The notes below the pieces were generated by a model. It had not been told where the DNA came from, did not search any database, and saw only the letters and a program-made list of their open reading frames with translations. The position numbers and the translations under genes were made by a program. Positions 1 to 64,000 of a stretch of 64,000 nucleotides of DNA are shown here, in pieces. Source of the stretch: Lachnospiraceae bacterium (GTDB taxonomy: Bacteria > Bacillota > Clostridia > Lachnospirales > Lachnospiraceae). The stretch lies in contig JAZRJF010000089.1 in NCBI GenBank assembly GCA_045645665.1, positions 12,254-76,253 on the forward strand, written 5' to 3'. Within the stretch, counting starts at the first letter, position 1, and each line of letters starts with the position of its first letter.

Positions 1-197
1 AACCAGGCAACGAGCGAAACCATCTTTTGAATCTTCGGCGAAAGCTTACTACTCTCACGAAAATACTGCCGCACTCGGTTCTTTAATATCTTCGCCTTTC
101 CGACATATAAAATCGTATCGCGCGCATCGTGCATGATGTATACTCCCGGAGCAGCCGGAAGCTTCTTTAATTCCTCGGCAATATCAAAGTCTCGCAT
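1..197 (-). CDS. uvrC: Excinuclease ABC subunit C (UvrC), N-terminal GIY-YIG part; the gene continues beyond the left edge
   Basis: Reverse translation from ATG (197..195) gives [46 protein letters not shown]..., the GIY-YIG signature of UvrC. An AGGAGGGA RBS lies just upstream at 201..208. It is absent from the ORF track because the window edge truncates it. Confidence 0.8.
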
Positions 198-284
198 CGT
201 TCCCTCCTTTCCGCAACGACTTCGCCGAAGCGGTCGCCGCCAGTACAAAAAGCTGCCGCTCAAAGAAACGACAGCTTTTGATTC

Positions 285-2225
285 TTATTCTTGTACATTT
301 GTCAATTCAATCTCGGTAATCTCCGCTGGCTGCTCTGCCTTCTCGGGATATTTGATTCGATTGAAAATGCTCATAAACTGCTTGCCGGTAATGGTCTCCT
401 TCTCAATCAAGAATTCCGCAGCCTCATCGAGAATCTGCATGTTCTCCGTCAGAAGGCGAATTGCTTCCTTGTAGCTGTTATCCATCACCTTATGGATCTC
501 CGTATCGATCTTTGCAGCGGTTGCGTCACTGCAATTGAGCACAGTGCGACCCTCAAGATACTTGCTCTCAACAGACTCAAGCGCCACCATTCCGAATTCA
601 TCGGACATACCGTAGAGCGTAATCATCTGGCGTGCAAGGTTCGTAGCACGCTCGATATCGTTGCTGGCACCGGTCGTAATGGAATTGAACTTCACCTGCT
701 CCGCCGCACGACCACCGCAGAACGTCTTAATCATCGTCAAAATCTCATCCTTGGAGCTGAGGTATTTCTCCTCCTCGGGTACCTGCATCGTGTAACCGAG
801 TGCGCCCATCGTTCTCGGAACAATCGTAATCTTCTGAACCGGTTCGGCATTTTTCTGAAGAGCCGCAATCAAAGCATGTCCTACTTCGTGGTAAGCCACA
901 ATCTTCTTCTCCTCGGGTCCGAGAATACGATCCTTCTTCTCCTTACCGGCGAAGACAACCTCAACGGACTCCAGAAGATCGGACTGCTTTACTACCGTTC
1001 TGCCTTCCTTTACTGCCAAGATGGCAGCCTCGTTAATGATATTCGCAAGATCGGAGCCAACCGCACCGCTCGTTGCAAGCGCAATCTCCTCCAGATTCAC
1101 GGAATCGTGCATCAAAACATTCTTAGCATGAACTCGCAAGGTCGCGATACGGCCCTTCAAATCCGGTTTGTCTACGATGATTCGACGGTCAAATCGACCC
1201 GGACGAAGCAATGCCTTATCAAGTACCTCCGGTCGGTTTGTAGCCGCAAGGATAACGATACCCTTGGACGTATCAAAGCCGTCCATCTCCGCAAGCAACT
1301 GATTCAACGTCTGCTCACGCTCGTCGTTACCGCCGCCATAGCGACTGTCACGACTCTTACCGATTGCATCAATCTCGTCGATGAAAATGATACACGGTGC
1401 CATCTGCTGTGCCTGACGGAACAAATCACGTACACGAGAAGCTCCGACACCGACATACATCTCTACGAAATCCGAGCCCGAAAGCGAAAAGAACGGAACC
1501 TTTGCTTCTCCCGCTACGGCCTTTGCAAGCAATGTCTTACCGGTACCGGGAGGTCCGACAAGCAATGCTCCCTTAGGAAGCTTCGCACCGATTCGTGTAT
1601 ACTTTGCGGGGTCATGCAGGAAGTCCACCAACTCGAGCACAGAGTCCTTAGCCTCTTCCTGGCCCGCAACGTCCTTAAACGTCACGCCGGTTTCCTTCTC
1701 CACGTACATCTTTGCGTTGCTCTTTCCAACGCCCATACCGCCGATTCCGCCATTCTTACCGAGTGAGCGGAACAACGCCCACATCATCACGTAAATCAAT
1801 ACGAACGGCAGTACATACATCACCAAAATATCAATAATGGTCGTACTCTTGTTCACAATCAGTCGACTCACCGGAATCTCCGCATCGACCAAAATCGTTA
1901 CCAACTCTTCATGATTCACGATACCGGTATAATAGGTCTCGATCATCGGGTCCTCAGTAGTACTCTTGTTCGGATAAATTACAATCTTATCGTAATCCGT
2001 CTGAATCTCTACTCGCTCTATCGTACCGTTCTCGATCATCGTCATGAATTCATTGTAGGTTATCTCTTTGTTCTTCAAACCCGTAATGTATTCGCTGATA
2101 ATCATGTAGAGTCCTATAAATATGAAGAAGACAACGACCGTAGCCACTATACGGGTCAACGAGCCCTTCTTCTTATTGTCATTCTTATTCGGCTGCTTGT
2201 CCGAATTCGGGTTCTTATTCTCCAC
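285..2225 (-). CDS. ftsH: ATP-dependent zinc metalloprotease FtsH
   Basis: 646 aa with N-terminal TM segments, an AAA+ Walker A ([18 protein letters not shown]), Walker B (IIFIDEIDA) and the zinc motif HEVGHAL. It has a GTG start preceded by GGGAGGTG. Confidence 0.95.
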
Positions 2226-2312
2226 TTGACACCTCCCATGTTACCTAGGCACATTATAGATGAAAGCGTATCAAAATACAACCCATACGCGGTGAAATTT
2301 TTATGAACGTAG

Positions 2313-2777
2313 CTACTCGATGCGATCTAGTCGCAGGATTGGTTCAAGCGCCTCTACTCTTCCTCTGTGCTTCAGTGGTGTTACTTCATACTGCTCGCAC
2401 TGCTCCAATACAATCGGCGAGTAAAGCGAATATCCCATGCGCTTAATCCGACGCCTTGGGAACTCCATCAGAATCTGCCCCTTCTTCATAGTCTCATTCG
2501 GTTCTACCTTTGTAGAATATATGCCATGTGAAAGGAATTCACTCTCCAGTGCAACCTGTATGCGAAGCCGAATTCCTCCCTCTCCTTCCAGAAGCATAGC
2601 ATGTCCCGAATGTGAGATCGCAACCACTCTGCCATCGAACGGAGCTCGCACCACGTCGTCCTTCGGCAGGATAGCAATTCCCGGTCCCATCTCTCCTTTT
2701 GCAAAATGCCGCTCCGGCACTTTTGAAAGCGGTACAATCTTTCCCGTCAACGGTGACAGGATTTCTACATGTTGCAT
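2313..2777 (-). CDS. Stand-alone PTS EIIA(Glc)-family domain protein with a degenerate phospho-site
   Basis: Start moved to the ATG at 2777 (MQHVEILSPLTGKIVPL...), which has a GGAGGGAA RBS. The sequence follows the EIIA-Glc fold pattern (PLxGxxxxLxxVPDxxF, GxGxAIxP, PxDGxV). The H75-equivalent is kept (SGHAM), but the H90-equivalent position reads Q (LRIQVALES). Confidence 0.8.
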   Translation of the reverse strand: MQHVEILSPLTGKIVPLSKVPERHFAKGEMGPGIAILPKDDVVRAPFDGRVVAISHSGHAMLLEGEGGIRLRIQVALESEFLSHGIYSTKVEPNETMKKGQILMEFPRRRIKRMGYSLYSPIVLEQCEQYEVTPLKHRGRVEALEPILRLDRIE

Positions 2778-2907
2778 CGATATTCCCTCCGATTTTCTTA
2801 TAGTATGAGAGGGTTTCGTAAGCTTTATTCCGTACGACCGCATCAAAAAAGGACGGTACTCCACGCGACGACGTATCGCCTCGTTTTCGTACCATCCTTA
2901 TTTCTCA

Positions 2908-3837
2908 TCAAATATCGATATCTTCTCCGCGCTCTCTGCTTTCAATCAAACGCTGTCTCCGTGCACTCGCAGTCTCCGACTCTTCCTCCTCGCGCAACGT
3001 CTTGCGGAAATTCAACGGCGAGATGCCGTAACGCTTTTTGAACAGCTTACTGAAATGATATACGTCGTCGTAACCGACACTAGCCGCAATCATCTTAATG
3101 CTATCCTTACTTTCCACAAGAAGCTCTCTTGCCTTACTCAATCGCAGGCTAATCAAGTAGTTAATCGGCGAATCTCCCGTCTTCTCCTTAAAGATCTTCG
3201 AAATGTACACCGGACTCAAATACATGTTGTGCGCAATTTGGTCAAGAGAAATGTGCTGCGAATAGTTGTCCTTCAAATACTGCACAATCTTCTTTACAAC
3301 ATAGCTCTTCGAGTAACTCTCGAATACCATGCCGACAGACTCGGGCTCCGTAGTTCCCGCAATCGCGCGGAAGATCAAAATCAGCATCTTCATCATCTGT
3401 GCCTGAACGAGATAATAACGTCCCGGCTGCGTTGAAGTGTTTTCCTCGATAATCTCGTAGCAACAGCGACTAATCTCACGCTTGCTCTCGCTGCTCAGGC
3501 TCAAAATGTGACCACCGCCCGGAAGCTCGATTGCATTTTCCGGCATGCCGAGCAGATGAATATCCGTAATGCCCGCCACGAACTCCAGCGTAGGGTCCGC
3601 GGGATTGGTTACAATGCTCTGATGCATTACGCCCGGATTGCAGATAAGCAAATCCCCCTGCTTCACATCATACGTAATGCCGTCGACCAAATATCGGCCG
3701 GTACCCGATAGGATATACGCAATCTCCGGATAGGTATGCGAATGATAATGATTGAGTCTTGCATCGCGTATCCGGCTACAATACAACACCGTCGGATGTA
3801 GCTCACGATAGGAAATGTCTGAATAAATCTCGCTCAT
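2908..3837 (-). CDS. AraC-family transcriptional regulator (cupin sensor + HTH_18)
   Basis: 309 aa. The N-terminal part looks like a cupin domain (HSHTYPEIAYILSGTGRY...GDLLICNPGVMH). The C-terminal AraC HTH reads SLDQIAHNMYLSPVYISKIFKEKTG...YDDVYHFSKLFKKRYGISP. Confidence 0.9.
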   Translation of the reverse strand: MSEIYSDISYRELHPTVLYCSRIRDARLNHYHSHTYPEIAYILSGTGRYLVDGITYDVKQGDLLICNPGVMHQSIVTNPADPTLEFVAGITDIHLLGMPENAIELPGGGHILSLSSESKREISRCCYEIIEENTSTQPGRYYLVQAQMMKMLILIFRAIAGTTEPESVGMVFESYSKSYVVKKIVQYLKDNYSQHISLDQIAHNMYLSPVYISKIFKEKTGDSPINYLISLRLSKARELLVESKDSIKMIAASVGYDDVYHFSKLFKKRYGISPLNFRKTLREEEESETASARRQRLIESRERGEDIDI

Positions 3838-3874
3838 AGGTACCTCTGTTTCCGCGCTGCCGCGCTCTTAAGTG

Positions 3875-4660
3875 TTATGTGGTCGGCAAATCATTTGTCA
3901 CGTTGCCGTCACCGCTAATCGGTATCTCCTCGCCGCCAAAGGTTGCTTTCGGCAAGAAAATGCCTTGTACAAATGCACTGCCCCTTGCGAAAAACTCACG
4001 AAAATCGTAGTATTCCTGTCCTGCATAAGTTTGAAAATCCGCCGAAACGCCATATGCATGCATTCCCACACGCTCCGCAAGATAGACTGCTCTGTACAAA
4101 TGATAGGTCTGACTCACTAAGACAATCGTCTCACATTGAAATATATTCTTCGCACGCCATACGCTATCATACGTGGAAAGTCCGGCGTGATCCATAAAGA
4201 TGTCCTCTGCCGGAACGCCCGAATCGATGGCATATTGCTTCATCGTATTGACTTCATCATAACCTTGATAGGCATGGTCGCCACTCATCAAAAGCTTCTT
4301 GGCAAGCCCCGCCTTGTAAAGGTGTATTCCCTGCTCAAGACGCGCCGACAACATCGGACTGGGTGTCCCGTCACTTCGAACCCCGCAGCCAAGGACAACA
4401 ACCGCGTCCACTGTCGGTAAGCTTCGTTCCGTCCCATTCTCAGTCATTAAATTAATCGTGGTCCCCGTCGTCGTTCCTTCCAGCACAAGCTCGCCTCCGG
4501 TATCGAAGATTCGCTCCTCGGTCGTGCCGCGCACGTAAGCATTTGCCCCCACCGTTACCAACAAGCCAAGAAGGAATAAAACCATAACGACAAGCCCACC
4601 GATGAGCAACCACTGCAAAATGCTCCGCCGTTTATCAAATATCTTCAATCTGCCAATCAA
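3875..4660 (-). CDS. SanA/YdcF (DUF218) family membrane-anchored protein
   Basis: One N-terminal TM segment followed by a DUF218 core (VVVLGCGVRSDGTPSPMLSARLE...LLMSGDH...VLVSQTYHLYRA). The track start is TTG and overlaps the ung stop by 26 nt. No ATG lies upstream of the TM segment, so the exact start is uncertain. Confidence 0.75.
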   Translation of the reverse strand: MIGRLKIFDKRRSILQWLLIGGLVVMVLFLLGLLVTVGANAYVRGTTEERIFDTGGELVLEGTTTGTTINLMTENGTERSLPTVDAVVVLGCGVRSDGTPSPMLSARLEQGIHLYKAGLAKKLLMSGDHAYQGYDEVNTMKQYAIDSGVPAEDIFMDHAGLSTYDSVWRAKNIFQCETIVLVSQTYHLYRAVYLAERVGMHAYGVSADFQTYAGQEYYDFREFFARGSAFVQGIFLPKATFGGEEIPISGDGNVTNDLPTT

Positions 4661-5309
4661 TCGGTGTTACCCCGTGCTCCTTCAGGAACGCATTTGTCTT
4701 ACTAAAATGCCGACAACCGAAAAAGCCGCGATATGCCGAAAGCGGACTTGGATGTGGCGCGGTCAGCACCAAATGATTCGGATTGTTCAGCATACTTCTC
4801 TTCTTCTGAGCCGGCGAGCCCCACAGCAAAAACACAATCGGGCGATTCTCAAGGTTGATTGCGCGTAGCACCGCATCCGTGAAGTTCTCCCAACCCTTTC
4901 CCTGATGCGAAAGCGGTTGGTGTGCTCGCACCGTCAAAATCGTATTGAGCAATAACACTCCCTGCTCTGCCCAACGAACCAAATACCCGTTGTTCGGAAT
5001 CCGACAACCGAGGTCCGTCTCCAGCTCTTTATAAATGTTCACAAGCGAGGGCGGTGCCTGCACAGGCGGCTTTACGGAAAAGCAAAGTCCATGCGCCTGT
5101 CCTTCCCCGTGATACGGGTCCTGTCCGAGAATTACGACCTTAACCTCGGACAACGGTGTCAAGTGAAATGCGCTCAAAACGTCGTCTGCGGGCGGGTATA
5201 CTACTCTAGTAGAATACTCATTTTTCACGAAACGGTACAAATCCTTGTAATAGTCTTGTCCGAATTCTCCGCCGATGGCCTTCAGCCAATCATTTGTAAT
5301 CGCACCCAT
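4635..5309 (-). CDS. ung: Uracil-DNA glycosylase (family 1)
   Basis: 224 aa with GQDPYHG, GLCFSV, LLLNTILTVR and HPSPLSA motifs, all typical of Ung. Confidence 0.93.
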   Translation of the reverse strand: MGAITNDWLKAIGGEFGQDYYKDLYRFVKNEYSTRVVYPPADDVLSAFHLTPLSEVKVVILGQDPYHGEGQAHGLCFSVKPPVQAPPSLVNIYKELETDLGCRIPNNGYLVRWAEQGVLLLNTILTVRAHQPLSHQGKGWENFTDAVLRAINLENRPIVFLLWGSPAQKKRSMLNNPNHLVLTAPHPSPLSAYRGFFGCRHFSKTNAFLKEHGVTPIDWQIEDI

Positions 5310-5327
5310 GAAAGTCCCCCTACTGTG

Positions 5328-6086
5328 CTACATACGTACGCTCACGCCACGGTCTCTGAGATACTCCTTCACCTCGGAAATCTCGAGTTCCTTATAGTGA
5401 AACAGCGTTGCAGCCAATGCCGCATCTGCCTTGCCCTCGGTCAGGGCATCGTAAAAATGCGACTTCTCTCCGGCACCGCCCGAAGCGATAACCGGTATCT
5501 TCACAACCTCTGCAATACGACGTGTCAACTCGAGGTCGTAGCCGTTCTTCGTACCATCGCAGTCCATGCTCGTAAGCAAGATCTCGCCCGCGCCGAGCGA
5601 CTCCGCCTGCTTTGCCCATTCGATCGCGTCGATGCCCATATCAATGCGGCCGCCGTTCTTATAGATGTGGAAGCTTCCGTCCGGCGTACGCTTTGCATCG
5701 ATCGCCACTACGACACACTGGCTACCGAAACGCTTTGCCGCCTCGGAAATGAGCGGAGGATTCATAATCGCCGCCGAATTGACAGCTACCTTATCCGCTC
5801 CCTCTCGCAAAATCATATAGAAATCCTCTACCGTACGAATACCGCCGCCTACCGTAAACGGAATGAACACCGTCTCGGCTACTCGGCGCACCATCTCGCT
5901 TCGAATCGTTCTGGCGTCGGAGGATGCCGTAATATCCAAAAACACCAGCTCGTCCGCGCCCGCCTCGCCGTACGCTCTGCCTACCTCCACGGGATCTCCC
6001 GCATCACGCAGGTTTACAAAATTAATGCCCTTTACTACTCTTCCGTTATGTACATCCAAGCACGGAATAATTCTCTTTGTATGCAT
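5328..6086 (-). CDS. hisF: Imidazole glycerol phosphate synthase, cyclase subunit HisF
   Basis: 252 aa; [26 protein letters not shown] and [10 protein letters not shown] motifs. Confidence 0.93.
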
Positions 6087-6110
6087 CTTAAATCCGTCCT
6101 CTCCACTATA

Positions 6111-6716
6111 CTAGATAGCTGCAAAATTCCTCAAAATCGCCATGCCAACTTCTCCGCTCTTCTCGGGATGGAATTGACACGCGAACAGATTGCCCTTTTC
6201 CACTGCCGCATGAATCAAAGGACCGTAGATTGTCGTTGCCGCAACTACCTCCGGCTCCTCTGCCTGCAAATAGTACGAATGGACAAAATACACGTAGCTT
6301 TCGTCGGGAAGTCCGGCAAACAGTCTGGAGTCCTTTCTACAGGTCAAGTCATTCCAACCGATATGCGGAATCTTACGTCCGCCACCCTCGGGAATTCTCA
6401 CGATGCGACCCGGCAACAAAGACAAGCCCTTCACACCCGGACTCTCCTCGCTTTCGTCAAACATCAGCTGCAAGCCGAGACAAATGCCGAGAAACGGCTT
6501 CCCTTCTGCCACGCACTGATGAATCACATCCACCAAACCGAAGCGCTCCAGCTTCTCCATAGCATCGCCAAATGCACCTACGCCCGGCAAGATTACACGG
6601 TCTGCCGCCAAAATCTCAGCCGGATCTCTCGTAACCTTAGCCTCTAAGCCAAGTGCCCGAAGAGCATTTTGCACACTGCATATATTTCCTGCATCGTAAT
6701 CGATGATTGCTATCAT
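6111..6716 (-). CDS. hisH: Imidazole glycerol phosphate synthase, glutamine amidotransferase subunit HisH
   Basis: Start moved to the ATG at 6716 ([15 protein letters not shown]...). The class-I GATase triad context is present (GICLGLQL, ...QFHPEKS). The longer track ORF would overlap the upstream kinase gene. Confidence 0.9.
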
Positions 6717-6735
6717 ATCTGTTCTGTTCCTTTCT

Positions 6736-8244
6736 TTATCCATTGGCCGCTTCAAGCTCAAACCAAAACTCCACACCCTTCGGATGGTTTACCACTCCGT
6801 AAGCTTGATTGTGCAAATCCATAATCGCCTTTACAACCGATAATCCGATACCGCTGCCGCCGTACTCTCTTGTACGCGCCTTGTCCACTTTGTAGAATTT
6901 CTCCCAAAGATGGTCGATGTCCTCTTCCGGAATCGGCTCTCCTGTATTATACACGGAAACGCGCACGGTTGCACCATTTTTCTTCACCGAAACCGCAATT
7001 TCCTTCGAACCCGAAACGTGATTGAGCGCATTGCTGATGTAATTGGTCGCCGCCTCTTCAATGCGATACTCGTCCGCCCACACATAGATGGGCTCCTCGT
7101 GATAAAAATGCAGCTTCACATCCTGTCTTTGACGCAAAAGCTCCGTATTGTTCAAAAGGCCTCTCAGCAATCCCACGATATCGAAGCGCTCATAATCAAG
7201 CGCATTTTGGCCGAATTCGAGCTGATTGAGTGTCAACAGCTTCTGCACGATACGGTTCATCTTCGCCGCTTCGTCCGTAATGACCTCGCAGTAAAATGCA
7301 CGGCTCGCCTCGTCATCCTGAACATTCTCCTGAAGTCCCTCTGCATAGCCCTGTATTAATGCGATGGGCGTCTTAAGCTCATGCGATACATTTGCCAAAA
7401 AGTCCGTTCGCAGCTGCTCCATCTCCATCTTGCGCTCCAAATCCTTTTGCAGCTCATTATTGGCCTGCTTCAGCTCACCGATTGTCGTTTCCAAACGATC
7501 GGAAAGACTATTGAGCGAACGTCCGAGCTGTCCGACCTCGTCTCGCGAAGAAACCGGGCATTTTTCATCGAATTCAAGCCGACTCATGCGCACTGCTACG
7601 TCCGACATTCTCTCGATCGGCTTCGTAATCGCGCGACAGATGAAATATACGACTACCGAGCCAAGCAGTAGCACGAGAAGTCCGGTCACCGAAAGAAAAC
7701 GTGACGCAATGTCCGCCGCCTCCTCGATGCTTTGGTAGTTCGTACGAACAAATAAGTAGTAGCCGTTGTCCAAGGTGCCGAACAAATCAATGTAGCTCGA
7801 CCCCATATAGTTGTCATTCAGCTGGTAGATGGAATAACTCGAAGCCACCCGTAGCTCATGATAATCCACAATCTGCTCATCGATGCTGACGCCGAGATAT
7901 CGTTGAATAGACGCCATACAACGCATAATCGTACGCTCATTGGAATCGCTCGAGAAGACGAACTTCCGATCTCCCATCATGTACGGATTCATAATCAAAA
8001 TGGTGAACTGACCGTTGTTGGACTTCTGCTCAATAAAATGCTGCGTCTCTTCCGGCAACACCTCATCGTCGTCGAGCCGCTCATTGATAGCAAGGTAGCT
8101 TTCCTTCAATTCGGAAAGCTTCCGGTTCTGATAGTAATCCTTCAAGAAGAACTCCGTCATAAGCCACGTTCCGCCGAGTACGACAACGACTGCACAAAAA
8201 AACAAAAGCAATATCTTTGTCCGAAAGGATGTAAACCGCTTCAC
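6736..8244 (-). CDS. Sensor histidine kinase (TM - HAMP - HisKA - HATPase_c)
   Basis: H-box FLANVSHELKTPIALIQGY; N/G boxes (NALNH, GGSGIGLSVVKAIMD). I propose the GTG at 8244 (MKRFTSFRTKILLLFF...) as the start, because AAGGAGGAG sits 4 nt upstream. The track start at 8286 is TTG and overlaps the RR gene. Confidence 0.85.
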   Translation of the reverse strand: MKRFTSFRTKILLLFFCAVVVVLGGTWLMTEFFLKDYYQNRKLSELKESYLAINERLDDDEVLPEETQHFIEQKSNNGQFTILIMNPYMMGDRKFVFSSDSNERTIMRCMASIQRYLGVSIDEQIVDYHELRVASSYSIYQLNDNYMGSSYIDLFGTLDNGYYLFVRTNYQSIEEAADIASRFLSVTGLLVLLLGSVVVYFICRAITKPIERMSDVAVRMSRLEFDEKCPVSSRDEVGQLGRSLNSLSDRLETTIGELKQANNELQKDLERKMEMEQLRTDFLANVSHELKTPIALIQGYAEGLQENVQDDEASRAFYCEVITDEAAKMNRIVQKLLTLNQLEFGQNALDYERFDIVGLLRGLLNNTELLRQRQDVKLHFYHEEPIYVWADEYRIEEAATNYISNALNHVSGSKEIAVSVKKNGATVRVSVYNTGEPIPEEDIDHLWEKFYKVDKARTREYGGSGIGLSVVKAIMDLHNQAYGVVNHPKGVEFWFELEAANG

Positions 8245-8275
8245 GTCGCTCCTCCTTCTATCGTATGATCGATTT

Positions 8276-8947
8276 CTATATCTCAAACTTGTAGCCCATA
8301 CCCCAGATGGTCTTAATATAATCTCCCTTATCGCCGAGCTTGCTTCTCAGCTTCTTAACGTGCGTATCGATTGTTCTGGCATCTCCGAAATAATCATAGT
8401 TCCAAACATTATTCAAAATCTTCTCTCTCGAAAGAGCCACACCCTTATTGCTGATAAAGTAAGCGAGCAATTCAAATTCCTTTACGCTCAGCTCCATCGG
8501 CTCTCCGTCAAGCGTCACCACGTGCGCCGACTTATCGAGGACGATCTCGGCCACCTCGATAATCTCTTCGTCCTGCAGCGTCATACGTCTGAGAATCGCA
8601 TCGACTCTCGCAACCAATACCTTCGGGCTGAACGGCTTCGTAATGTATTCGTCCACTCCGAGCTGGAAGCCTTTCAGCTCGTCGCGCTCCTCGCTGCGTG
8701 CCGTCAACATAATAATCGGCACCTTCGAATATTGACGAAGCTCCTTGCACACCTGCCAGCCATCCATCTTCGGCATCATCACGTCCAAGATTACAAGACT
8801 GATATCCTTGTTGGCAAAGAAAATATCAATCGCCTTTTCACCGTCCTCTGCCTCCAACGTCTCATAGCCCTTCCTCTGCAGGAAATCGCACACAAGCTTT
8901 CTCATACGACTCTCATCGTCAACTACCAATATACGAATCTCGCTCAT
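8276..8947 (-). CDS. OmpR/PhoB-family response regulator
   Basis: 223 aa with a receiver domain (ILVVDDE...LDVMMPKMDG...MLTA) and a winged-helix trans_reg_C domain (LSVKEFELL...IKTIWGMGYKF). GGGAGGA RBS. Confidence 0.92.
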   Translation of the reverse strand: MSEIRILVVDDESRMRKLVCDFLQRKGYETLEAEDGEKAIDIFFANKDISLVILDVMMPKMDGWQVCKELRQYSKVPIIMLTARSEERDELKGFQLGVDEYITKPFSPKVLVARVDAILRRMTLQDEEIIEVAEIVLDKSAHVVTLDGEPMELSVKEFELLAYFISNKGVALSREKILNNVWNYDYFGDARTIDTHVKKLRSKLGDKGDYIKTIWGMGYKFEI

Positions 8948-9078
8948 CGTTATCCTCCCTTGTCAATCCGTTAAAATGCTCCGGCCCGCCCCTCTACGCA
9001 AGGACAGTCGGCGCCGTAATGTGAACAGTATACAGAGCGGCTGTGAAAGGTTCGTGAACAACACCGAACACACGCACA

Positions 9079-9900
9079 TTATTCGCCGTAACGGTATACA
9101 CGGATTGTATCAATATATACACTCGGATTCGGCTTCAGCTTCGAAGTCACCTTGGCCTTCATCAGCTTATCGAGCACCTCATAGCCATCGTACAGCTGTC
9201 CGAACACCGTATGGTGGCCCGTAAGCCATGGTGCACCGCCGTATTTCATAAAATGCTCCAGCTGTTCGTCCGTCACCGTCGTTCCGTACGCCTCCTCAAA
9301 ATACTCCTGAAGCGTCATATGGTAACGGTTATCAAGAGGATCCTTCAACCCCTGCACAACCTCCGCCGGTGTCTGCACGACAAAAAACTGATCGGTGTTC
9401 GTGCCGTCTATTCCCTCATTTGCCATGCAAAGCGCTCCGCGCACCGGTAGCAGCTTTTCAGACAGTTCATTTTCAAAGCCGGAGCCGAAGATACTATCCC
9501 CGCTCGCACCGGTTCCGTCGATATCTCCCGCCTGAAACATATAATCATCAATGATCGTGCCGATCTTAACTCCGTCGTAGGCACCCTGCTCCGCAAGGGT
9601 AATCAAATTCTCGACCGCTTTCGGTGCCTCGCTCGCAAACAGCTTAAAATGCAAGGAACCGTAACCGCGAATTACAACCTCAATGCACTGCTCTCCCGCA
9701 TTTGGCTGCGCCAGCTGATAAATGCTCTGCGCCTCACCGGACAGTGCGGGTTCTTCTATGCCTTCGTTCACGCCTTCGCTCGGTACCGGCGTGACAGTAG
9801 TTTCGTTACCGGAGGGTTTCGCCGGCTTCTCCTTTCCACAGCCCACACACAGGCTCATCAGAACCAGTAGCAATATTGCAAAGCTTTTTTGAAATCTCAT
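9079..9900 (-). CDS. Cyclophilin-type peptidyl-prolyl cis-trans isomerase, predicted lipoprotein
   Basis: Start moved to the ATG at 9900 (MRFQKSFAILLLVLMSLCVGCG, a signal peptide with a lipobox) behind an AAGGAGGGA RBS. Cyclophilin motifs are FQAGDIDGTGASGDSIFG and HTVFGQL. Confidence 0.88.
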   Translation of the reverse strand: MRFQKSFAILLLVLMSLCVGCGKEKPAKPSGNETTVTPVPSEGVNEGIEEPALSGEAQSIYQLAQPNAGEQCIEVVIRGYGSLHFKLFASEAPKAVENLITLAEQGAYDGVKIGTIIDDYMFQAGDIDGTGASGDSIFGSGFENELSEKLLPVRGALCMANEGIDGTNTDQFFVVQTPAEVVQGLKDPLDNRYHMTLQEYFEEAYGTTVTDEQLEHFMKYGGAPWLTGHHTVFGQLYDGYEVLDKLMKAKVTSKLKPNPSVYIDTIRVYRYGE

Positions 9901-10063
9901 GCTGAATCCGTCCCTCCTTAGCGCTCGCCCCGATACGCAAATCGTCGAGCAAATCGAGAAATACGACAAGGTCCCGCAGTGTACCTTATCATAAGTATTA
10001 TATCCTTATTTGCCCTTCATTTCAATGTTAGAAGAGCAATTTCGAAAAAAATCATTTTGGTAC

Positions 10064-10092
10064 TTGACAATTCGGATTCTATGTTGCATAAT
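10064..10092 (+). promoter_or_regulatory. Sigma-70-type promoter for the tRNA cluster
   Basis: TTGACA (10064..10069), a 17-nt spacer, then CATAAT (10087..10092), about 24 nt upstream of the first tRNA. Confidence 0.5.
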
Positions 10093-10115
10093 GTTCAAGC
10101 ACGACAAAATTTCAT

Positions 10116-10189
10116 CGAGGCGTGGCTCAGTTTGGTAGAGCGCTGCGTTCGGGACGCAGAGGTCGCGTGTTCGAATCACGTCGCCTCGA
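10116..10189 (+). tRNA. tRNA-Pro (anticodon CGG)
   Basis: Folded by hand as a cloverleaf. The acceptor stem is CGAGGCG/CGCCTCG, the anticodon stem CTGCG/CGCAG with loop TTCGGGA, and the T-arm GCGTG-TTCGAAT-CACGT. No CCA is encoded. Confidence 0.9.
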
Positions 10190-10201
10190 TTTTACGTGCA
10201 T

Positions 10202-10274
10202 GCTGGAATAGCTCAGCAGGTAGAGCACTTCACTCGTAATGAAGGGGTCGTCAGTTCGAATCTGATTTCCAGCT
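10202..10274 (+). tRNA. tRNA-Thr (anticodon CGT)
   Basis: Acceptor stem GCTGGAA/TTCCAGC, D-arm AGCTCAGCAGGTAGAGC, anticodon stem CTTCA/TGAAG with loop CTCGTAA, and T-loop TTCGAAT. Confidence 0.9.
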
Positions 10275-10312
10275 CTCAGTCGTAGTGCTTTACGGCTAAC
10301 ATTTCATAATAT

Positions 10313-10386
10313 CGAGGCGTGGCTCAGTTTGGTAGAGCACTGTGTTAGGGACGCAGGGGTCGCGTGTTCAAGTCACGTCGCCTCGA
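10313..10386 (+). tRNA. tRNA-Pro with anticodon AGG (A34), a close paralog of the tRNA at 10116
   Basis: Same acceptor, D and T stems as tRNA-Pro(CGG), differing at 6 of 74 positions. The anticodon loop reads TTAGGGA, so positions 34-36 are AGG. Confidence 0.8.
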
Positions 10387-10391
10387 TTCGA

Positions 10392-10420
10392 AGAGAGAAA
10401 CTTTGTTTCTCTCTTTTTTT
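10392..10420 (+). terminator. Rho-independent terminator of the tRNA cluster
   Basis: Stem AGAGAGAAA/TTTCTCTCT with a 5-nt loop, followed by TTTTTT. Confidence 0.8.
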
Positions 10421-10723
10421 GTTTTCTTGACGAATACGCCTTGAGTGCTCGCCTCGCTTGTGCATTTTTGATTAGGAAAACTGCTCAAAAACAGCCCCTG
10501 CTTTTCTCTCACCGTGGCTTTCATTTTGCCTTGCATTTTGCAAAATGCACTGCTAGAATCGAAGTTGCCGAAAGTCACGGCAACTCTTTTTTGTCTTGAT
10601 GTCTCAATACAAATCCGGACTCTGTACTCACAGAGAATATTCACAGATACCAAACAGCGCGCAGAAAAAGAGCAATTACATACTGAAAAGAAAGGACGAA
10701 CCAAGGGGTTCGTGGGTCAAGCA

Positions 10724-11707
10724 ATGAACAATAGTGAACACTATCGCGCATTTTGCGAAGCCGTGCGCGAAACCGTTATGCAGCGAATGGGTGCTGACTT
10801 TGAAGTCTCGCTCCATCCCGTTGTAAAGAACAACAATGTAAAGCTCGACAGTCTCATCATTCGAAAGCACAATGCGGTCGTGATGCCGTCCATCTACCTC
10901 AATTCCTTCTTCGAGGAATTTTGCGAGGGCAAGGAGATGGAGGACATCATTAAGGAGATTTTGCAGCTTTACGAGGAGCATCACGAGCAATGTCAGGAGG
11001 ACATATCCTTTGCCTTTGAGGATATCAAGCAGCATGTATTCTTCCGCTTGGTGAACAAACCTCGCAACAAAGAGCTCCTCGACACACTTCCTCATATCGA
11101 TCTCGGAGACTTGGCGATTACGTTTCATTTTCTCGTCTTTAACGGCGGAAAGCGCATGGGGACCGTACGTATTACCTGGGAGCATTGTGCGATTTGGGAG
11201 ACGAGCTTTTCCGAGCTGATGGAGTTGGCGGCGAAGAACACAAGCAAGCTTGTGGAGCCTACTATACGCTCTATGGAGTCGGTCATCGAAGATATTCTTT
11301 GGGATAGTGTACGCAATTGCCCGAGTGGCGATCTCAAAGGCAATCCCGAGGAGCAGATCGACGAGATTCTCAATCTGCTGTTGCATCGAAAGGACCACGA
11401 AGGTGTGCCGATGCATGTGCTTTCTAACACCGTCAGCAACCACGGTGCATCCTCTTTGCTCGCCGTCCCGTTCCTTGACCGCTTCCGCGAGGAGCTCGGC
11501 GAGGACTTCTTCATCCTGCCCTCGAGTATTCATGAAGCCATTCTCGTCCCTCAGAGCAAGGCTCCGAACAGGGAACGATTGTGCGAGATGGTAACCGAAA
11601 TCAACGGCACGCAGGTGCCCGAGCAAGAGTATCTGTCGGACAACGTATATCTGTACTCCGAGTTCCGAGCACTGCTTCCGGAGAAGCTGGTCGCAATGAT
11701 ACAGTAG
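10724..11707 (+). CDS. Hypothetical protein, DUF5688-like (assigned from memory of the family, unverified)
   Basis: Start proposed at ATG 10724 (MNNSEHYRAFCEAVRETVMQRMG...). The pattern ...VKNNNVKLDSLIIRKHNAVVMPSIYLNSFFEEF...IKEILQLYEEH resembles clostridial DUF5688 proteins. The antisense 382-aa ORF has no recognisable features. Confidence 0.55.
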   Translation: MNNSEHYRAFCEAVRETVMQRMGADFEVSLHPVVKNNNVKLDSLIIRKHNAVVMPSIYLNSFFEEFCEGKEMEDIIKEILQLYEEHHEQCQEDISFAFEDIKQHVFFRLVNKPRNKELLDTLPHIDLGDLAITFHFLVFNGGKRMGTVRITWEHCAIWETSFSELMELAAKNTSKLVEPTIRSMESVIEDILWDSVRNCPSGDLKGNPEEQIDEILNLLLHRKDHEGVPMHVLSNTVSNHGASSLLAVPFLDRFREELGEDFFILPSSIHEAILVPQSKAPNRERLCEMVTEINGTQVPEQEYLSDNVYLYSEFRALLPEKLVAMIQ

Positions 11708-11813
11708 CATGGGCTCTGCCCTCTCACAATGAGCTTGTGCTTGCACAAGCTCTGCGCGCGAGCGGGTCGCGCAGCGACTCCTTCCTTGCCGCGAGCTGCG
11801 CATATGGAAGGTA

Positions 11814-11880
11814 CTTTTTTTCATGGGCGGAGCCCATGAAAAAAAGACCTACCGTGCACATAACATTGCTCGGTAGGTCT
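11814..11880. terminator. Two adjacent hairpins forming a bidirectional terminator region
   Basis: The first hairpin is T7-CATGGGC-GGA-GCCCATG-A7 (11814..11845). The second is AGACCTACC...GGTAGGTCT (11846..11880). On the minus strand the second is followed by the T-run, so it would terminate tRNA-Arg. On the plus strand the first would terminate the 10724..11707 gene. Confidence 0.7.
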
Positions 11881-11882
11881 CA

Positions 11883-11955
11883 TGCACCTGAAGGGATTCG
11901 AACCCCCGACCATTGGCTTCGGAAGCCACTACTCTATCCACTGAGCTACAGGTGC
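11883..11955 (-). tRNA. tRNA-Arg (anticodon CCG)
   Basis: The reverse complement folds as GCACCTG-TA-GCTCAGTGGATAGAGT-..-TGGC-TTCCGAA-GCCA-..-GGGGG-TTCGAAT-CCCTT-CAGGTGC. The anticodon loop is TTCCGAA. Confidence 0.9.
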
Positions 11956-12123
11956 GCATTCAAAAAGCTCGGCTGATAATACCGACTTTTCTTCCGTCGT
12001 CATTATAGCATAATTTCAAAATTGTTCAATAGGCAAGTTGAAATTCTCGCCTGCCAGAATAGGCGGACAGTCGTTACCAACGAGCATTTTACAACATCAT
12101 TTTTCAAGGAGGTAATCACATTC

Positions 12124-13728
12124 ATGAAGAACTCGAAGCGGCTGCTTTCCCTGTTTGTGACCATGGCGCTCCTCGTCGGCCTCGGCACGGGACACATCCC
12201 GCAAGTCCGGTCGGCGTCGAATACCACACAGGAATTTGTAGACGCCTTCCTCGCGGAATGCTTGGCAAAGCTGGGGCGCGGGTACTCTCCCGACAACGAA
12301 GGCGGCGGCCATTCCTGGACCCCCGATGTCGGGCGCTATAACTGCTCCGGCTTAGTGGCAAGTTCTTTGGAAGCGCTGGGTATGCCGTGTCCCGGTCTTC
12401 AGCAAGATGCGAGGTGGGACTGGGACGTCTGGGGCAAGACCGCGGACTGGAAAAGCTGGTTTTCTTCCAAATCAAACGGACAGACCGTTTCGTTTACACT
12501 CGCAAACGGAAACACCGTGCAGTACACCGTCAGAAAACCGACGAGCTCTACACCGTATCTAACGTACGACTCAAACGGCAACTGGAACGGCTATACGACC
12601 GAAGGACTGAAATATCTTTCGATACCGGGCACCATCATCATAAAGATGAACAGCTCACAATCCAGCGGCCATATGACGGTTTCTCTCGGACAATATCAAG
12701 TCTCCGGCATCTCGCTTTCGGGAAATGCATCAGCCATTGCTTCTCGTATTCCTCGAATCGAGGATCACGTTCGCCAATCATTAACCGCGCGTTATTCCGA
12801 CGGTGTGAAGGCTTCAACGTATGCCTCGAGTCCGTACTGTCTGTCCAAAAGCCTATCTCAGCTCTTAGCCGAAGGCGGCACGAAGAACGTGTACGGTCAT
12901 GAGGCGGTATGGGAGTATCGAACGCGAAGCGATTTTGCTTCTAAAACAGTGTACAATCCCATATGGCAGATTGATAGCTTGAACACCACTGCCGGCGTTA
13001 CCGTCAACAACAATCCATACGGCAAGGACACTACGGGTGCCATCTACGGTCTACTTGTACCGGATGTCCCGACTCAAAATCTGTACGGAAGCGTTGCCGT
13101 CAAAAAGGTCGATTCCTTCGGCAACACTCTCTCCGGAATTCAGTTCGGTCTGTTTTCTTACAATGACGGTGCCTACACTATCGTTAGAAATGCATTTACA
13201 GGCGCTGACGGCACGGTAACGTTCGACGGAGAAGGCTTGAAGCTAAAACAAGGGGAAACCTACTACGTCAAAGAGCTTTCGGGCAAGCACGGCTACCATA
13301 CCGACCTACAGACGTATAAGCCGGTCACGATCGGTCCCGGCACGACCTTCGTCGGAGTCGACTCCGTCTGGGTCAATGACAACTGGACAGGAAGTCTTGA
13401 GATTACTAAGACGTCAACCGGTTCGAGCACACCTCTGTCCGGCGCGGAATTTACGGTGTATCAATATGACGCAACAACGAATTCCTACAGCAAGTATGCA
13501 ATCATGCCGTATGAAGACGGTATCTATTGTATCCCCGACCTTCCCTACACAGAAACCAACCAAGGAAAATATCGCGTTGTGGAGACCGCACCGCCACCCG
13601 GCTTCGAGCTTGTCGAGAACGGCTGGAGTCGTGACTTCACGATTGGGGCGGCCGATCAAGCATTTTCCTATAGCGTCGAAAATGCCCCGGCTAAGGGTAA
13701 GGTCATCGTGAAAAAGCTTGCGCGCTAG
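12124..13728 (+). CDS. Secreted protein: papain-like (NlpC/P60- or CHAP-like) Cys/His domain followed by two SpaA/Cna-B-type (prealbumin-fold) domains
   Basis: Start at ATG 12124 behind AAGGAGG. Signal peptide MKNSKRLLSLFVTMALLVGLGTG. The candidate catalytic Cys is in RYNCSGLVASS and the His in SSGHMTVSLG. Two domains follow the pattern G-S-(V/L)-x-(V/I)-x-K...G(A/I)xFxL(F/Y)...Y..(K/V)E...P.G(Y/F). No sorting signal is present. Confidence 0.75.
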   Translation: MKNSKRLLSLFVTMALLVGLGTGHIPQVRSASNTTQEFVDAFLAECLAKLGRGYSPDNEGGGHSWTPDVGRYNCSGLVASSLEALGMPCPGLQQDARWDWDVWGKTADWKSWFSSKSNGQTVSFTLANGNTVQYTVRKPTSSTPYLTYDSNGNWNGYTTEGLKYLSIPGTIIIKMNSSQSSGHMTVSLGQYQVSGISLSGNASAIASRIPRIEDHVRQSLTARYSDGVKASTYASSPYCLSKSLSQLLAEGGTKNVYGHEAVWEYRTRSDFASKTVYNPIWQIDSLNTTAGVTVNNNPYGKDTTGAIYGLLVPDVPTQNLYGSVAVKKVDSFGNTLSGIQFGLFSYNDGAYTIVRNAFTGADGTVTFDGEGLKLKQGETYYVKELSGKHGYHTDLQTYKPVTIGPGTTFVGVDSVWVNDNWTGSLEITKTSTGSSTPLSGAEFTVYQYDATTNSYSKYAIMPYEDGIYCIPDLPYTETNQGKYRVVETAPPPGFELVENGWSRDFTIGAADQAFSYSVENAPAKGKVIVKKLAR

Positions 13729-13807
13729 TGCCTATTCTTTTCGTATTCCGATTCAGAATACATCTACCATTCTACAATTCTATTAATCCAAAGGAGAATC
13801 TACAAAA

Positions 13808-15202
13808 ATGAAACACTTACGTTTTCTTTCCCTTATTCTCGCAGGACTCCTGTTCTGCGCCCTGTTTCCTCTTGCCCTTGCGGCAAATGACGACGAAGTA
13901 GATGCATTGCCTTCTACAGCTACTCTGCCCGGCTCTACCGTCTCCGACGAACCATCCGAAAAAAGAACCACACGTTCTTCTAGCGGTTCCGAAGACGGAA
14001 CAGAGTATACTATCGTAGACTACCACGTAAGCGGCCAGGCTCTCGCCGGAGCACGACTTCAGTTGCTTGACAAGACCGGCAAGGTCATTCAGGAATGGAC
14101 TACCGACGGTACAGATTATGAAATTAACGCCGTCCTAATCGCCGGAGAGACGTACACCTTGCATGAAGTATCCGCTCCGGCCGGCTACGTCTTGGCAGAC
14201 GATATTACATTTACCGTGTCGTTAGACGGTTCCGTTGACGAGATTGTCATGGAGGACGATACAACGAAGGTGCAATTTTCAAAGGTATCGGCGTTAGACG
14301 GCACGCACATTCCCGGCGCCCTGCTTCAAATCCTTGACGCAGACGGCGAAATCGTATACGAATGGACAACGGATGGAACCGTGCTTCATCTGGAAGCCCT
14401 ACTTGTGGCCGGTGCCACCTATACATTACACGAAGCCGCTTCTCCTTCCGGCTATGTCGTATCCGAGGACATTCCCTTTACCGTATCCACAGATGGCTCC
14501 GTTGACAAGGTTGAGATGAAGGATGGCCACACCAGAGTTGAGATTTCCAAGCTTTCCGGTTTGGATGGTTCACTGCTTCCCGGTGCTGTATTGCAGCTCC
14601 TCGATAAGGACGGAACTGTCATCGACGAATGGACAACCACAAATGAAGTTCACTGTTTGGAGGCTATTCTTGTTGCCGGTGAGACGTACATCTTGCACGA
14701 AGTGTCCGCTCCGGCAGGCTATTTGGTTGCGGAAGATATCGAATTCACCGTATCCAGCAACGGCGAGGTAGACAAGCTCGTGATGACCGATATGTACACC
14801 AAGGTAAGCATTAAGAAGGTTTCCAAATCCGATAACGAGCCGCTTGCCGGTGCCACCTTGCAGGTAACGACCAGCTCCGGAAAAGTAATTGAAGAATGGA
14901 TAAGCGACGGCTCTGTTCATGAGCTAAATGCAACCTTGACCGCCGGGGATTCCTACATTCTCAAAGAGGTAAAGGCTCCAGCCGGCTACTACCTTGCAGA
15001 CCCGGTAGAATTCACCGCACCTACCGATGCGAAAAATAAGGAGATAACACTGGCAAACCAGGTTGTTATGGCCGTATTGGCAACCGGCGACACCGGTAGC
15101 TTCGCACTTTGGATCGGTGGAATCGTACTCTCCGGACTGGTACTTACGACCACTCTCCTGCTTCGCCGCAGAGCTCGCCGCCGCTTGACGATGCGCAACT
15201 GA
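13808..15202 (+). CDS. Cell-wall-anchored surface protein with four tandem SpaA/Cna-B-type domains and an LPXTG-like sorting signal
   Basis: AAAGGAGAA RBS and signal peptide MKHLRFLSLILAGLLFCALFPLALA. There are four ~88-aa repeats (..GA.LQ.LD..G.VI.EWTT.G....L.A.L.AGETY.LHEVSAPAGY....DI.FTVS.DGSVD...M.D..T.V). The C-terminus is VLATG + hydrophobic stretch + RRRARRR. Confidence 0.85.
   Translation: MKHLRFLSLILAGLLFCALFPLALAANDDEVDALPSTATLPGSTVSDEPSEKRTTRSSSGSEDGTEYTIVDYHVSGQALAGARLQLLDKTGKVIQEWTTDGTDYEINAVLIAGETYTLHEVSAPAGYVLADDITFTVSLDGSVDEIVMEDDTTKVQFSKVSALDGTHIPGALLQILDADGEIVYEWTTDGTVLHLEALLVAGATYTLHEAASPSGYVVSEDIPFTVSTDGSVDKVEMKDGHTRVEISKLSGLDGSLLPGAVLQLLDKDGTVIDEWTTTNEVHCLEAILVAGETYILHEVSAPAGYLVAEDIEFTVSSNGEVDKLVMTDMYTKVSIKKVSKSDNEPLAGATLQVTTSSGKVIEEWISDGSVHELNATLTAGDSYILKEVKAPAGYYLADPVEFTAPTDAKNKEITLANQVVMAVLATGDTGSFALWIGGIVLSGLVLTTTLLLRRRARRRLTMRN
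14003..15061 (+). repeat. Four in-frame tandem coding repeats of about 265 nt (88-89 aa each)
   Basis: Repeat boundaries read from the protein at roughly aa 66-152, 153-241, 242-329 and 330-418 of the 13808..15202 product. Confidence 0.8.
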
Positions 15203-15288
15203 TATCCAAAGACAACTTCACCACATTTTCACGACGCTGTACGCATACGATGATTCGCACTGTACGCTACGGCCGGCACAACACAAAA

Positions 15289-15323
15289 GGGGAGGTGCCA
15301 GGATCGATTCCTGACACCTCCCC
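15289..15323. terminator. Hairpin between convergent genes (surface protein / htpG)
   Basis: GGGGAGGTG-17 nt-CACCTCCCC, preceded by AAAA on the plus strand. Confidence 0.65.
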
Positions 15324-15400
15324 GGTGTATTATTCGGTTACGTTCCAAACGCTCATTAGGCGCGTCATAATGCCGCATTCTCGGCAAACGGACCGTCGGT

Positions 15401-17326
15401 TTACTGAATCAACAAGCTCATAATGGCATTGCTACGTTCCATAAACCTTGTCATCGCTTCAGGCTCCAGCGGCTTGTGCGCAAGCATCGCAAGGTCGAAC
15501 AGCTGGCAACAAAGCATCTCGGTATGTTCGCCGTCGGTATTGTCACATACGTACTTCACAAGTGGATGGTTTGCATTGAGTACAAGCGTCACATCGTTTC
15601 CGAACTCCATGCCGCTCATTCCGTACATCCTCATCATCTCCTGCATACGGCGAGTCTCCTCGGACAGCGTAATGACGGCGGAGATGTTACTGTTCTTCAG
15701 CTTCTCGACACGAACCTCAAGCTTCTCATCACCAAGTGCCTTACGGAACAGATCGGTCAGAGTGTCTTTTTGAGACTGAAGGTCTTCGCCATCTTCATCC
15801 TTAAAGGTATCCGTAAGCTCTGCGTCGATGCGCTGGAAACGCACGGTCTCATTTTCCTGCTCAAGCTGTGTGATGAACGGCTGATCGATATTGTGCGTCA
15901 TAATGAGCGCATCGAGACCAGCCTCCTTGAACATATTGATATACTGGCTCTGCTGCTTCTCATCTGTCACATAATATACAACATCCTTTTTCGGTGTCTC
16001 GGACGCTTCTTCGTCTCCCTGCTTCTTCGCCTTCGCTGCTTCGATATACTCAGGCAGAGTCACGTACTTACCGTCCAAATTCTTGTAGATGATATAGTCC
16101 TTCATCTTGTCGCGGAACTTGTTGTCCTTGAGGCAGCCGAACTTGATAAACGGACAGATGTCGTCCCAGCAAGCCTCGTAACTCTCGCGGTCTACCTTGT
16201 ACATTCCGGACAGCTTATCCGCAACCTTCTTGGAAATATAGTCGCTGATCTTCTTAACAAAGCCATCGTTCTGCAATGCACTACGGGACACATTGAGCGG
16301 AATATCCGGGCAGTCGATAACACCCTTCAAAAGCATCAAAAACTCCGGAATCACTTCCTTGATGTTGTCCGCGATAAACACCTGGTTGTTGTACAGCTTA
16401 ATCGTTCCTTCAAGGCTATCGTACTCTGTGTTGATCTTCGGGAAATACAAGATTCCTTTCAAGTTGAACGGATAGTCCATATTCAGATGAATCCAGAACA
16501 GCGGCTCCTTGTAATCGAGGAACACATCACGATAAAACTGCTTATACTCCTCCTCAGTGCACTCGCTCGGATTGTGAAGGAACAACGGATTCACTTCGTT
16601 GATCGGCTTCGGCGCATCGTCCTTCACCTCAGAAGCCGTTCCGTCCTCAGATACCTCTGCGTCCACGGTCTCCGTCTTCTTCTCCACAGGCTTCGTCTCG
16701 TCCTCAAAATAAATCGGCACCGGCATGAACGAACAGTACTTATTCAAAACTTCCTTTATGCGATATTCATTCGAAAATTCGTAGCTGTCTTCGTTAAGAT
16801 AAAGCGTAATCGCCGTACCACGTTCTGTACGATCGCTGTCGCTCATCTCATATTCCATGCCCTCCTCGGACTCCCAATGCACAGCGGCAGCTCCCTCTCG
16901 ATACGAAAGTGTATCAATCGTCACCTTATGCGCTACCATAAATGCACTATAGAAGCCAAGTCCGAAGTGACCGATAATCTGGTCCTCATTTGCCTTGTCT
17001 TTATATCTTTCCAAGAAATCAGTTGCTCCGGAAAATGCAATCTGATTAATGTACTCCTTCACTTCTTCCGCGGTCATACCGATACCGTTATCGATAAACG
17101 TCAGCGTCTTCTCCTCGGGATTCGTACGGATTGTAATATTCCACGCATTGTCCTCCGGCAGCTCCGCTTCCCCGATGAGTGCAAGCTTCTTCAGCTTAGT
17201 TACCGCATCACAGCCGTTCGAAACCAGCTCTCGCACAAAAATATCGTGGTCCGAATACAACCACTTCTTAATAATCGGAAATATGTTTTCCGAATTGATG
17301 GATAGATTTCCTTGCTCCATAGTCAT
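15401..17326 (-). CDS. htpG: Molecular chaperone HtpG (Hsp90)
   Basis: 641 aa. The N-terminal GHKL ATPase reads IFVRELVSNGCDA and DNGIGMT, and the length and architecture are typical. AAGGAGAG RBS. Confidence 0.95.
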   Translation of the reverse strand: MTMEQGNLSINSENIFPIIKKWLYSDHDIFVRELVSNGCDAVTKLKKLALIGEAELPEDNAWNITIRTNPEEKTLTFIDNGIGMTAEEVKEYINQIAFSGATDFLERYKDKANEDQIIGHFGLGFYSAFMVAHKVTIDTLSYREGAAAVHWESEEGMEYEMSDSDRTERGTAITLYLNEDSYEFSNEYRIKEVLNKYCSFMPVPIYFEDETKPVEKKTETVDAEVSEDGTASEVKDDAPKPINEVNPLFLHNPSECTEEEYKQFYRDVFLDYKEPLFWIHLNMDYPFNLKGILYFPKINTEYDSLEGTIKLYNNQVFIADNIKEVIPEFLMLLKGVIDCPDIPLNVSRSALQNDGFVKKISDYISKKVADKLSGMYKVDRESYEACWDDICPFIKFGCLKDNKFRDKMKDYIIYKNLDGKYVTLPEYIEAAKAKKQGDEEASETPKKDVVYYVTDEKQQSQYINMFKEAGLDALIMTHNIDQPFITQLEQENETVRFQRIDAELTDTFKDEDGEDLQSQKDTLTDLFRKALGDEKLEVRVEKLKNSNISAVITLSEETRRMQEMMRMYGMSGMEFGNDVTLVLNANHPLVKYVCDNTDGEHTEMLCCQLFDLAMLAHKPLEPEAMTRFMERSNAIMSLLIQ

Positions 17327-17441
17327 ATCTCATCTCTCCTTACGTTCTCTATTCTACAGCCATTCGCTGCCCATCCTCGCAATTTGCTTTATTGCTATGC
17401 CACCTAGTATACGCCTTCGCAAGTCGAATGTCAACACAAAA

Positions 17442-17468
17442 TTAGCACTCACTTACCAAGAGTGCTAA
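17442..17468. promoter_or_regulatory. CIRCE operator (HrcA binding site) upstream of htpG
   Basis: TTAGCACTC-ACTTACCAA-GAGTGCTAA is a perfect match to the consensus TTAGCACTC-N9-GAGTGCTAA. It lies 116 nt upstream of the htpG start. Confidence 0.9.
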
Positions 17469-17643
17469 CAAGGTCGTTGAAAGCATATTCCACCTTGCAT
17501 TTCACTCCTGCTTCGTATAACTTGCAGTAGCAAAATCCATACTAAATTCGAACCGTTGACGCAATCTTGTCGACGATTCCAATAATGATTGCGTACTGTT
17601 CGTTGTGCTTGACGCTCGGACAGTGCAGAAATGGAGACCTATT

Positions 17644-17838
17644 ATGAGAGACAGCAAAAAGATGTACGAAGAGGTTGCCGTAAGATGTAGTGCCTACGCT
17701 CCTAAGGACGGTGGTAGCAAGAACTCCATGTCCGAGTCGAAGGTGTCCTGTGCAACCTGCAAGCATTTTACCAGAGAGGAGTACTGCGACATCGATCTTT
17801 ACGACGCAATCGTAGAGAATCACAAGCTGAAGCAGTAA
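17644..17838 (+). CDS. Small hypothetical protein (64 aa) with a C-x2-C-x8-C motif
   Basis: ATG at 17644 preceded by GGAG (17633..17636). The product is MRDSKKMYEEVAVRCSAYAPKDGGSKNSMSESKVSCATCKHFTREEYCDIDLYDAIVENHKLKQ. A hairpin terminator follows downstream. Support is coding potential and signals only. Confidence 0.45.
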   Translation: MRDSKKMYEEVAVRCSAYAPKDGGSKNSMSESKVSCATCKHFTREEYCDIDLYDAIVENHKLKQ

Positions 17839-17965
17839 TCCAACACTCCTTGTGAAGGTGCCCGGAGCGGATTGCGACACGATGTTCTACATTAGTAGTC
17901 CCAAGTGTTTATGCACTTTGTGTCACATCTGACGTCACATCAGAGCGGCATTATCTACAAGGCCG

Positions 17966-18010
17966 AAAAAATGACCTTCCCAAGGGTTCGTCTCTTAGGA
18001 AGGTCATTTT
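17966..18010. terminator. Bidirectional hairpin terminator
   Basis: AAAAATGACCTTCC-17 nt-GGAAGGTCATTTT, with A/T runs on both sides. It sits between the small + ORF and the convergent TraX-like gene. Confidence 0.7.
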
Positions 18011-18059
18011 GCATACTTTTTCATTTCATCTTCAGCCCGTGAGCCACATCCGATTCGAA

Positions 18060-19001
18060 CTACATCAACACATATCTGACGAAGAACAAAATCGCCAGAT
18101 GCATCGGGTAGAACAAGTAAAATGCGTATTTCCACCGCGGATGCTGCTCCTTGCTGTAGCCAAGCGTTCCATCGTACAGCTTGATGAGAATCAGTGCCAC
18201 AGCACCGCCGATATAATATACAATCGTTCCACCGCCGACAAGCACAACAAGCGCACAGGCAATGAGCTTCGTATCCGGCTCGGCGTAGAAATAATAAAAC
18301 AGCAATACATACAACGGAATACTTTCCGGGTAGTCCATCTGAAGCAATATCGTCACAAGGTACGTCAGCACGATGGTTGCTACAAAGGATAGCCAGTACA
18401 AAATCTTTCCGCTCGCCGCTTCCTTCGCGGGACGCTCCTTGAAGCGTCTCTTCGCCATATCAAGGACCGACAGCATAAGAACTCCTATCACGAGAGTAAA
18501 CATCACGTTAAAAATGCTCAACACTCGGTCGGCAAGCAAAGACAGCTCCTCTTCGCCCAAGGCCTTCCATGCCTCATCCCCGATCTCGACACGATACTTT
18601 GCAATCTCTTCTGCCTGCTTCAGTGCAATGGCCAGCCACGGCACCTCTGAAATAACAGCAAAGCCGAGCAACCGTAAAGCATACTTCTTGCGACTGCGCG
18701 TCTTCATATAGCCCTCAACAAGCAACAGGCACACAAGCGGAATGGTGATCCGACCGATGCTTCTGCACACAGTATAGCCGATGGAGCCAAGCTCTAAAAA
18801 CAGAAGTCCGAAATGGTCCACCAGCATAGTAATACAGATGATAAGCTTCAGCTGCAGTGCATTTACACCAAAGCCTCGCGATATTCTTTCCGGTCCGTGC
18901 GATGTTCTTTTCGGTCTGCCCACATTCCTCGACGTGGGGGTATCATATACCCTCCAACTGTCTACCGCAGGCTCCTGCATAGTTAATTGCCTCTTCGCCA
19001 T
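18060..19001 (-). CDS. TraX-family membrane protein
   Basis: Polytopic membrane protein with the TraX signature LKLIICITMLVDHFG near the first TM segment. An N-terminal extension of about 45 aa is basic. An alternative start exists at 18980. Confidence 0.75.
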   Translation of the reverse strand: MAKRQLTMQEPAVDSWRVYDTPTSRNVGRPKRTSHGPERISRGFGVNALQLKLIICITMLVDHFGLLFLELGSIGYTVCRSIGRITIPLVCLLLVEGYMKTRSRKKYALRLLGFAVISEVPWLAIALKQAEEIAKYRVEIGDEAWKALGEEELSLLADRVLSIFNVMFTLVIGVLMLSVLDMAKRRFKERPAKEAASGKILYWLSFVATIVLTYLVTILLQMDYPESIPLYVLLFYYFYAEPDTKLIACALVVLVGGGTIVYYIGGAVALILIKLYDGTLGYSKEQHPRWKYAFYLFYPMHLAILFFVRYVLM

Positions 19002-19013
19002 AACCCCTCACTA

Positions 19014-20810
19014 TCACTTTTCTACACAGCCTTGCTCGCTTTGCAATACGACAACCGACTGCGCGGGAACGAGCATCCGCTGCCCCGCAGTTGCAACCGC
19101 TTCGTACCCATTCTCAGTACAAAGCACCACTCGGAAGCTGTAGCCCTTCGGGAGTCTCGGCACGCCAAATGCCTTCTCCTCTTCACTCATGTTGTACATA
19201 ATATAAAAGGTGTCGTCCGTTTCTCCGTCCGCTCGCCTTACGTATTCTCCGCACAGCAAAATGCCGACACAACGATTGTGAAATTCTCCGTCCTGCCTCC
19301 ACGCCTCCGTGCTGTGCACGGAAATACCGGGCATACCGAAGCTTCTAAGTGCGTCTTCGCTGATTCTTCCGGTCGCTCCGAACACCGGGTGCTCCCTCCT
19401 CAGCTTAATGAGTTCACGCACAAAGCCCCAAAATGCTTTGTCCTTACGAAGTCCCGACCAATCCAGCCAGCTCACCTCATTGTCCTGACAGTACGCATTG
19501 TTATTGCCACCCTGCGAATTGCCGAACTCATCGCCCGCGCGAAGCATCGGTGTTCCGACCGACAACAGCAAGGTCACCATCGCATTTTTCCGAAGCTTAT
19601 CGCGAAGTGCGAGCACCTTGCGACGCTTCGTCGGACCTTCCACCCCACAATTTTGACCGAAGTTATGGATTCTTCCATCGCGTCCGCCTTCCGCATTTGC
19701 CTCATTATGCTTGATCTCGTACGAGTACAAATCAGCCAGCGTAAAACCATTATGGTCCGTAATGAAATTCAGAGACGTTGCTCTGCCCGGCACGTGCGTG
19801 GTACGAAAAGCAAATGCCTGCGCCAAACCATAGTCCCCTCGCAAAAAGCGTCTCGTGTCCAGCTCAAAGCCATCGTTGTACACAAACAGACGATTCGCAG
19901 CGGTACGACATGCACCGTCCCAATAACCGCCCAGTAACTTCACCTCAGACAAATACGGGTCCTCAGCCAAAAGTCGTCCGTCCATTCGCTCCAGATTGAT
20001 TTGAAAACCGTCGATATGATATTCTCGCGTCCAGTATCGAAGTGCATCCAGCACCATTGTGCGGTTCGCACCCTCCGGAACATACATCTCCATCAGAACC
20101 TCGATTCCGCATCTATGAAGCGTTCTCACCATCGTCTTAAATTCGACATCGGCACGGCTTGCGTCCATAGCGTACGAAGCCTTAGGTGCAAAATAGTAAT
20201 AGGACTCTGTATAGCCCCAGTAATTCAGCTTCGCGCGCTCGTATTCGTCAAACTCCACACACGGCATCAAAAGCACTGCATTTACACCGAGCTCCTGCAA
20301 ATATCGAGCCTTTGCCGCCACGCCGGAATACGTTCCGTTTTTCTGCGACGCACACTTAGAAAAGCCACGCACATGCAACTCATACAGTACCATAGCCTCC
20401 TTCGCCACACCGGGAGCCTTATCACCGCGCCAGTCAAATCTATGAAGACGAAGCACTCCCTTTCGGTTCTCTCTCTGCTCCGCACTCAAACGCACACCAT
20501 ACTGCTCTCCACCGGTAACACGCGGCGCATACGGATCGACAAAACAGCTGCCCGCCAGCTCGTAGCGGTAGTAAAGGTCCGATGCCTCCAACTGAACCTG
20601 AACCGCAAACACCGAGCCCTCACGGTCTTCCTCAGTCAAAACAATTGAAAAATGAGGCTCATCGGCCGCCTCTGCGAACACATGAAGAATCACCTCCTCT
20701 GCCTCCGGTACGGACACAGCAAGGTTGGTCCACTTCCCCGCAGCGCTCACGCCGAGGGGAACCGGATTGCCTCTTCTGATTGCTCGCTTTTCTTCGCCAA
20801 TAAGCCTCAT
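19014..20810 (-). CDS. GH13 isoamylase/GlgX-like protein with substituted catalytic residues (probable pseudo-enzyme)
   Basis: 598 aa, colinear with GlgX-type debranching enzymes (N-terminal beta domain, NYWGY, NNNAYCQDNEVSWLDW). Conserved region II reads HIDGFQINLE, region III KLLGGYWD and region IV FITDHNGF. Confidence 0.8.
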   Translation of the reverse strand: MRLIGEEKRAIRRGNPVPLGVSAAGKWTNLAVSVPEAEEVILHVFAEAADEPHFSIVLTEEDREGSVFAVQVQLEASDLYYRYELAGSCFVDPYAPRVTGGEQYGVRLSAEQRENRKGVLRLHRFDWRGDKAPGVAKEAMVLYELHVRGFSKCASQKNGTYSGVAAKARYLQELGVNAVLLMPCVEFDEYERAKLNYWGYTESYYYFAPKASYAMDASRADVEFKTMVRTLHRCGIEVLMEMYVPEGANRTMVLDALRYWTREYHIDGFQINLERMDGRLLAEDPYLSEVKLLGGYWDGACRTAANRLFVYNDGFELDTRRFLRGDYGLAQAFAFRTTHVPGRATSLNFITDHNGFTLADLYSYEIKHNEANAEGGRDGRIHNFGQNCGVEGPTKRRKVLALRDKLRKNAMVTLLLSVGTPMLRAGDEFGNSQGGNNNAYCQDNEVSWLDWSGLRKDKAFWGFVRELIKLRREHPVFGATGRISEDALRSFGMPGISVHSTEAWRQDGEFHNRCVGILLCGEYVRRADGETDDTFYIMYNMSEEEKAFGVPRLPKGYSFRVVLCTENGYEAVATAGQRMLVPAQSVVVLQSEQGCVEK

Positions 20811-20837
20811 ATCGCATTCTCCAAACTGCAGTCAGGA

Positions 20838-22472
20838 TTAATCATCCGTCTCTGCATTGACAGTAATCTTCTGACGCTTTCTCGCCATAATATCGCTGTC
20901 AAGATACTCGTCGTACGTCGTCACCTTATCAATCAAGGTACCCTCCGGTACGATCTCCATGATACGATTTGCTACCGTCTGTATAAACTGGTGGTCCTGA
21001 GACGTAAACAACGCTACGCCCGGGAACTTAATCAAGCCGTTGTTGAGTGCCGTAATGGATTCCATGTCCAAATGGTTCGTAGGCTCGTCAAGCACCAGTA
21101 CATTTGCGCCCATGATCATCATCTTGGACAGCATGACACGCACGCGCTCACCACCGGAAAGAACGTTTACGGACTTCACTCCGTCGTCACCTGCAAAAAG
21201 CATTCTTCCGAGGAAGCCACGAACGTACGTCACATCCTTCTCCGGGGAGAACGGCATCAAGAAGTCAACGATCGTCTCACTTCCGGCAAACAGCTCCGTA
21301 TTGTCCTTCGGGAAATACGCCTGCGTTGTCGTGATACCCCACTTCACTTCGCCCGAATCCGGCTCCATCTCACCGCACAAAATCTTAAAGAGTACGGTAG
21401 TAGCCAAGGTGTTGCTTCCGACAAATGCAATCTTGTCCTCGCGACCTACGATGAAAGAGATGTCATCGAGCACCTTCTCGCCGTCAATTGTCTTGGACAG
21501 ATGAGAAACGGTAAGAACCTCATTTCCGATCTCTCTGGCGGGACGGAAATCAATATAAGGATATTTTCTGCTGGACGGACGTATGTCATCCAGCTCAATC
21601 TTTTCGAGTGCACGCTTACGGGAAGTAGCCTGCTTCGACTTCGAAGCATTTGCCGAGAAACGCTGAATGAACTCCTGCAGCTCCTTGATCTTCTCTTCCT
21701 TCTTGCGGTTAGCTTCCTTCATCTGCTTAATCATCAACTGGCTGGACTCGTACCAGAAGTCATAGTTACCTGCGTAAAGCTGAATCTTAGCATAGTCAAT
21801 GTCCGCGATGTGCGTACATACCTTGTTGAGGAAGTAACGGTCATGAGATACAACGATGACGGTGTTCTCAAAGTTGATCAAGAACTCCTCCAACCAGCGA
21901 ATTGCCTCGAGATCCAAATGGTTCGTCGGCTCGTCCAAGAGCAAAATGTCCGGATTTCCGAACAAAGCCTGTGCAAGCAATACCTTCACCTTCTGGCTAC
22001 CGTTGAGCTCACTCATCAGCTTATCATGGTACTCCGTCTCAATGCCGAGACCGTTCAAAAGGTTGGCCGCGTCGGACTCTGCCTCCCAGCCGTTCAACTG
22101 GTCAAACTCTGCCTCGAGCTCGCTCGCCTTGATACCATCCTCCTCGGTGAAATCCTCCTTCGAGTAGATTGCCTCCTTCTCCTTAGAGATATCGTACAAT
22201 CTCTGATTTCCCATGATTACGGTATTCAACACGTCAAATGCATCGTACTTGAAGTGATCCTGCTGCAGGAACGACAGACGCTGTCCCGGAGTAATTACCA
22301 CCTCGCCCTTGCTGGGCTCGAGCTGACCGTTCAAAATCTTAAGAAATGTAGACTTTCCGGCACCGTTTGCACCGATTAGTCCGTAGCAATTACCCTCTGT
22401 GAACTTAATATTCACATCCTCGAATAATGCCTTCTTGCCAATTCGCAATGTCACATTGCATGCTTGAATCAT
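20838..22472 (-). CDS. ABC-F family ATPase (two ABC domains, no TMD)
   Basis: 544 aa with two Walker A motifs (GANGAGKST; GSNTLATT is degenerate in the second), two LSGG signatures, and an inter-domain charged linker (KQMKEANRKKEEKIKELQEFIQRF). Confidence 0.9.
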   Translation of the reverse strand: MIQACNVTLRIGKKALFEDVNIKFTEGNCYGLIGANGAGKSTFLKILNGQLEPSKGEVVITPGQRLSFLQQDHFKYDAFDVLNTVIMGNQRLYDISKEKEAIYSKEDFTEEDGIKASELEAEFDQLNGWEAESDAANLLNGLGIETEYHDKLMSELNGSQKVKVLLAQALFGNPDILLLDEPTNHLDLEAIRWLEEFLINFENTVIVVSHDRYFLNKVCTHIADIDYAKIQLYAGNYDFWYESSQLMIKQMKEANRKKEEKIKELQEFIQRFSANASKSKQATSRKRALEKIELDDIRPSSRKYPYIDFRPAREIGNEVLTVSHLSKTIDGEKVLDDISFIVGREDKIAFVGSNTLATTVLFKILCGEMEPDSGEVKWGITTTQAYFPKDNTELFAGSETIVDFLMPFSPEKDVTYVRGFLGRMLFAGDDGVKSVNVLSGGERVRVMLSKMMIMGANVLVLDEPTNHLDMESITALNNGLIKFPGVALFTSQDHQFIQTVANRIMEIVPEGTLIDKVTTYDEYLDSDIMARKRQKITVNAETDD

Positions 22473-22544
22473 ATCCTACCTCATTTCTGTGCGCCACCGC
22501 GCCTATTCTCATCCTACCGACCGCCGTATCGCTACGACGTACTG

Positions 22545-23033
22545 TCAGCGGGGATCTTTCATCAACAAATGCTCCAACCATCCAAGGATAAATTCCGTAG
22601 CCGCAAGTCGCACCTCATCTCGTCCTCTGTCGGGAAAATGCTCCGTGCACGCATATAGCCTACCCTCAATCGCTATCGCAAAGCAAACCGTACCAACCGG
22701 TTGTTCCTCGGTACCGCCATCCGGTCCGGCTATTCCGGTCGTTGCAAGACCGATCTGAGCCTCGTTGTTCTTCGCGACTCCCAACGCCATTGCCGACGCC
22801 ACCTCTTCACTCACGATGCCGTAGCGCTCGATCATCTCGGCGGTGACATCCGTGTATTGCTGCTTTGCCTCGGCTGTATATGCAACGATACCTGCCTTCA
22901 GTACCCTCGATGCCCCGTCGGTACCGACGATTGCCGAAGCAACCATGCCTCCGGTGCAGGATTCTGCCGTAGCAATCCGGTATCCCTTGCTTTCACAATA
23001 CGCAAAAATCCTCTTTAGGTTAATAGCAATCAT
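22545..23033 (-). CDS. CinA-family protein / nicotinamide-nucleotide amidohydrolase (PncC-like domain)
   Basis: 162 aa with TAESCTGGMVAS and GLATTGIAGPDGG motifs, typical of the CinA C-terminal domain. Confidence 0.88.
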   Translation of the reverse strand: MIAINLKRIFAYCESKGYRIATAESCTGGMVASAIVGTDGASRVLKAGIVAYTAEAKQQYTDVTAEMIERYGIVSEEVASAMALGVAKNNEAQIGLATTGIAGPDGGTEEQPVGTVCFAIAIEGRLYACTEHFPDRGRDEVRLAATEFILGWLEHLLMKDPR

Positions 23034-23042
23034 CCTCTCAAA

Positions 23043-25154
23043 TTAAATCTCGAACAGCAACTTAGCGTACGTAGGAACCGGCCAAAGGTCGCTGTCTACG
23101 AGCATCTCAAGCTCATCCACCGGTGCGCGCAATGCCTCCATTGCCGGTACGACCTCTGCACGGAAATATTCTGCCATCTCCTTGCCTTCGGACTTCTCTA
23201 CCGCAATAGCATCCTTTGACTTGAGCTCCTCCAATGCCTCCTTCACGGAAGTAAGCAAGCCCATCGTCTTAGCCAGCAGCTCCTCCTGCACCGTTACGTC
23301 AATGCCGGGACAAGCGGAACGAATTGCATTGATGGAATCCGCCAAGCGCGTGGTATAACGAATCACCGCAGGTATGTACTTGCGTCCTGCCATCGAAATC
23401 ATCGTACGTGCCTCGATATTGATTGCCTTTGCATAGATCTCATAGTTAATCTCCGCACGGCTCTTAAGCTCGGTCTCTGTGAATACACCCTGACCGGCGA
23501 ACAATGCAACCGACTTCTCGGTCAAAAGACTCGGAATCGCCTCCACCATTGAGCGCAGGTTCGGAAGGCCTCTTCTCTCTGCCTCCTCAATCCACTCCTG
23601 TGCGTAACCGTTTCCGTTGAAAATGATGCGCTCGTGCTCGGAAAGAGACTTCTTAATCAAGTCATGAACTGCCTGCTCAAAATCCTCAGCGGCCTCGAGA
23701 ATGTCCGCAAACTGTTCCAGCGTCTCAGCCACAATGGTATTGATTGTTGTGTTCGCGTCCGCAATCGACATAGACGATGCTACCGAACGGAACTCAAACT
23801 TGTTACCCGTAAACGCAAACGGTGACGTACGATTTCGGTCAGTTGCATCACGACCGATGGACGGCAACGTTGCTACACCGGTATTCAGGCGACCTTCCTT
23901 CTTAAGATGCTTCGCCTCACCGGTCTCAATAAGCTGCGTAACCACATCCTCAAGCTGCTCGCCCAAGAATACGGAGATGATCGCCGGCGGTGCCTCATTT
24001 GCACCGAGACGATGGTCGTTACCCGGATTGGCTGCAGACAGACGAAGCAAATCGCCGTGCTTATCTACCGCCTCGAGCACTGCTGCCAAGAACAGCAAAA
24101 ACTGAATGTTCTCATTCGGAGTCTTGCCCGGATTCAAAAGATTCTTTCCCGTATCGGTTACGAGCGACCAGTTGTTGTGCTTTCCGGAACCGTTCACTCC
24201 GGCAAACGGCTTTTCGTGAAGAAGACATTCAAGGCCATGGCGCTTTGCCACCTTCTTCATGCACTCCATAATCAACTGATTGTGGTCAGTCGCAATATTT
24301 GCAGTCGTATAAATGGGCGCAAGCTCGTGCTGAGCCGGTGCCGCCTCGTTGTGCTGCGTCTTCGCAAGAATTCCAAGCTTCCAAAGCTCACGATTCAGCT
24401 CCTTCATGTATGCAGCAACACGTTCCTTCAGGCTTCCGAAGTAATGGTCGTCCATCTCCTGTCCCTTCGGCGGCTTTGCTCCGAACAGGGTTCTACCCGT
24501 AAAGATCAAATCCTCACGTTCCATATAAGTCTTGTGGTCCACAAGGAAATATTCCTGCTCAGGTCCAACCGAACAATCCACATGCGTCACATCCGTATGT
24601 CCGAACAAATGCACAATACGAAGTGCCTGCTTATTGATTGCCTCCATGGAACGAAGCAAAGGAGTCTTCATATCCAGCGCTTCGCCGGTATAAGAGCAAA
24701 ATGCTGTCGGGATGCACAGCGTTACACCGGCTGCGTCCTCACGCAAAAATGCCGGCGAGGTAAAATCCCATGCCGTATAGCCTCTTGCCTCGAAGGTTGC
24801 ACGAAGTCCGCCGCTCGGGAAAGACGATGCATCGGGCTCACCCTTGATCAGCTCCTTACCGGAGAACTCCATGATTACCTTACCGCCGGGTGCCGGCGTA
24901 ATAAACGAATCGTGCTTCTCTGCCGTAATTCCGGTCAGCGGCTGAAACCAATGTGAATAATGCGTCGCTCCACGCTCCAGAGCCCACTCCTTCATTGCGC
25001 CCGCAATGACCTGCGCCACCTCGGGGCTAAGTGCTTCTCCGCACTCCATAGCATGCTTCCATGCGGTGAAGGTCTCCTCGGGAAGTCTCTCCTTCATCAC
25101 GGTTTCGTTAAATACGTCCATACCGAATATATCGGTTACTCTTTCAATCATCAT
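23043..25154 (-). CDS. glnN: Glutamine synthetase type III
   Basis: 703 aa. The length and N-terminal pattern ([16 protein letters not shown]...[12 protein letters not shown]) are typical of GSIII. The GS catalytic core reads [10 protein letters not shown]. Confidence 0.9.
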
Positions 25155-25204
25155 ATACTCCCATTCAGCACGCAGTACTGCGCACGGTTTTATTTTCTAC
25201 AGTT

Positions 25205-26038
25205 TTATTTTGCTTCTGTCTTAATAGCAACGTCCAACTGTCGGAACGGAATGGAGTAACCGTTCTTCTGCATAGCATAACGAATCTCTTCCTGCATCTC
25301 GAAGAGCATATCCCAGTACTGTTCCTTCTTAACCCAGAAACGGAAACCGATGTTCACAGAGCTATCTGCAAATTCCTTCACGTAGATGTCTACCGGCTGA
25401 TCTGCGAGAATCCCGTCTCTTCCGTCAACCAACTGTGCGAGCATCTTCTTCACGCTACGAATATCATCGTCGTAGGACATCGGAACAACCAAATCAACAC
25501 GGCGAATCGGCTTCTCGGAAACATTTACGAGATTGCTGTTGGAAAGACTGCCGTTCGGCAATACAACAACGCGGTTATCCGTTGTAATAAGCTTTGTGTA
25601 GCAAATTCCGATCTCGGTTACCGTACCTTCCAAGCCGCTTACGGAAATGTAGTCATCAACACGGAAAGGTCTGGTCACGAGAATCAATACGCCACCTGCA
25701 AAGTTCGAAAGGCTTCCCTGCAATGCAAGACCGATTGCCAAGCCGGCAGAAGTCAATGCGGCAATAAACGAGGTCGTCGGAATTCCGAGACGATCCACAA
25801 TAATCAACGCAAGGAAGATGTACAATGCAACCTTCGTAAGCATCGTCAAAAATCCGGTCACACCGGCATCCAGCTTCTTAGAGCAAAGCTTCTTCACAAG
25901 ACGAACCGCCCACTTGATCACAATGCGTCCGACAATAAAGATAACAAGGGCAATCAAAATGTTCTCAAGCACCGGCCAAATGCTCCAAAAAGCATCGAGA
26001 ACATTGCCATCCATCAAATTCTCAATAAAATTCTTCAT
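25205..26038 (-). CDS. Small-conductance mechanosensitive channel (MscS family)
   Basis: Start moved to ATG 26038 (MKNFIENLMDG...) behind AAGGAG. Three TM segments are followed by the MscS beta-domain pattern (RPFRVDDYISVSGLEGTVTEIGICYTKLITTDNRVVVLPNGSL). Confidence 0.88.
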   Translation of the reverse strand: MKNFIENLMDGNVLDAFWSIWPVLENILIALVIFIVGRIVIKWAVRLVKKLCSKKLDAGVTGFLTMLTKVALYIFLALIIVDRLGIPTTSFIAALTSAGLAIGLALQGSLSNFAGGVLILVTRPFRVDDYISVSGLEGTVTEIGICYTKLITTDNRVVVLPNGSLSNSNLVNVSEKPIRRVDLVVPMSYDDDIRSVKKMLAQLVDGRDGILADQPVDIYVKEFADSSVNIGFRFWVKKEQYWDMLFEMQEEIRYAMQKNGYSIPFRQLDVAIKTEAK

Positions 26039-26189
26039 ACTTAACTCCTTATCTCGCATTTCCCTCCCATATGGGAATGCGGTTGAATATTTCAAGCAGC
26101 ATACCGGTGTGCCGGCACGCAAACGAACTTTTGTAATCTCCCAAAAATACATTCCGACTCATCGCATGGTCTGACATTGCGCCGCGCGA

Positions 26190-26846
26190 CTACTCAAGAT
26201 ACCAGGCATCTCTCGGTGCTTCCTCGCCTTCCTCTTGCTTAGGCATGTACTTCTTAAAGACGCGCTCAATCAAGAAAGAAGAAATCAACGCATGCAATCC
26301 CGGAAGCACAAACAGGAACAGCGGCATCACGTTGACTGCCAGCACTACAAGTAAAAACAGAACCGTCAAGATAAACGTCGTCGGCAAATGACGCATCGCC
26401 ATCATAAAGGACATCTTCATCCACTGCCAAAAGGTCAGTGTGAATCTGGAGAGTACCGGGTAGACAAACATCGTAACGAACAGTGCCGTGATGATTACGA
26501 TAACAACAACGGTGTAGTACACCTGCGTGAAAATCAAGTCCGGATTCATCTGTACGGAAAGGACATAACACACATACAACAAATACACAAGCACCGCCTG
26601 AAGAATACCACAAATAAAGCCTTGCTTGAAATTCAAGCGAAATGACTTGAAGAACTCCTTCCATGCATAGCCTCTGCTCTTTCTCAGATTCTTCACCGTT
26701 GCGTAGTACAGTGCCGTACACGCAGGGCCGATACCCAAAAGAACCGTCAGCAGGAACAGTGCATTGAGAATAAACAAGTCCGCCACTTTGTTCATGGCAG
26801 AGAAAAATTTGTTGTCAACACTGAACACGTCAGAAAAACCGCTCAT
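26190..26846 (-). CDS. YesL/DUF624-family membrane protein
   Basis: The N-terminus (FFSAMNKVADLFILNALFLLTVLLGIGPACTALYYATVKNLRKSRGYAWKEFFKSFRLNFKQG) matches the DUF624 pattern. Confidence 0.75.
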   Translation of the reverse strand: MSGFSDVFSVDNKFFSAMNKVADLFILNALFLLTVLLGIGPACTALYYATVKNLRKSRGYAWKEFFKSFRLNFKQGFICGILQAVLVYLLYVCYVLSVQMNPDLIFTQVYYTVVVIVIITALFVTMFVYPVLSRFTLTFWQWMKMSFMMAMRHLPTTFILTVLFLLVVLAVNVMPLFLFVLPGLHALISSFLIERVFKKYMPKQEEGEEAPRDAWYLE

Positions 26847-27101
26847 AGCTCACCTCGTACTGTAAAAATCGCCGCACACGCCGCATTTATCCTAGTTTGT
26901 CAAAAGGAAAAACCCTTTGACGCCATAGTCGGTTTTATTGTATCACAACGAATGGCATTTGGCAACTGATTTTCCGCGTGCCGCGGTCGGTTCGTAACGG
27001 ATTGAAAATATCCTCACGTCTGCTGTTCTTACGGCGAATATTTTACTTTGTATCTCCTTGTATTTATGGTATACTGAGCTCGGAAATATATTTCGGGGAG
27101 A

Positions 27102-28049
27102 ATGAATATGGAACAAAAGAATTTCGGCTTAGTGTTTGCCGGTGGCGGAGGCAAAGGCGCTTATCAGATCGGTGTATGGAAGGCTCTCAAGCACCTTCGC
27201 ATGGACACTTGGATCAAAGCCATCTCCGGCGACTCCATCGGCGCATTAAACGCAGTGCTGTTTACAAACGGCGACTACGACACGGCAGAACGAGTATGGC
27301 GAAACATCACACCGGAACAGTTTATGGATCCGAACATCGGCGGAACCTGCTCTCGCGACGCGCTTGTGAAGCTTTTGCACGAAGAAATCGACCTTTCCGT
27401 CGTATCGAATTCGTCGATACGAACGTATGTCACCATCGCAGAGGCCAAGCCATTCGCGCCTTCGGAAGATTTTGAGGCATCGATACGTGCCATCTTCGAG
27501 GAGGAGCACGAGGGCGAATATCGTCTACTCAACGGATTGCCCCCGCAGGATATCGTGCAGCTTTTGCTTGCGAGCACTGCCCTCCCGGTCATGTACGCAC
27601 CGGTTAAGATCGGCGACACCTATTATCGCGACGGCGGTCTTTTCGACAACATGCCGATGAGACCTTTGTTGGAGGATGGTATCCGCGATTTGATTTTGGT
27701 TAAGCTAAAAGCCGAGTCCGAATACGACATCTATCTTTCCTCGCAGGCCGATACCTTGATTGAGATTTCACCGAGTACAAGCCTCGGCGGCTTTGTCGAC
27801 GGCACTTTGGATTTCAACGGAGAAAATGCGGAGTTCCGTATGCAGCTCGGCTTCTACGATACCCTTCGTGCATTTGAATTCTACGAGCGTAGAATCATGG
27901 GTTTCCCGGCAACTCCGGCGGAAAAGGCCCGTCGCATTCAGCAAGACATCGAAAATGCGACGACGGCTGCAAGAGCCGCTAAGGCCATCTCGAGCATCGA
28001 CCGAAACATGGACATGCTCAGCTCCATTTATAAAAAATACGACATCTGA
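27102..28049 (+). CDS. Patatin-like phospholipase
   Basis: Oxyanion motif GGGGKGAY, nucleophile elbow GDSIG (GxSxG) and catalytic DGG (YRDGGLFDN). The ATG at 27108 has better spacing to GGGGAG than the ATG at 27102. A candidate promoter is TTGTAT-16-TATACT with an extended TG at about 27050..27077. Confidence 0.88.
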   Translation: MNMEQKNFGLVFAGGGGKGAYQIGVWKALKHLRMDTWIKAISGDSIGALNAVLFTNGDYDTAERVWRNITPEQFMDPNIGGTCSRDALVKLLHEEIDLSVVSNSSIRTYVTIAEAKPFAPSEDFEASIRAIFEEEHEGEYRLLNGLPPQDIVQLLLASTALPVMYAPVKIGDTYYRDGGLFDNMPMRPLLEDGIRDLILVKLKAESEYDIYLSSQADTLIEISPSTSLGGFVDGTLDFNGENAEFRMQLGFYDTLRAFEFYERRIMGFPATPAEKARRIQQDIENATTAARAAKAISSIDRNMDMLSSIYKKYDI

Positions 28050-28110
28050 TTTCCGCACAGGTACGACCACTAACACCTGTATGACATCCGTTCGGAGACT
28101 ATCAGAACAT

Positions 28111-28151
28111 AAAAAGGGCATATGCAGTTACTTCGGTATTCTGCATATGCC
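28111..28151 (-). terminator. Rho-independent terminator ending the long minus-strand operon
   Basis: Stem GGCATATGCAG/CTGCATATGCC with a 13-nt loop starts 1 nt after the stop at 28152. It is followed on the minus strand by TTTTT. Confidence 0.8.
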
Positions 28152-28523
28152 TTATTCCGTTATCGTATTCTTTTTCTTCTCCGCACGCTTCTCCTTTTGC
28201 TTTGAAAGCGTTTCCTTCAGCTTTACGTACAGGTTCTTCAATATTCCCAACGTCTTCTCGTCATTCGGGAATAGGAGCTTCAGCAAAAAAATCGCTATCG
28301 CCAAGGTCACAAGCTTTTCCGGCGTGAACGGCACCCACAAAAATGCCAAGTAGGCGCTCGCTACGGCAATCATCCACGGAATCTCCAGTACTGTCCCTAC
28401 GAAGAACAGAATATAGGACCAACCGTTTGTAATCAGCCACGCAATACCAAAGCAAAGTAGCAGACGCGGATTCAATATAAACTCTACCGCCTTCTTCAGC
28501 ACCTTCTTCAGTTTTTCCTTCAT
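28152..28523 (-). CDS. Small hypothetical membrane protein (123 aa, 2-3 TM segments, Lys-rich tail)
   Basis: Hydrophobic segments (LLLCFGIAWLITNGWSYILFFVG, IPWMIAVASAYLAFLWVPF, LVTLAIAIFLLKLLF). It is co-oriented with the preceding ORF and begins 16 nt after it. No family recognised. Confidence 0.55.
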   Translation of the reverse strand: MKEKLKKVLKKAVEFILNPRLLLCFGIAWLITNGWSYILFFVGTVLEIPWMIAVASAYLAFLWVPFTPEKLVTLAIAIFLLKLLFPNDEKTLGILKNLYVKLKETLSKQKEKRAEKKKNTITE

Positions 28524-28539
28524 TCTCCCCGCATACCTC

Positions 28540-28908
28540 CTACGCAGCGCCGGCAGCCATCAGAGGAAGTGCCACCATCCACATAATCACGTACCACACA
28601 ATGGCCAGCACAATCCAAAATGCCGGCATCTTATCTTTCTTCTTAGCCTCAAGCGCCTCGTCATACGGCTTCGCCAACTCTCCACGCTCTACCAGCTTCA
28701 TCATGAACATCATGAACATCGCAGCGAGCATGATAATCAATATGATCATGCTGACGCCCGCCAACATCCAGCATGTATTCGCAACGACTCGGCATACCTC
28801 CTGCATCCAAAAGTCGGTGTCAAACGCCACGCCTCCGGCCAAGCACAGGAAGAACACTACTACCGAAATCACTTCAATAATGCAAACCAATCTAACAAAT
28901 CGCTTCAT
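28540..28908 (-). CDS. Small hypothetical membrane protein (122 aa, about 4 TM segments)
   Basis: Start moved to ATG 28908 (MKRFVRLVCIIEV...) behind GGAGG, 12 nt after the mutY stop. The sequence is very hydrophobic. No family recognised. Confidence 0.55.
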   Translation of the reverse strand: MKRFVRLVCIIEVISVVVFFLCLAGGVAFDTDFWMQEVCRVVANTCWMLAGVSMIILIIMLAAMFMMFMMKLVERGELAKPYDEALEAKKKDKMPAFWIVLAIVWYVIMWMVALPLMAAGAA

Positions 28909-28920
28909 CACAGCCTCCAA

Positions 28921-30030
28921 TCAATCTGTGGTCTTATCCTCTGCAAGAATGCGCCTCCGGAATTCCGAAAAAGCTCCGGGAAGCGAGTATCTCTCCAAAA
29001 GCTCTTCCACCGTTGCCCATACGCAATCCTTTGCTGCCGCAGGGCGTTCACCTCGAAGGTGATATACCCGTGCCGTCATATTCCATTCCACGTGGCTGAA
29101 GATATGCTTTCCGGTCCACACCGCATCCGGCGACTCCGGACATGCCACATCCTCGCCAAGCAACTGCGCCAGCAGAGCATTTGCCTTGCCATCGTCCTCT
29201 ACGGCATCGACATCTACGCCCGGGAACTCCCACAGTCCCGCGAGCAGTCCCTTATTCGCCCGTTTGTGCAAAAGATAACTCCCGTGACATTCTATCACAA
29301 GTACTATGCGTTCTACAAGTCTTCGTTGCTTTTTTTGGGGTTTTACCGGAATCTCGTCCGTGCATCCTTCGGCAAATGCTCTGCAAAGGTGCTGCACCGG
29401 ACACTGTTCGCAGTGCGGTGCGCCGTTGGGAATGCAGATGGTTGCTCCGATATCCATAATCGCCTGATTGAATTCTCCGGGGCGATCCTTCGGCATGACA
29501 GCTCGCAGCTCGCGAATCATCTTTGCCTTAACACCCGCCTCGGCCACATTTTCACGGCTTCCGGTCAAACGGCTCATAACACGCAGCACGTTGCCGTCAA
29601 CCGCCGGCTCCGGCACTCCGTACGCAATCGAAGCAATCGCTCCCGCCGTGTAATCCCCGATGCCGGGAAGGGCGCGTAGCAAGTCCACCTCTCGCGGCAG
29701 CTGTCCGCCGTATTGCTCGCATACAAGCTGTGCCGCCCGCTGCATGTTTCGCACTCTGTTATAGTAACCGAGTCCTTCCCAAAGCTTCAGCAAGCGCTCC
29801 TCCGAAACCTCGGCAAGTGCCTGAATGTCCGGCAACTCACGCAAAAAGCGGTCAAAGTAACCTCTCACCGCTTCTACCCTCGTCTGCTGCAGCATAATCT
29901 CCGACACCCAGACAAAATACGGAGACGGCTCCTGCCGCCATGGTAGAATTCGTGCATTGAAATCATACCATGACAGCAAATACGGAACTGCCTCCTTATA
30001 CTTTTTCTCGTTTTCGCTCAAAAAAGTCAT
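28921..30030 (-). CDS. mutY: A/G-specific adenine DNA glycosylase MutY
   Basis: HhH-GPD core (WVSEIMLQQTRVEAV, LPGIGDYTAGAI), a 4Fe-4S cluster loop (C-x6-C-x2-C-x5-C in CIPNGAPHCEQCPVQHLC) and a C-terminal NUDIX-like domain. I prefer the ATG at 30030 (MTFLSENEKK) because of its AGGAG RBS. The track start is 30042. Confidence 0.9.
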   Translation of the reverse strand: MTFLSENEKKYKEAVPYLLSWYDFNARILPWRQEPSPYFVWVSEIMLQQTRVEAVRGYFDRFLRELPDIQALAEVSEERLLKLWEGLGYYNRVRNMQRAAQLVCEQYGGQLPREVDLLRALPGIGDYTAGAIASIAYGVPEPAVDGNVLRVMSRLTGSRENVAEAGVKAKMIRELRAVMPKDRPGEFNQAIMDIGATICIPNGAPHCEQCPVQHLCRAFAEGCTDEIPVKPQKKQRRLVERIVLVIECHGSYLLHKRANKGLLAGLWEFPGVDVDAVEDDGKANALLAQLLGEDVACPESPDAVWTGKHIFSHVEWNMTARVYHLRGERPAAAKDCVWATVEELLERYSLPGAFSEFRRRILAEDKTTD

Positions 30031-30031
30031 C

Positions 30032-32233
30032 CTACTCCTCATCCTCCGAAAGGGCCTGCATCTGAAGCTGTGCCGTTACAAGGCCGTAATAAATGCCCTG
30101 CTTCTCCATCAGCTCGTTGTGCGTTCCTACCTCAGCTATGTGATGGCCGTCGATGACTACAAGTCGATCGGCATCCTTCAGCGTAGAGAGACGATGTGCG
30201 ATTGCAAAGGTTGTGCAATTCGCCGTCAGACGCTCCAGTGCTTTCTGAATCAAATACTCGCTTTCGGTATCCAGCGCAGAGGTTGCCTCGTCGAGAATCA
30301 ACAGCTTCGGCTTGTTCAAAATCGCACGCGCAATAGCAAGACGCTGACGCTCTCCGCCGGAGAGATTATAGCCATGCTCACCTACGTATGTATTGTATCC
30401 GTCCGGAGTCTTTACGATGAAATCGTGCGCATTTGCCATCTTCGCCGCACGAATGACCTCTTCCTCGGTTGCATCCGGCTTTGCGAAGCGCAGATTGTTG
30501 AAGATCGTTCCCGCGAAGAGGAAGTTCTCCTGCAATACTACACCGATCTGCGAATGGTAGTTCTCAATCTGCAGATCGTTGATGTTCACGCCGTCGATCA
30601 AAATCTCGCCGTCGTCCACCTCGTACAGACGCATGATAAGGTTGATCATCGTAGACTTGCCGGTTCCGGAAGCACCGACGAGACCGATCATCTCGCCCGG
30701 CTTTACCTTCAAATCAATCTTCTCCAGTACCGGTTCATACGAACGGTAACCGAAGGAGACGTTACGAAACTCTACCGCACCCTCGATGTCCATACGGATT
30801 GCCTGCTCGGAATTGTGAATCTGCGGCTCCTCGTCGAGAATGTCGTAGATACGCTCCAAGCTCGTAACCAGCTGCGTAATCTGACGCGGCAGGAAAGTCA
30901 TCCAGCTAAGCGGTCCGTAAAGCACACCCGCATAACTGATAAACTGCGTAATCTCACCGATACTCATGTCACCGAAGATAACGCTGCGACCCGCAAAGAA
31001 CGTAACCGCATACACGCCCATACCCATAATGAAGTTTACCATCGGGAAGAGCGTTGCCCAGAAGATCTCGTTTCTTCTCTGAATCGTCGCGAATTCCTTC
31101 GTCAGCTTCTGAAAATGCTTCGCCTCCTGCTCCTCGGTACCGAAGGATTTTACCACTCGCATACCGGAGAGTACGTCCTGCAGATTGGCATTTGTCTTAT
31201 CGCTCTTGTGCCACTGCATATGAAAGCGTCGCCAAATGTTCTTACGAAACGCCATCGAAATACCGAGTGCAATCGGCATGAAGATTACCGAAAGAATCGT
31301 CAGCTTCCAATCCATCGTCAGCATGATTGCAACCGTCGCAATCATCGTTACGATACAGGAGAACATACCGGCAAAGGCGTCCTCCATGAAGCGGCGTATC
31401 TGACGCGTGTCACCGGTGATACGGTTCATCAGCGCACCGGGCTTTCTATCCTGGATAAAGGACAATGACAGCATCTGCACCTTGTGATACATCATCTGAC
31501 GCAAGTCCTTGCTGATGCGCGTACCCATCGAGGTACACAACCAATATCTCCGAATCATGATTGCAATATTCAAAAGAGTAATCGCAATCATCGTCAAAGC
31601 ATACAGACCGATTACCTTAAGACCGCCGATGCCCTTATCAAGATAATCATCGATAAAGATCTGCTGTACCTTCGGTGTCAAAAGGCTGAAGCCCGATGCC
31701 GCAAGCATACACAGAGCAATCAGTACAAGCTGTCCCTTATACTGTCCGCTCATTCGTATGAATTTCCACAGTACAGACGGCTTGTTGGAGCATTTGGGAC
31801 ACTCTCTCGTGCCGCGAAGAGCCCTTCCGCACACCGGGCAGGTCTTCTCATACTCTCGGCTCACCACCTGTCTTTGTATACCGTCTCTCAGTAGCGTTGC
31901 ACCCTTTGCGACAAATGCCACTCGGGACACATGCTTCATCGAGAATCTGGCAAGGATTCGTTCCTCGCCGTCCTCTTTCATAGTTGCTATCAGAATTCCG
32001 TTGTTGACCATCGGCTCGCATTTGAGCTCGGAAAATGCCTGCAACGAATACTCTTCCGCAACCGTTGTTCCGTCAAGGAGCAGCAAGCGCTCGGTCGTTA
32101 CGACGATGTAACTGTCGCGCTGATATCCACCGTCGGCGCTGATATCGTAAGGTGAGCAATAGCGAATCTCTTCGTGCTCCCTTAAGGCCAGCGCCTCCTG
32201 CTGCAGCCTCGTTAATGCAAAATTCAAATTCAT
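30032..32233 (-). CDS. ABC exporter (TMD-NBD half transporter) with an N-terminal cytoplasmic extension of about 165 aa ending in a zinc ribbon
   Basis: Start moved to ATG 32233 (MNLNFALTRLQQEAL...) behind AAAGAGG. The zinc ribbon is CPVCGRALRGTRECPKC, followed by six TM helices. The NBD has GASGTGKST, LSGGERQR and ILDEATSALD. Confidence 0.9.
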   Translation of the reverse strand: MNLNFALTRLQQEALALREHEEIRYCSPYDISADGGYQRDSYIVVTTERLLLLDGTTVAEEYSLQAFSELKCEPMVNNGILIATMKEDGEERILARFSMKHVSRVAFVAKGATLLRDGIQRQVVSREYEKTCPVCGRALRGTRECPKCSNKPSVLWKFIRMSGQYKGQLVLIALCMLAASGFSLLTPKVQQIFIDDYLDKGIGGLKVIGLYALTMIAITLLNIAIMIRRYWLCTSMGTRISKDLRQMMYHKVQMLSLSFIQDRKPGALMNRITGDTRQIRRFMEDAFAGMFSCIVTMIATVAIMLTMDWKLTILSVIFMPIALGISMAFRKNIWRRFHMQWHKSDKTNANLQDVLSGMRVVKSFGTEEQEAKHFQKLTKEFATIQRRNEIFWATLFPMVNFIMGMGVYAVTFFAGRSVIFGDMSIGEITQFISYAGVLYGPLSWMTFLPRQITQLVTSLERIYDILDEEPQIHNSEQAIRMDIEGAVEFRNVSFGYRSYEPVLEKIDLKVKPGEMIGLVGASGTGKSTMINLIMRLYEVDDGEILIDGVNINDLQIENYHSQIGVVLQENFLFAGTIFNNLRFAKPDATEEEVIRAAKMANAHDFIVKTPDGYNTYVGEHGYNLSGGERQRLAIARAILNKPKLLILDEATSALDTESEYLIQKALERLTANCTTFAIAHRLSTLKDADRLVVIDGHHIAEVGTHNELMEKQGIYYGLVTAQLQMQALSEDEE

Positions 32234-32292
32234 TGATAGCCTCTTTCTGCGCGGCCAACCGCGCAATCAAAACCGCCTTCCGCAGAACCCTC

Positions 32293-32862
32293 TTACAGGA
32301 ACAAATCCAGCTTCTTAAGTTCTCCTGCCGAAAGCTTCGTATAGTCCGGAATCTCAAATCGATTTCCGTCCAGGTCCGTAATCAACAGACGCACGTCCGT
32401 GAGATTGATTACCGAGCTGGAATTCATATAGATTACAAACTTGCAAGGACCCTGGTTCGTCTCTACGTCAAAGTAAGCATGACCGTATTCGTCCTTGATG
32501 TCGTGAATCTTAGTGATAATCGGTGTAAAATAACGCAGATTCATCTGCTCTACGAGCATCTCTCTTGTCTCTTCCGTCACGTCCTTGTTCAGGTCGAGAA
32601 TCATTCCGATCTCCTTAGACTTCTCATCCGGCATACGGATGGAAATATAGTGTTCCGGATCGGTGAACGGAAAGCTGCGCACAACGCGAACACGGCTATA
32701 GTGCTCACCGTCTACATCCAAGGATACAAAGCCGCCCTTCGTCTTTGCAAATGTGGCATTGTCCTTGTTGAGGTAGCGCAGTCTCAGCATCTCTTCCGTC
32801 TCAGCTTCCATCTGCTCCAGATTAAATTCCTCATCTGCTGTTTCAAAATTCTTAATACCCAT
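32293..32862 (-). CDS. DUF1854-like protein (assigned from memory of the family, unverified)
   Basis: 189 aa, soluble and acidic. The pattern is ...RVVRSFPFTDPEHYISIRMPDEKSKEIGMILDLNKD....MLVEQMNLRYFTPIITKIHDIKDEYGHAYFDVETNQGPCKFVI......VINLTDVRLLITDLDGNRFEIPDYTKL. It is sandwiched between the two ABC genes. Confidence 0.7.
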   Translation of the reverse strand: MGIKNFETADEEFNLEQMEAETEEMLRLRYLNKDNATFAKTKGGFVSLDVDGEHYSRVRVVRSFPFTDPEHYISIRMPDEKSKEIGMILDLNKDVTEETREMLVEQMNLRYFTPIITKIHDIKDEYGHAYFDVETNQGPCKFVIYMNSSSVINLTDVRLLITDLDGNRFEIPDYTKLSAGELKKLDLFL

Positions 32863-32876
32863 AACAGCCGTCCTTT

Positions 32877-35258
32877 CTACTCCAGACCCTTGAGCGCAAG
32901 CGCCTTTGTCTGAAGCTCTTTAAGCTTATAATATACGCCCTTCAAAGCGACCAATTCCTCGTGCGTTCCTTCCTCTACAACCTTTCCGTCGTCGATAACG
33001 ACCAGTCTGGTAGCGTCGCGAAGTGTCGACAGTCGATGTGCAATCGAGATGGTCGTTCTGCCCTTAATCAAAAGGTTAATCGAGCGCTGAATTGCCTGCT
33101 CCGTCTCCGTGTCAACCGCCGCCGTCGCCTCGTCGAGAATCAAAATCTTCGGATTCGCGAGAATCGCTCTTGCAATCGAAATTCTCTGACGTTCTCCACC
33201 GGAAAGCGTTCTTCCCGAAGAGCCGATCATCGTATCGTAGCCGTCCGGCATCTTGCAAATGAAGTCATGCGCACTTGCCAGCACTGCCGCACGAATGATC
33301 TCCTCGCGAGTCGCGTCCTTCTTCGCATACGCAATGTTCTCCGCTACCGTTCCCATGAACACATACGTTTCCTGAGATACCATCGCAACATTGCCTCGCA
33401 GCGTCTCAAAGGACAAATCCTTTAGGTTCACACCATCCAGATAAATATCTCCCTCACCGGGATCGTACAATCTCGAAATCAAATTGACAATCGTCGTCTT
33501 ACCGGCTCCGGAACGTCCGACGATACCGAGCATCTGCCCGCCCTCTACCTTGAGGTTGACATTCTTCAGCACCGGCTTATGCTTCTCGTAACCGAAGGTA
33601 ACGTTCTTCATCTCTACCGTTCCGTGAATCTCGGGAAGCTTAATGGCATCTTCCTTCTCCGTAATCTCCGGCACCGCGTCGATAATCTCAAACATACGCT
33701 GTGCACAGTTCATACAGTTCGTAAACCAGCGGAAGAAATGGGACATGAAGTCCATCGGTCCATTTAGCTGAGAAACGTAACCGGTAAAGGTAATCAGCAC
33801 ACCGAGCGAAATGGTCTTATACTTCAACACAAGCAGCGCGCCGACAATGTACACAAGCAGCAATGCAAAATTCTCTGCCGCCGTATACATACCCCAGAAG
33901 CGGTTATCATACGTCACAACGTCCATATCCGCTCTACGCACACGCTCGTTGCTCTTATCGAAACGCTCCACCTCACTGCTCTCCTGGCCAAATGCTTTTA
34001 CCACACGAGCTCCCGTCAGGTTGTCATGTACCTTGGAATTGAGGCTTCGGTTGGCACGATGCTGCTTACCGTAGCGATGCCACAGACGCGGCAGCATAAT
34101 CCAGCTAACCAAAAAGGTAATCGGCATAAACACCAGCGCCGCAACCGCGAGAATCGGATTCAACCGAAACATAATAACCGCAGTCGTAATAATCGTAAAC
34201 ACGTTAATGATGAAGTACGGCAAACCGTCGATAAAGAAGCCCATAACCTCATCCGCGTCGTACATAACTCGCGTCATCAACGAACCGGTCTGCTTGCTCG
34301 TAAAGAAGCCGATCGACAGCTTACCCATAGAGGTAAACACGTCCGTCTTCAGCTCTCGCACAAGCTCCGGAACAATCTTTGCCGCCATCACGCCCTGTAA
34401 GATACCGATTCCCTGAAGCGTCAGCTTCGTCAGTATCATCGTAAGCACGACAAGCAACAGCGCCGTCACATACGCACCCGCCGGCAAGTTCAAAAACTCT
34501 ACGAAGGAGTCGCTCTTCTTAAGCACTCTATCGTACAAAATCTTACCGTTCAAATACGGCCACACAAGATTCAAGCATGCCGTCGCCAGGTAGCAAAGAA
34601 ACATCACGAAAATCTTCCAGCCATGCGGCTTCAGATAACCGAGTGTACGGAAGAAAATCGATTTTTGGTCCATACACTTCGGGCAAATCTTTCGCTCCGC
34701 ATTCGGATACATCGTGCCGCAATTCGGGCAATACGCCTCTGCGGATTTGTCCTTCAGAAGCTCTTCATCGATTTCATTTCCCTCGGAAATCGCTCTCGCA
34801 ACCTTTTCTGCGCGGGTCATATTTCCCATGCATTTGTTCGAAAATGCCGCTACCGTCTCAGCCAAGCCGTCCGCCTTTTCATCCTCGGGATCCTTGTGGA
34901 TCAGCACGAGAAATCCGCCGGCAACCGTTCGCTCCACCTGTAGCTTCTTCATGTCCGTAATGGAATAGGTCTCTACGGTCCATTCTCTCTTTGTGCCTCC
35001 GGCCATTCGATGCAGGCTCTCAACACCCTTGAAAAAATGTACCTCTCCGGGAACCGCCTCCGACACTGCCGAATACAGGTGTTCCTTTGTCAGAAGCACG
35101 TAGCCCTGAGTGAACTCACAGTTCGCGTTCATGTCCGTCTTGGAAATCAGAAGAATATCGGAGATATTCACTCCCTGCCCTTCGAGCAGCTGCTCCAGCT
35201 CCACGGGAAGCTTCGCGAGCTGTGCCGTCTGGACAGAAGCACCTTTCTTTTTCTTCAT
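32877..35258 (-). CDS. ABC exporter (TMD-NBD half transporter) with an N-terminal cytoplasmic extension of about 200 aa ending in a zinc ribbon
   Basis: The track start at 35273 is TTG and contains the RBS (TTGGAGGAACTGATT-ATG), so the start is set at ATG 35258 (MKKKKGASVQ...). The zinc ribbon is CPNCGTMYPNAERKICPKC, followed by six TM helices. The NBD has GRSGAGKTT, LSGGERQR and ILDEATAAVD. Confidence 0.9.
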   Translation of the reverse strand: MKKKKGASVQTAQLAKLPVELEQLLEGQGVNISDILLISKTDMNANCEFTQGYVLLTKEHLYSAVSEAVPGEVHFFKGVESLHRMAGGTKREWTVETYSITDMKKLQVERTVAGGFLVLIHKDPEDEKADGLAETVAAFSNKCMGNMTRAEKVARAISEGNEIDEELLKDKSAEAYCPNCGTMYPNAERKICPKCMDQKSIFFRTLGYLKPHGWKIFVMFLCYLATACLNLVWPYLNGKILYDRVLKKSDSFVEFLNLPAGAYVTALLLVVLTMILTKLTLQGIGILQGVMAAKIVPELVRELKTDVFTSMGKLSIGFFTSKQTGSLMTRVMYDADEVMGFFIDGLPYFIINVFTIITTAVIMFRLNPILAVAALVFMPITFLVSWIMLPRLWHRYGKQHRANRSLNSKVHDNLTGARVVKAFGQESSEVERFDKSNERVRRADMDVVTYDNRFWGMYTAAENFALLLVYIVGALLVLKYKTISLGVLITFTGYVSQLNGPMDFMSHFFRWFTNCMNCAQRMFEIIDAVPEITEKEDAIKLPEIHGTVEMKNVTFGYEKHKPVLKNVNLKVEGGQMLGIVGRSGAGKTTIVNLISRLYDPGEGDIYLDGVNLKDLSFETLRGNVAMVSQETYVFMGTVAENIAYAKKDATREEIIRAAVLASAHDFICKMPDGYDTMIGSSGRTLSGGERQRISIARAILANPKILILDEATAAVDTETEQAIQRSINLLIKGRTTISIAHRLSTLRDATRLVVIDDGKVVEEGTHEELVALKGVYYKLKELQTKALALKGLE

Positions 35259-35655
35259 AATCAGTTCCTCCAAATCATCCGCACACTAACCTGCATATGC
35301 AGCATTAGGTGCAAAAAGCACAGAACCCCATCGGAATCCTGTGCATTATGTCATAAAACAATATGTAACTCGCAACGCCCTGCCGCGTAAGACCATTAAA
35401 AGCATCTGTGCGTATCGCAATGATAGCTTTGGTGCATCCGTATAAGCTTCTTGTAATAACTAATATCTGCTTTGGTGCATCTGCAATGTCTCTAGGGCAT
35501 TGTTCTCAGACTGTCTTGTTACATAATTCACAGTTCTATTCGTTCTTTATGTCCTTGTTCCTGAGCTTGCCGCTGCACGCACCGCGGTATCCGAATCCAA
35601 AGCACCTACATAAGTACACTTTGAGATCAACAAAACGAGAATCTCAAAGGATATC

Positions 35656-36918
35656 TTAAAGATACTTCTTCATCAGGTCCCCAAAATCAAACGTAGCAAA
35701 ATAGTCCTTCGTCGTCTCAGCACGTCTGATCATGCGAACACTGCCGTCCTCCGCAAGAAGCAACTCTGCGGACTTCAGCTTACCGTTGTAGTTGTATCCC
35801 ATAGCAAAGCCATGAGCACCGGTGTCATGAATCACCAAATAATCACCGGGAACAATCTCAGGGAGTTCACGATCAATCGCAAACTTATCGTTGTTCTCGC
35901 AAAGAGAACCTACCACGTCGTACACGTGGTCCTTCGGTGCGTCTTCCTTGCCCAATACCGTGATATGATGGTACGCGCCATACATGGCCGGTCTCATCAA
36001 GTTCACCGCGCAAGCATCCACGCCGATATATTCCTTATAGATGTGCTTCTCATGAATCGCCTTCGTAACAAGCGCTCCGTAAGGGCCCATCATATAGCGT
36101 CCGAGCTCAGTGAAGATAGCAACATCGCCCATACCCGCGGGTACGAGAATCTCTTCAAATGCCTTTCGGACACCTTCTCCGACTGCCATAATATCAACCT
36201 CTTTATCCTCCGGACGGTAAGGGATACCGATTCCGCCGGACAGATTGACAAATGCGACATGAGCGCCGGTAGCATCTCTCAATTCTACCGCAAGCTCAAA
36301 CAGCGTACGAGCCAAAGTCGGATAATAATCCTCTGCCGTTGTGTTGCTTACCAAGAAGGAATGAATACCGAAGTCCTTCACACCGAGCGCCATAAGCTGA
36401 CGATAGCCTTCTATCATCTGCTCCTTAGTGCAGCCGTACTTAGCGTCGCCGGGGTTATCCATGATACCATTCTTCAGCTCGTACACACCACCGGGATTGT
36501 ATCGCATACACACCGTCTGCGGAACACCACACTCTTCGTTCAAAAACGGAATGTGTGTCACATCATCCAAGTTGATAAATGCACCGAGCTCCTTTGCTCT
36601 GGTAAACTCGCCAAAGGGAGTTTCGTTCGAAGAAAACATAATCTCGCCGTCCGCAAATCCTACTGCGTCCGACATCTCCAGCTCCGCCATAGAAGAGCAG
36701 TCCACACCACAGCCCTCTTCCTTCAGAATCTGAAGCAAATACGGATTGGGAGTCGCCTTTACAGCAAAGAATTCCTTGTAACCTTTGTTCCACGCAAATG
36801 CCTCGTTCAGCTTCTTGGCATTCTCGCGAATCGCCTTCTCATCATAAATATGAAAGGGCGTGGGATAGGTCTTTACGATCTCTTCGACCATTTCCTTAGT
36901 TACAAACGGTTTCTTCAT
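35656..36918 (-). CDS. lysA: Diaminopimelate decarboxylase-type PLP enzyme (Orn/DAP/Arg decarboxylase fold-III family)
   Basis: Start moved to ATG 36918 (MKKPFVTKEMVEEIVKTYPTPFHIYDE...) behind GGAGGAA. It has the PLP-Lys context FFAVKATPNP, then NLSGGIGIPY and SLCENNDKF...HDTGAHGFAMGYNYN. A candidate promoter on the minus strand is TTGAAT-17-TACAAT (about 37003..36975). Confidence 0.8.
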   Translation of the reverse strand: MKKPFVTKEMVEEIVKTYPTPFHIYDEKAIRENAKKLNEAFAWNKGYKEFFAVKATPNPYLLQILKEEGCGVDCSSMAELEMSDAVGFADGEIMFSSNETPFGEFTRAKELGAFINLDDVTHIPFLNEECGVPQTVCMRYNPGGVYELKNGIMDNPGDAKYGCTKEQMIEGYRQLMALGVKDFGIHSFLVSNTTAEDYYPTLARTLFELAVELRDATGAHVAFVNLSGGIGIPYRPEDKEVDIMAVGEGVRKAFEEILVPAGMGDVAIFTELGRYMMGPYGALVTKAIHEKHIYKEYIGVDACAVNLMRPAMYGAYHHITVLGKEDAPKDHVYDVVGSLCENNDKFAIDRELPEIVPGDYLVIHDTGAHGFAMGYNYNGKLKSAELLLAEDGSVRMIRRAETTKDYFATFDFGDLMKKYL

Positions 36919-37102
36919 GTAAGTAGTTCCTCCTTTTTCACCGGTTTTCTTCGAAAAACATAACACATTGTATCACACCATGTATGTGAATTCAATATCG
37001 AAAATGCTCTTTTTTTATGCATTATTCCATCGTATTTTACGGTGTTCTTTGTCGCATTTTTACCCGCTCTCGCAAAGCCGTTACTCACTTGACGCGTAAG
37101 GC

Positions 37103-37240
37103 GCAAAGTGCTTGCCACACAAGCAGAAAAACGCTGCCACACAATGTACAAAGTGCTTGCAGCGCAAGTATAAAATGCATGCCATGCAAGCAACAAAATG
37201 CTTGCCACGCAAGTTTTTAATACTTGCGTTACAACGCTAA
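37103..37240. repeat. Five to six contiguous 23-bp direct repeats, each containing the dyad CTTGC-N3-GCAAG
   Basis: The units start at 37103, 37126, 37149, 37172, 37195 and 37218 (the last degenerate). Their consensus is about aaaRTGCTTGCCAYGCAAGnnn. Near-perfect dyads lie at 37156..37168 and 37201..37213. Confidence 0.75.
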
Positions 37241-37252
37241 ATATGGTATAAT
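37224..37252 (+). promoter_or_regulatory. Candidate sigma-70 promoter of the topoisomerase operon
   Basis: TTGCGT (37224..37229), a 17-nt spacer, then TGgTATAAT, an extended -10 (37244..37252). It lies 54 nt upstream of the start codon, and its -35 element falls inside the last repeat unit. Confidence 0.55.
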
Positions 37253-37305
37253 TTATATGTTGTACATACAAAATCATGTGCGAAATAATATGCGAGGAGA
37301 ACATC

Positions 37306-39243
37306 ATGGCAGAATACGATGGCAGTCAAATTGTCATACTGGAAGGCCTTGAGGCCGTAAGAAAACGTCCCGGTATGTACATCGGTTCCACAGGTACGAG
37401 AGGTCTTCACCATTTGGTTTGGGAGATTCTCGATAACGGAATCGATGAGCATTTGGCGGGTTATTGCAACGAGATAAATATATTACTTCAAAAGGACGGC
37501 GGAATTACGATCACCGACCACGGTCGTGGTGTCCCCGTAGACATTCATCCGACGAAGAAGATTCCTACCGCACGTGTCGTATACACCGTGTTGCACGCAG
37601 GCGGTAAGTTCGGCAACTCTGTCTATAAGGTGTCCGGCGGTCTTCACGGCGTTGGTGCCTCTGTCGTAAATGCTCTGTCGAGTCGCATGATTGTCGAGAT
37701 TAAGCGAGGTGGCTCCATTTACCGTGACGAGTACCAAAAGGGCGGACATCCCGTGACGAAGCTCGAGGATGGTCTTCTCCCGATAGTCGGCACTTGCAAG
37801 AAGTCCGATACCGGAACGAAGGTCACCTTCTACCCCGATCCGACCATTTTCGAAACGATTGAATTCAAGCCCGACACGATTTGCAAACGACTGAAAGAGA
37901 TTGCGTATCTCAATCGCGGACTTACGATTACTTTTACCGATGAGCGAAACGGTGAGACGCAGACCTACTACGAGGAGGAGGGCATTAAGAGCTTTATCTC
38001 CTACATCAATCGTGACGCCAACCCGCTGCATCCGGAGCCGATTTATGTGTCCGGTTCCAGAGGTGACATCGAGGTCGAGGTAGCATTTCAGTACATCGAT
38101 TCGTACACCGAGCAGATCAACGCTTACTGTAACCGTATCAACGTAGTAGACGGCGGTACACTCGTTACCGGTCTGAAGACAGCGCTGACCCGTATTATGA
38201 ATTCTTATGCAAGAGAACTCGGCGTGCTGAAGGACAAGGACGAGAATTTTGACGGTAAGGACATTCGAAACGGTCTCGTGTCCATCGTCTCCATCAAGCA
38301 CCCGGACCCGCAGTTCGAAGGACAGACTAAGACGAAGCTCGGCAATACGGATGCAAAGGTTGCCGTAGACGACGTCTTTGCTACCGAGGTGACCAGATAC
38401 TTCGACAAGAACGTCGAGATTCTCAAAAAGATTCTCGACAACTCGCTGCGCTCTTTCCACGCTCGCCAGGCGAGTGACAAGGCACGCACTGCCGTATTGA
38501 AGCAGTTAAATGACGTGGATACCAAGAGCAAGCTCGCAGCCTGCTCCTCTAAAAAGCCGGCTGAGTGCGAGATATACATTGTCGAGGGTGATTCCGCCGG
38601 CGGTACCGTTAAGACCGCCAGAAACCGAAAGACGCAGGCGGTTCTTCCGCTTCGCGGCAAGCCGCTCAACGTAGAGAAGGCCACTCTCGAAAAGATTTTG
38701 CAGAACAACGAAATCAAGTCGATGATTGCCGCATTTGGTTGCGGTATCGGAGACGAATTCGATATTTCCAAGCTGCGTTACGACAAGATTATCATTCTAA
38801 CCGATGCGGACGTAGACGGTGCACACATCAGCACCCTACTGCTTACGTTCTTCTACCGTTTCATGCCCGAGCTGATTATGGCAGGCAAGGTATATCGCGG
38901 TCTTCCCCCGCTATACAAGGTAGACTACGAGCGTACCGATGTGAAGAAAAAGAAGAAGGAAAGCATCTATCTGATGAACGATTTCGAGCTCGAAAAGTTC
39001 CGCAGAGAGCATGGTGCACACGCTAAGATTCTCGGCGTACAGCGTTACAAGGGTCTCGGTGAGATGGATGCCTCTCAGCTTTGGGATACTACCCTCGATC
39101 CGGAGTCTCGTGTGCTCGCGCAGGTGTCCATTGCGGATACGGTTGAGGCCGACGAGGTTACGACTCTCCTTATGAGTACAAATGTACCGCCCAGACGAGC
39201 ATTTATCATGGAAGAGGCGCAGTACGCGACCTTGGACGTATAA
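37306..39243 (+). CDS. Type IIA DNA topoisomerase subunit B (GyrB/ParE family)
   Basis: Start moved to ATG 37306 (MAEYDGSQIVILEGLEAVRKRPGMYIGST...) behind GAGGAG. GHKL ATPase domain, TOPRIM motifs (EIYIVEGDSAGG, PLRGK) and a C-terminal tail. I cannot separate the gyrase and topo IV paralogs by eye. Confidence 0.92.
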   Translation: MAEYDGSQIVILEGLEAVRKRPGMYIGSTGTRGLHHLVWEILDNGIDEHLAGYCNEINILLQKDGGITITDHGRGVPVDIHPTKKIPTARVVYTVLHAGGKFGNSVYKVSGGLHGVGASVVNALSSRMIVEIKRGGSIYRDEYQKGGHPVTKLEDGLLPIVGTCKKSDTGTKVTFYPDPTIFETIEFKPDTICKRLKEIAYLNRGLTITFTDERNGETQTYYEEEGIKSFISYINRDANPLHPEPIYVSGSRGDIEVEVAFQYIDSYTEQINAYCNRINVVDGGTLVTGLKTALTRIMNSYARELGVLKDKDENFDGKDIRNGLVSIVSIKHPDPQFEGQTKTKLGNTDAKVAVDDVFATEVTRYFDKNVEILKKILDNSLRSFHARQASDKARTAVLKQLNDVDTKSKLAACSSKKPAECEIYIVEGDSAGGTVKTARNRKTQAVLPLRGKPLNVEKATLEKILQNNEIKSMIAAFGCGIGDEFDISKLRYDKIIILTDADVDGAHISTLLLTFFYRFMPELIMAGKVYRGLPPLYKVDYERTDVKKKKKESIYLMNDFELEKFRREHGAHAKILGVQRYKGLGEMDASQLWDTTLDPESRVLAQVSIADTVEADEVTTLLMSTNVPPRRAFIMEEAQYATLDV

Positions 39244-39258
39244 TGAAAGGAGGAGCTT

Positions 39259-41505
39259 ATGCAGACAACTAAGGATTCTATCATTCAGTTGGATTTTGCC
39301 GAAGAGATGCGCAATTCCTTTCGAGATTATGCCGTAAGTGTCATCATCGCTCGTGCTCTTCCCGATGTCAGAGACGGTTTGAAGCCGGTTCAGCGTCGTA
39401 TTCTCTACGCCATGAACGAGCTCGGTCTCGATCCGAAGAAGCCTCATAGAAAGAGTGCCCGTATCGTCGGTGATACAATGGGTAAATACCATCCGCACGG
39501 CGACTCCTCCATCTACGATGCGCTTGTTCACATGACCGAGGACTACTCTCTCGCCATTCCGCTCGTAGACGGACACGGTAACTTCGGCTCCATCGACGGA
39601 GACGGTGCTGCCGCAATGCGATACACCGAGGCACGTCTTTCCGAAGGTGCCATGACGATGCTTGAGCATTTGGACAAAGGACTCGTTACCTTTGTTCCGA
39701 ACTTCGACGATAGTGAAAAGGAGCCTGCCGTTCTGCCGGCAATGCTTCCAAACCTGCTGATCAACGGTACTACCGGTATTGCCGTAGGTATGGCTACAAA
39801 CATTCCTCCGCACAACCCGGTCGAGGTCATCGACGGTGCGATTGCCGTGATGCACGACCCGTATGTGAGCACGGACGATTTGATGCAGCTCATTCCCGGA
39901 CCGGACTTCCCGACCGGTGGCACCATTGTCAACGCAAGCGAGCTTCGCAGCCTTTACGACACCGGTGAGGGACGTCTCAGAGTTCGCGCACGTACCGTAA
40001 TCGAGCCTGGCGAATACGGCAAGAAGAACATCGTCATCACCGAGATTCCCTACACGGTAGCCGGCAACAAGACGCGACTTGTCGAGTCTTTGGTAAATGC
40101 GATGAGGGACAAGGTATTTGAAGAAATCAGCGACGTACGCGATGAATCCTCCAAAGAGGGTATCCGTATTGTCATCGAGGTTAAGAAGGATCGTGACCCG
40201 GAAAATCTTCTGAACGGTCTCTACAAAAAGACCGCGATGGAGGACACCTACTCTGCGAATTTCCTTGCCGTAAAGGACAAGCAGCCGGTACTCTTCAACT
40301 TAAAGACGTTGCTCCAGGAGTTCATCGATTTCCAGGAGGAGCTCTACACTAAGGAATACAAGTACTTATTGGATAAGGCCGAAAAGCGTCTGGAGATTGT
40401 GGGCGGCTTGATTCGCGCCGTAGACGTTATCGACTATATCATCGAGGTGTTACGCGGTTCCTCATCCATTAAGCAGGCGCGCGAATGTCTCATGCACGGA
40501 ACGATAACCGACATCCGTTTCCGCACCGAGGAAGCGAAGCTTGCCGCATCGAAATTCGACTTTACCGAGCGTCAGGCCGATGCCATCCTTGCCATGCAGC
40601 TGCAGAAGCTGATCGGACTTGAGATTTTGAAGCTCCACGAGGAGCAAGAAACTCTTGAAAAGGATATCAAGCGTTTCCAAAAGATTTTGGGCAAGCGTAG
40701 TGAGCTTTACAAGGTAATCGAGCAGCAGCTTCTCATCTTCCGCGAGCGTTTCGCAAGAGAGCGTAAGACAACCATCGCCGAGCTTTCCGTTAAGGACTAC
40801 GTTGTCGAAGAAAAGATTGAAGACCTGTGGATTCTCGTAGATCGCTTCGGCTATACAAAGGCCGTGGATTCCGGTGCCTACCAAAAGGCAGCCGCAGAGA
40901 CGCTCAGCGAGTTCACCCACAAGGTTCGCATACGCTCCAACGATAAGCTGTGCATTTTCACAGCGGAGGGCAACATGCACCAGCTGAAGGTGGCATCCAT
41001 TCCTCGTTGTCGTGTGAAGGAAAAGGGTACTCTGCTTCAGGTTCTCACTAAGATTGAGCAGGAAGAAGCGCTTCTCCTCATTCCGTACGAGGAGCTGTTC
41101 GAATCGCAGCTTCTGTTCGTCACGAAGAGTGGTTTGATCAAGCAAGTATCCGGCGTTGAGTTCGACACCAATCGTTCCGTCATCGCCTCGACCAAGCTCG
41201 AAGACGGCGACCGTCTTGTCGGCATTACCGCTCTCGGAGCAGGCGCCGTCCTTTCCAAGCACCAAAAGGTTGTCATCCTTACGGAAAAGGGACTTTCCCT
41301 CGGCTTTCCGCTCGAGGAAGTTCCCGAGCTGAAAAAGGCAAGCAAGGGCGTTAAGGCAATCACTTTGGAGAAGAAGGATCAGGTTCTCTACGGAACCGTA
41401 TTCGATGCCTCCACGGAAACCTTTACCTTCGACGGTAAAGAGTACCACGCAAAGAAGATTCGCAACCGAAGCCGCGGTGCTAAGGGCCAGAAGGCAACAC
41501 TGTAA
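39259..41505 (+). CDS. Type IIA DNA topoisomerase subunit A (GyrA/ParC family) with a short C-terminal domain and no canonical GyrA box
   Basis: 748 aa behind an AGGAGGAG RBS. Motifs are [17 protein letters not shown] and the catalytic Tyr in [10 protein letters not shown]. No Q(R/K)RGG(R/K)G motif occurs where the first CTD blade begins. Only RSRGAKG is present, at the extreme C-terminus. Confidence 0.92.
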
Positions 41506-41524
41506 CCTAACATAGATAGCCAAG

Positions 41525-41558
41525 AAAAGACCGAGCCACATATGTGACTCGGTCTTTT
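41525..41558 (+). terminator. Rho-independent terminator of the topoisomerase operon
   Basis: AAAAGACCGAGCCACAT/ATGTGACTCGGTCTTTT, a long near-perfect hairpin ending in TTTT. Confidence 0.85.
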
Positions 41559-41648
41559 CGAAGCTATATACTAGGTACTGATAATCAGCTAATTCAATCG
41601 AGAGAATCCAATCATTCTCCCCCACACACTTGAAGCCTACTTATAGGC

Positions 41649-41759
41649 TTACTTCTTTACTCTCTTCGGCTGGTATATGCCGATCTCGGAAGCCGTTCCG
41701 TTTGCTCTTTTAGCCGCATTACGACTAATCTGTGCAAGAGCCTTCCACAACTTCTTCAT
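41649..41759 (-). CDS. agrD: AgrD-like autoinducing-peptide precursor (36 aa), not in the ORF track
   Basis: ATG at 41759 has GGAGGTGG 6 nt upstream. The product is MKKLWKALAQISRNAAKRANGTASEIGIYQPKRVKK. This gives a basic amphipathic N-terminus, a short core and a YQPK tail like clostridial AgrD (YEPK/HQPE). It lies 86 nt downstream of agrB on the same strand. Confidence 0.6.
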   Translation of the reverse strand: MKKLWKALAQISRNAAKRANGTASEIGIYQPKRVKK

Positions 41760-41845
41760 ACTACCACCTCCGTTCATATATAGTTATCTGCCGAGAGGAC
41801 ATTCTCCAAGCCTCACACCTCATGTGCGACATGGTAACAAGCCCC

Positions 41846-42430
41846 TTAATACTCTTCCTGTGCATCCTTTCGTGTGAGCAACATAAGAACCGTCACTGCA
41901 AACACGGCATACGCAATTGCCTTTCCGCCTTGCGGGGCGAACTGCAGTAGCAAGATCCCGGCCAGAAACAAAAACGGGTACGTGCCGATGCTGATGGCAC
42001 GATAACGACGCTTTTCCGCCATCGACAGCGGCTTATGTACATTCTCAATCGGCGCCCAAAGATAGATGCAAATTCCGTATAGCAGAAATGAAAACAACAA
42101 GATCAGCGTCCATTCAGGCTCTGAAATCGCCTTCCAATCTAATACCGCACAACCGAAAGCTACAACCATGAGAAAGCTCAAAAAGCACGTGACATAATGC
42201 TCGGTATGATACCCACCACAAAACACGCGGGTGCCGATGAACACCAGGTAAAACACTGCCATCCCGATGTAATTTCCAGTGACAATCGCAGCGACAATGA
42301 CGATCAGGAGATTCGCAAGATTCGCAAGCGTAATCTCCATGCCATATTGGCAATATTCCCGCTCTTCCTCTTCAATGGCTTTATGCTGTGACATCTTATC
42401 CACCAGCCAAGCCGCCAAGCTCTGCAACAC
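41846..42430 (-). CDS. agrB: Accessory gene regulator B (AgrB) family membrane peptidase
   Basis: 194 aa and polytopic. The AgrB catalytic context is GTRVFCGGYHTEHYVTCFLSF (conserved R, GG-H and C). It has a GTG start with GAAAGGGG upstream, and an ATG alternative at 42394. Confidence 0.85.
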   Translation of the reverse strand: MLQSLAAWLVDKMSQHKAIEEEEREYCQYGMEITLANLANLLIVIVAAIVTGNYIGMAVFYLVFIGTRVFCGGYHTEHYVTCFLSFLMVVAFGCAVLDWKAISEPEWTLILLFSFLLYGICIYLWAPIENVHKPLSMAEKRRYRAISIGTYPFLFLAGILLLQFAPQGGKAIAYAVFAVTVLMLLTRKDAQEEY

Positions 42431-42623
42431 CTTCGGACCCCTTTCCGACCGCTTTCTACATCGTCTCCTTCAAATCGTATGCTCGTCCATTCCTTCCGGT
42501 CTCCTTAATAGCATACCGAGGCTTGCGTGACCCACAGGAATCGTTACTTCATATAAAATCACACTCGCCGTCGATATACTAACTTACTTATACCATTCTC
42601 ATGGAATAATACAACCCCTCATA

Positions 42624-42657
42624 CGTGTTTGGTATCTATGCGTGCGTGTTTGGTATC
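42624..42657 (-). promoter_or_regulatory. Candidate LytTR-regulator operator: two perfect 13-bp direct repeats with 21-bp phasing
   Basis: CGTGTTTGGTATC occurs at 42624..42636 and 42645..42657 (GATACCAAACACG on the agrB strand). The pair sits between the kinase terminator and a candidate extended -10, TGgTATAAG (42587..42595 on the minus strand). Confidence 0.6.
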
Positions 42658-42698
42658 AAAAAAGAAAAAGATGGTTTTCCTCCGTCGAAAAACCATCT
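42658..42698 (-). terminator. Rho-independent terminator after the kinase gene
   Basis: Stem AGATGGTTTT/AAAACCATCT with a 10-nt loop. On the minus strand it is followed by CTTTTTCTTTTTT. Confidence 0.8.
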
Positions 42699-42761
42699 CT
42701 CATTTCGTAACCTTATGTGGCTTCGTGTGCCGCAATCGGGCAGCATCCTTCGTGAACTACG

Positions 42762-44066
42762 TCACTCCTTTGTGCACAATATCTCACACACGAACCAGCC
42801 GTCCTCATCCTTGTAATGAAGGACGCCGTTGTATTTCTTCACAATGCCCTGCACGCTCTTGATACCCCAGCCGTGATGCTCCTTGTCTTTCTTTGTCGTC
42901 TTCAGATTCGGATTGTTCGGAAGCACCGGCTCGGGAACCGTATTTCGCACGCAAATGCTCTGCATCTTCTCCCCGCACGAAATCTCCACTCGCACTCGCT
43001 TTTCGCTCTCACAAGACATTACCGCCTCGGATGCATTGTCCAAAAGATTTGCAAGCAAAATGCACAAATCTCTTTCCTTAATAAGCGAATTCTTCAGACC
43101 ATGACAGTTCACCTGGAAAAGCACCTGCTGCTCACGCAGCTTGGTTCCCGTACGATTCAAAACAGCATCAATCAGACTGTTGTCGCTGAAGGAAAGCCTC
43201 TCTGCCAAAGCTCGTCCGTCCGCACTCAGCTGCTGCAAATAGCTGATTGCATCCTCATTCTCTCCCTTTTCAAGCAAGCTCGCCACAACATGTACGTGCT
43301 TGTTCAAATCGTGCTGAAGAATCGACACTCGACTTTTCAGTTCGGAAATCTCAACGTCCTGTAGCTCATTTTCCTGAAGCAGACCGATTATTCTCTCTTG
43401 TCTGCGATTGGTCGCGGAAAGCACACTGATTCTCCACAGAACGGTACCCCCGATTATGAAAAGGACAACGAACAATACCGCCGGCACATTCATCTGATTT
43501 GTCTCCATGCGATTCACCACGTGTGTCAACAAGACAAGCACAATCGTCGCAATCACAAGGAAGAACAGGCTGAGCATCGTACCGTCCAATGCGCTGAGCG
43601 AAATCAGCTGCTTACGGTTCAACATCACAAAGACGACGCCGAACACAATTTTGATTAGAAAGCCGGTTACAAGAATGTAGATTCGGCCGCTATAGGTCGC
43701 ACTCATCATTGCAATGGCATTGTCACCACGTATCCAAGTAAACAGATTCAACGTAAGCACACTTGCGCCGATAAGTATCACGCCCCAGCAAGCAGCCAAA
43801 AACAATCTTCTCCACCAAGAGCATCGTACGAGTACCACGGAAAATATAAACGCCAACGTCATATAAGTCGCCGCTCCGAGATATCCATCAAACACTGTGA
43901 GGACATTGAATATAGACACGCAGGTTGCATAGATTGCCGCAAAGATTACCGCCAGTATCATCGTCTGCTTTCGGTTACGTCGATACTCTCCACAAGAAAG
44001 CACGAGAATCAACAGTAGCGCACTACTTAGGACGTTAAAGCCGATTTCGATAAACCAATTACTCAT
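42762..44066 (-). CDS. AgrC-like sensor histidine kinase (polytopic sensor + GHKL ATPase)
   Basis: 434 aa with about 6 N-terminal TM helices. H-box region VSILQHDLNKHVHVV. The ATPase part has LLANLLDNASEA and HHGWGIKSVQGIVKKYNG. Its start overlaps the RR stop (ATGA). Confidence 0.85.
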   Translation of the reverse strand: MSNWFIEIGFNVLSSALLLILVLSCGEYRRNRKQTMILAVIFAAIYATCVSIFNVLTVFDGYLGAATYMTLAFIFSVVLVRCSWWRRLFLAACWGVILIGASVLTLNLFTWIRGDNAIAMMSATYSGRIYILVTGFLIKIVFGVVFVMLNRKQLISLSALDGTMLSLFFLVIATIVLVLLTHVVNRMETNQMNVPAVLFVVLFIIGGTVLWRISVLSATNRRQERIIGLLQENELQDVEISELKSRVSILQHDLNKHVHVVASLLEKGENEDAISYLQQLSADGRALAERLSFSDNSLIDAVLNRTGTKLREQQVLFQVNCHGLKNSLIKERDLCILLANLLDNASEAVMSCESEKRVRVEISCGEKMQSICVRNTVPEPVLPNNPNLKTTKKDKEHHGWGIKSVQGIVKKYNGVLHYKDEDGWFVCEILCTKE

Positions 44067-44797
44067 ATTCTAAGTACTCCCCTCTTCAACATCTCAAGCT
44101 TTACGTCTTGCACGCGGTGTCGGCTGATTGGAATCGATTCGCCGTTGACCAGCACCACATTTTCACGTTCAATCGTCAAAACCTTAGAAGCGTTCACAAG
44201 ATATCTGCTGTGACAGCATACAAAGCCGTTGGCCGCCAGTTCGTCTTTCCACTTAGAAAGAGAACCTCGCGCCACATACTGCCCTTTGTCCGTTACAAAA
44301 TGCAACCTCCGCGATTGCGTCATCACATAATTCAGTTCGCCGATCGGAAGCTTCGTCGCCTGCGGCCCCTCGTCGGTTAGATTCTCTATGTACAGCTCGC
44401 GGTACCGATTCTCATACACCTTATACACTTGGTGAAATGCACTGCGCATATCCTGCTCAAAGCTATCCTTGCGAACAAAATACGTCGGACTATAACGCAG
44501 CGAATCAAACACCAAATGCTCATGATCCGTAATAAACACAACGATGGTCGACGGCTCACAATCACAAACCCGCCGGCTCAATTCAAAGCCGTCCATCTGC
44601 GGCATCTGAATGTCACTGAACAACACCTGATACGGCATCTGTTCGTGCGCGCCGAGCAGCTCGTTACAGTCTTCGAATGCGTCCACAGTCGCCTCTATAT
44701 TGTGCTCTCCACATAGCAAAAGAACGCTTTCGCGTATCCGAGAAAGCATTCCTTTGTCATCATCACATATTGCAATTCTCACAGCCATTCTCCTCAC
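44063..44797 (-). CDS. LytTR-family response regulator (AgrA-like)
   Basis: Receiver domain (IAICDDD...FSDIQMPQMDG) plus a LytTR DNA-binding domain (...LHFVTDKGQYVARGSLSKWKDEL...FVCCHSRYLVNASKV). The start is either GTG 44797 or ATG 44788. Confidence 0.88.
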   Translation of the reverse strand: MRRMAVRIAICDDDKGMLSRIRESVLLLCGEHNIEATVDAFEDCNELLGAHEQMPYQVLFSDIQMPQMDGFELSRRVCDCEPSTIVVFITDHEHLVFDSLRYSPTYFVRKDSFEQDMRSAFHQVYKVYENRYRELYIENLTDEGPQATKLPIGELNYVMTQSRRLHFVTDKGQYVARGSLSKWKDELAANGFVCCHSRYLVNASKVLTIERENVVLVNGESIPISRHRVQDVKLEMLKRGVLRI

Positions 44798-44899
44798 GTG
44801 TACCGGGCATATACCTCTTGTAATAGAGTACCATTATTTCGGCAAAAAGTAAATGCTTATTTGTCAACACGTGACGGAAAATGGCCGTTTTGATTCCTT

Positions 44900-47485
44900 T
44901 CATCCCTGCACGGAAGCCACAAACGCTCCATCCTCTACATCGAGCACAATCGTATCACCCGGATGCACCTTGTCCTCGAGAATGAGTCTCGCGCTCATCG
45001 TCTCGACGTGCTTCTGAAGATATCGCTTCAACGGTCTTGCACCGTAGATCGGGTCAAATGCCGCCTCTACGGCATACTCTCTCGCAGCGTCCGTCAAGCT
45101 AACCGAGATTCTGCGGTCGTGCAGTCTTTGATTCAGCTCCGCCAGTAACAAATCGATGATTCCGCTGATGTTGTCCTTCGTCAATGGCTTGAACAATATC
45201 GTCTCATCTAAGCGGTTGAGAAACTCCGGTCGAAAATGCGCACGCAGCCGCATCATAACGCCTTCCTCACAAGCAGGCTCGATGCTACCGTCCTCTCTCG
45301 TGCCCTCAAGCAACAAATCCGAGCCGATGTTCGAGGTCATAATCAAGATTGTATTCTTAAAGTCCACGGTACGTCCCTGAGAATCCGTAATACGTCCGTC
45401 ATCCAACACCTGAAGCAGCACATTGAACACATCCGGATGTGCCTTTTCCACCTCGTCGAACAGCACTACAGCGTACGGCTTTCTACGAATGGCTTCCGTC
45501 AGCTGACCGCCCTCGTCGTAACCCACATAGCCGGGAGGCGCTCCGATCAGACGTGCCACGGAGTGCTTCTCCATATACTCACTCATATCGATGCGAACCA
45601 TGTTCTGCTCGTTGTCGAACAGTGCCTCCGCCAGCGCCTTCGCCAGCTCCGTCTTTCCGACACCGGTAGGTCCGAGGAACAAAAATGAGCCGATCGGTCT
45701 GTCCGGGTCCTTAATGCCCGCCTTAGAACGAATGATGGCCTCCGTCACCTTCGTCACGGCCTCATCCTGGCCTACGACGCGCAAATGCAGCTCCTCGTCC
45801 AGTCTCAACGTCTTGTTGCGCTCACTCTCCGTCAGCTTTGCCACCGGAATACCGGTCCAACGCGATACGATTCGAGCGATTTCCTCCTCGTCCACAGTCT
45901 CGTGAACCATCGTATTCGCCTTTGCACGAAGCTCCTCCTCTGCGCGACGAAGCTCCTGCTGCAGCTCGGGCAAACGACCGTACTTCAGCTCGGCAGCCTG
46001 CTCCAGATTATAATGGCGCTCCGCCTCGGCAATGCGGTGATTCAGTTCCTCAAGCTCCTCCTTCATGCGGCGTACACGCTCGAGCTCTGCCTTTTCATTG
46101 TCCCACTGCGCCTTTGCCGTAGCAAAGCTTTCTCGCACCTCGGCCAGCTCCTTTTGCAGTGCCGCAAGGCGCTCCTGACTCAGCGAATCCTCTTCCTTCT
46201 TCAGCGCCGCCTCTTCGATCTCCAGCTGCATCATAGTGCGCTTCGCATCGTCCAACTCGGTCGGCATGGAATCAAGCTCTGTCTTAATCAAGGCGCACGC
46301 CTCGTCTACCAAATCAATCGCCTTATCGGGCAGGAAACGGTCCGTGATATATCGATTCGACAGAACCGCCGCATTGACAAGCGCACTATCGGCAATCTTT
46401 ACGCCGTGAAACACCTCATAACGCTCCTTCAAGCCTCGCAAAATGCTGATGGTATCCTCCACCGTCGGCTCCGTTACCAACACCGGCTGGAATCGTCTTT
46501 CAAGTGCCGCATCCTTCTCCACGTATTTGCGGTATTCGTTCAGCGTCGTTGCACCGATACAATGCAGCTCGCCTCGCGCCAGCATCGGCTTCAGCATGTT
46601 GCCGGCATCCATCGCTCCGTCTGTCTTACCGGCACCGACAATGGTATGCAACTCATCAATGAACAAGATGATTCGTCCCTCGCTCTTCTTAACCTCCTCA
46701 AGCACGGCCTTCAGGCGCTCCTCGAATTCGCCACGGTATTTTGCTCCCGCCACGAGTGCTCCCATATCAAGTGCGAACAGCGTCTTATCCTTCAGCGTCT
46801 CCGGCACATCGCCCTGCACAATTCGCTGCGCCAAGCCTTCCACAACCGCCGTCTTTCCGACTCCGGGCTCACCGATCAACACCGGGTTGTTCTTCGTCTT
46901 ACGCGACAGAATACGCACCACATTACGAATCTCCGCGTCGCGTCCGATGACCGGGTCGAGCTTTTGCTGCTTCGCACGCTCCACAAGGTCATAGCCGTAC
47001 TTAGCAAGTGTATCGTACGTAGCCTCCGGATTGTCCGTCGTCACCTGCTGATTACCTCGCACCTCCGCAAGCACCTGCAAAAAGCGCTCCCGCGAGATAC
47101 CGAACTCCTGAAACAGCTGACGCAAGCCCTTGCCGGCATGACGAAGCATACTAAGAAACAGATGCTCCACGCTCACATAAGCGTCTCCCATCGCCTTAGC
47201 CTCATCCTCCGCATAAATCAAAGTCTTGTTGAGCTCCTGCGACATCCGCAAGTCTCCGCCCTGCACCTTCGTCAAATGCTCTATGAGCCCCCTCACCTGC
47301 GCCTGAAATACCTCTTTTTGAATCTCAAGCCGCGTAAGCAGCTGCGGAATCAACCCTTCCGCATCCGACAACAGCGCATAAAGCAAATGCTCCGGCTGCA
47401 ATTCTTGATTTCCGAAATCATAAGCAATTCTCTCACAGGACTGAATTGCTTCGATTGATTTTTGTGTGAACTTACTGATATTCAT
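44900..47485 (-). CDS. clpB: ATP-dependent chaperone ClpB
   Basis: 861 aa with a Clp_N domain, two AAA+ modules (GEPGVGKTA; GPTGVGKTE) and a long middle coiled coil. GGAGGAG RBS. Confidence 0.95.
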
Positions 47486-47630
47486 ATAGCATCTCCTCCT
47501 CGCTCCTCTGTTCTATTACATATATAACACATCAAACACGACAATGCAAGTACTTTTTACTACATTTTAGTATCTCGTCTACCGCTTCGCCCAGCACACC
47601 CTCTCTTTTCAAGATACGATTCGCGCAGAA

Positions 47631-47670
47631 TAAAAAATGCGTAACAGCCTCTTTCTCTCTGTTACGCATT
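47631..47670 (-). terminator. Rho-independent terminator after the GH25 gene
   Basis: AATGCGTAACAG-11 nt-CTGTTACGCATT, followed on the minus strand by TTTTTTA. Confidence 0.8.
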
Positions 47671-47692
47671 AGTATTCATCGATTCCTTACAC

Positions 47693-49498
47693 CTATTCAG
47701 CAAGCGGCCGGTCTTCGAGCGGCCAATCACCGAGCCACAGATTCATATCACAGTTTCCGTTGACTCCCGAAACCTTACCGGACGCAGAATACTGCCATAT
47801 TTGAAAATCGTAGCGATAGCTCACCGTATCACCGTAATAAGCAAACCAGAACGGATATCCCGCCAACTCATCGCGGTCGATGTTCATAATCGACCAGCGC
47901 GTGCTCGCGTATACCATCGGCTGATACTTATCGGCGGCAATTCGTTCGCAAAATGCCTTGGCAATCGCCGTACGGTCCACACGGCTCGTGGCATTTCCAC
48001 GCGCATTTTCCGCCTCATAATATTCTGTATCAAACACAACCGGCAGAGCAATGTCGTAGCCTTCGATTGCACTGAGCACCAGCTCAGCCTCCTCGATCGC
48101 CTCCTCTACCGTAATCGCCTGCGAGTAAAAATACACGCCAACCGGAATTCCGTTTTCGAGTGCGCCCTGAATGTTGGCATCCTTGTACTCATCAATGTAC
48201 AGGGAACCCTCACGACTTCCACGATAGCCCACACGAATGAAGGCAAATTCGACTCCCGCCTCGGCAACCTTGGCCCAATCGATGTCGCCCTGATGCTTTG
48301 AAACATCGATGCCCAGCTTGGAAATCACATTGCCATCCGCGTCCTTCAGATAACGATGGTCGCCGTCCGCCTTCGTCAGACCACTCCAATCGTACTCATG
48401 CTGCGAAACCTTCTCGTAGCGCTTCAAATACAAGCGCTCGCCCGTGCCCGCGGTCAGTACAATCGGCTCTTTCAAGTATTCTGCAAATGGTGCATTGATC
48501 TTGTCGCCCTCTTCATCATCGAAATCGGGATCCACATACGCACCATACAAGGACGATTCCGCAACAAGTCGACCGTCCTTCGGCACGATGCTTCCGCGAA
48601 GCTCACCGTAATACGCTTCGTCGCCGTCCGCCATATCGCTGTAGATGGCCGCGCAAAACTCAATGCCGTTCTCAGCGACCTCCCACGTAAAATGCTTGTC
48701 CGATTGAAGCACTCCTGCCCCATCTCTGTCAACCGCCTTCACAAGCTCCGGCGTCGCCTCATATTCGTAGCTGCTGCCATTTCCGGTTGTCAGTACGATG
48801 GTATCCAACTGCTTTCCAACCTTAACGGAAAACCATTCCCTCACCAGCTCGTCAAATGCTCGCGCTTCATATTCATACATCGTCTCAACGTCGACAATCG
48901 CCAACTCAGCCACTCGGTCTTTCTCGTACACGCGGAACAAAATGCAGTCTCGCCCATTCAACGTAATCCGCTCCGGGCACAGATGCTCCCACTCGTCATT
49001 TAGGTCATACGGCACCAAAAGCTCGACCGTCTTCTCGCCATTCGACAACAGTAGTCCCATGTCAGTAGGCGTTTTCTGTGCTTCATCCAGATAAGACTCA
49101 TTGCGGTAATACAAAGAAAGCGCCTCGTCTCCTTCCCCACTCGTAAGCACGAGATACTCAAGTCCGCCGAACGTCTCCACCGACGCGGAAAATGCACCTT
49201 CTCCCTCGCCGCTCTGCCATCCGTCCACACGCGACGCAAGATTCTCGCACTGCTTCTCTGTCAGCACGACAGTCCCACCGCTTGCTTCCTTATCCGGCTT
49301 CTTCGGCAGAAACACCACCACAATAGCGGCTATCAACAAGCCGACCAACACCCACGTAGTGATCATCCACACATTTCGCTGGCGCACCAACCGCTGCGCA
49401 TACTTTGCCTGACCGTCGTCCGGTTCACGTACATTGTCCGGTTCAAAAACGTCGGCCGGCATTTGACCATTCTCCATCCTTTGTTCCTTCATCCTCAC
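47693..49498 (-). CDS. Membrane-anchored GH25 muramidase (lysozyme) with a large unknown middle region
   Basis: 601 aa with an N-terminal TM segment (VWMITTWVLVGLLIAAIVVVFL). The C-terminal GH25 domain has GIDVSKHQGDIDWAKV, FAFIRVGYRG, YFYS and QYS. The start is ambiguous (GTG 49498, ATG 49492 or ATG 49477). Confidence 0.82.
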   Translation of the reverse strand: MRMKEQRMENGQMPADVFEPDNVREPDDGQAKYAQRLVRQRNVWMITTWVLVGLLIAAIVVVFLPKKPDKEASGGTVVLTEKQCENLASRVDGWQSGEGEGAFSASVETFGGLEYLVLTSGEGDEALSLYYRNESYLDEAQKTPTDMGLLLSNGEKTVELLVPYDLNDEWEHLCPERITLNGRDCILFRVYEKDRVAELAIVDVETMYEYEARAFDELVREWFSVKVGKQLDTIVLTTGNGSSYEYEATPELVKAVDRDGAGVLQSDKHFTWEVAENGIEFCAAIYSDMADGDEAYYGELRGSIVPKDGRLVAESSLYGAYVDPDFDDEEGDKINAPFAEYLKEPIVLTAGTGERLYLKRYEKVSQHEYDWSGLTKADGDHRYLKDADGNVISKLGIDVSKHQGDIDWAKVAEAGVEFAFIRVGYRGSREGSLYIDEYKDANIQGALENGIPVGVYFYSQAITVEEAIEEAELVLSAIEGYDIALPVVFDTEYYEAENARGNATSRVDRTAIAKAFCERIAADKYQPMVYASTRWSIMNIDRDELAGYPFWFAYYGDTVSYRYDFQIWQYSASGKVSGVNGNCDMNLWLGDWPLEDRPLAE

Positions 49499-49612
49499 AC
49501 AGTCCCTTCTGTACTTCTTACTCGCCTACTCGCTTCACTCCATCGATAACATCATTTTATCATAGTTCAGCCGAAAAGAAAATCCTATCCACAAACCTTT
49601 CAAAAAATCCTG

Positions 49613-49641
49613 TTGACTTTTCCGGAGAACTCTCATATAAT
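49613..49641 (+). promoter_or_regulatory. Sigma-70 promoter of the tyrS leader
   Basis: TTGACT (49613..49618), a 17-nt spacer, then TATAAT (49636..49641). Confidence 0.6.
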
Positions 49642-49647
49642 AACCGC

Positions 49648-49956
49648 AACGACAAATGCAATGACGAGAACAAGTACTTCTAAAGGGAACCTACAGAAAG
49701 CAGCCGGTCGATGAGAGGCGCAGGGAAAGCTTAGAAGGAATACCTCTCCAAGCAGCGCACCAAACCGGAGTTTTCCGCAGTAGGCTGCGACGGGCGCACC
49801 CGTTACAGTGCCGGAGTATAAGGAAGCCATCTGCAGCAGATCGGGCATTTTGCCATAGCTTCCCGTACTTAATGAGGTGATGGGTGTGAGCTCATCATGA
49901 AGAAAGGTGGTAACACGAGATACTCTCTCGTCCTTTTAGAAGGACGGGAGTTTTTT
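49648..49956 (+). promoter_or_regulatory. T-box riboswitch leader (Tyr specifier) with terminator
   Basis: The stem I base reads GCAATGACGAGAACAAGTA, and its 3' side reads TTAGAAGGAA-TAC-CTCTCCAAGCA, with the UAC specifier at 49750..49752. The T-box motif AAAGGTGGTAACACGAG lies at 49902..49918. The terminator is CTCTCGTCC-8 nt-GGACGGGAG-TTTTTT (49925..49956). The downstream gene is tyrS. Confidence 0.8.
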
Positions 49957-50109
49957 GTTATGTGCGGAGCACATAACAAAAAAGTATATGCACACCTCGC
50001 GGTACGGTAGGCAATTGCTTCGCAATTCCGCTCGGGCGCACAAGAGTCGCAAGCGACTCTTGATTATGTGCTCCGCGCATAATCAAAAAGTATATGCACA
50101 CCTCGCGGT
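49957..50109 (+). repeat. Two copies of a 47-bp element, 106 bp apart, between the T-box terminator and tyrS
   Basis: Copy 1 (49957..50003) is GTTATGTGCGGAGCACATAACAAAAAAGTATATGCACACCTCGCGGT. Copy 2 (50063..50109) is ATTATGTGCTCCGCGCATAATCAAAAAGTATATGCACACCTCGCGGT. Each starts with a hairpin. Further hairpins lie between the copies (GAGTCGC-AA-GCGACTC) and after them (GACGC-TTCC-GCGTC). Confidence 0.7.
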
Positions 50110-50197
50110 GCCGCATTTTCCTTCGGCGCCCCGCTCCTTCTATTGACGCTTCCGCGTCTCCGGCCGAAGACAAAAAAACATTCAGGAGGATTTCAAG

Positions 50198-51418
50198 ATG
50201 AAACTGTATGATGAACTGAGAGCCCGTGGCCTCATCGCGCAGGTTACGGACGAGAAGCTGATCAGCGAATTGATCAACGAAGGTAAGGCTACCTTCTACA
50301 TTGGCTTCGACCCTACCGCAGACAGTCTGCACGTAGGACATTTTATGGCCCTTTGCCTTATGAAGCGTCTTCAGATGGCAGGCAACAAGCCCATCGCACT
50401 TCTCGGCGGCGGTACCGGTATGATCGGTGACCCTTCCGGAAAGACCGATATGCGTAAGATGCTGACGCCCGAAGATATTGCACACAACATCGAGTGCTTC
50501 AAGAAGCAGATGAGCCGCTTTATCGACTTTTCCGAGGGTAAGGCAATTATCGTGAACAATGCCGACTGGCTCATGGATTTGAACTACGTTGAGCTTCTTC
50601 GTGAAGTAGGCGCGCATTTCTCCGTAAACCGTATGTTGACGGCTGAGTGCTACAAGCAGCGTATGGAGCGTGGTTTGACCTTCCTTGAGTTCAACTACAT
50701 GATTATGCAGAGCTACGACTTCTACCGTCTGTTCCAGGATTACGGCTGTAACCTGCAGTTCGGTGGCGACGACCAGTGGAGCAACATGCTCGGCGGTACG
50801 GAGCTGATTCGCCGTAAGCTCGGCAAGGACGCTTCCGCAATGACCATCACCCTTCTCCTCAACTCCGAGGGCAAGAAGATGGGCAAGACCGAGAAGGGTG
50901 CCGTATGGCTTGATCCGAACAAGACCAGTCCGTTCGAGTTCTACCAGTACTGGAGAAATGTTGCCGATGCCGATGTTCTCAAGTGCATTCGCATGCTCAC
51001 CTTCCTTCCCATCGAAGAGATTGAGACGATGGCAGACTGGGAAGGCAGCCAGCTGAACAAGGCAAAGGAGATTCTTGCTTACGAACTCACCAAGCTTGTA
51101 CACGGTGAGGAAGAGGCCGTAAAGGCACAGGAATCCGCTAAGTCTCTTTTCGGCGCAGGCTCGTTGGAGGATGCTCCGGAGGCACCGATTTCCGAAGAGG
51201 ATTTGAACGAGGGAACCATCGATTTGGTATCCATCCTCGTAAAGGCCGGCCTCGCACCGACCCGTTCCGAAGCAAGAAGAAACATCGAGCAGGGCGGCGT
51301 ATTGGTAGATGGCGAGAAGGTTGTCGATTTCAAGGCTACCTACACGAAGGAGCAGTTGATTTCGGGTATCGTGGTACGTAGAGGAAAGAAGAATTTCAAG
51401 AAGGTTGTTCTGAAGTAA
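50198..51418 (+). CDS. tyrS: Tyrosine--tRNA ligase
   Basis: 406 aa with a class I HIGH motif (SLHVGH), a KMSKS-like KMGKT and a C-terminal S4-like domain. CAGGAGGA RBS. Confidence 0.95.
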
Positions 51419-51435
51419 TAATTGCATCAAGCTTT

Positions 51436-51468
51436 AAGGAGCCTATCATTACGATAGGCTCCTTTTTT
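51436..51468 (+). terminator. Rho-independent terminator of tyrS
   Basis: AAGGAGCCTATC-ATTAC-GATAGGCTCCTT followed by TTTT. Confidence 0.85.
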
Positions 51469-51642
51469 GTCGCCCAGACTCTCCACATAGTACCTCCGGA
51501 CTGCCTACATGCTCCATTTATAACCCACATAGCACCAAATATCCAGTCAGACTAGATACTTTTCGCAGAATGTCTACTTGCACTAGACATTTTCCCAAAA
51601 TGGGTATGCTAAACTAAGTAAAAGAACAGGTGGAGGCTTCCT

Positions 51643-51948
51643 ATGGACCAAGATGCATTTATCAAACGCCTAGTTGAGTTACGACAGAATCAAAATGTAT
51701 CCGCACGCGATATGAGCCTGTCTCTTGGGCAAAGCGCCGGATACATCAACAACATCGAAAACGGCAAAAACTATCCGTCTCTCCTCATGTTCTTTTATAT
51801 GTGCGAATTTCTCGAAATCACCCCGGAGGAATTCTTCCGAGTGGACGTTACGAATCCGCCAAAGCTACGTGCCCTGACGCACGAGGCACAGCGGCTGACC
51901 GGCGAACAGCTGGATCACCTCATCGCGCTTGCTAAGGAAATGAAATAA
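51643..51948 (+). CDS. XRE-family helix-turn-helix transcriptional regulator
   Basis: 101 aa with an HTH_3 pattern (LRQNQNVSARDMSLSLGQSAGYINNIENGKNYPSL). GGTGGAGG RBS. Confidence 0.85.
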   Translation: MDQDAFIKRLVELRQNQNVSARDMSLSLGQSAGYINNIENGKNYPSLLMFFYMCEFLEITPEEFFRVDVTNPPKLRALTHEAQRLTGEQLDHLIALAKEMK

Positions 51949-51962
51949 ATGATTGTGACACC

Positions 51963-51998
51963 AAAAAACAGGCAGCCCCTTATCGGACTGCCTGTTTT
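51963..51998. terminator. Bidirectional terminator between convergent genes
   Basis: AAAAAACAGGCAG-12 nt-CTGCCTGTTTT. Confidence 0.8.
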
Positions 51999-52001
51999 GC
52001 T

Positions 52002-54608
52002 TTATTCGTATTTTGTTACCTTAACGGCTGAACCGTACGCCTTCAGCGGACGACCATGTTCATCGAACTCGGTCGTATAACGAACGAAGAACGGAATTCG
52101 GTCCATAGTAAGCGGAATCATCGCCTCGAGATGTGGTACACCCTGCTCAATCTGTCTATGCCAATCGCGGTACATATCCGCAACCTCAGGCGGGAATACA
52201 CCCTGCTCAATGGCACTATCCGGATAATTGGTCAGCAACGGCGGCAAGCCAAGGTCTCGCATACAGCGGAAGCAAGGCTTCATCTCGCGTGTAGCAACCG
52301 TGTACTCCCAATAGTAGATATCCACCTCGTCAAATGCTCTCTGGTATCCAAGCTCTCGGTTCTCAATCTTAGCGAGATGCTCCTTCTCTGTCGTGATGTT
52401 ACGAATCATCGCGTAGAACAGATAGTTATCACCGCTTCTTCCGATCATTCTGGCATTCGTTCGGATACAGAAGCGCTCATTGCCGCAGCAGTCGGACGAA
52501 ATGTCACGCCACGTTTCGCACTCCTCTTCCTCCATAGACTCAATTGCGCGCTCCAGCATATCGTAATAAATCTGCTTATTGGCCTCGTCAAAGACAGTCG
52601 TCGGGTCGGACTCAATCAATTGCTTCTCCGTCAGATTCATGCCGAGCTCTTGGAGATACTTCTGATTGACTCTCAGAATCTCAACCTTACCGTCATGGTA
52701 TTCAAAGATAGCCGCACCGCCAACATAATTACTGAAGATGAGCGTCTCAAGTGACTTCGGATCCCAGAAGTCAAATGCATTGAGTCCTTCGATCAAACGC
52801 ATCTGCGGAATCTTCGCACCGACCATGCTACTCTTCAAATATTCCTCATACTCCTCCTCCGGGAGAGGCTTTGAATACAGATAGCCCTGAATGTAGTCGC
52901 AACCGATGCTACGCAGGAAGTCTGCCTGTCTCACCTGCTCAACGCCCTCTGCGATAACCGGCATTCCAAGCCATTTCGCCATACGAACAACCGAGCTCAA
53001 AATCGTGCCACCACGATTGCCCTGCTGCTCATCCGAAAGGAACAGCATGTCGAGCTTGATGATATCCAGTTCAATGTCCTTCAGTACATTTAATGAAGAA
53101 TAACCGCTTCCGAAGTCGTCCATCTCAACGACATAACCGCATTCATGTAGCGATTTTACTACCTCGTTGACGTGCTGACTGCTACCGACGATTACAGACT
53201 CGGTAATCTCTACACGCAGATACTTTGCCGGAATATCGTACTTCTTACGAATGTTCTCCAAGCTTGCGGTAAAATTCTTCTGAAAGATGTCGTGACGCGA
53301 GAAGTTCGTTGAAATCGGAACCATCGCCCACCTGTTATCTAAGCATTTGCGCAAGAAGATACATACCTGCTCAAATACGTACAAATCCAGCTTCGTAATA
53401 AATCCGTTCTTCTCAAAGATCGGAATGAACACACCGGGAGAAATCAATCCGCGCTCGGGATGCTTCCAACGGACCAAAGCCTCCGCGCCGACGAGCATTC
53501 CGGTCGAATGGTCGTACTGCGGCTGATAATATACGACGAACTGCTTCTGTGCGAGCGCGTATTCCATCATGCCGATAATCTCTTGCTCACCGAGCATATC
53601 GTCGCGAAGCTCATCGGAATAGTAATTAAAATGCGTCGTATAGCTACCCTTAATGCTACTCTGCGCAAGCACCGCACGATCAATCATAGAGTTGACAATC
53701 AAACCGGCACCGCGGGTGACATAGATACCGACATTGCAGTTCACGATAAACGGGAGATCGTGCTTGCCGATTTCTTCGAGAATATTCTCAATCAACTGCT
53801 CAAGCTCCTCGCCTGACGTATGCGTGAAGAACACGAAACGATCCGAACCGAAACGACAGACAACATCCTCTTCCTTCACCAGTCTTCTGGTCACATCGGC
53901 AATGTGAATCAAAAGGCGGTCGCCCTCGGTCATACCGAACAAATCGTTGACAGCCTTGAATCGCAGGACGTCGAAGTATACAATTGCGTATTCTCCTGCT
54001 GCCACGCCTTCGGGATCACGCTTCAAAATCTCATCCACATGATATGCAAATGCGTTACGGTTATACAATCCCGTCAGCTCATCATGGTCCGCTGCCGCCG
54101 AAAGGGAGCTATTCTCCTCAATCTCGTCGTCTACATCGGTAATCGTGATATTGACCGTCGTTCCCGGTACAACATTCATCAAACCGACGCAATACCAACG
54201 CCAGTCCGCACCTGCATTTTTAAAATAGCACTCCATAAAATGAGCCTGCGGTGTATCTGCAGCGGCAATCTCCTCAAGCTTCGTACGAAGCTCTAAGATA
54301 GTATTGCCTGTGGCAAAACCATACTCCTCAAGCGCCGCCCAGAAATTCTGCGCACCGCTTCCAACGGAATCAAAGCCCGACATTGTCTTCGGAAAAGAAA
54401 ACTTACCCGACTTTACATCGTAAATAATCAACGTGCTATCCTTGTACTGTCTTGCTTTTCTTCTCTTAGAAGCACCTGCGTGTGCCAGGTCGCTTCCGTC
54501 TGTTCTTTTCATATTCTCCATATAAGCTCCCTCTGCCGAGAGGACGTCCGGCGCCCTCTCAAGCACGCTTTCGCTAAGTATATTCCTACTATTCTCCTCA
54601 TTGTTCAT
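52002..54608 (-). CDS. Multidomain c-di-GMP protein: N-terminal sensor-like region, degenerate GGDEF, EAL, and a C-terminal region of about 270 aa
   Basis: The GGDEF domain (DELTGLYNRNAF...) has the active-site motif changed to GSDRF (CRFGSDRFVFF). The EAL domain has EALVRW, EITES, DDFGSGYSSL, KLD, AEGVE and QGY intact. Confidence 0.88.
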   Translation of the reverse strand: MNNEENSRNILSESVLERAPDVLSAEGAYMENMKRTDGSDLAHAGASKRRKARQYKDSTLIIYDVKSGKFSFPKTMSGFDSVGSGAQNFWAALEEYGFATGNTILELRTKLEEIAAADTPQAHFMECYFKNAGADWRWYCVGLMNVVPGTTVNITITDVDDEIEENSSLSAAADHDELTGLYNRNAFAYHVDEILKRDPEGVAAGEYAIVYFDVLRFKAVNDLFGMTEGDRLLIHIADVTRRLVKEEDVVCRFGSDRFVFFTHTSGEELEQLIENILEEIGKHDLPFIVNCNVGIYVTRGAGLIVNSMIDRAVLAQSSIKGSYTTHFNYYSDELRDDMLGEQEIIGMMEYALAQKQFVVYYQPQYDHSTGMLVGAEALVRWKHPERGLISPGVFIPIFEKNGFITKLDLYVFEQVCIFLRKCLDNRWAMVPISTNFSRHDIFQKNFTASLENIRKKYDIPAKYLRVEITESVIVGSSQHVNEVVKSLHECGYVVEMDDFGSGYSSLNVLKDIELDIIKLDMLFLSDEQQGNRGGTILSSVVRMAKWLGMPVIAEGVEQVRQADFLRSIGCDYIQGYLYSKPLPEEEYEEYLKSSMVGAKIPQMRLIEGLNAFDFWDPKSLETLIFSNYVGGAAIFEYHDGKVEILRVNQKYLQELGMNLTEKQLIESDPTTVFDEANKQIYYDMLERAIESMEEEECETWRDISSDCCGNERFCIRTNARMIGRSGDNYLFYAMIRNITTEKEHLAKIENRELGYQRAFDEVDIYYWEYTVATREMKPCFRCMRDLGLPPLLTNYPDSAIEQGVFPPEVADMYRDWHRQIEQGVPHLEAMIPLTMDRIPFFVRYTTEFDEHGRPLKAYGSAVKVTKYE

Positions 54609-54871
54609 TCCAGAGTTCCGGCATCACCGCTGAATACACTACGCGCATGATACTAAATACCCTATATTACTTTAATTATATTCTTTGTGAATAGAAATCT
54701 CCACTTCATTTAACTATGAACAAGTTACCCTCCATCCTAAAATGACGTGTTTCACTGCACAAACAACATGAATGTATAGCACTATTTCATCTTGCATTTT
54801 GCCGAAAAAACGATTATTCTATATGTACAAGATGGTATAACAAAATCTATATTACTTTTGGAGGTGTTCTA

Positions 54872-56296
54872 ATGGCTAAAACAGCTAATGAACTTATGAG
54901 TTTCATTCGTGAGAATGACATTCAGATGATCGACTTTAAGATTGTGGACATCAACGGTCAGTTCCGACACGTTACGATTCCCGCAGAGCAGTTTACCGAG
55001 GAGACGCTCAAGGATGGTATCGGTTTCGATGCTTCCAACTACGGTTATGCGGTAGTCGAGAAGAGTGACATGGTATTTATTCCGGACCTTGACACGGCAT
55101 TGATTGATCCATTTTGCGCAATTCCCACTCTGTCCATTACCGGTAACGCAATGATTATCGATTACCCGGAGAATCGTCCGCTTGATCAATATCCGCGTAA
55201 CATTGTACATGCTGCAGAGCAGTACATGAGAGACAGCGGTATTGCCGATACGATGCTCATTCTCCCTGAATTCGAGTTCCACCTTTTCGACAACGTGAAT
55301 TGGGCAGTTCGTCCCGATAAGATTTCGATGGAGATTGACGCTACGCAGTCTTACTGGAATTCCGACGTATCCGGTGATGGTGTTATCGTTCCTCATCAGA
55401 AGAACTATCACATTGCAAAGCCTTTCGATACCTCCTACGAGTGTCGCTCCGAGATGTGTCTTGAGATGCAGAAGGCCGGCATCCCGATTAAGTATCATCA
55501 TCCCGAGGTTGGCGCTGCAGGTCAGTTCGAGATTGAGCCGATGCTCGGTGAGATGTCGAAGATGGCAGACAACACGATGATGATTAAGTATATCATCCAC
55601 AATACCGCTATCAAATACGGCAAGACCGCAACCTTTATGCCGAAGCCCGTATACAACGAGGCCGGCAATGGTATGCACGTTCATATGCTCCTTCTGAAAG
55701 ATGGTGAGCCCGTAGTCGGCGATGAGAACGGCTACTCTCATCTGAGCGAGACCGCACACTATTTCATGGGTGGTCTTTTGAAGCACATTGCTTCCCTTTG
55801 CGCTTTGACGAATCCGAGCACCAACTCCTTCAAGCGCTTGGTTCCCGGCTTCGAGGCACCTGTAACAGTAGGTTATGCAACCTCGAATCGTAGTGCGGTT
55901 ATCCGAATCCCGGCTTATGCAAAGACACCGAAGCTTCGCCGCTTCGAGCTTCGTAACCCGGATGCTACGTGTAATCCGTACCTTTGCTACGCTGCAATTC
56001 TTATGGCCGGTCTCGATGGTATCAAGAATAAGATCGATCCTCATGCAAATGGCTGGGGTCCGTACGACATGAATCTGTACCATCTCTCCGACGAAGAAAA
56101 GGCCAAATTGTCCTCTCTTCCTACCACTTTGGATGCGGCTTTGGATGCGCTTGAGGCAGATCACGATTACTTGACTGCAGGCGGTGTATTCCCCGAGCAG
56201 CTTCTCAAGAACTTCATCGCCAACAAGCGTAAAGAGTGTCTCGAGATGTCCAAGATTCCTCATCCCGCAGAATTCGATCGTTACTTCAACCTGTAA
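54872..56296 (+). CDS. glnA: Glutamine synthetase type I
   Basis: 474 aa behind a TGGAGGTG RBS. It has a GS beta-grasp N-terminus (IQMIDFKIVDINGQFRHVTIP) and the catalytic core (KYHHPEVGAAGQFEI, NGMHVHMLL, NSFKRLVPGFEAP). Confidence 0.93.
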   Translation: MAKTANELMSFIRENDIQMIDFKIVDINGQFRHVTIPAEQFTEETLKDGIGFDASNYGYAVVEKSDMVFIPDLDTALIDPFCAIPTLSITGNAMIIDYPENRPLDQYPRNIVHAAEQYMRDSGIADTMLILPEFEFHLFDNVNWAVRPDKISMEIDATQSYWNSDVSGDGVIVPHQKNYHIAKPFDTSYECRSEMCLEMQKAGIPIKYHHPEVGAAGQFEIEPMLGEMSKMADNTMMIKYIIHNTAIKYGKTATFMPKPVYNEAGNGMHVHMLLLKDGEPVVGDENGYSHLSETAHYFMGGLLKHIASLCALTNPSTNSFKRLVPGFEAPVTVGYATSNRSAVIRIPAYAKTPKLRRFELRNPDATCNPYLCYAAILMAGLDGIKNKIDPHANGWGPYDMNLYHLSDEEKAKLSSLPTTLDAALDALEADHDYLTAGGVFPEQLLKNFIANKRKECLEMSKIPHPAEFDRYFNL

Positions 56297-56343
56297 GAGG
56301 AACTGCCTGCGCGTCGTTGATGTAAGCAGCTTTTGAACAACAA

Positions 56344-56383
56344 AATGGCGGTACCGCAATTTGCGATACCGCCATTATTTTTT
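56344..56383 (+). terminator. Rho-independent terminator of glnA
   Basis: AATGGCGGTA-13 nt-TACCGCCATT followed by ATTTTTT. Confidence 0.85.
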
Positions 56384-56453
56384 GCCTTCATCTCAGTTCA
56401 ATGCTCATGGTTCGTTGCTCTTAGCTCGTTACTGTTTGGCTTTTAAGCTCATC

Positions 56454-58241
56454 CTAGCGATTCTTAGGCAAATGCTTGCGCGCTCTCTGATAAATCGCCG
56501 CAGCTCTTTCCTTGTTCTTGATTCCGTCCATGAGGTATCCGTAAAGAACCTCCTCCGAGTCACTCTTCTCCATGGCGTTGACGAGCGCCACTCTCTCCTC
56601 GGCATTTAAGTTAAACACCTTCTTCTTAACCGTCTTATAGATCAACGCTACACGCTCATTGTCACGAAGATTTTGCGACAAGTAGTTATGGAATTCTTCC
56701 TTTCCGAGGCACTCATCCAGCGCCTTCTGCACAAGCAATTCCTCCTGCGGAGTCATTACAACCATCGCTGCCGGGATAATCGGTTTTACGTCAGAAACCT
56801 CGACTTCCTGCGGTTCTACTGGTGTAGAATCTCCTGTGGGCAACTCTTGCTTTTGGGCAGCCTTCTTACGCTGCGGTCTCTTTTTCGTGGCCGGCTTCTC
56901 TTCTGCTGTTTCGGGCGTTGCCTCCGCTTCCGGAGTAACCTTCTCATCCGTTACCGGCTCGGCATTCATCTCTTTTACCGGCTCAACACTCTGCTCTTTT
57001 ACCGGCTCGATGCTCACCTCTTTTACAGGTTCAATGCTCAACTCTGCCGGCGACTCATCCTTTGTCTCATTTGCCGACTCGACCTTCTGCTCTGCAATCG
57101 GCTCGACCTTTGTCTCCGCAATTGGTTCCGGCTTCTCTACTACCGGTGCGACTTTCTTTTCGACAGTGGGCTCGACCTTCACTTCAACTTCAGGTGCAAC
57201 CTTTTCTTCAACTACCGGCTCTACCTTCTTCTCAATCACCGGCTCAACTACCGGCTCGAGCTTCGGCTCAATCACCGGTGCCTCTGTCTTCATGGTCTCC
57301 GAAACCTCTGTAACCTTTTTCGGTTCTACCTTCGGCTCCGTCTTCTTCTGTGCAACCACAACTCTACGTACAACCTGTACATTTGCATTGCGCTTCTCTT
57401 CGTTTGTCACCTCGGTCTCTTTCAGAACCACCGCATTGTTCGGAACACGCCGGTTGGCATTTGCCTCCGTGCGATTCTTGCCCTGCTTGCCACCGTTGTT
57501 CTGTCGCTCATCGCGATTATTTCGGGGATTGTTCTGCTCACGGTGTTCATTACCGGAATTCTGTCTATGGTCACCGTTTCGATTCTGGCCGTTACGGTTT
57601 CGATCCGAGGAGTTACGGTTTTGTCCACCGTTTTGGTTGCCACTGCGATTGCCGTTTCGATTGTTGCCACGGCTGTCGTAGCGTTGATTGCCGTCCCGTC
57701 TGCCATCTCCGGATCTGTCATTGCGACCACGGTCCTCACCGGCTCCACGCTCCGAAGTCTTGCCCTTATTCTTTCCGTTCTTTCCGATTACCTCATGCTG
57801 CGTCGTATTATCTACCGCAGCCTTCTTCTTTCCGAACAAGCCGGCAAGAAGCCCTGTCTTTTCTTCTTTTTTCTCAAGCACTGCCGAAATGCTTGGCAGT
57901 CTCTCAATAACATCGCCCGTCAAGCTGAGCATCTCATGGATGGCCGGCTCATAGCCCTTGTCATTGGAAATGATGTAAAATGCATCACCGGCCTTACGTG
58001 CAATGTCATAGCCCATATGTACCATGATGATGAAATCCAACGCATTTTTCCCGATTTGGTCATTCTTAATCAGCTCAACCGTTGCGTCGCTGTGAAAGAT
58101 TACGTCTGCATCGATCAACGACATCTTAGAACATTTCGGTCCAAGAAATATCTTGACATGATCATGCTTCGTCAGAGCGTCAACACCGCGAAGTCCCATG
58201 GTGCTCACGTTCTCAAAATCGATATATAATATTCTCTTCAT
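56454..58241 (-). CDS. PIN/NYN-like N-terminal domain protein with a long low-complexity linker and a duplicated C-terminal helical module
   Basis: 595 aa behind a GAGGTAG RBS. The N-terminus (ILYIDFENV...KNALDFIIMVHMGYD...FYIISNDKGYEPAI) resembles LabA/NYN-type nuclease folds. Roughly aa 160-262 are R/N/G/D/Q-rich, and roughly aa 300-440 carry (K)VEP/IEP repeats. The C-terminus has two units of about 40 aa ending ..ER(V/A)A(L/A)IY. Confidence 0.7.
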   Translation of the reverse strand: MKRILYIDFENVSTMGLRGVDALTKHDHVKIFLGPKCSKMSLIDADVIFHSDATVELIKNDQIGKNALDFIIMVHMGYDIARKAGDAFYIISNDKGYEPAIHEMLSLTGDVIERLPSISAVLEKKEEKTGLLAGLFGKKKAAVDNTTQHEVIGKNGKNKGKTSERGAGEDRGRNDRSGDGRRDGNQRYDSRGNNRNGNRSGNQNGGQNRNSSDRNRNGQNRNGDHRQNSGNEHREQNNPRNNRDERQNNGGKQGKNRTEANANRRVPNNAVVLKETEVTNEEKRNANVQVVRRVVVAQKKTEPKVEPKKVTEVSETMKTEAPVIEPKLEPVVEPVIEKKVEPVVEEKVAPEVEVKVEPTVEKKVAPVVEKPEPIAETKVEPIAEQKVESANETKDESPAELSIEPVKEVSIEPVKEQSVEPVKEMNAEPVTDEKVTPEAEATPETAEEKPATKKRPQRKKAAQKQELPTGDSTPVEPQEVEVSDVKPIIPAAMVVMTPQEELLVQKALDECLGKEEFHNYLSQNLRDNERVALIYKTVKKKVFNLNAEERVALVNAMEKSDSEEVLYGYLMDGIKNKERAAAIYQRARKHLPKNR

Positions 58242-58323
58242 ATCTACCTCGTAGTGGTATTGTCGTTCGAAAGCCCCGTCACGCGCTTTCCTCCGGGCCG
58301 CTACTAATGGCCCATCTCAACTA

Positions 58324-58911
58324 CTAGTACTGAATGCTAAGCTCGTCCAGCGTCTTATAATATGCGGGCAAGAACTCTTCCATGAACAAATTCGCCTCAG
58401 GCAACGCCATCTTCTCGATTGCCGCACGAATGGACTTGCCGGCGCTTTCAAATTCGCGATTGCCGGCCTTGCCCTCTTCAATGCATTTGATCAAAGCCGA
58501 CAGCTTGTCGGCCGCCTTAACGAGACGCCACAAATCGCTTTCCTCCTCCTGAGGGAAGAACAATCCACGGTAATCCTCGCGAATGTCCTCCGGAAGCATA
58601 GAAAGCAAAGCATTGGAGGCATTGTCCTCAATGCTGTGGAAGATGCTCTGCATCTGCTGGTTGTAATATTTGATAGGGGTTGGCATATCCCCCGTAATGA
58701 TTTCGTTGCTGTCGTGATACAGTGCGATCACCGCTACTCGCTCCGCGTTGTAATTGCGACCGAGACGGCGATTACCGAGCACCGCCAGACAATGTGCGAG
58801 CATACTAACCTCGAGCGAATGCTCACTGATGTTCTCGGATTCCGAATTACGCATCAGCGCCCAGCGCTCGATATATTTCATTCGCGACATCATTGCATAG
58901 AAATTACTCAT
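58324..58911 (-). CDS. HD-domain 5'-deoxynucleotidase (YfbR-like)
   Basis: 195 aa; [25 protein letters not shown]...[17 protein letters not shown] (H...HD...D metal ligands). Its start overlaps the uvrA stop by 8 nt. Confidence 0.82.
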
Positions 58912-61768
58912 GAGCTTCTCCGTACTGTTTCTTTTGTCTTTCCACTTGTAGCTTCAGATACTCTCCGGTGTAGGAGTTCGGATTGTCCATAATGTCCTCG
59001 GGTGTTCCCTTAGCCACTACGGTACCACCGCCATCTCCGCCCTCCGGTCCCATATCGATGATATAATCCGCCGTCTTTATCACGTCCAGATTGTGCTCGA
59101 TAACAACAACCGAATTGCCACCCTCCGTTAAGCGCTTCAAAATCTCAATCAATTTCTGCACATCGGCAAAATGCAAGCCCGTCGTCGGCTCATCCAAAAT
59201 GTAAATCGTCTTGCCTGTACTGCGCTTAGAAAGCTCTGTCGCCAGTTTAATTCTCTGTGCCTCGCCTCCGGACAGGGACGTAGACGGATGTCCCAGCTTC
59301 AAATAGGACAGTCCCACATCCGCAAGCGTCTGAATCTTGCGCTTGATAGACGGTATGTTGTCAAAGAAATGCACGGCTTCCTCGACCGTCATATCCAGCA
59401 CATCGAAAATGCTCTTTCCTTTGTAGGTCGCCTCAAGCGTCTCACGATTGTAACGCTTTCCACCGCACACCTCACATGGTACATAGATGTCCGGAAGAAA
59501 GTTCATCTCAATCTTTACGATACCGTCGCCACTACAAGCCTCGCAACGGCCACCGCGTACATTGAAACTGAAGCGTCCCTTTCCGTAGCCTCGCAGCTTC
59601 GCCTCCGGCGTTGCCGCGAATAGATCTCTGATCTGGTCAAATACGCCGGTATACGTTGCCGGATTAGATCTCGGCGTACGTCCGATCGGAGATTGATCAA
59701 TGTTGATTACCTTGTCAAGCTGCTCATAGCCTTCGATTCCGTCGTGCTCACCGGGCACCAAAATGCGTGCGCGGTTCAGCTTTCTCGCAAGACTCTTATA
59801 CAGAATCTCGTTGATCAGAGAGCTCTTTCCCGAGCCGGACACACCGGTAATACAAGTGAACACGCCGAGCGGCAAGGACACATCGATATTCTTCAAATTG
59901 TGCTCTCGCGCGCCGCGTACGGTAATCTGTCCGGTCGGCTCCTTCCTCTGTGTCGGAATCGGAATCATGCGTCTACCGGCAAGATAATCTCCGGTAATGG
60001 AATTCTTATTCGCCATGATGTCCGCAGCCGTACCTACAGCCACAACCTCTCCGCCGTGCTGACCTGCCCCGGGTCCGATATCTACAATCCAATCGGCCTC
60101 GAGCATCGTGTCCTCGTCGTGCTCAACGACAATCAAAGTATTGCCGAGATCTCTAAGCCCCTTCAAGGACTTGAGCAAACGATAATTGTCGCGCTGGTGC
60201 AGACCGATACTCGGCTCATCGAGAATGTATGCAACTCCGACCAATCCGGAACCGATCTGTGTCGCAAGGCGGATTCGCTGCGCCTCGCCGCCCGAAAGGG
60301 ACGAGGTAGGTCTTGCAAGTGTGAGATAATCAAGACCTACGTCTACAAGAAAACCAATCCGCGCATTGATTTCCTTAAGAACCATCTCACCGATCTGCGC
60401 TTTCATCTCCGGCAGTCGAAGGTTCTGCATAAAACTCTGCAGCTGTTTGATTGGAAGGTCGCACACCTCGGCGATATTCTTGTCGCCGACGGTAACCGCA
60501 AGAGACTCCTTACGAAGACGTCTACCACCGCATTCACTACACGGCGAAATCTTCATAAAGTTCTCATACTCCTGACGCATCATCTCCGAGGATGTCTCGC
60601 GATATCGACGCTCTACATTTCGCAAAATGCCCTCAAAGGCCACATCGTAGACGCCCTGGCCTCTCTGGCTACGATAATGAACGAGCACCTTCTTTCCGCC
60701 CGTACCGTGGAACAGTACGTGCTGAATCTCCTTCGGCAAATCACGAAACGGCGTATCCAAAGAGAAATGATACTCCTCCACGAGCGCGTCCAAGGTTGCA
60801 CGCGTAAAGCTTCCCTTCTCGGTAGCGGACTGCCAGCCGGGAACGGCAATGGCACCCTCATTGATGCTCAGTGAATCATCCGGAACGATCAAATTCTCAG
60901 TGAATTTCATCTTGTAGCCGAGACCATGACATGCCGGGCATGCACCAAAGGGGTTGTTAAAGGAAAAGGATCGTGGTTCCAGCTCCTCAATACTCGTACC
61001 GCAGTCCGGGCAGGCGAAGTTCTGCGAAAACCGCAACGTCTCTCCGCCAATCACGTCCACAAACATCAGACCGTCACCGAGACGCAATGCACTTTCCATC
61101 GAGTCCGTAAGTCTCGCCTCGATTCCCGCTTTTACAATCAAGCGGTCCACGACAATTTCAATGCTATGTTTTATGTTCTTCTCCAGCTTAATCTCCTCAG
61201 AAAGCTCATAGAGGTTGCCGTCGATTCGAACGCGCACATAGCCGCTGCGCTTAGCTTGGTCAAGCACCTTCGCATGCTCGCCCTTCTTTCCACGCACCAC
61301 CGGTGCCAGTAGCTGAATTCTCGTGCCCTCCGGCAGGTTAAGCACTTCATCTACCATCTGGTCTACAGCCTGTCTGCGAATCTCTCTGCCGCAGTCCGGA
61401 CAATGCGGTACACCGATACGTGCATACAGAAGACGAAAATGATCGTACACCTCCGTCACGGTGCCTACCGTAGAACGGGGGTTGCGATTCGTCGACTTCT
61501 GATCAATGGAAATCGCGGGAGGAAGTCCTTCGATGCTTTCTACATTCGGCTTCTCCATCTGTCCGAGAAACATGCGGGCATACGAAGACAAAGACTCCAT
61601 GTAGCGTCTTTGACCTTCCGCGTAAATTGTATCAAATGCCAGCGAGGATTTTCCCGAGCCGCTGAGACCGGTCAATACCACGAGCTCATCGCGGGGAATA
61701 TCCAAGCCGATATTCTTCAGATTGTTCTCCTTCGCACCTCGAATGCGAATGTACTTCTTTTCACTCAT
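58904..61768 (-). CDS. uvrA: Excinuclease ABC subunit A
   Basis: 954 aa with two ABC ATPase modules (GLSGSGKSS; GVSGSGKSS), zinc-finger Cys pairs ([25 protein letters not shown]) and LSGGEAQR twice. Confidence 0.96.
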
Positions 61769-61863
61769 TCTATTCCTTCTTTACACGGCGCATTTTCTTC
61801 GTGCTTTTCTTCGTGCGGCGCATGCGTCGGCACAGCGTTTCATTGCACATGTACGGTGCCGCG

Positions 61864-63855
61864 TTAGGCCTCTTGCTCTAAGCACATCTTCTTCAAAGAG
61901 ATAATCTCATCTCTCAATCTCGCTGCCGTCTCGAAATCAAGCTCGGCCGCAGCACTGTGCATCTTCTTCGTCAGCTTTCCGATGACAGCCTCAAGCTCTG
62001 CGCGACTCATCGACTCGTAATCCTTTTCGATGCGATTCGTAATCTTGTCTGCCTTCTTGGAAATGCTGATGAGATCTCTTACCTTCTTACGAATCGTCTG
62101 GGGCGTGATGCCATGCTCCTTATTGTACGCATCCTGGATCGCACGACGACGCTCCGTCTCTCCGATTGCACCCTTCATCGAATCGGTCATCGTATCGGCA
62201 TACATAATTACGCGACCGTCCGCATTACGAGCGGCTCGACCGATTGTCTGTACTAGCGAGGTCTTCGAACGAAGGAAACCCTCCTTGTCCGCATCGAGTA
62301 TCGCAACCAAACCGATTTCGGGAATATCCAAGCCCTCACGAAGCAGGTTAATACCGACCAGCACATCAAATACATCCATACGCATGTCTCGGATAATCTC
62401 CGTACGCTCCAGCGTATCAATATCCGAATGCAAATACCGAACGCGAATACCGATATCGCGCATATATTCCGTAAGCTCCTCTGCCATTCGCTTCGTCAGC
62501 GTCGTTACGAGCACCTTGTTCTTCTTTGCAATCTCCGCACGCACCTCGGCAATCAAATCGTCGATCTGACTTTCCACCGGTCGCACGGACACCTCGGGAT
62601 CCAACAGACCGGTCGGGCGGATAATCTGCTCGACGCGCATCAGCTCGTGGTTGTCCTCATATTCATTCGGAGTAGCTGAGACAAACAGCATCTGATTAAT
62701 ACGCCCCTCGAATTCGTCGAAGCTCAACGGGCGGTTGCATTTTGCGGAAGGCAAGCGAAATCCGTAGTCTACTAGTGTAGTCTTGCGCGCTTGGTCTCCG
62801 TTATACATGCCGCGAATCTGCGGAATCGTAATGTGCGACTCGTCTACAATAATCAAAAAATCATCCGGAAAATACTCAATCAATGTGTTCGGAGTATCCG
62901 CCGGCGTCAATCCGGACAAATGCATGGAATAGTTCTCGATTCCCGAGCAAATGCCGGTCTCGCGAAGCATCTCGATATCAAAATGCGTTCTCTCGGAAAT
63001 TCTCTGCGCCTCCAAGAGCTTGTTCTCGCTTTGAAAATACCGAACGCGCTCCTCAAGCTCCGCCTCGATATTCTGCAACGCAATCTCCATACGCTCCGGC
63101 TCGACAACGTAGTGCGACGCCGGAAACAAAACGAGATGCTCGAGATTTGCCTTCGGCTCACCCTTCAAGGCGTCAATCAACTGAATTCGATCGACCTCAT
63201 CTCCGAAAAATTCAATTCGATACGCCTCGTTGTTGCCGCTGGATACCGGGTACACCTCCACGACATCGCCACGCACTCGGAACGTACCGCGCTTAAAGTC
63301 CATATCGTTGCGCGTATACTGAATATCAATCAATCGGTGCAGCACCTCATTGCGCTCACGCTGCATTCCCGGTCTGAGATTAACCGTCATGTTTTGATAA
63401 TCAATCGGGCTACCGAGACCGTAAATACACGAAACACTCGCAATCACAATAACATCCCGTCTTTCGGTGAGAGCCGCGGTCGCCGAATGGCGCAGTCGGT
63501 CAATCTCATCGTTGATAGCGGAATCCTTCTCAATATACGTATCGGTCGAAGGCACATACGCCTCCGGCTGATAATAGTCGTAGTAGGATACGAAATACTC
63601 TACCGCATTTTCCGGAAAGAACTCCTTGAACTCTCCGTAGAGCTGTGCGGCAAGCGTCTTGTTATGAGAAATGATGAGCGTCGGCCGGTTCAATGCGGCG
63701 ATTACATTCGCCATCGTAAACGTCTTTCCCGAACCGGTTACGCCGAGCAGGGTTTGAAATTGGTTTCCGGCCCGAAAGCCCTTCACCAAGGCATCCACTG
63801 CCTCGGGCTGATCACCCGTCGGTGCAAATTCCGAATGTAATACGAATCGCTCCAT
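61864..63855 (-). CDS. uvrB: Excinuclease ABC subunit B
   Basis: Helicase motifs ([13 protein letters not shown]), a beta-hairpin region and a C-terminal UVR domain ([13 protein letters not shown]). I prefer the ATG at 63855, spaced 5 nt from GGGAGA. The track start at 63858 is GTG. Confidence 0.96.
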
Positions 63856-63901
63856 CACTATCTCCCGTCTGCCTCTCGCGTGCTAAGACTATCTGATGCT
63901 A

Positions 63902-64000
63902 TTATTGCTCTTCTCTATCCTTTAATGCATTCCACTTCAGGTATCCGTTGATGAACGGGTCCAAGCCGCCGTCCAATACTGCCTGCGCATTGCCGATTTC
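63902..64000 (-). CDS. 3' end of an unidentified gene running off the right edge
   Basis: The open frame on the minus strand reads ...EIGNAQAVLDGGLDPFINGYLKWNALKDREEQ* with its stop at 63902..63904, 43 nt upstream of the uvrB start. The fragment is too short to assign a family. Confidence 0.45.
   Translation of the reverse strand, partial: EIGNAQAVLDGGLDPFINGYLKWNALKDREEQ

Follow-up and report, generated by a model that had tools for sequence, protein, structure and literature searches.

To our knowledge, agr-type peptide signaling, which is well understood in pathogens, has barely been explored in commensal gut Clostridia. AIPs that are closed through a serine, as lactones, are established for S. 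(pseud)intermedius, E. faecalis (GBAP) and C. thermocellum (PMC3673130, PMC12312760, PMC5322536). In S. (pseud)intermedius, AgrD has a Ser at the position of the ring Cys, and the lactone AIP formed from it is functional (Ji et al. 2005, via PMC3673130, PMC12312760); changing that Ser to Cys reduced RNAIII expression (PMC3673130). This AIP has nine residues, of which four form the tail, the genes are in the order agrBDCA with RNAIII, and AgrD ends in a long acidic C-terminal tail. The E. faecalis pheromone GBAP is likewise a Ser-linked lactone, produced by an AgrB homologue and detected by an AgrC/AgrA-type pair (PMC3673130, PMC12312760); its macrocycle has 9 residues within an 11-residue peptide, and fsrD, the gene for its precursor, lies inside the 3′ part of fsrB, in a frame that differs between sources. 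Within the class Clostridia, the C. thermocellum (Acetivibrio/Hungateiclostridium) AgrD Clo1313_2818 has a Ser five residues before the aromatic residue that starts its tail and an Ala before that Ser (PMC5322536). LC-MS/MS, with a synthetic standard for comparison, confirmed the predicted product, a tail-free 5-residue lactone (Verbeke et al. 2017, PMC5322536). That AgrD is an orphan, without adjacent agrB, agrC or agrA, from a thermophile. Ruminiclostridium cellulolyticum, whose clostridial agr system also has a tail-free 5-residue core, illustrates that what AgrB releases need not be the signal in its final form (Molloy et al. 2021, PMC8251862): its Cys thiolactone is converted to a lactam by an S-to-N shift, and the corresponding Ser-lactone case was explicitly left open (PMC8251862). 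A 2025 survey of human-microbiome RiPPs gives “Cys or Ser” as the AgrB nucleophile and includes the synthesis of AIPs predicted from gut Lachnospira (PMC11953309).

Here we analyze an ORF from an uncultured Lachnospiraceae bacterium that is likely the agrD of a complete agr-type quorum-sensing locus, with a Ser-nucleophile AgrD that would give rise to a cyclic pheromone, a lactone at least initially. The window, by which we mean the whole 64-kb stretch of DNA analyzed, carries on its minus strand, in this order, an agrA-like regulator, an agrC-like kinase, a terminator, LytTR boxes with a promoter, agrB and agrD. By ascending coordinate, the features are as follows:

41516..41567, both strands: bidirectional terminator hairpin (fold −34.1 kcal/mol, z = −8.25)
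41649..41759, minus strand: agrD, 36-aa AIP precursor (ORF and translation, TIGR04223, purifying selection, invariant Ser24/Gln30)
41764..41771, minus strand: ribosome-binding site GGAGGTGG (sequence; GGAGGTG at equal distance in the related loci L003-L006)
41846..42430, minus strand: agrB, membrane cysteine peptidase/cyclase, 194 aa from GTG (PF04647)
42587..42595, minus strand: putative agrBD promoter, extended -10-like element TGGTATAAG (read from sequence)
42624..42656, minus strand: putative LytTR regulator site, two direct repeats ATACCAAACACG with 21-bp periodicity (unique in the window)
42666..42701, minus strand: terminator-like hairpin and T-run after the kinase gene (15-pair stem, T-rich tail)
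42762..44066, minus strand: agrC-like sensor histidine kinase, 434 aa (PF14501 HATPase_c_5, E=2.6e-22)
44063..44797, minus strand: agrA-like response regulator, 244 aa, receiver plus LytTR domains (PF00072, PF04397)

The encoded peptide resembles C. thermocellum AgrD in the register of its Ser, in the Ala that precedes it and in the predicted 5-residue lactone, the two AgrDs being compared by published description. The two organisms belong to different families, and the window holds a full four-gene circuit, in contrast to the C. thermocellum orphan. With S. (pseud)intermedius and E. faecalis the locus shares a Ser where the ring Cys would be, and with the latter also the AgrB homologue and the sensing pair. 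Its gene order and its tail are unlike those of S. (pseud)intermedius, whose AgrD is of a type described by the PF05931 profile, which the window peptide does not match. Unlike fsrD, agrD is separate from the agrB gene, which lies directly upstream on the same strand across an 86-nt gap.

The first-pass annotation had placed the ORF at 41649-41759, downstream of agrB and on the same strand, and we read the same coordinates and translation, on the minus strand, with the ATG at 41759-41757 and a TAA stop at 41651-41649. The product, MKKLWKALAQISRNAAKRANGTASEIGIYQPKRVKK, is 36 aa long and contains no Cys, 10 Lys or Arg residues and one acidic residue, a Glu. It can be divided as MKKLWKALAQISRNAAKRANGTA-SEIGI-YQPKRVKK: the leader spans residues 1-23, Ser24-Ile28 are predicted to form the ring, and residues 29-36 make up a short basic tail. 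The strong ribosome-binding site that had been claimed is also present. GGAGGTGG is followed by TAGT and then the ATG, a spacing of 4 nt when counted from the octamer and of 6-7 nt when counted from the GGAGG(T) core; the “6-nt spacing” originally given is true under the second definition. We considered a 42-aa form that would begin at an in-frame ATG 18 nt further 5′ (41777, MNGGGS-MKKL...). Because the longer form would include the ribosome-binding site in its coding sequence and is missing in L003, we take the 36-aa form to be the gene. The description of the ORF as unannotated holds for the ORF track used at first pass and no further: the exact 36-aa peptide is already found in an NCBI-derived protein set, and it is also called as a gene on two Logan contigs.

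An ORF this short, under the usual ORF cut-offs and with an HMM score under the curated threshold (see below), could in principle have arisen by chance or belong to a non-coding stretch at the 3′ side of agrB. Its pattern of conservation speaks strongly against that. In the related locus L004, the peptide is 86% identical to that of the window at an AgrB identity of 55%, and 20 of the 36 codons differ, 15 of them synonymously and 5 non-synonymously. Because 15 of the 20 changes are synonymous, the agrD protein is under clear purifying selection. Five related loci preserve the frame, its length (36 codons) and the GGAGGTG site, and the peptide is 78-94% identical across relatives whose AgrB proteins are 43-92% identical to the window AgrB. 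The first-pass annotation had named loss of the ORF beside the same agrB as one observation that would count against it; what we find instead is an ORF retained in all five of those loci, at AgrB identities down to 43%. The public assemblies contribute independent gene calls. Taken together, these findings leave the chance-ORF reading effectively refuted already, and we assign it a negligible probability.

The genomic surroundings are also shared. A search with the window AgrB returned two Lachnospiraceae MAG loci and a search with the peptide returned four clusters (78-100% identity), and the relatives' contigs have a common gene string: ClpB, the LytTR regulator, the kinase, AgrB, the peptide and a convergent topoisomerase IV gene. 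A small ORF next to agrB and co-oriented with it is also present in L003-L009, L013, L014, L016-L018, L021-L025 and L030. In a six-frame translation of the 64-kb window, the family HMM found no second AgrD-like ORF.

To place the peptide, we relied mainly on TIGR04223, the NCBIfam model “AgrD family cyclic lactone autoinducer peptide”, which has a curated cut-off of 19 bits. It was one of two profiles that the first-pass annotation had proposed for checking the assignment. TIGR04223 aligns its positions 1-34 of 38 with residues 2-35 of the window peptide, at a score of 17.5 bits (E=0.0036) that is slightly under the cut-off. The other profile, Pfam AgrD (PF05931), gave no hit for the peptide at E<=10, nor for 17 relatives at E<=1; this staphylococcal-type profile is not informative for this peptide group.

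Relatives were collected by three routes. A profile built from four close peptides was run against 1.84 billion representative proteins and returned 11 small peptides or clusters at E<=1e-3; small ORFs were read downstream of more distant AgrB homologues (25-52% identity) on their contigs; and a sister peptide was used as a query. All 17 diverse family members collected in this way match TIGR04223. Its cut-off is passed by 8 of the 10 relatives that were scored individually (19.8-51.4 bits), and one relative carries the IMG label “cyclic lactone autoinducer peptide”. Scores of 15-18 bits, under the cut-off, were obtained for the window peptide and those nearest to it, and a graded series of relatives, all of them beside AgrB genes, connects the window peptide to the 51-bit members. 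This series, together with the near full-length alignment to the model, upholds the original description of the peptide as AgrD-like.

The layout that had been proposed was a basic amphipathic helix at the N-terminus, a short core and a (Y/H)(E/Q)P(K/E) tail; what we see agrees with it, an N-terminus that is amphipathic and basic and a 5-residue core with a [Y/H/F]QPK tail after it. The leader is amphipathic and basic, with a hydrophobic moment of 0.63 (residues 1-18, 100 degrees per residue) and a mean hydrophobicity of −0.30. The 8-residue tail, YQPKRVKK, is all basic and keeps Q30 and P31 without the second Pro found in most relatives (K.P), and neither the window peptide nor its closest relatives have the K/E-rich extension of TIGR04223. 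The window peptide falls under the cut-off because this tail is truncated. It thus appears, from these alignments, to be the short-tailed end of a continuous AgrD sub-family. For annotation, this means that the closest members of the sub-family lie just under the NCBIfam cut-off as well as under common ORF-length filters.

Several observations bear on which residue closes the ring. In the 17-member alignment the only invariant columns are Ser24 and Gln30, with Ala16 and Pro31 near-invariant, and an Ala directly precedes the ring Ser in 15 of the 17 members. When the window peptide was altered in silico, S24C raised its TIGR04223 score from 17.5 to 21.0 (+3.5 bits) and S24A lowered it to 14.1 (−3.4 bits). 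The best-scoring sister peptide (51.4) responded in the same way (S to C, 54.7, +3.3; S to A, 47.7, −3.7). From these substitution scores, Ser24 therefore falls in a model column in which Cys ranks top and Ser second, with a Cys:Ser emission ratio of about 2:1 as estimated from the score differences and the HMMER background frequencies. At L037-L042, whose AgrB proteins are more distant relatives, the AgrDs are of the Cys type (...AANSRCVFIY-HQPKQP...) and their genes lie upstream of agrB; aligned jointly with our family, these peptides place their Cys opposite Ser24. The register of the window peptide is S24-E-I-G-I | Y29-Q-P. The substitution scores, the alignment with the Cys-type peptides and the invariance of Ser24 all agree with the earlier claim that a peptide devoid of Cys has Ser at its ring-forming position, and the cyclic product is probably oxygen-linked, a lactone formed through Ser24.

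In the closest five sequences Thr22 is as invariant as Ser24, which gives some standing to a linear pheromone, cut by AgrB and exported with no cyclization, or to a ring closed through another hydroxyl such as that of Thr22. We consider either very improbable. Thr22 was rejected as a nucleophile: in the wider family its position is taken by R, A, K, S or V, whereas Ser24 is constant across the 17 members and stands exactly in the column of the Cys nucleophile. As for a linear product, the C. thermocellum pentapeptide had activity in its cyclic form and none in its linear form (PMC5322536).

The other parts of an agr-type circuit are present in the locus as well. AgrB matches PF04647 over nearly the whole model (E=4.2e-34, 117.9 bits, positions 4-184 of 185) and has about 6 hydrophobic segments; the NCBI-derived protein P0006 matches it exactly over 182 aa, or 94% of the ORF. 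Four residues of AgrB, R68, G73, H75 and C82, do not vary among 8 homologues. The peptidase activity of the S. aureus enzyme requires R70, G75, H77 and C84 (PMC10196373), to which R68/G73/H75/C82 correspond; a BLASTP comparison with S. aureus AgrB pairs H75 with H77 and C82 with C84. The window AgrB thus retains the essential residues. Neither this protein nor S. aureus AgrB, used as a sequence query against the PDB, led to a solved AgrB structure.

The kinase has 7 predicted membrane segments within residues 1-210 and an H-box, LQHDLNKH, at His252. Together with the LytTR regulator it fits an AgrC/AgrA-type pair, that is, a polytopic membrane sensor with an HPK10-type kinase core. Because the regulator matches NF046049 (quorum_RR_AgrA) at only 26 bits against a cut-off of 400, we call it AgrA-like rather than an AgrA orthologue. 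The hairpin at 42666..42701 separates the regulator-kinase unit from the agrBD unit. Upstream of agrBD lie the two ATACCAAACACG repeats, which are perfect (0 such pairs are expected by chance in the window). Four related loci (L003-L006) have repeat pairs with 21-bp spacing at the same place, and where the regulators have diverged the repeat sequences are different too. This geometry is as expected of LytTR/AgrA sites and implies, if the repeats are indeed bound by the regulator, autoinduction of agrBD. The putative promoter element TGGTATAAG lies about 28 nt downstream of the second repeat; a consensus scan that also needed a -35 hexamer did not list it. At the other end, the terminator at 41516..41567 is common to agrBD on the minus strand and the convergent topoisomerase IV subunit A gene on the plus strand, with a U-rich run on the minus strand. 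A leader hairpin upstream of agrB was considered as a further part of the locus and set aside, as it was not significant in the window (z = −1.6). An Rfam scan of 41400-45000 detected no known RNA family, with one sub-threshold chance match.

We can outline how such a locus would work, with every step modeled on the staphylococcal system. The amphipathic basic leader would take the 36-aa propeptide to the membrane, where AgrB Cys82, helped by His75, Arg68 and Gly73, would cut between Ile28 and Tyr29, freeing the YQPKRVKK tail and holding Ile28 as an acyl-enzyme thioester. The Ser24 hydroxyl would then attack this thioester to form a 5-residue macrolactone, Ser-Glu-Ile-Gly-Ile, in place of the usual thiolactone, and a second protease would take off the leader. 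Once exported, the peptide would be sensed by the 7-segment membrane kinase, leading to phosphorylation of the LytTR regulator, and the regulator, on the two 21-bp-spaced repeats, would activate agrBD and so close an autoinduction loop. Some features fit this scheme less comfortably: in addition to the sub-threshold TIGR04223 score and the lack of a Pfam AgrD hit, the C-terminal tail is unusually short at 8 aa, is wholly basic and has a single Pro. Cleavage of S. aureus AgrD depends on the acidic residues D33/E34 of its tail (PMC10196373).

The size of the ring is not fixed by the sequence: the macrocycle could have 5 residues (SEIGI) or 6 (SEIGIY). Six-residue macrocycles have been reported for some agr systems (PMC12312760), and position 29, after which AgrB would have to cut to make the larger ring, is a conserved aromatic or His (Y/H/F) throughout the family. 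We nevertheless judge the Ser24-closed 6-residue ring to be improbable. AIPs whose precursors have the same tail motif are cut just before the aromatic or His, as at S25-F29|Y30 of C. thermocellum (PMC5322536), and position 29 of our family is less variable than the true ring positions 26 and 28. The precursors of L. monocytogenes (CFMFV|YEPK) and C. perfringens (CLWFT|HQPE) are in the same register and are likewise cut before the aromatic or His.

The 5-residue lactone is accordingly the product that we prefer, at least as the form released by AgrB. Its N-terminal side is suggested to be tail-free or to have a very short tail, because of the near-invariant Ala-Ser junction in the family and, by analogy, the SignalP-predicted Ala|Ser cut in the C. 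thermocellum peptide. Without a tail, a Ser lactone might be converted to another form. If the leader were cut at Ala23|Ser24, the alpha-amine of Ser24 could attack its own ester, and this O-to-N shift would convert the product of the same gene and the same AgrB chemistry into the head-to-tail cycle cyclo(SEIGI). Peptides are known to undergo O-to-N acyl migration at neutral pH, and an Ala stands before the Ser in all but two of the 17 family members. There is precedent on both sides in the Clostridia. The C. thermocellum Ser-type AIP is tail-free, with a predicted leader cut between Ala and Ser (PMC5322536), and tail-free Cys-type thiolactones do rearrange to lactams, the fate of the Ser lactone being stated as unresolved (PMC8251862); however, the C. 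thermocellum product matched a synthetic standard that was described as a lactone (Verbeke et al., PMC5322536). Moreover, any exocyclic tail residue would prevent the shift. On balance we see cyclo(SEIGI) as a possible but unlikely end product, and we continue to describe the pheromone as a Ser24 lactone.

How unusual is such a peptide? The first-pass annotation had presented lactone AIPs as known from only a few staphylococci and as poorly explored in Clostridia. The staphylococcal restriction does not hold, given E. faecalis GBAP and C. thermocellum (PMC5322536), and Ser-type AgrDs turn out to be numerous. Ser24 is kept in the 17 diverse members, in the 11 scan clusters and in 23 clusters of one sister family, some of which have >100 member sequences. 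Every AgrD that we recovered in the order agrB-agrD, beside AgrB proteins 29-92% identical to that of the window, is of the Ser type. Some bias enters here, because the queries behind the profile searches, in which all relatives found were of the Ser type, themselves contained Ser. Ser-type AgrDs are therefore not rare: they are numerous in gut metagenomes and already inside the NCBI AgrD model. Across these alignments, Ser at the ring position appears as a clade-wide invariant feature and not as a one-off substitution. What we describe is not a rare chemistry newly seen in Clostridia, and what is specific to this sub-family is its very short, purely basic tail and its sub-threshold HMM score. 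The value of the locus is that it provides a clean and complete Ser-type (lactone-predicted) example, with regulator, kinase, promoter boxes, AgrB and AgrD all present. The clade could serve as a test bed for whether AgrB can make oxo-esters as readily as thio-esters, whether tail-free Ser lactones persist or rearrange to lactams, and whether signals are common to different Lachnospiraceae species.

The comparison of related loci bears on the last of these. In staphylococci, the signal and its sensor are hypervariable and AgrA is constant; the pattern seen in these loci is the reverse. Between the window and L005, the flanking housekeeping proteins are 85-88% identical and AgrA, AgrC and AgrB only 38-43%, whereas AgrD is 78% identical. 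Identical predicted rings occur in pairs of loci, SEYGV in L004 and L005 and SEFGV in L006 and L007; in loci with identical rings, the sensors are 43-48% identical and AgrB/AgrC/AgrA 36-50%. The predicted rings suggest that related Lachnospiraceae may share signals. We would extend this only tentatively to the idea that Ser-type AgrDs make up a large uncharacterized gut Lachnospiraceae-like clade with a conserved cross-species “dialect” in place of private specificity groups, an idea that we raise because identical predicted rings are found in genomes whose AgrB, AgrC and AgrA have diverged so far; as part of the same tentative proposal, its Ala|Ser tail-free lactones may undergo the O-to-N shift to give homodetic cyclic pentapeptides. 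Across the predicted rings of these loci, variation is seen only at ring positions 3 (I/F/Y) and 5 (I/V).

AgrD is the best-conserved component of the agr locus when the window's genes (41649-44797, minus strand) are compared with those of the related agrB-bearing loci L003-L007. Between the window and L005, the flanking housekeeping proteins ParC and ClpB are 88% and 85% identical and AgrD is 78% identical, whereas AgrA, AgrC and AgrB share only 38-43% identity. This pattern is the reverse of that in staphylococcal agr, where the signal is hypervariable: here the signal is the most conserved element. The predicted ring SEYGV is common to L004 and L005, and SEFGV to L006 and L007, yet within each of these pairs with identical predicted rings the AgrC sensor domains are only 43-48% identical.

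Two further Ser-type relatives carry an additional Cys nine residues ahead of the tail, at the position corresponding to Asn20 of the window peptide:

L008:3587-3727, Ser-type AgrD relative ending ...KKACGSASWWDC-YQPKEP
L014:2055-2219, Ser-type AgrD relative ending ...KRACGAASRWET-YQPKEP

These precursors may give a lactone ring of 5 residues, a thiolactone ring of 9 residues, or the two together; introducing N20C into the window peptide in silico raised its score against TIGR04223, the AgrD family model, by 1.8 bits. Beyond these, the next, more distant AgrB clade (L037-L042, ~28-29% identity) encodes a Cys-type precursor (...SRCVFIY-HQPKQP) and has the reversed gene order, with agrD immediately 5′ of agrB:

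L037-L042, about 1289-1495 in each, Cys-type agrD

In the loci sampled here, the Ser/Cys split coincides with gene order.

Some relatives carry additional genes 3′ of agrD:

L004:5930-6778 and L007:3981-6337, same strand as agrD, extra genes after agrD
L009/L010:3846-3983 and 5820-6591, 45-aa ORF and large RHS/YD-repeat protein

In the first pair, agrD is separated from the topoisomerase IV gene by three genes missing from the window (two encoding ~285-aa membrane proteins and one an ABC ATPase), which may represent a regulated target or a peptide-linked transporter. In L009/L010, where agrD is again Ser-type (SLGGY-HQPKEP), the 45-aa ORF has a signal-peptide-like N-terminus, and both it and the RHS/YD-repeat protein may be quorum-regulated targets.

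In L005 the region between the kinase gene and agrB holds a duplicated module:

L005:4403-5366, 964-bp kinase-agrB intergenic region

The two copies of this module lie ~315 bp apart, and in each a pair of repeats with 21-bp spacing (CTACCAGTT) is combined with a -10-like box and a strong hairpin that is GC-rich and carries a T-run. Transcription from each copy could terminate after only ~80 nt, giving a small RNA or, alternatively, an attenuated leader. A similar hairpin lies just 5′ of agrB in L004, sharing the loop motif ACCAGTGTTC with that of L005; the window counterpart, on the minus strand at about 42530-42570, is a weak hairpin (z = -1.6) with no T-run, and an Rfam scan of window positions 41400-45000 matched no known RNA family.

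The most distant AgrB homologue among those retrieved, P0013 (27% identity), was found on 14 contigs:

L011/L012:3001-4165, region of the P0013 AgrB homologue

No kinase, regulator or AgrD-like small ORF lies near its gene in L011/L012; instead it is preceded by a solute-binding protein and followed by a 186-aa Cys-rich protein. P0013 may be an AgrB-like peptidase that acts on a different substrate.
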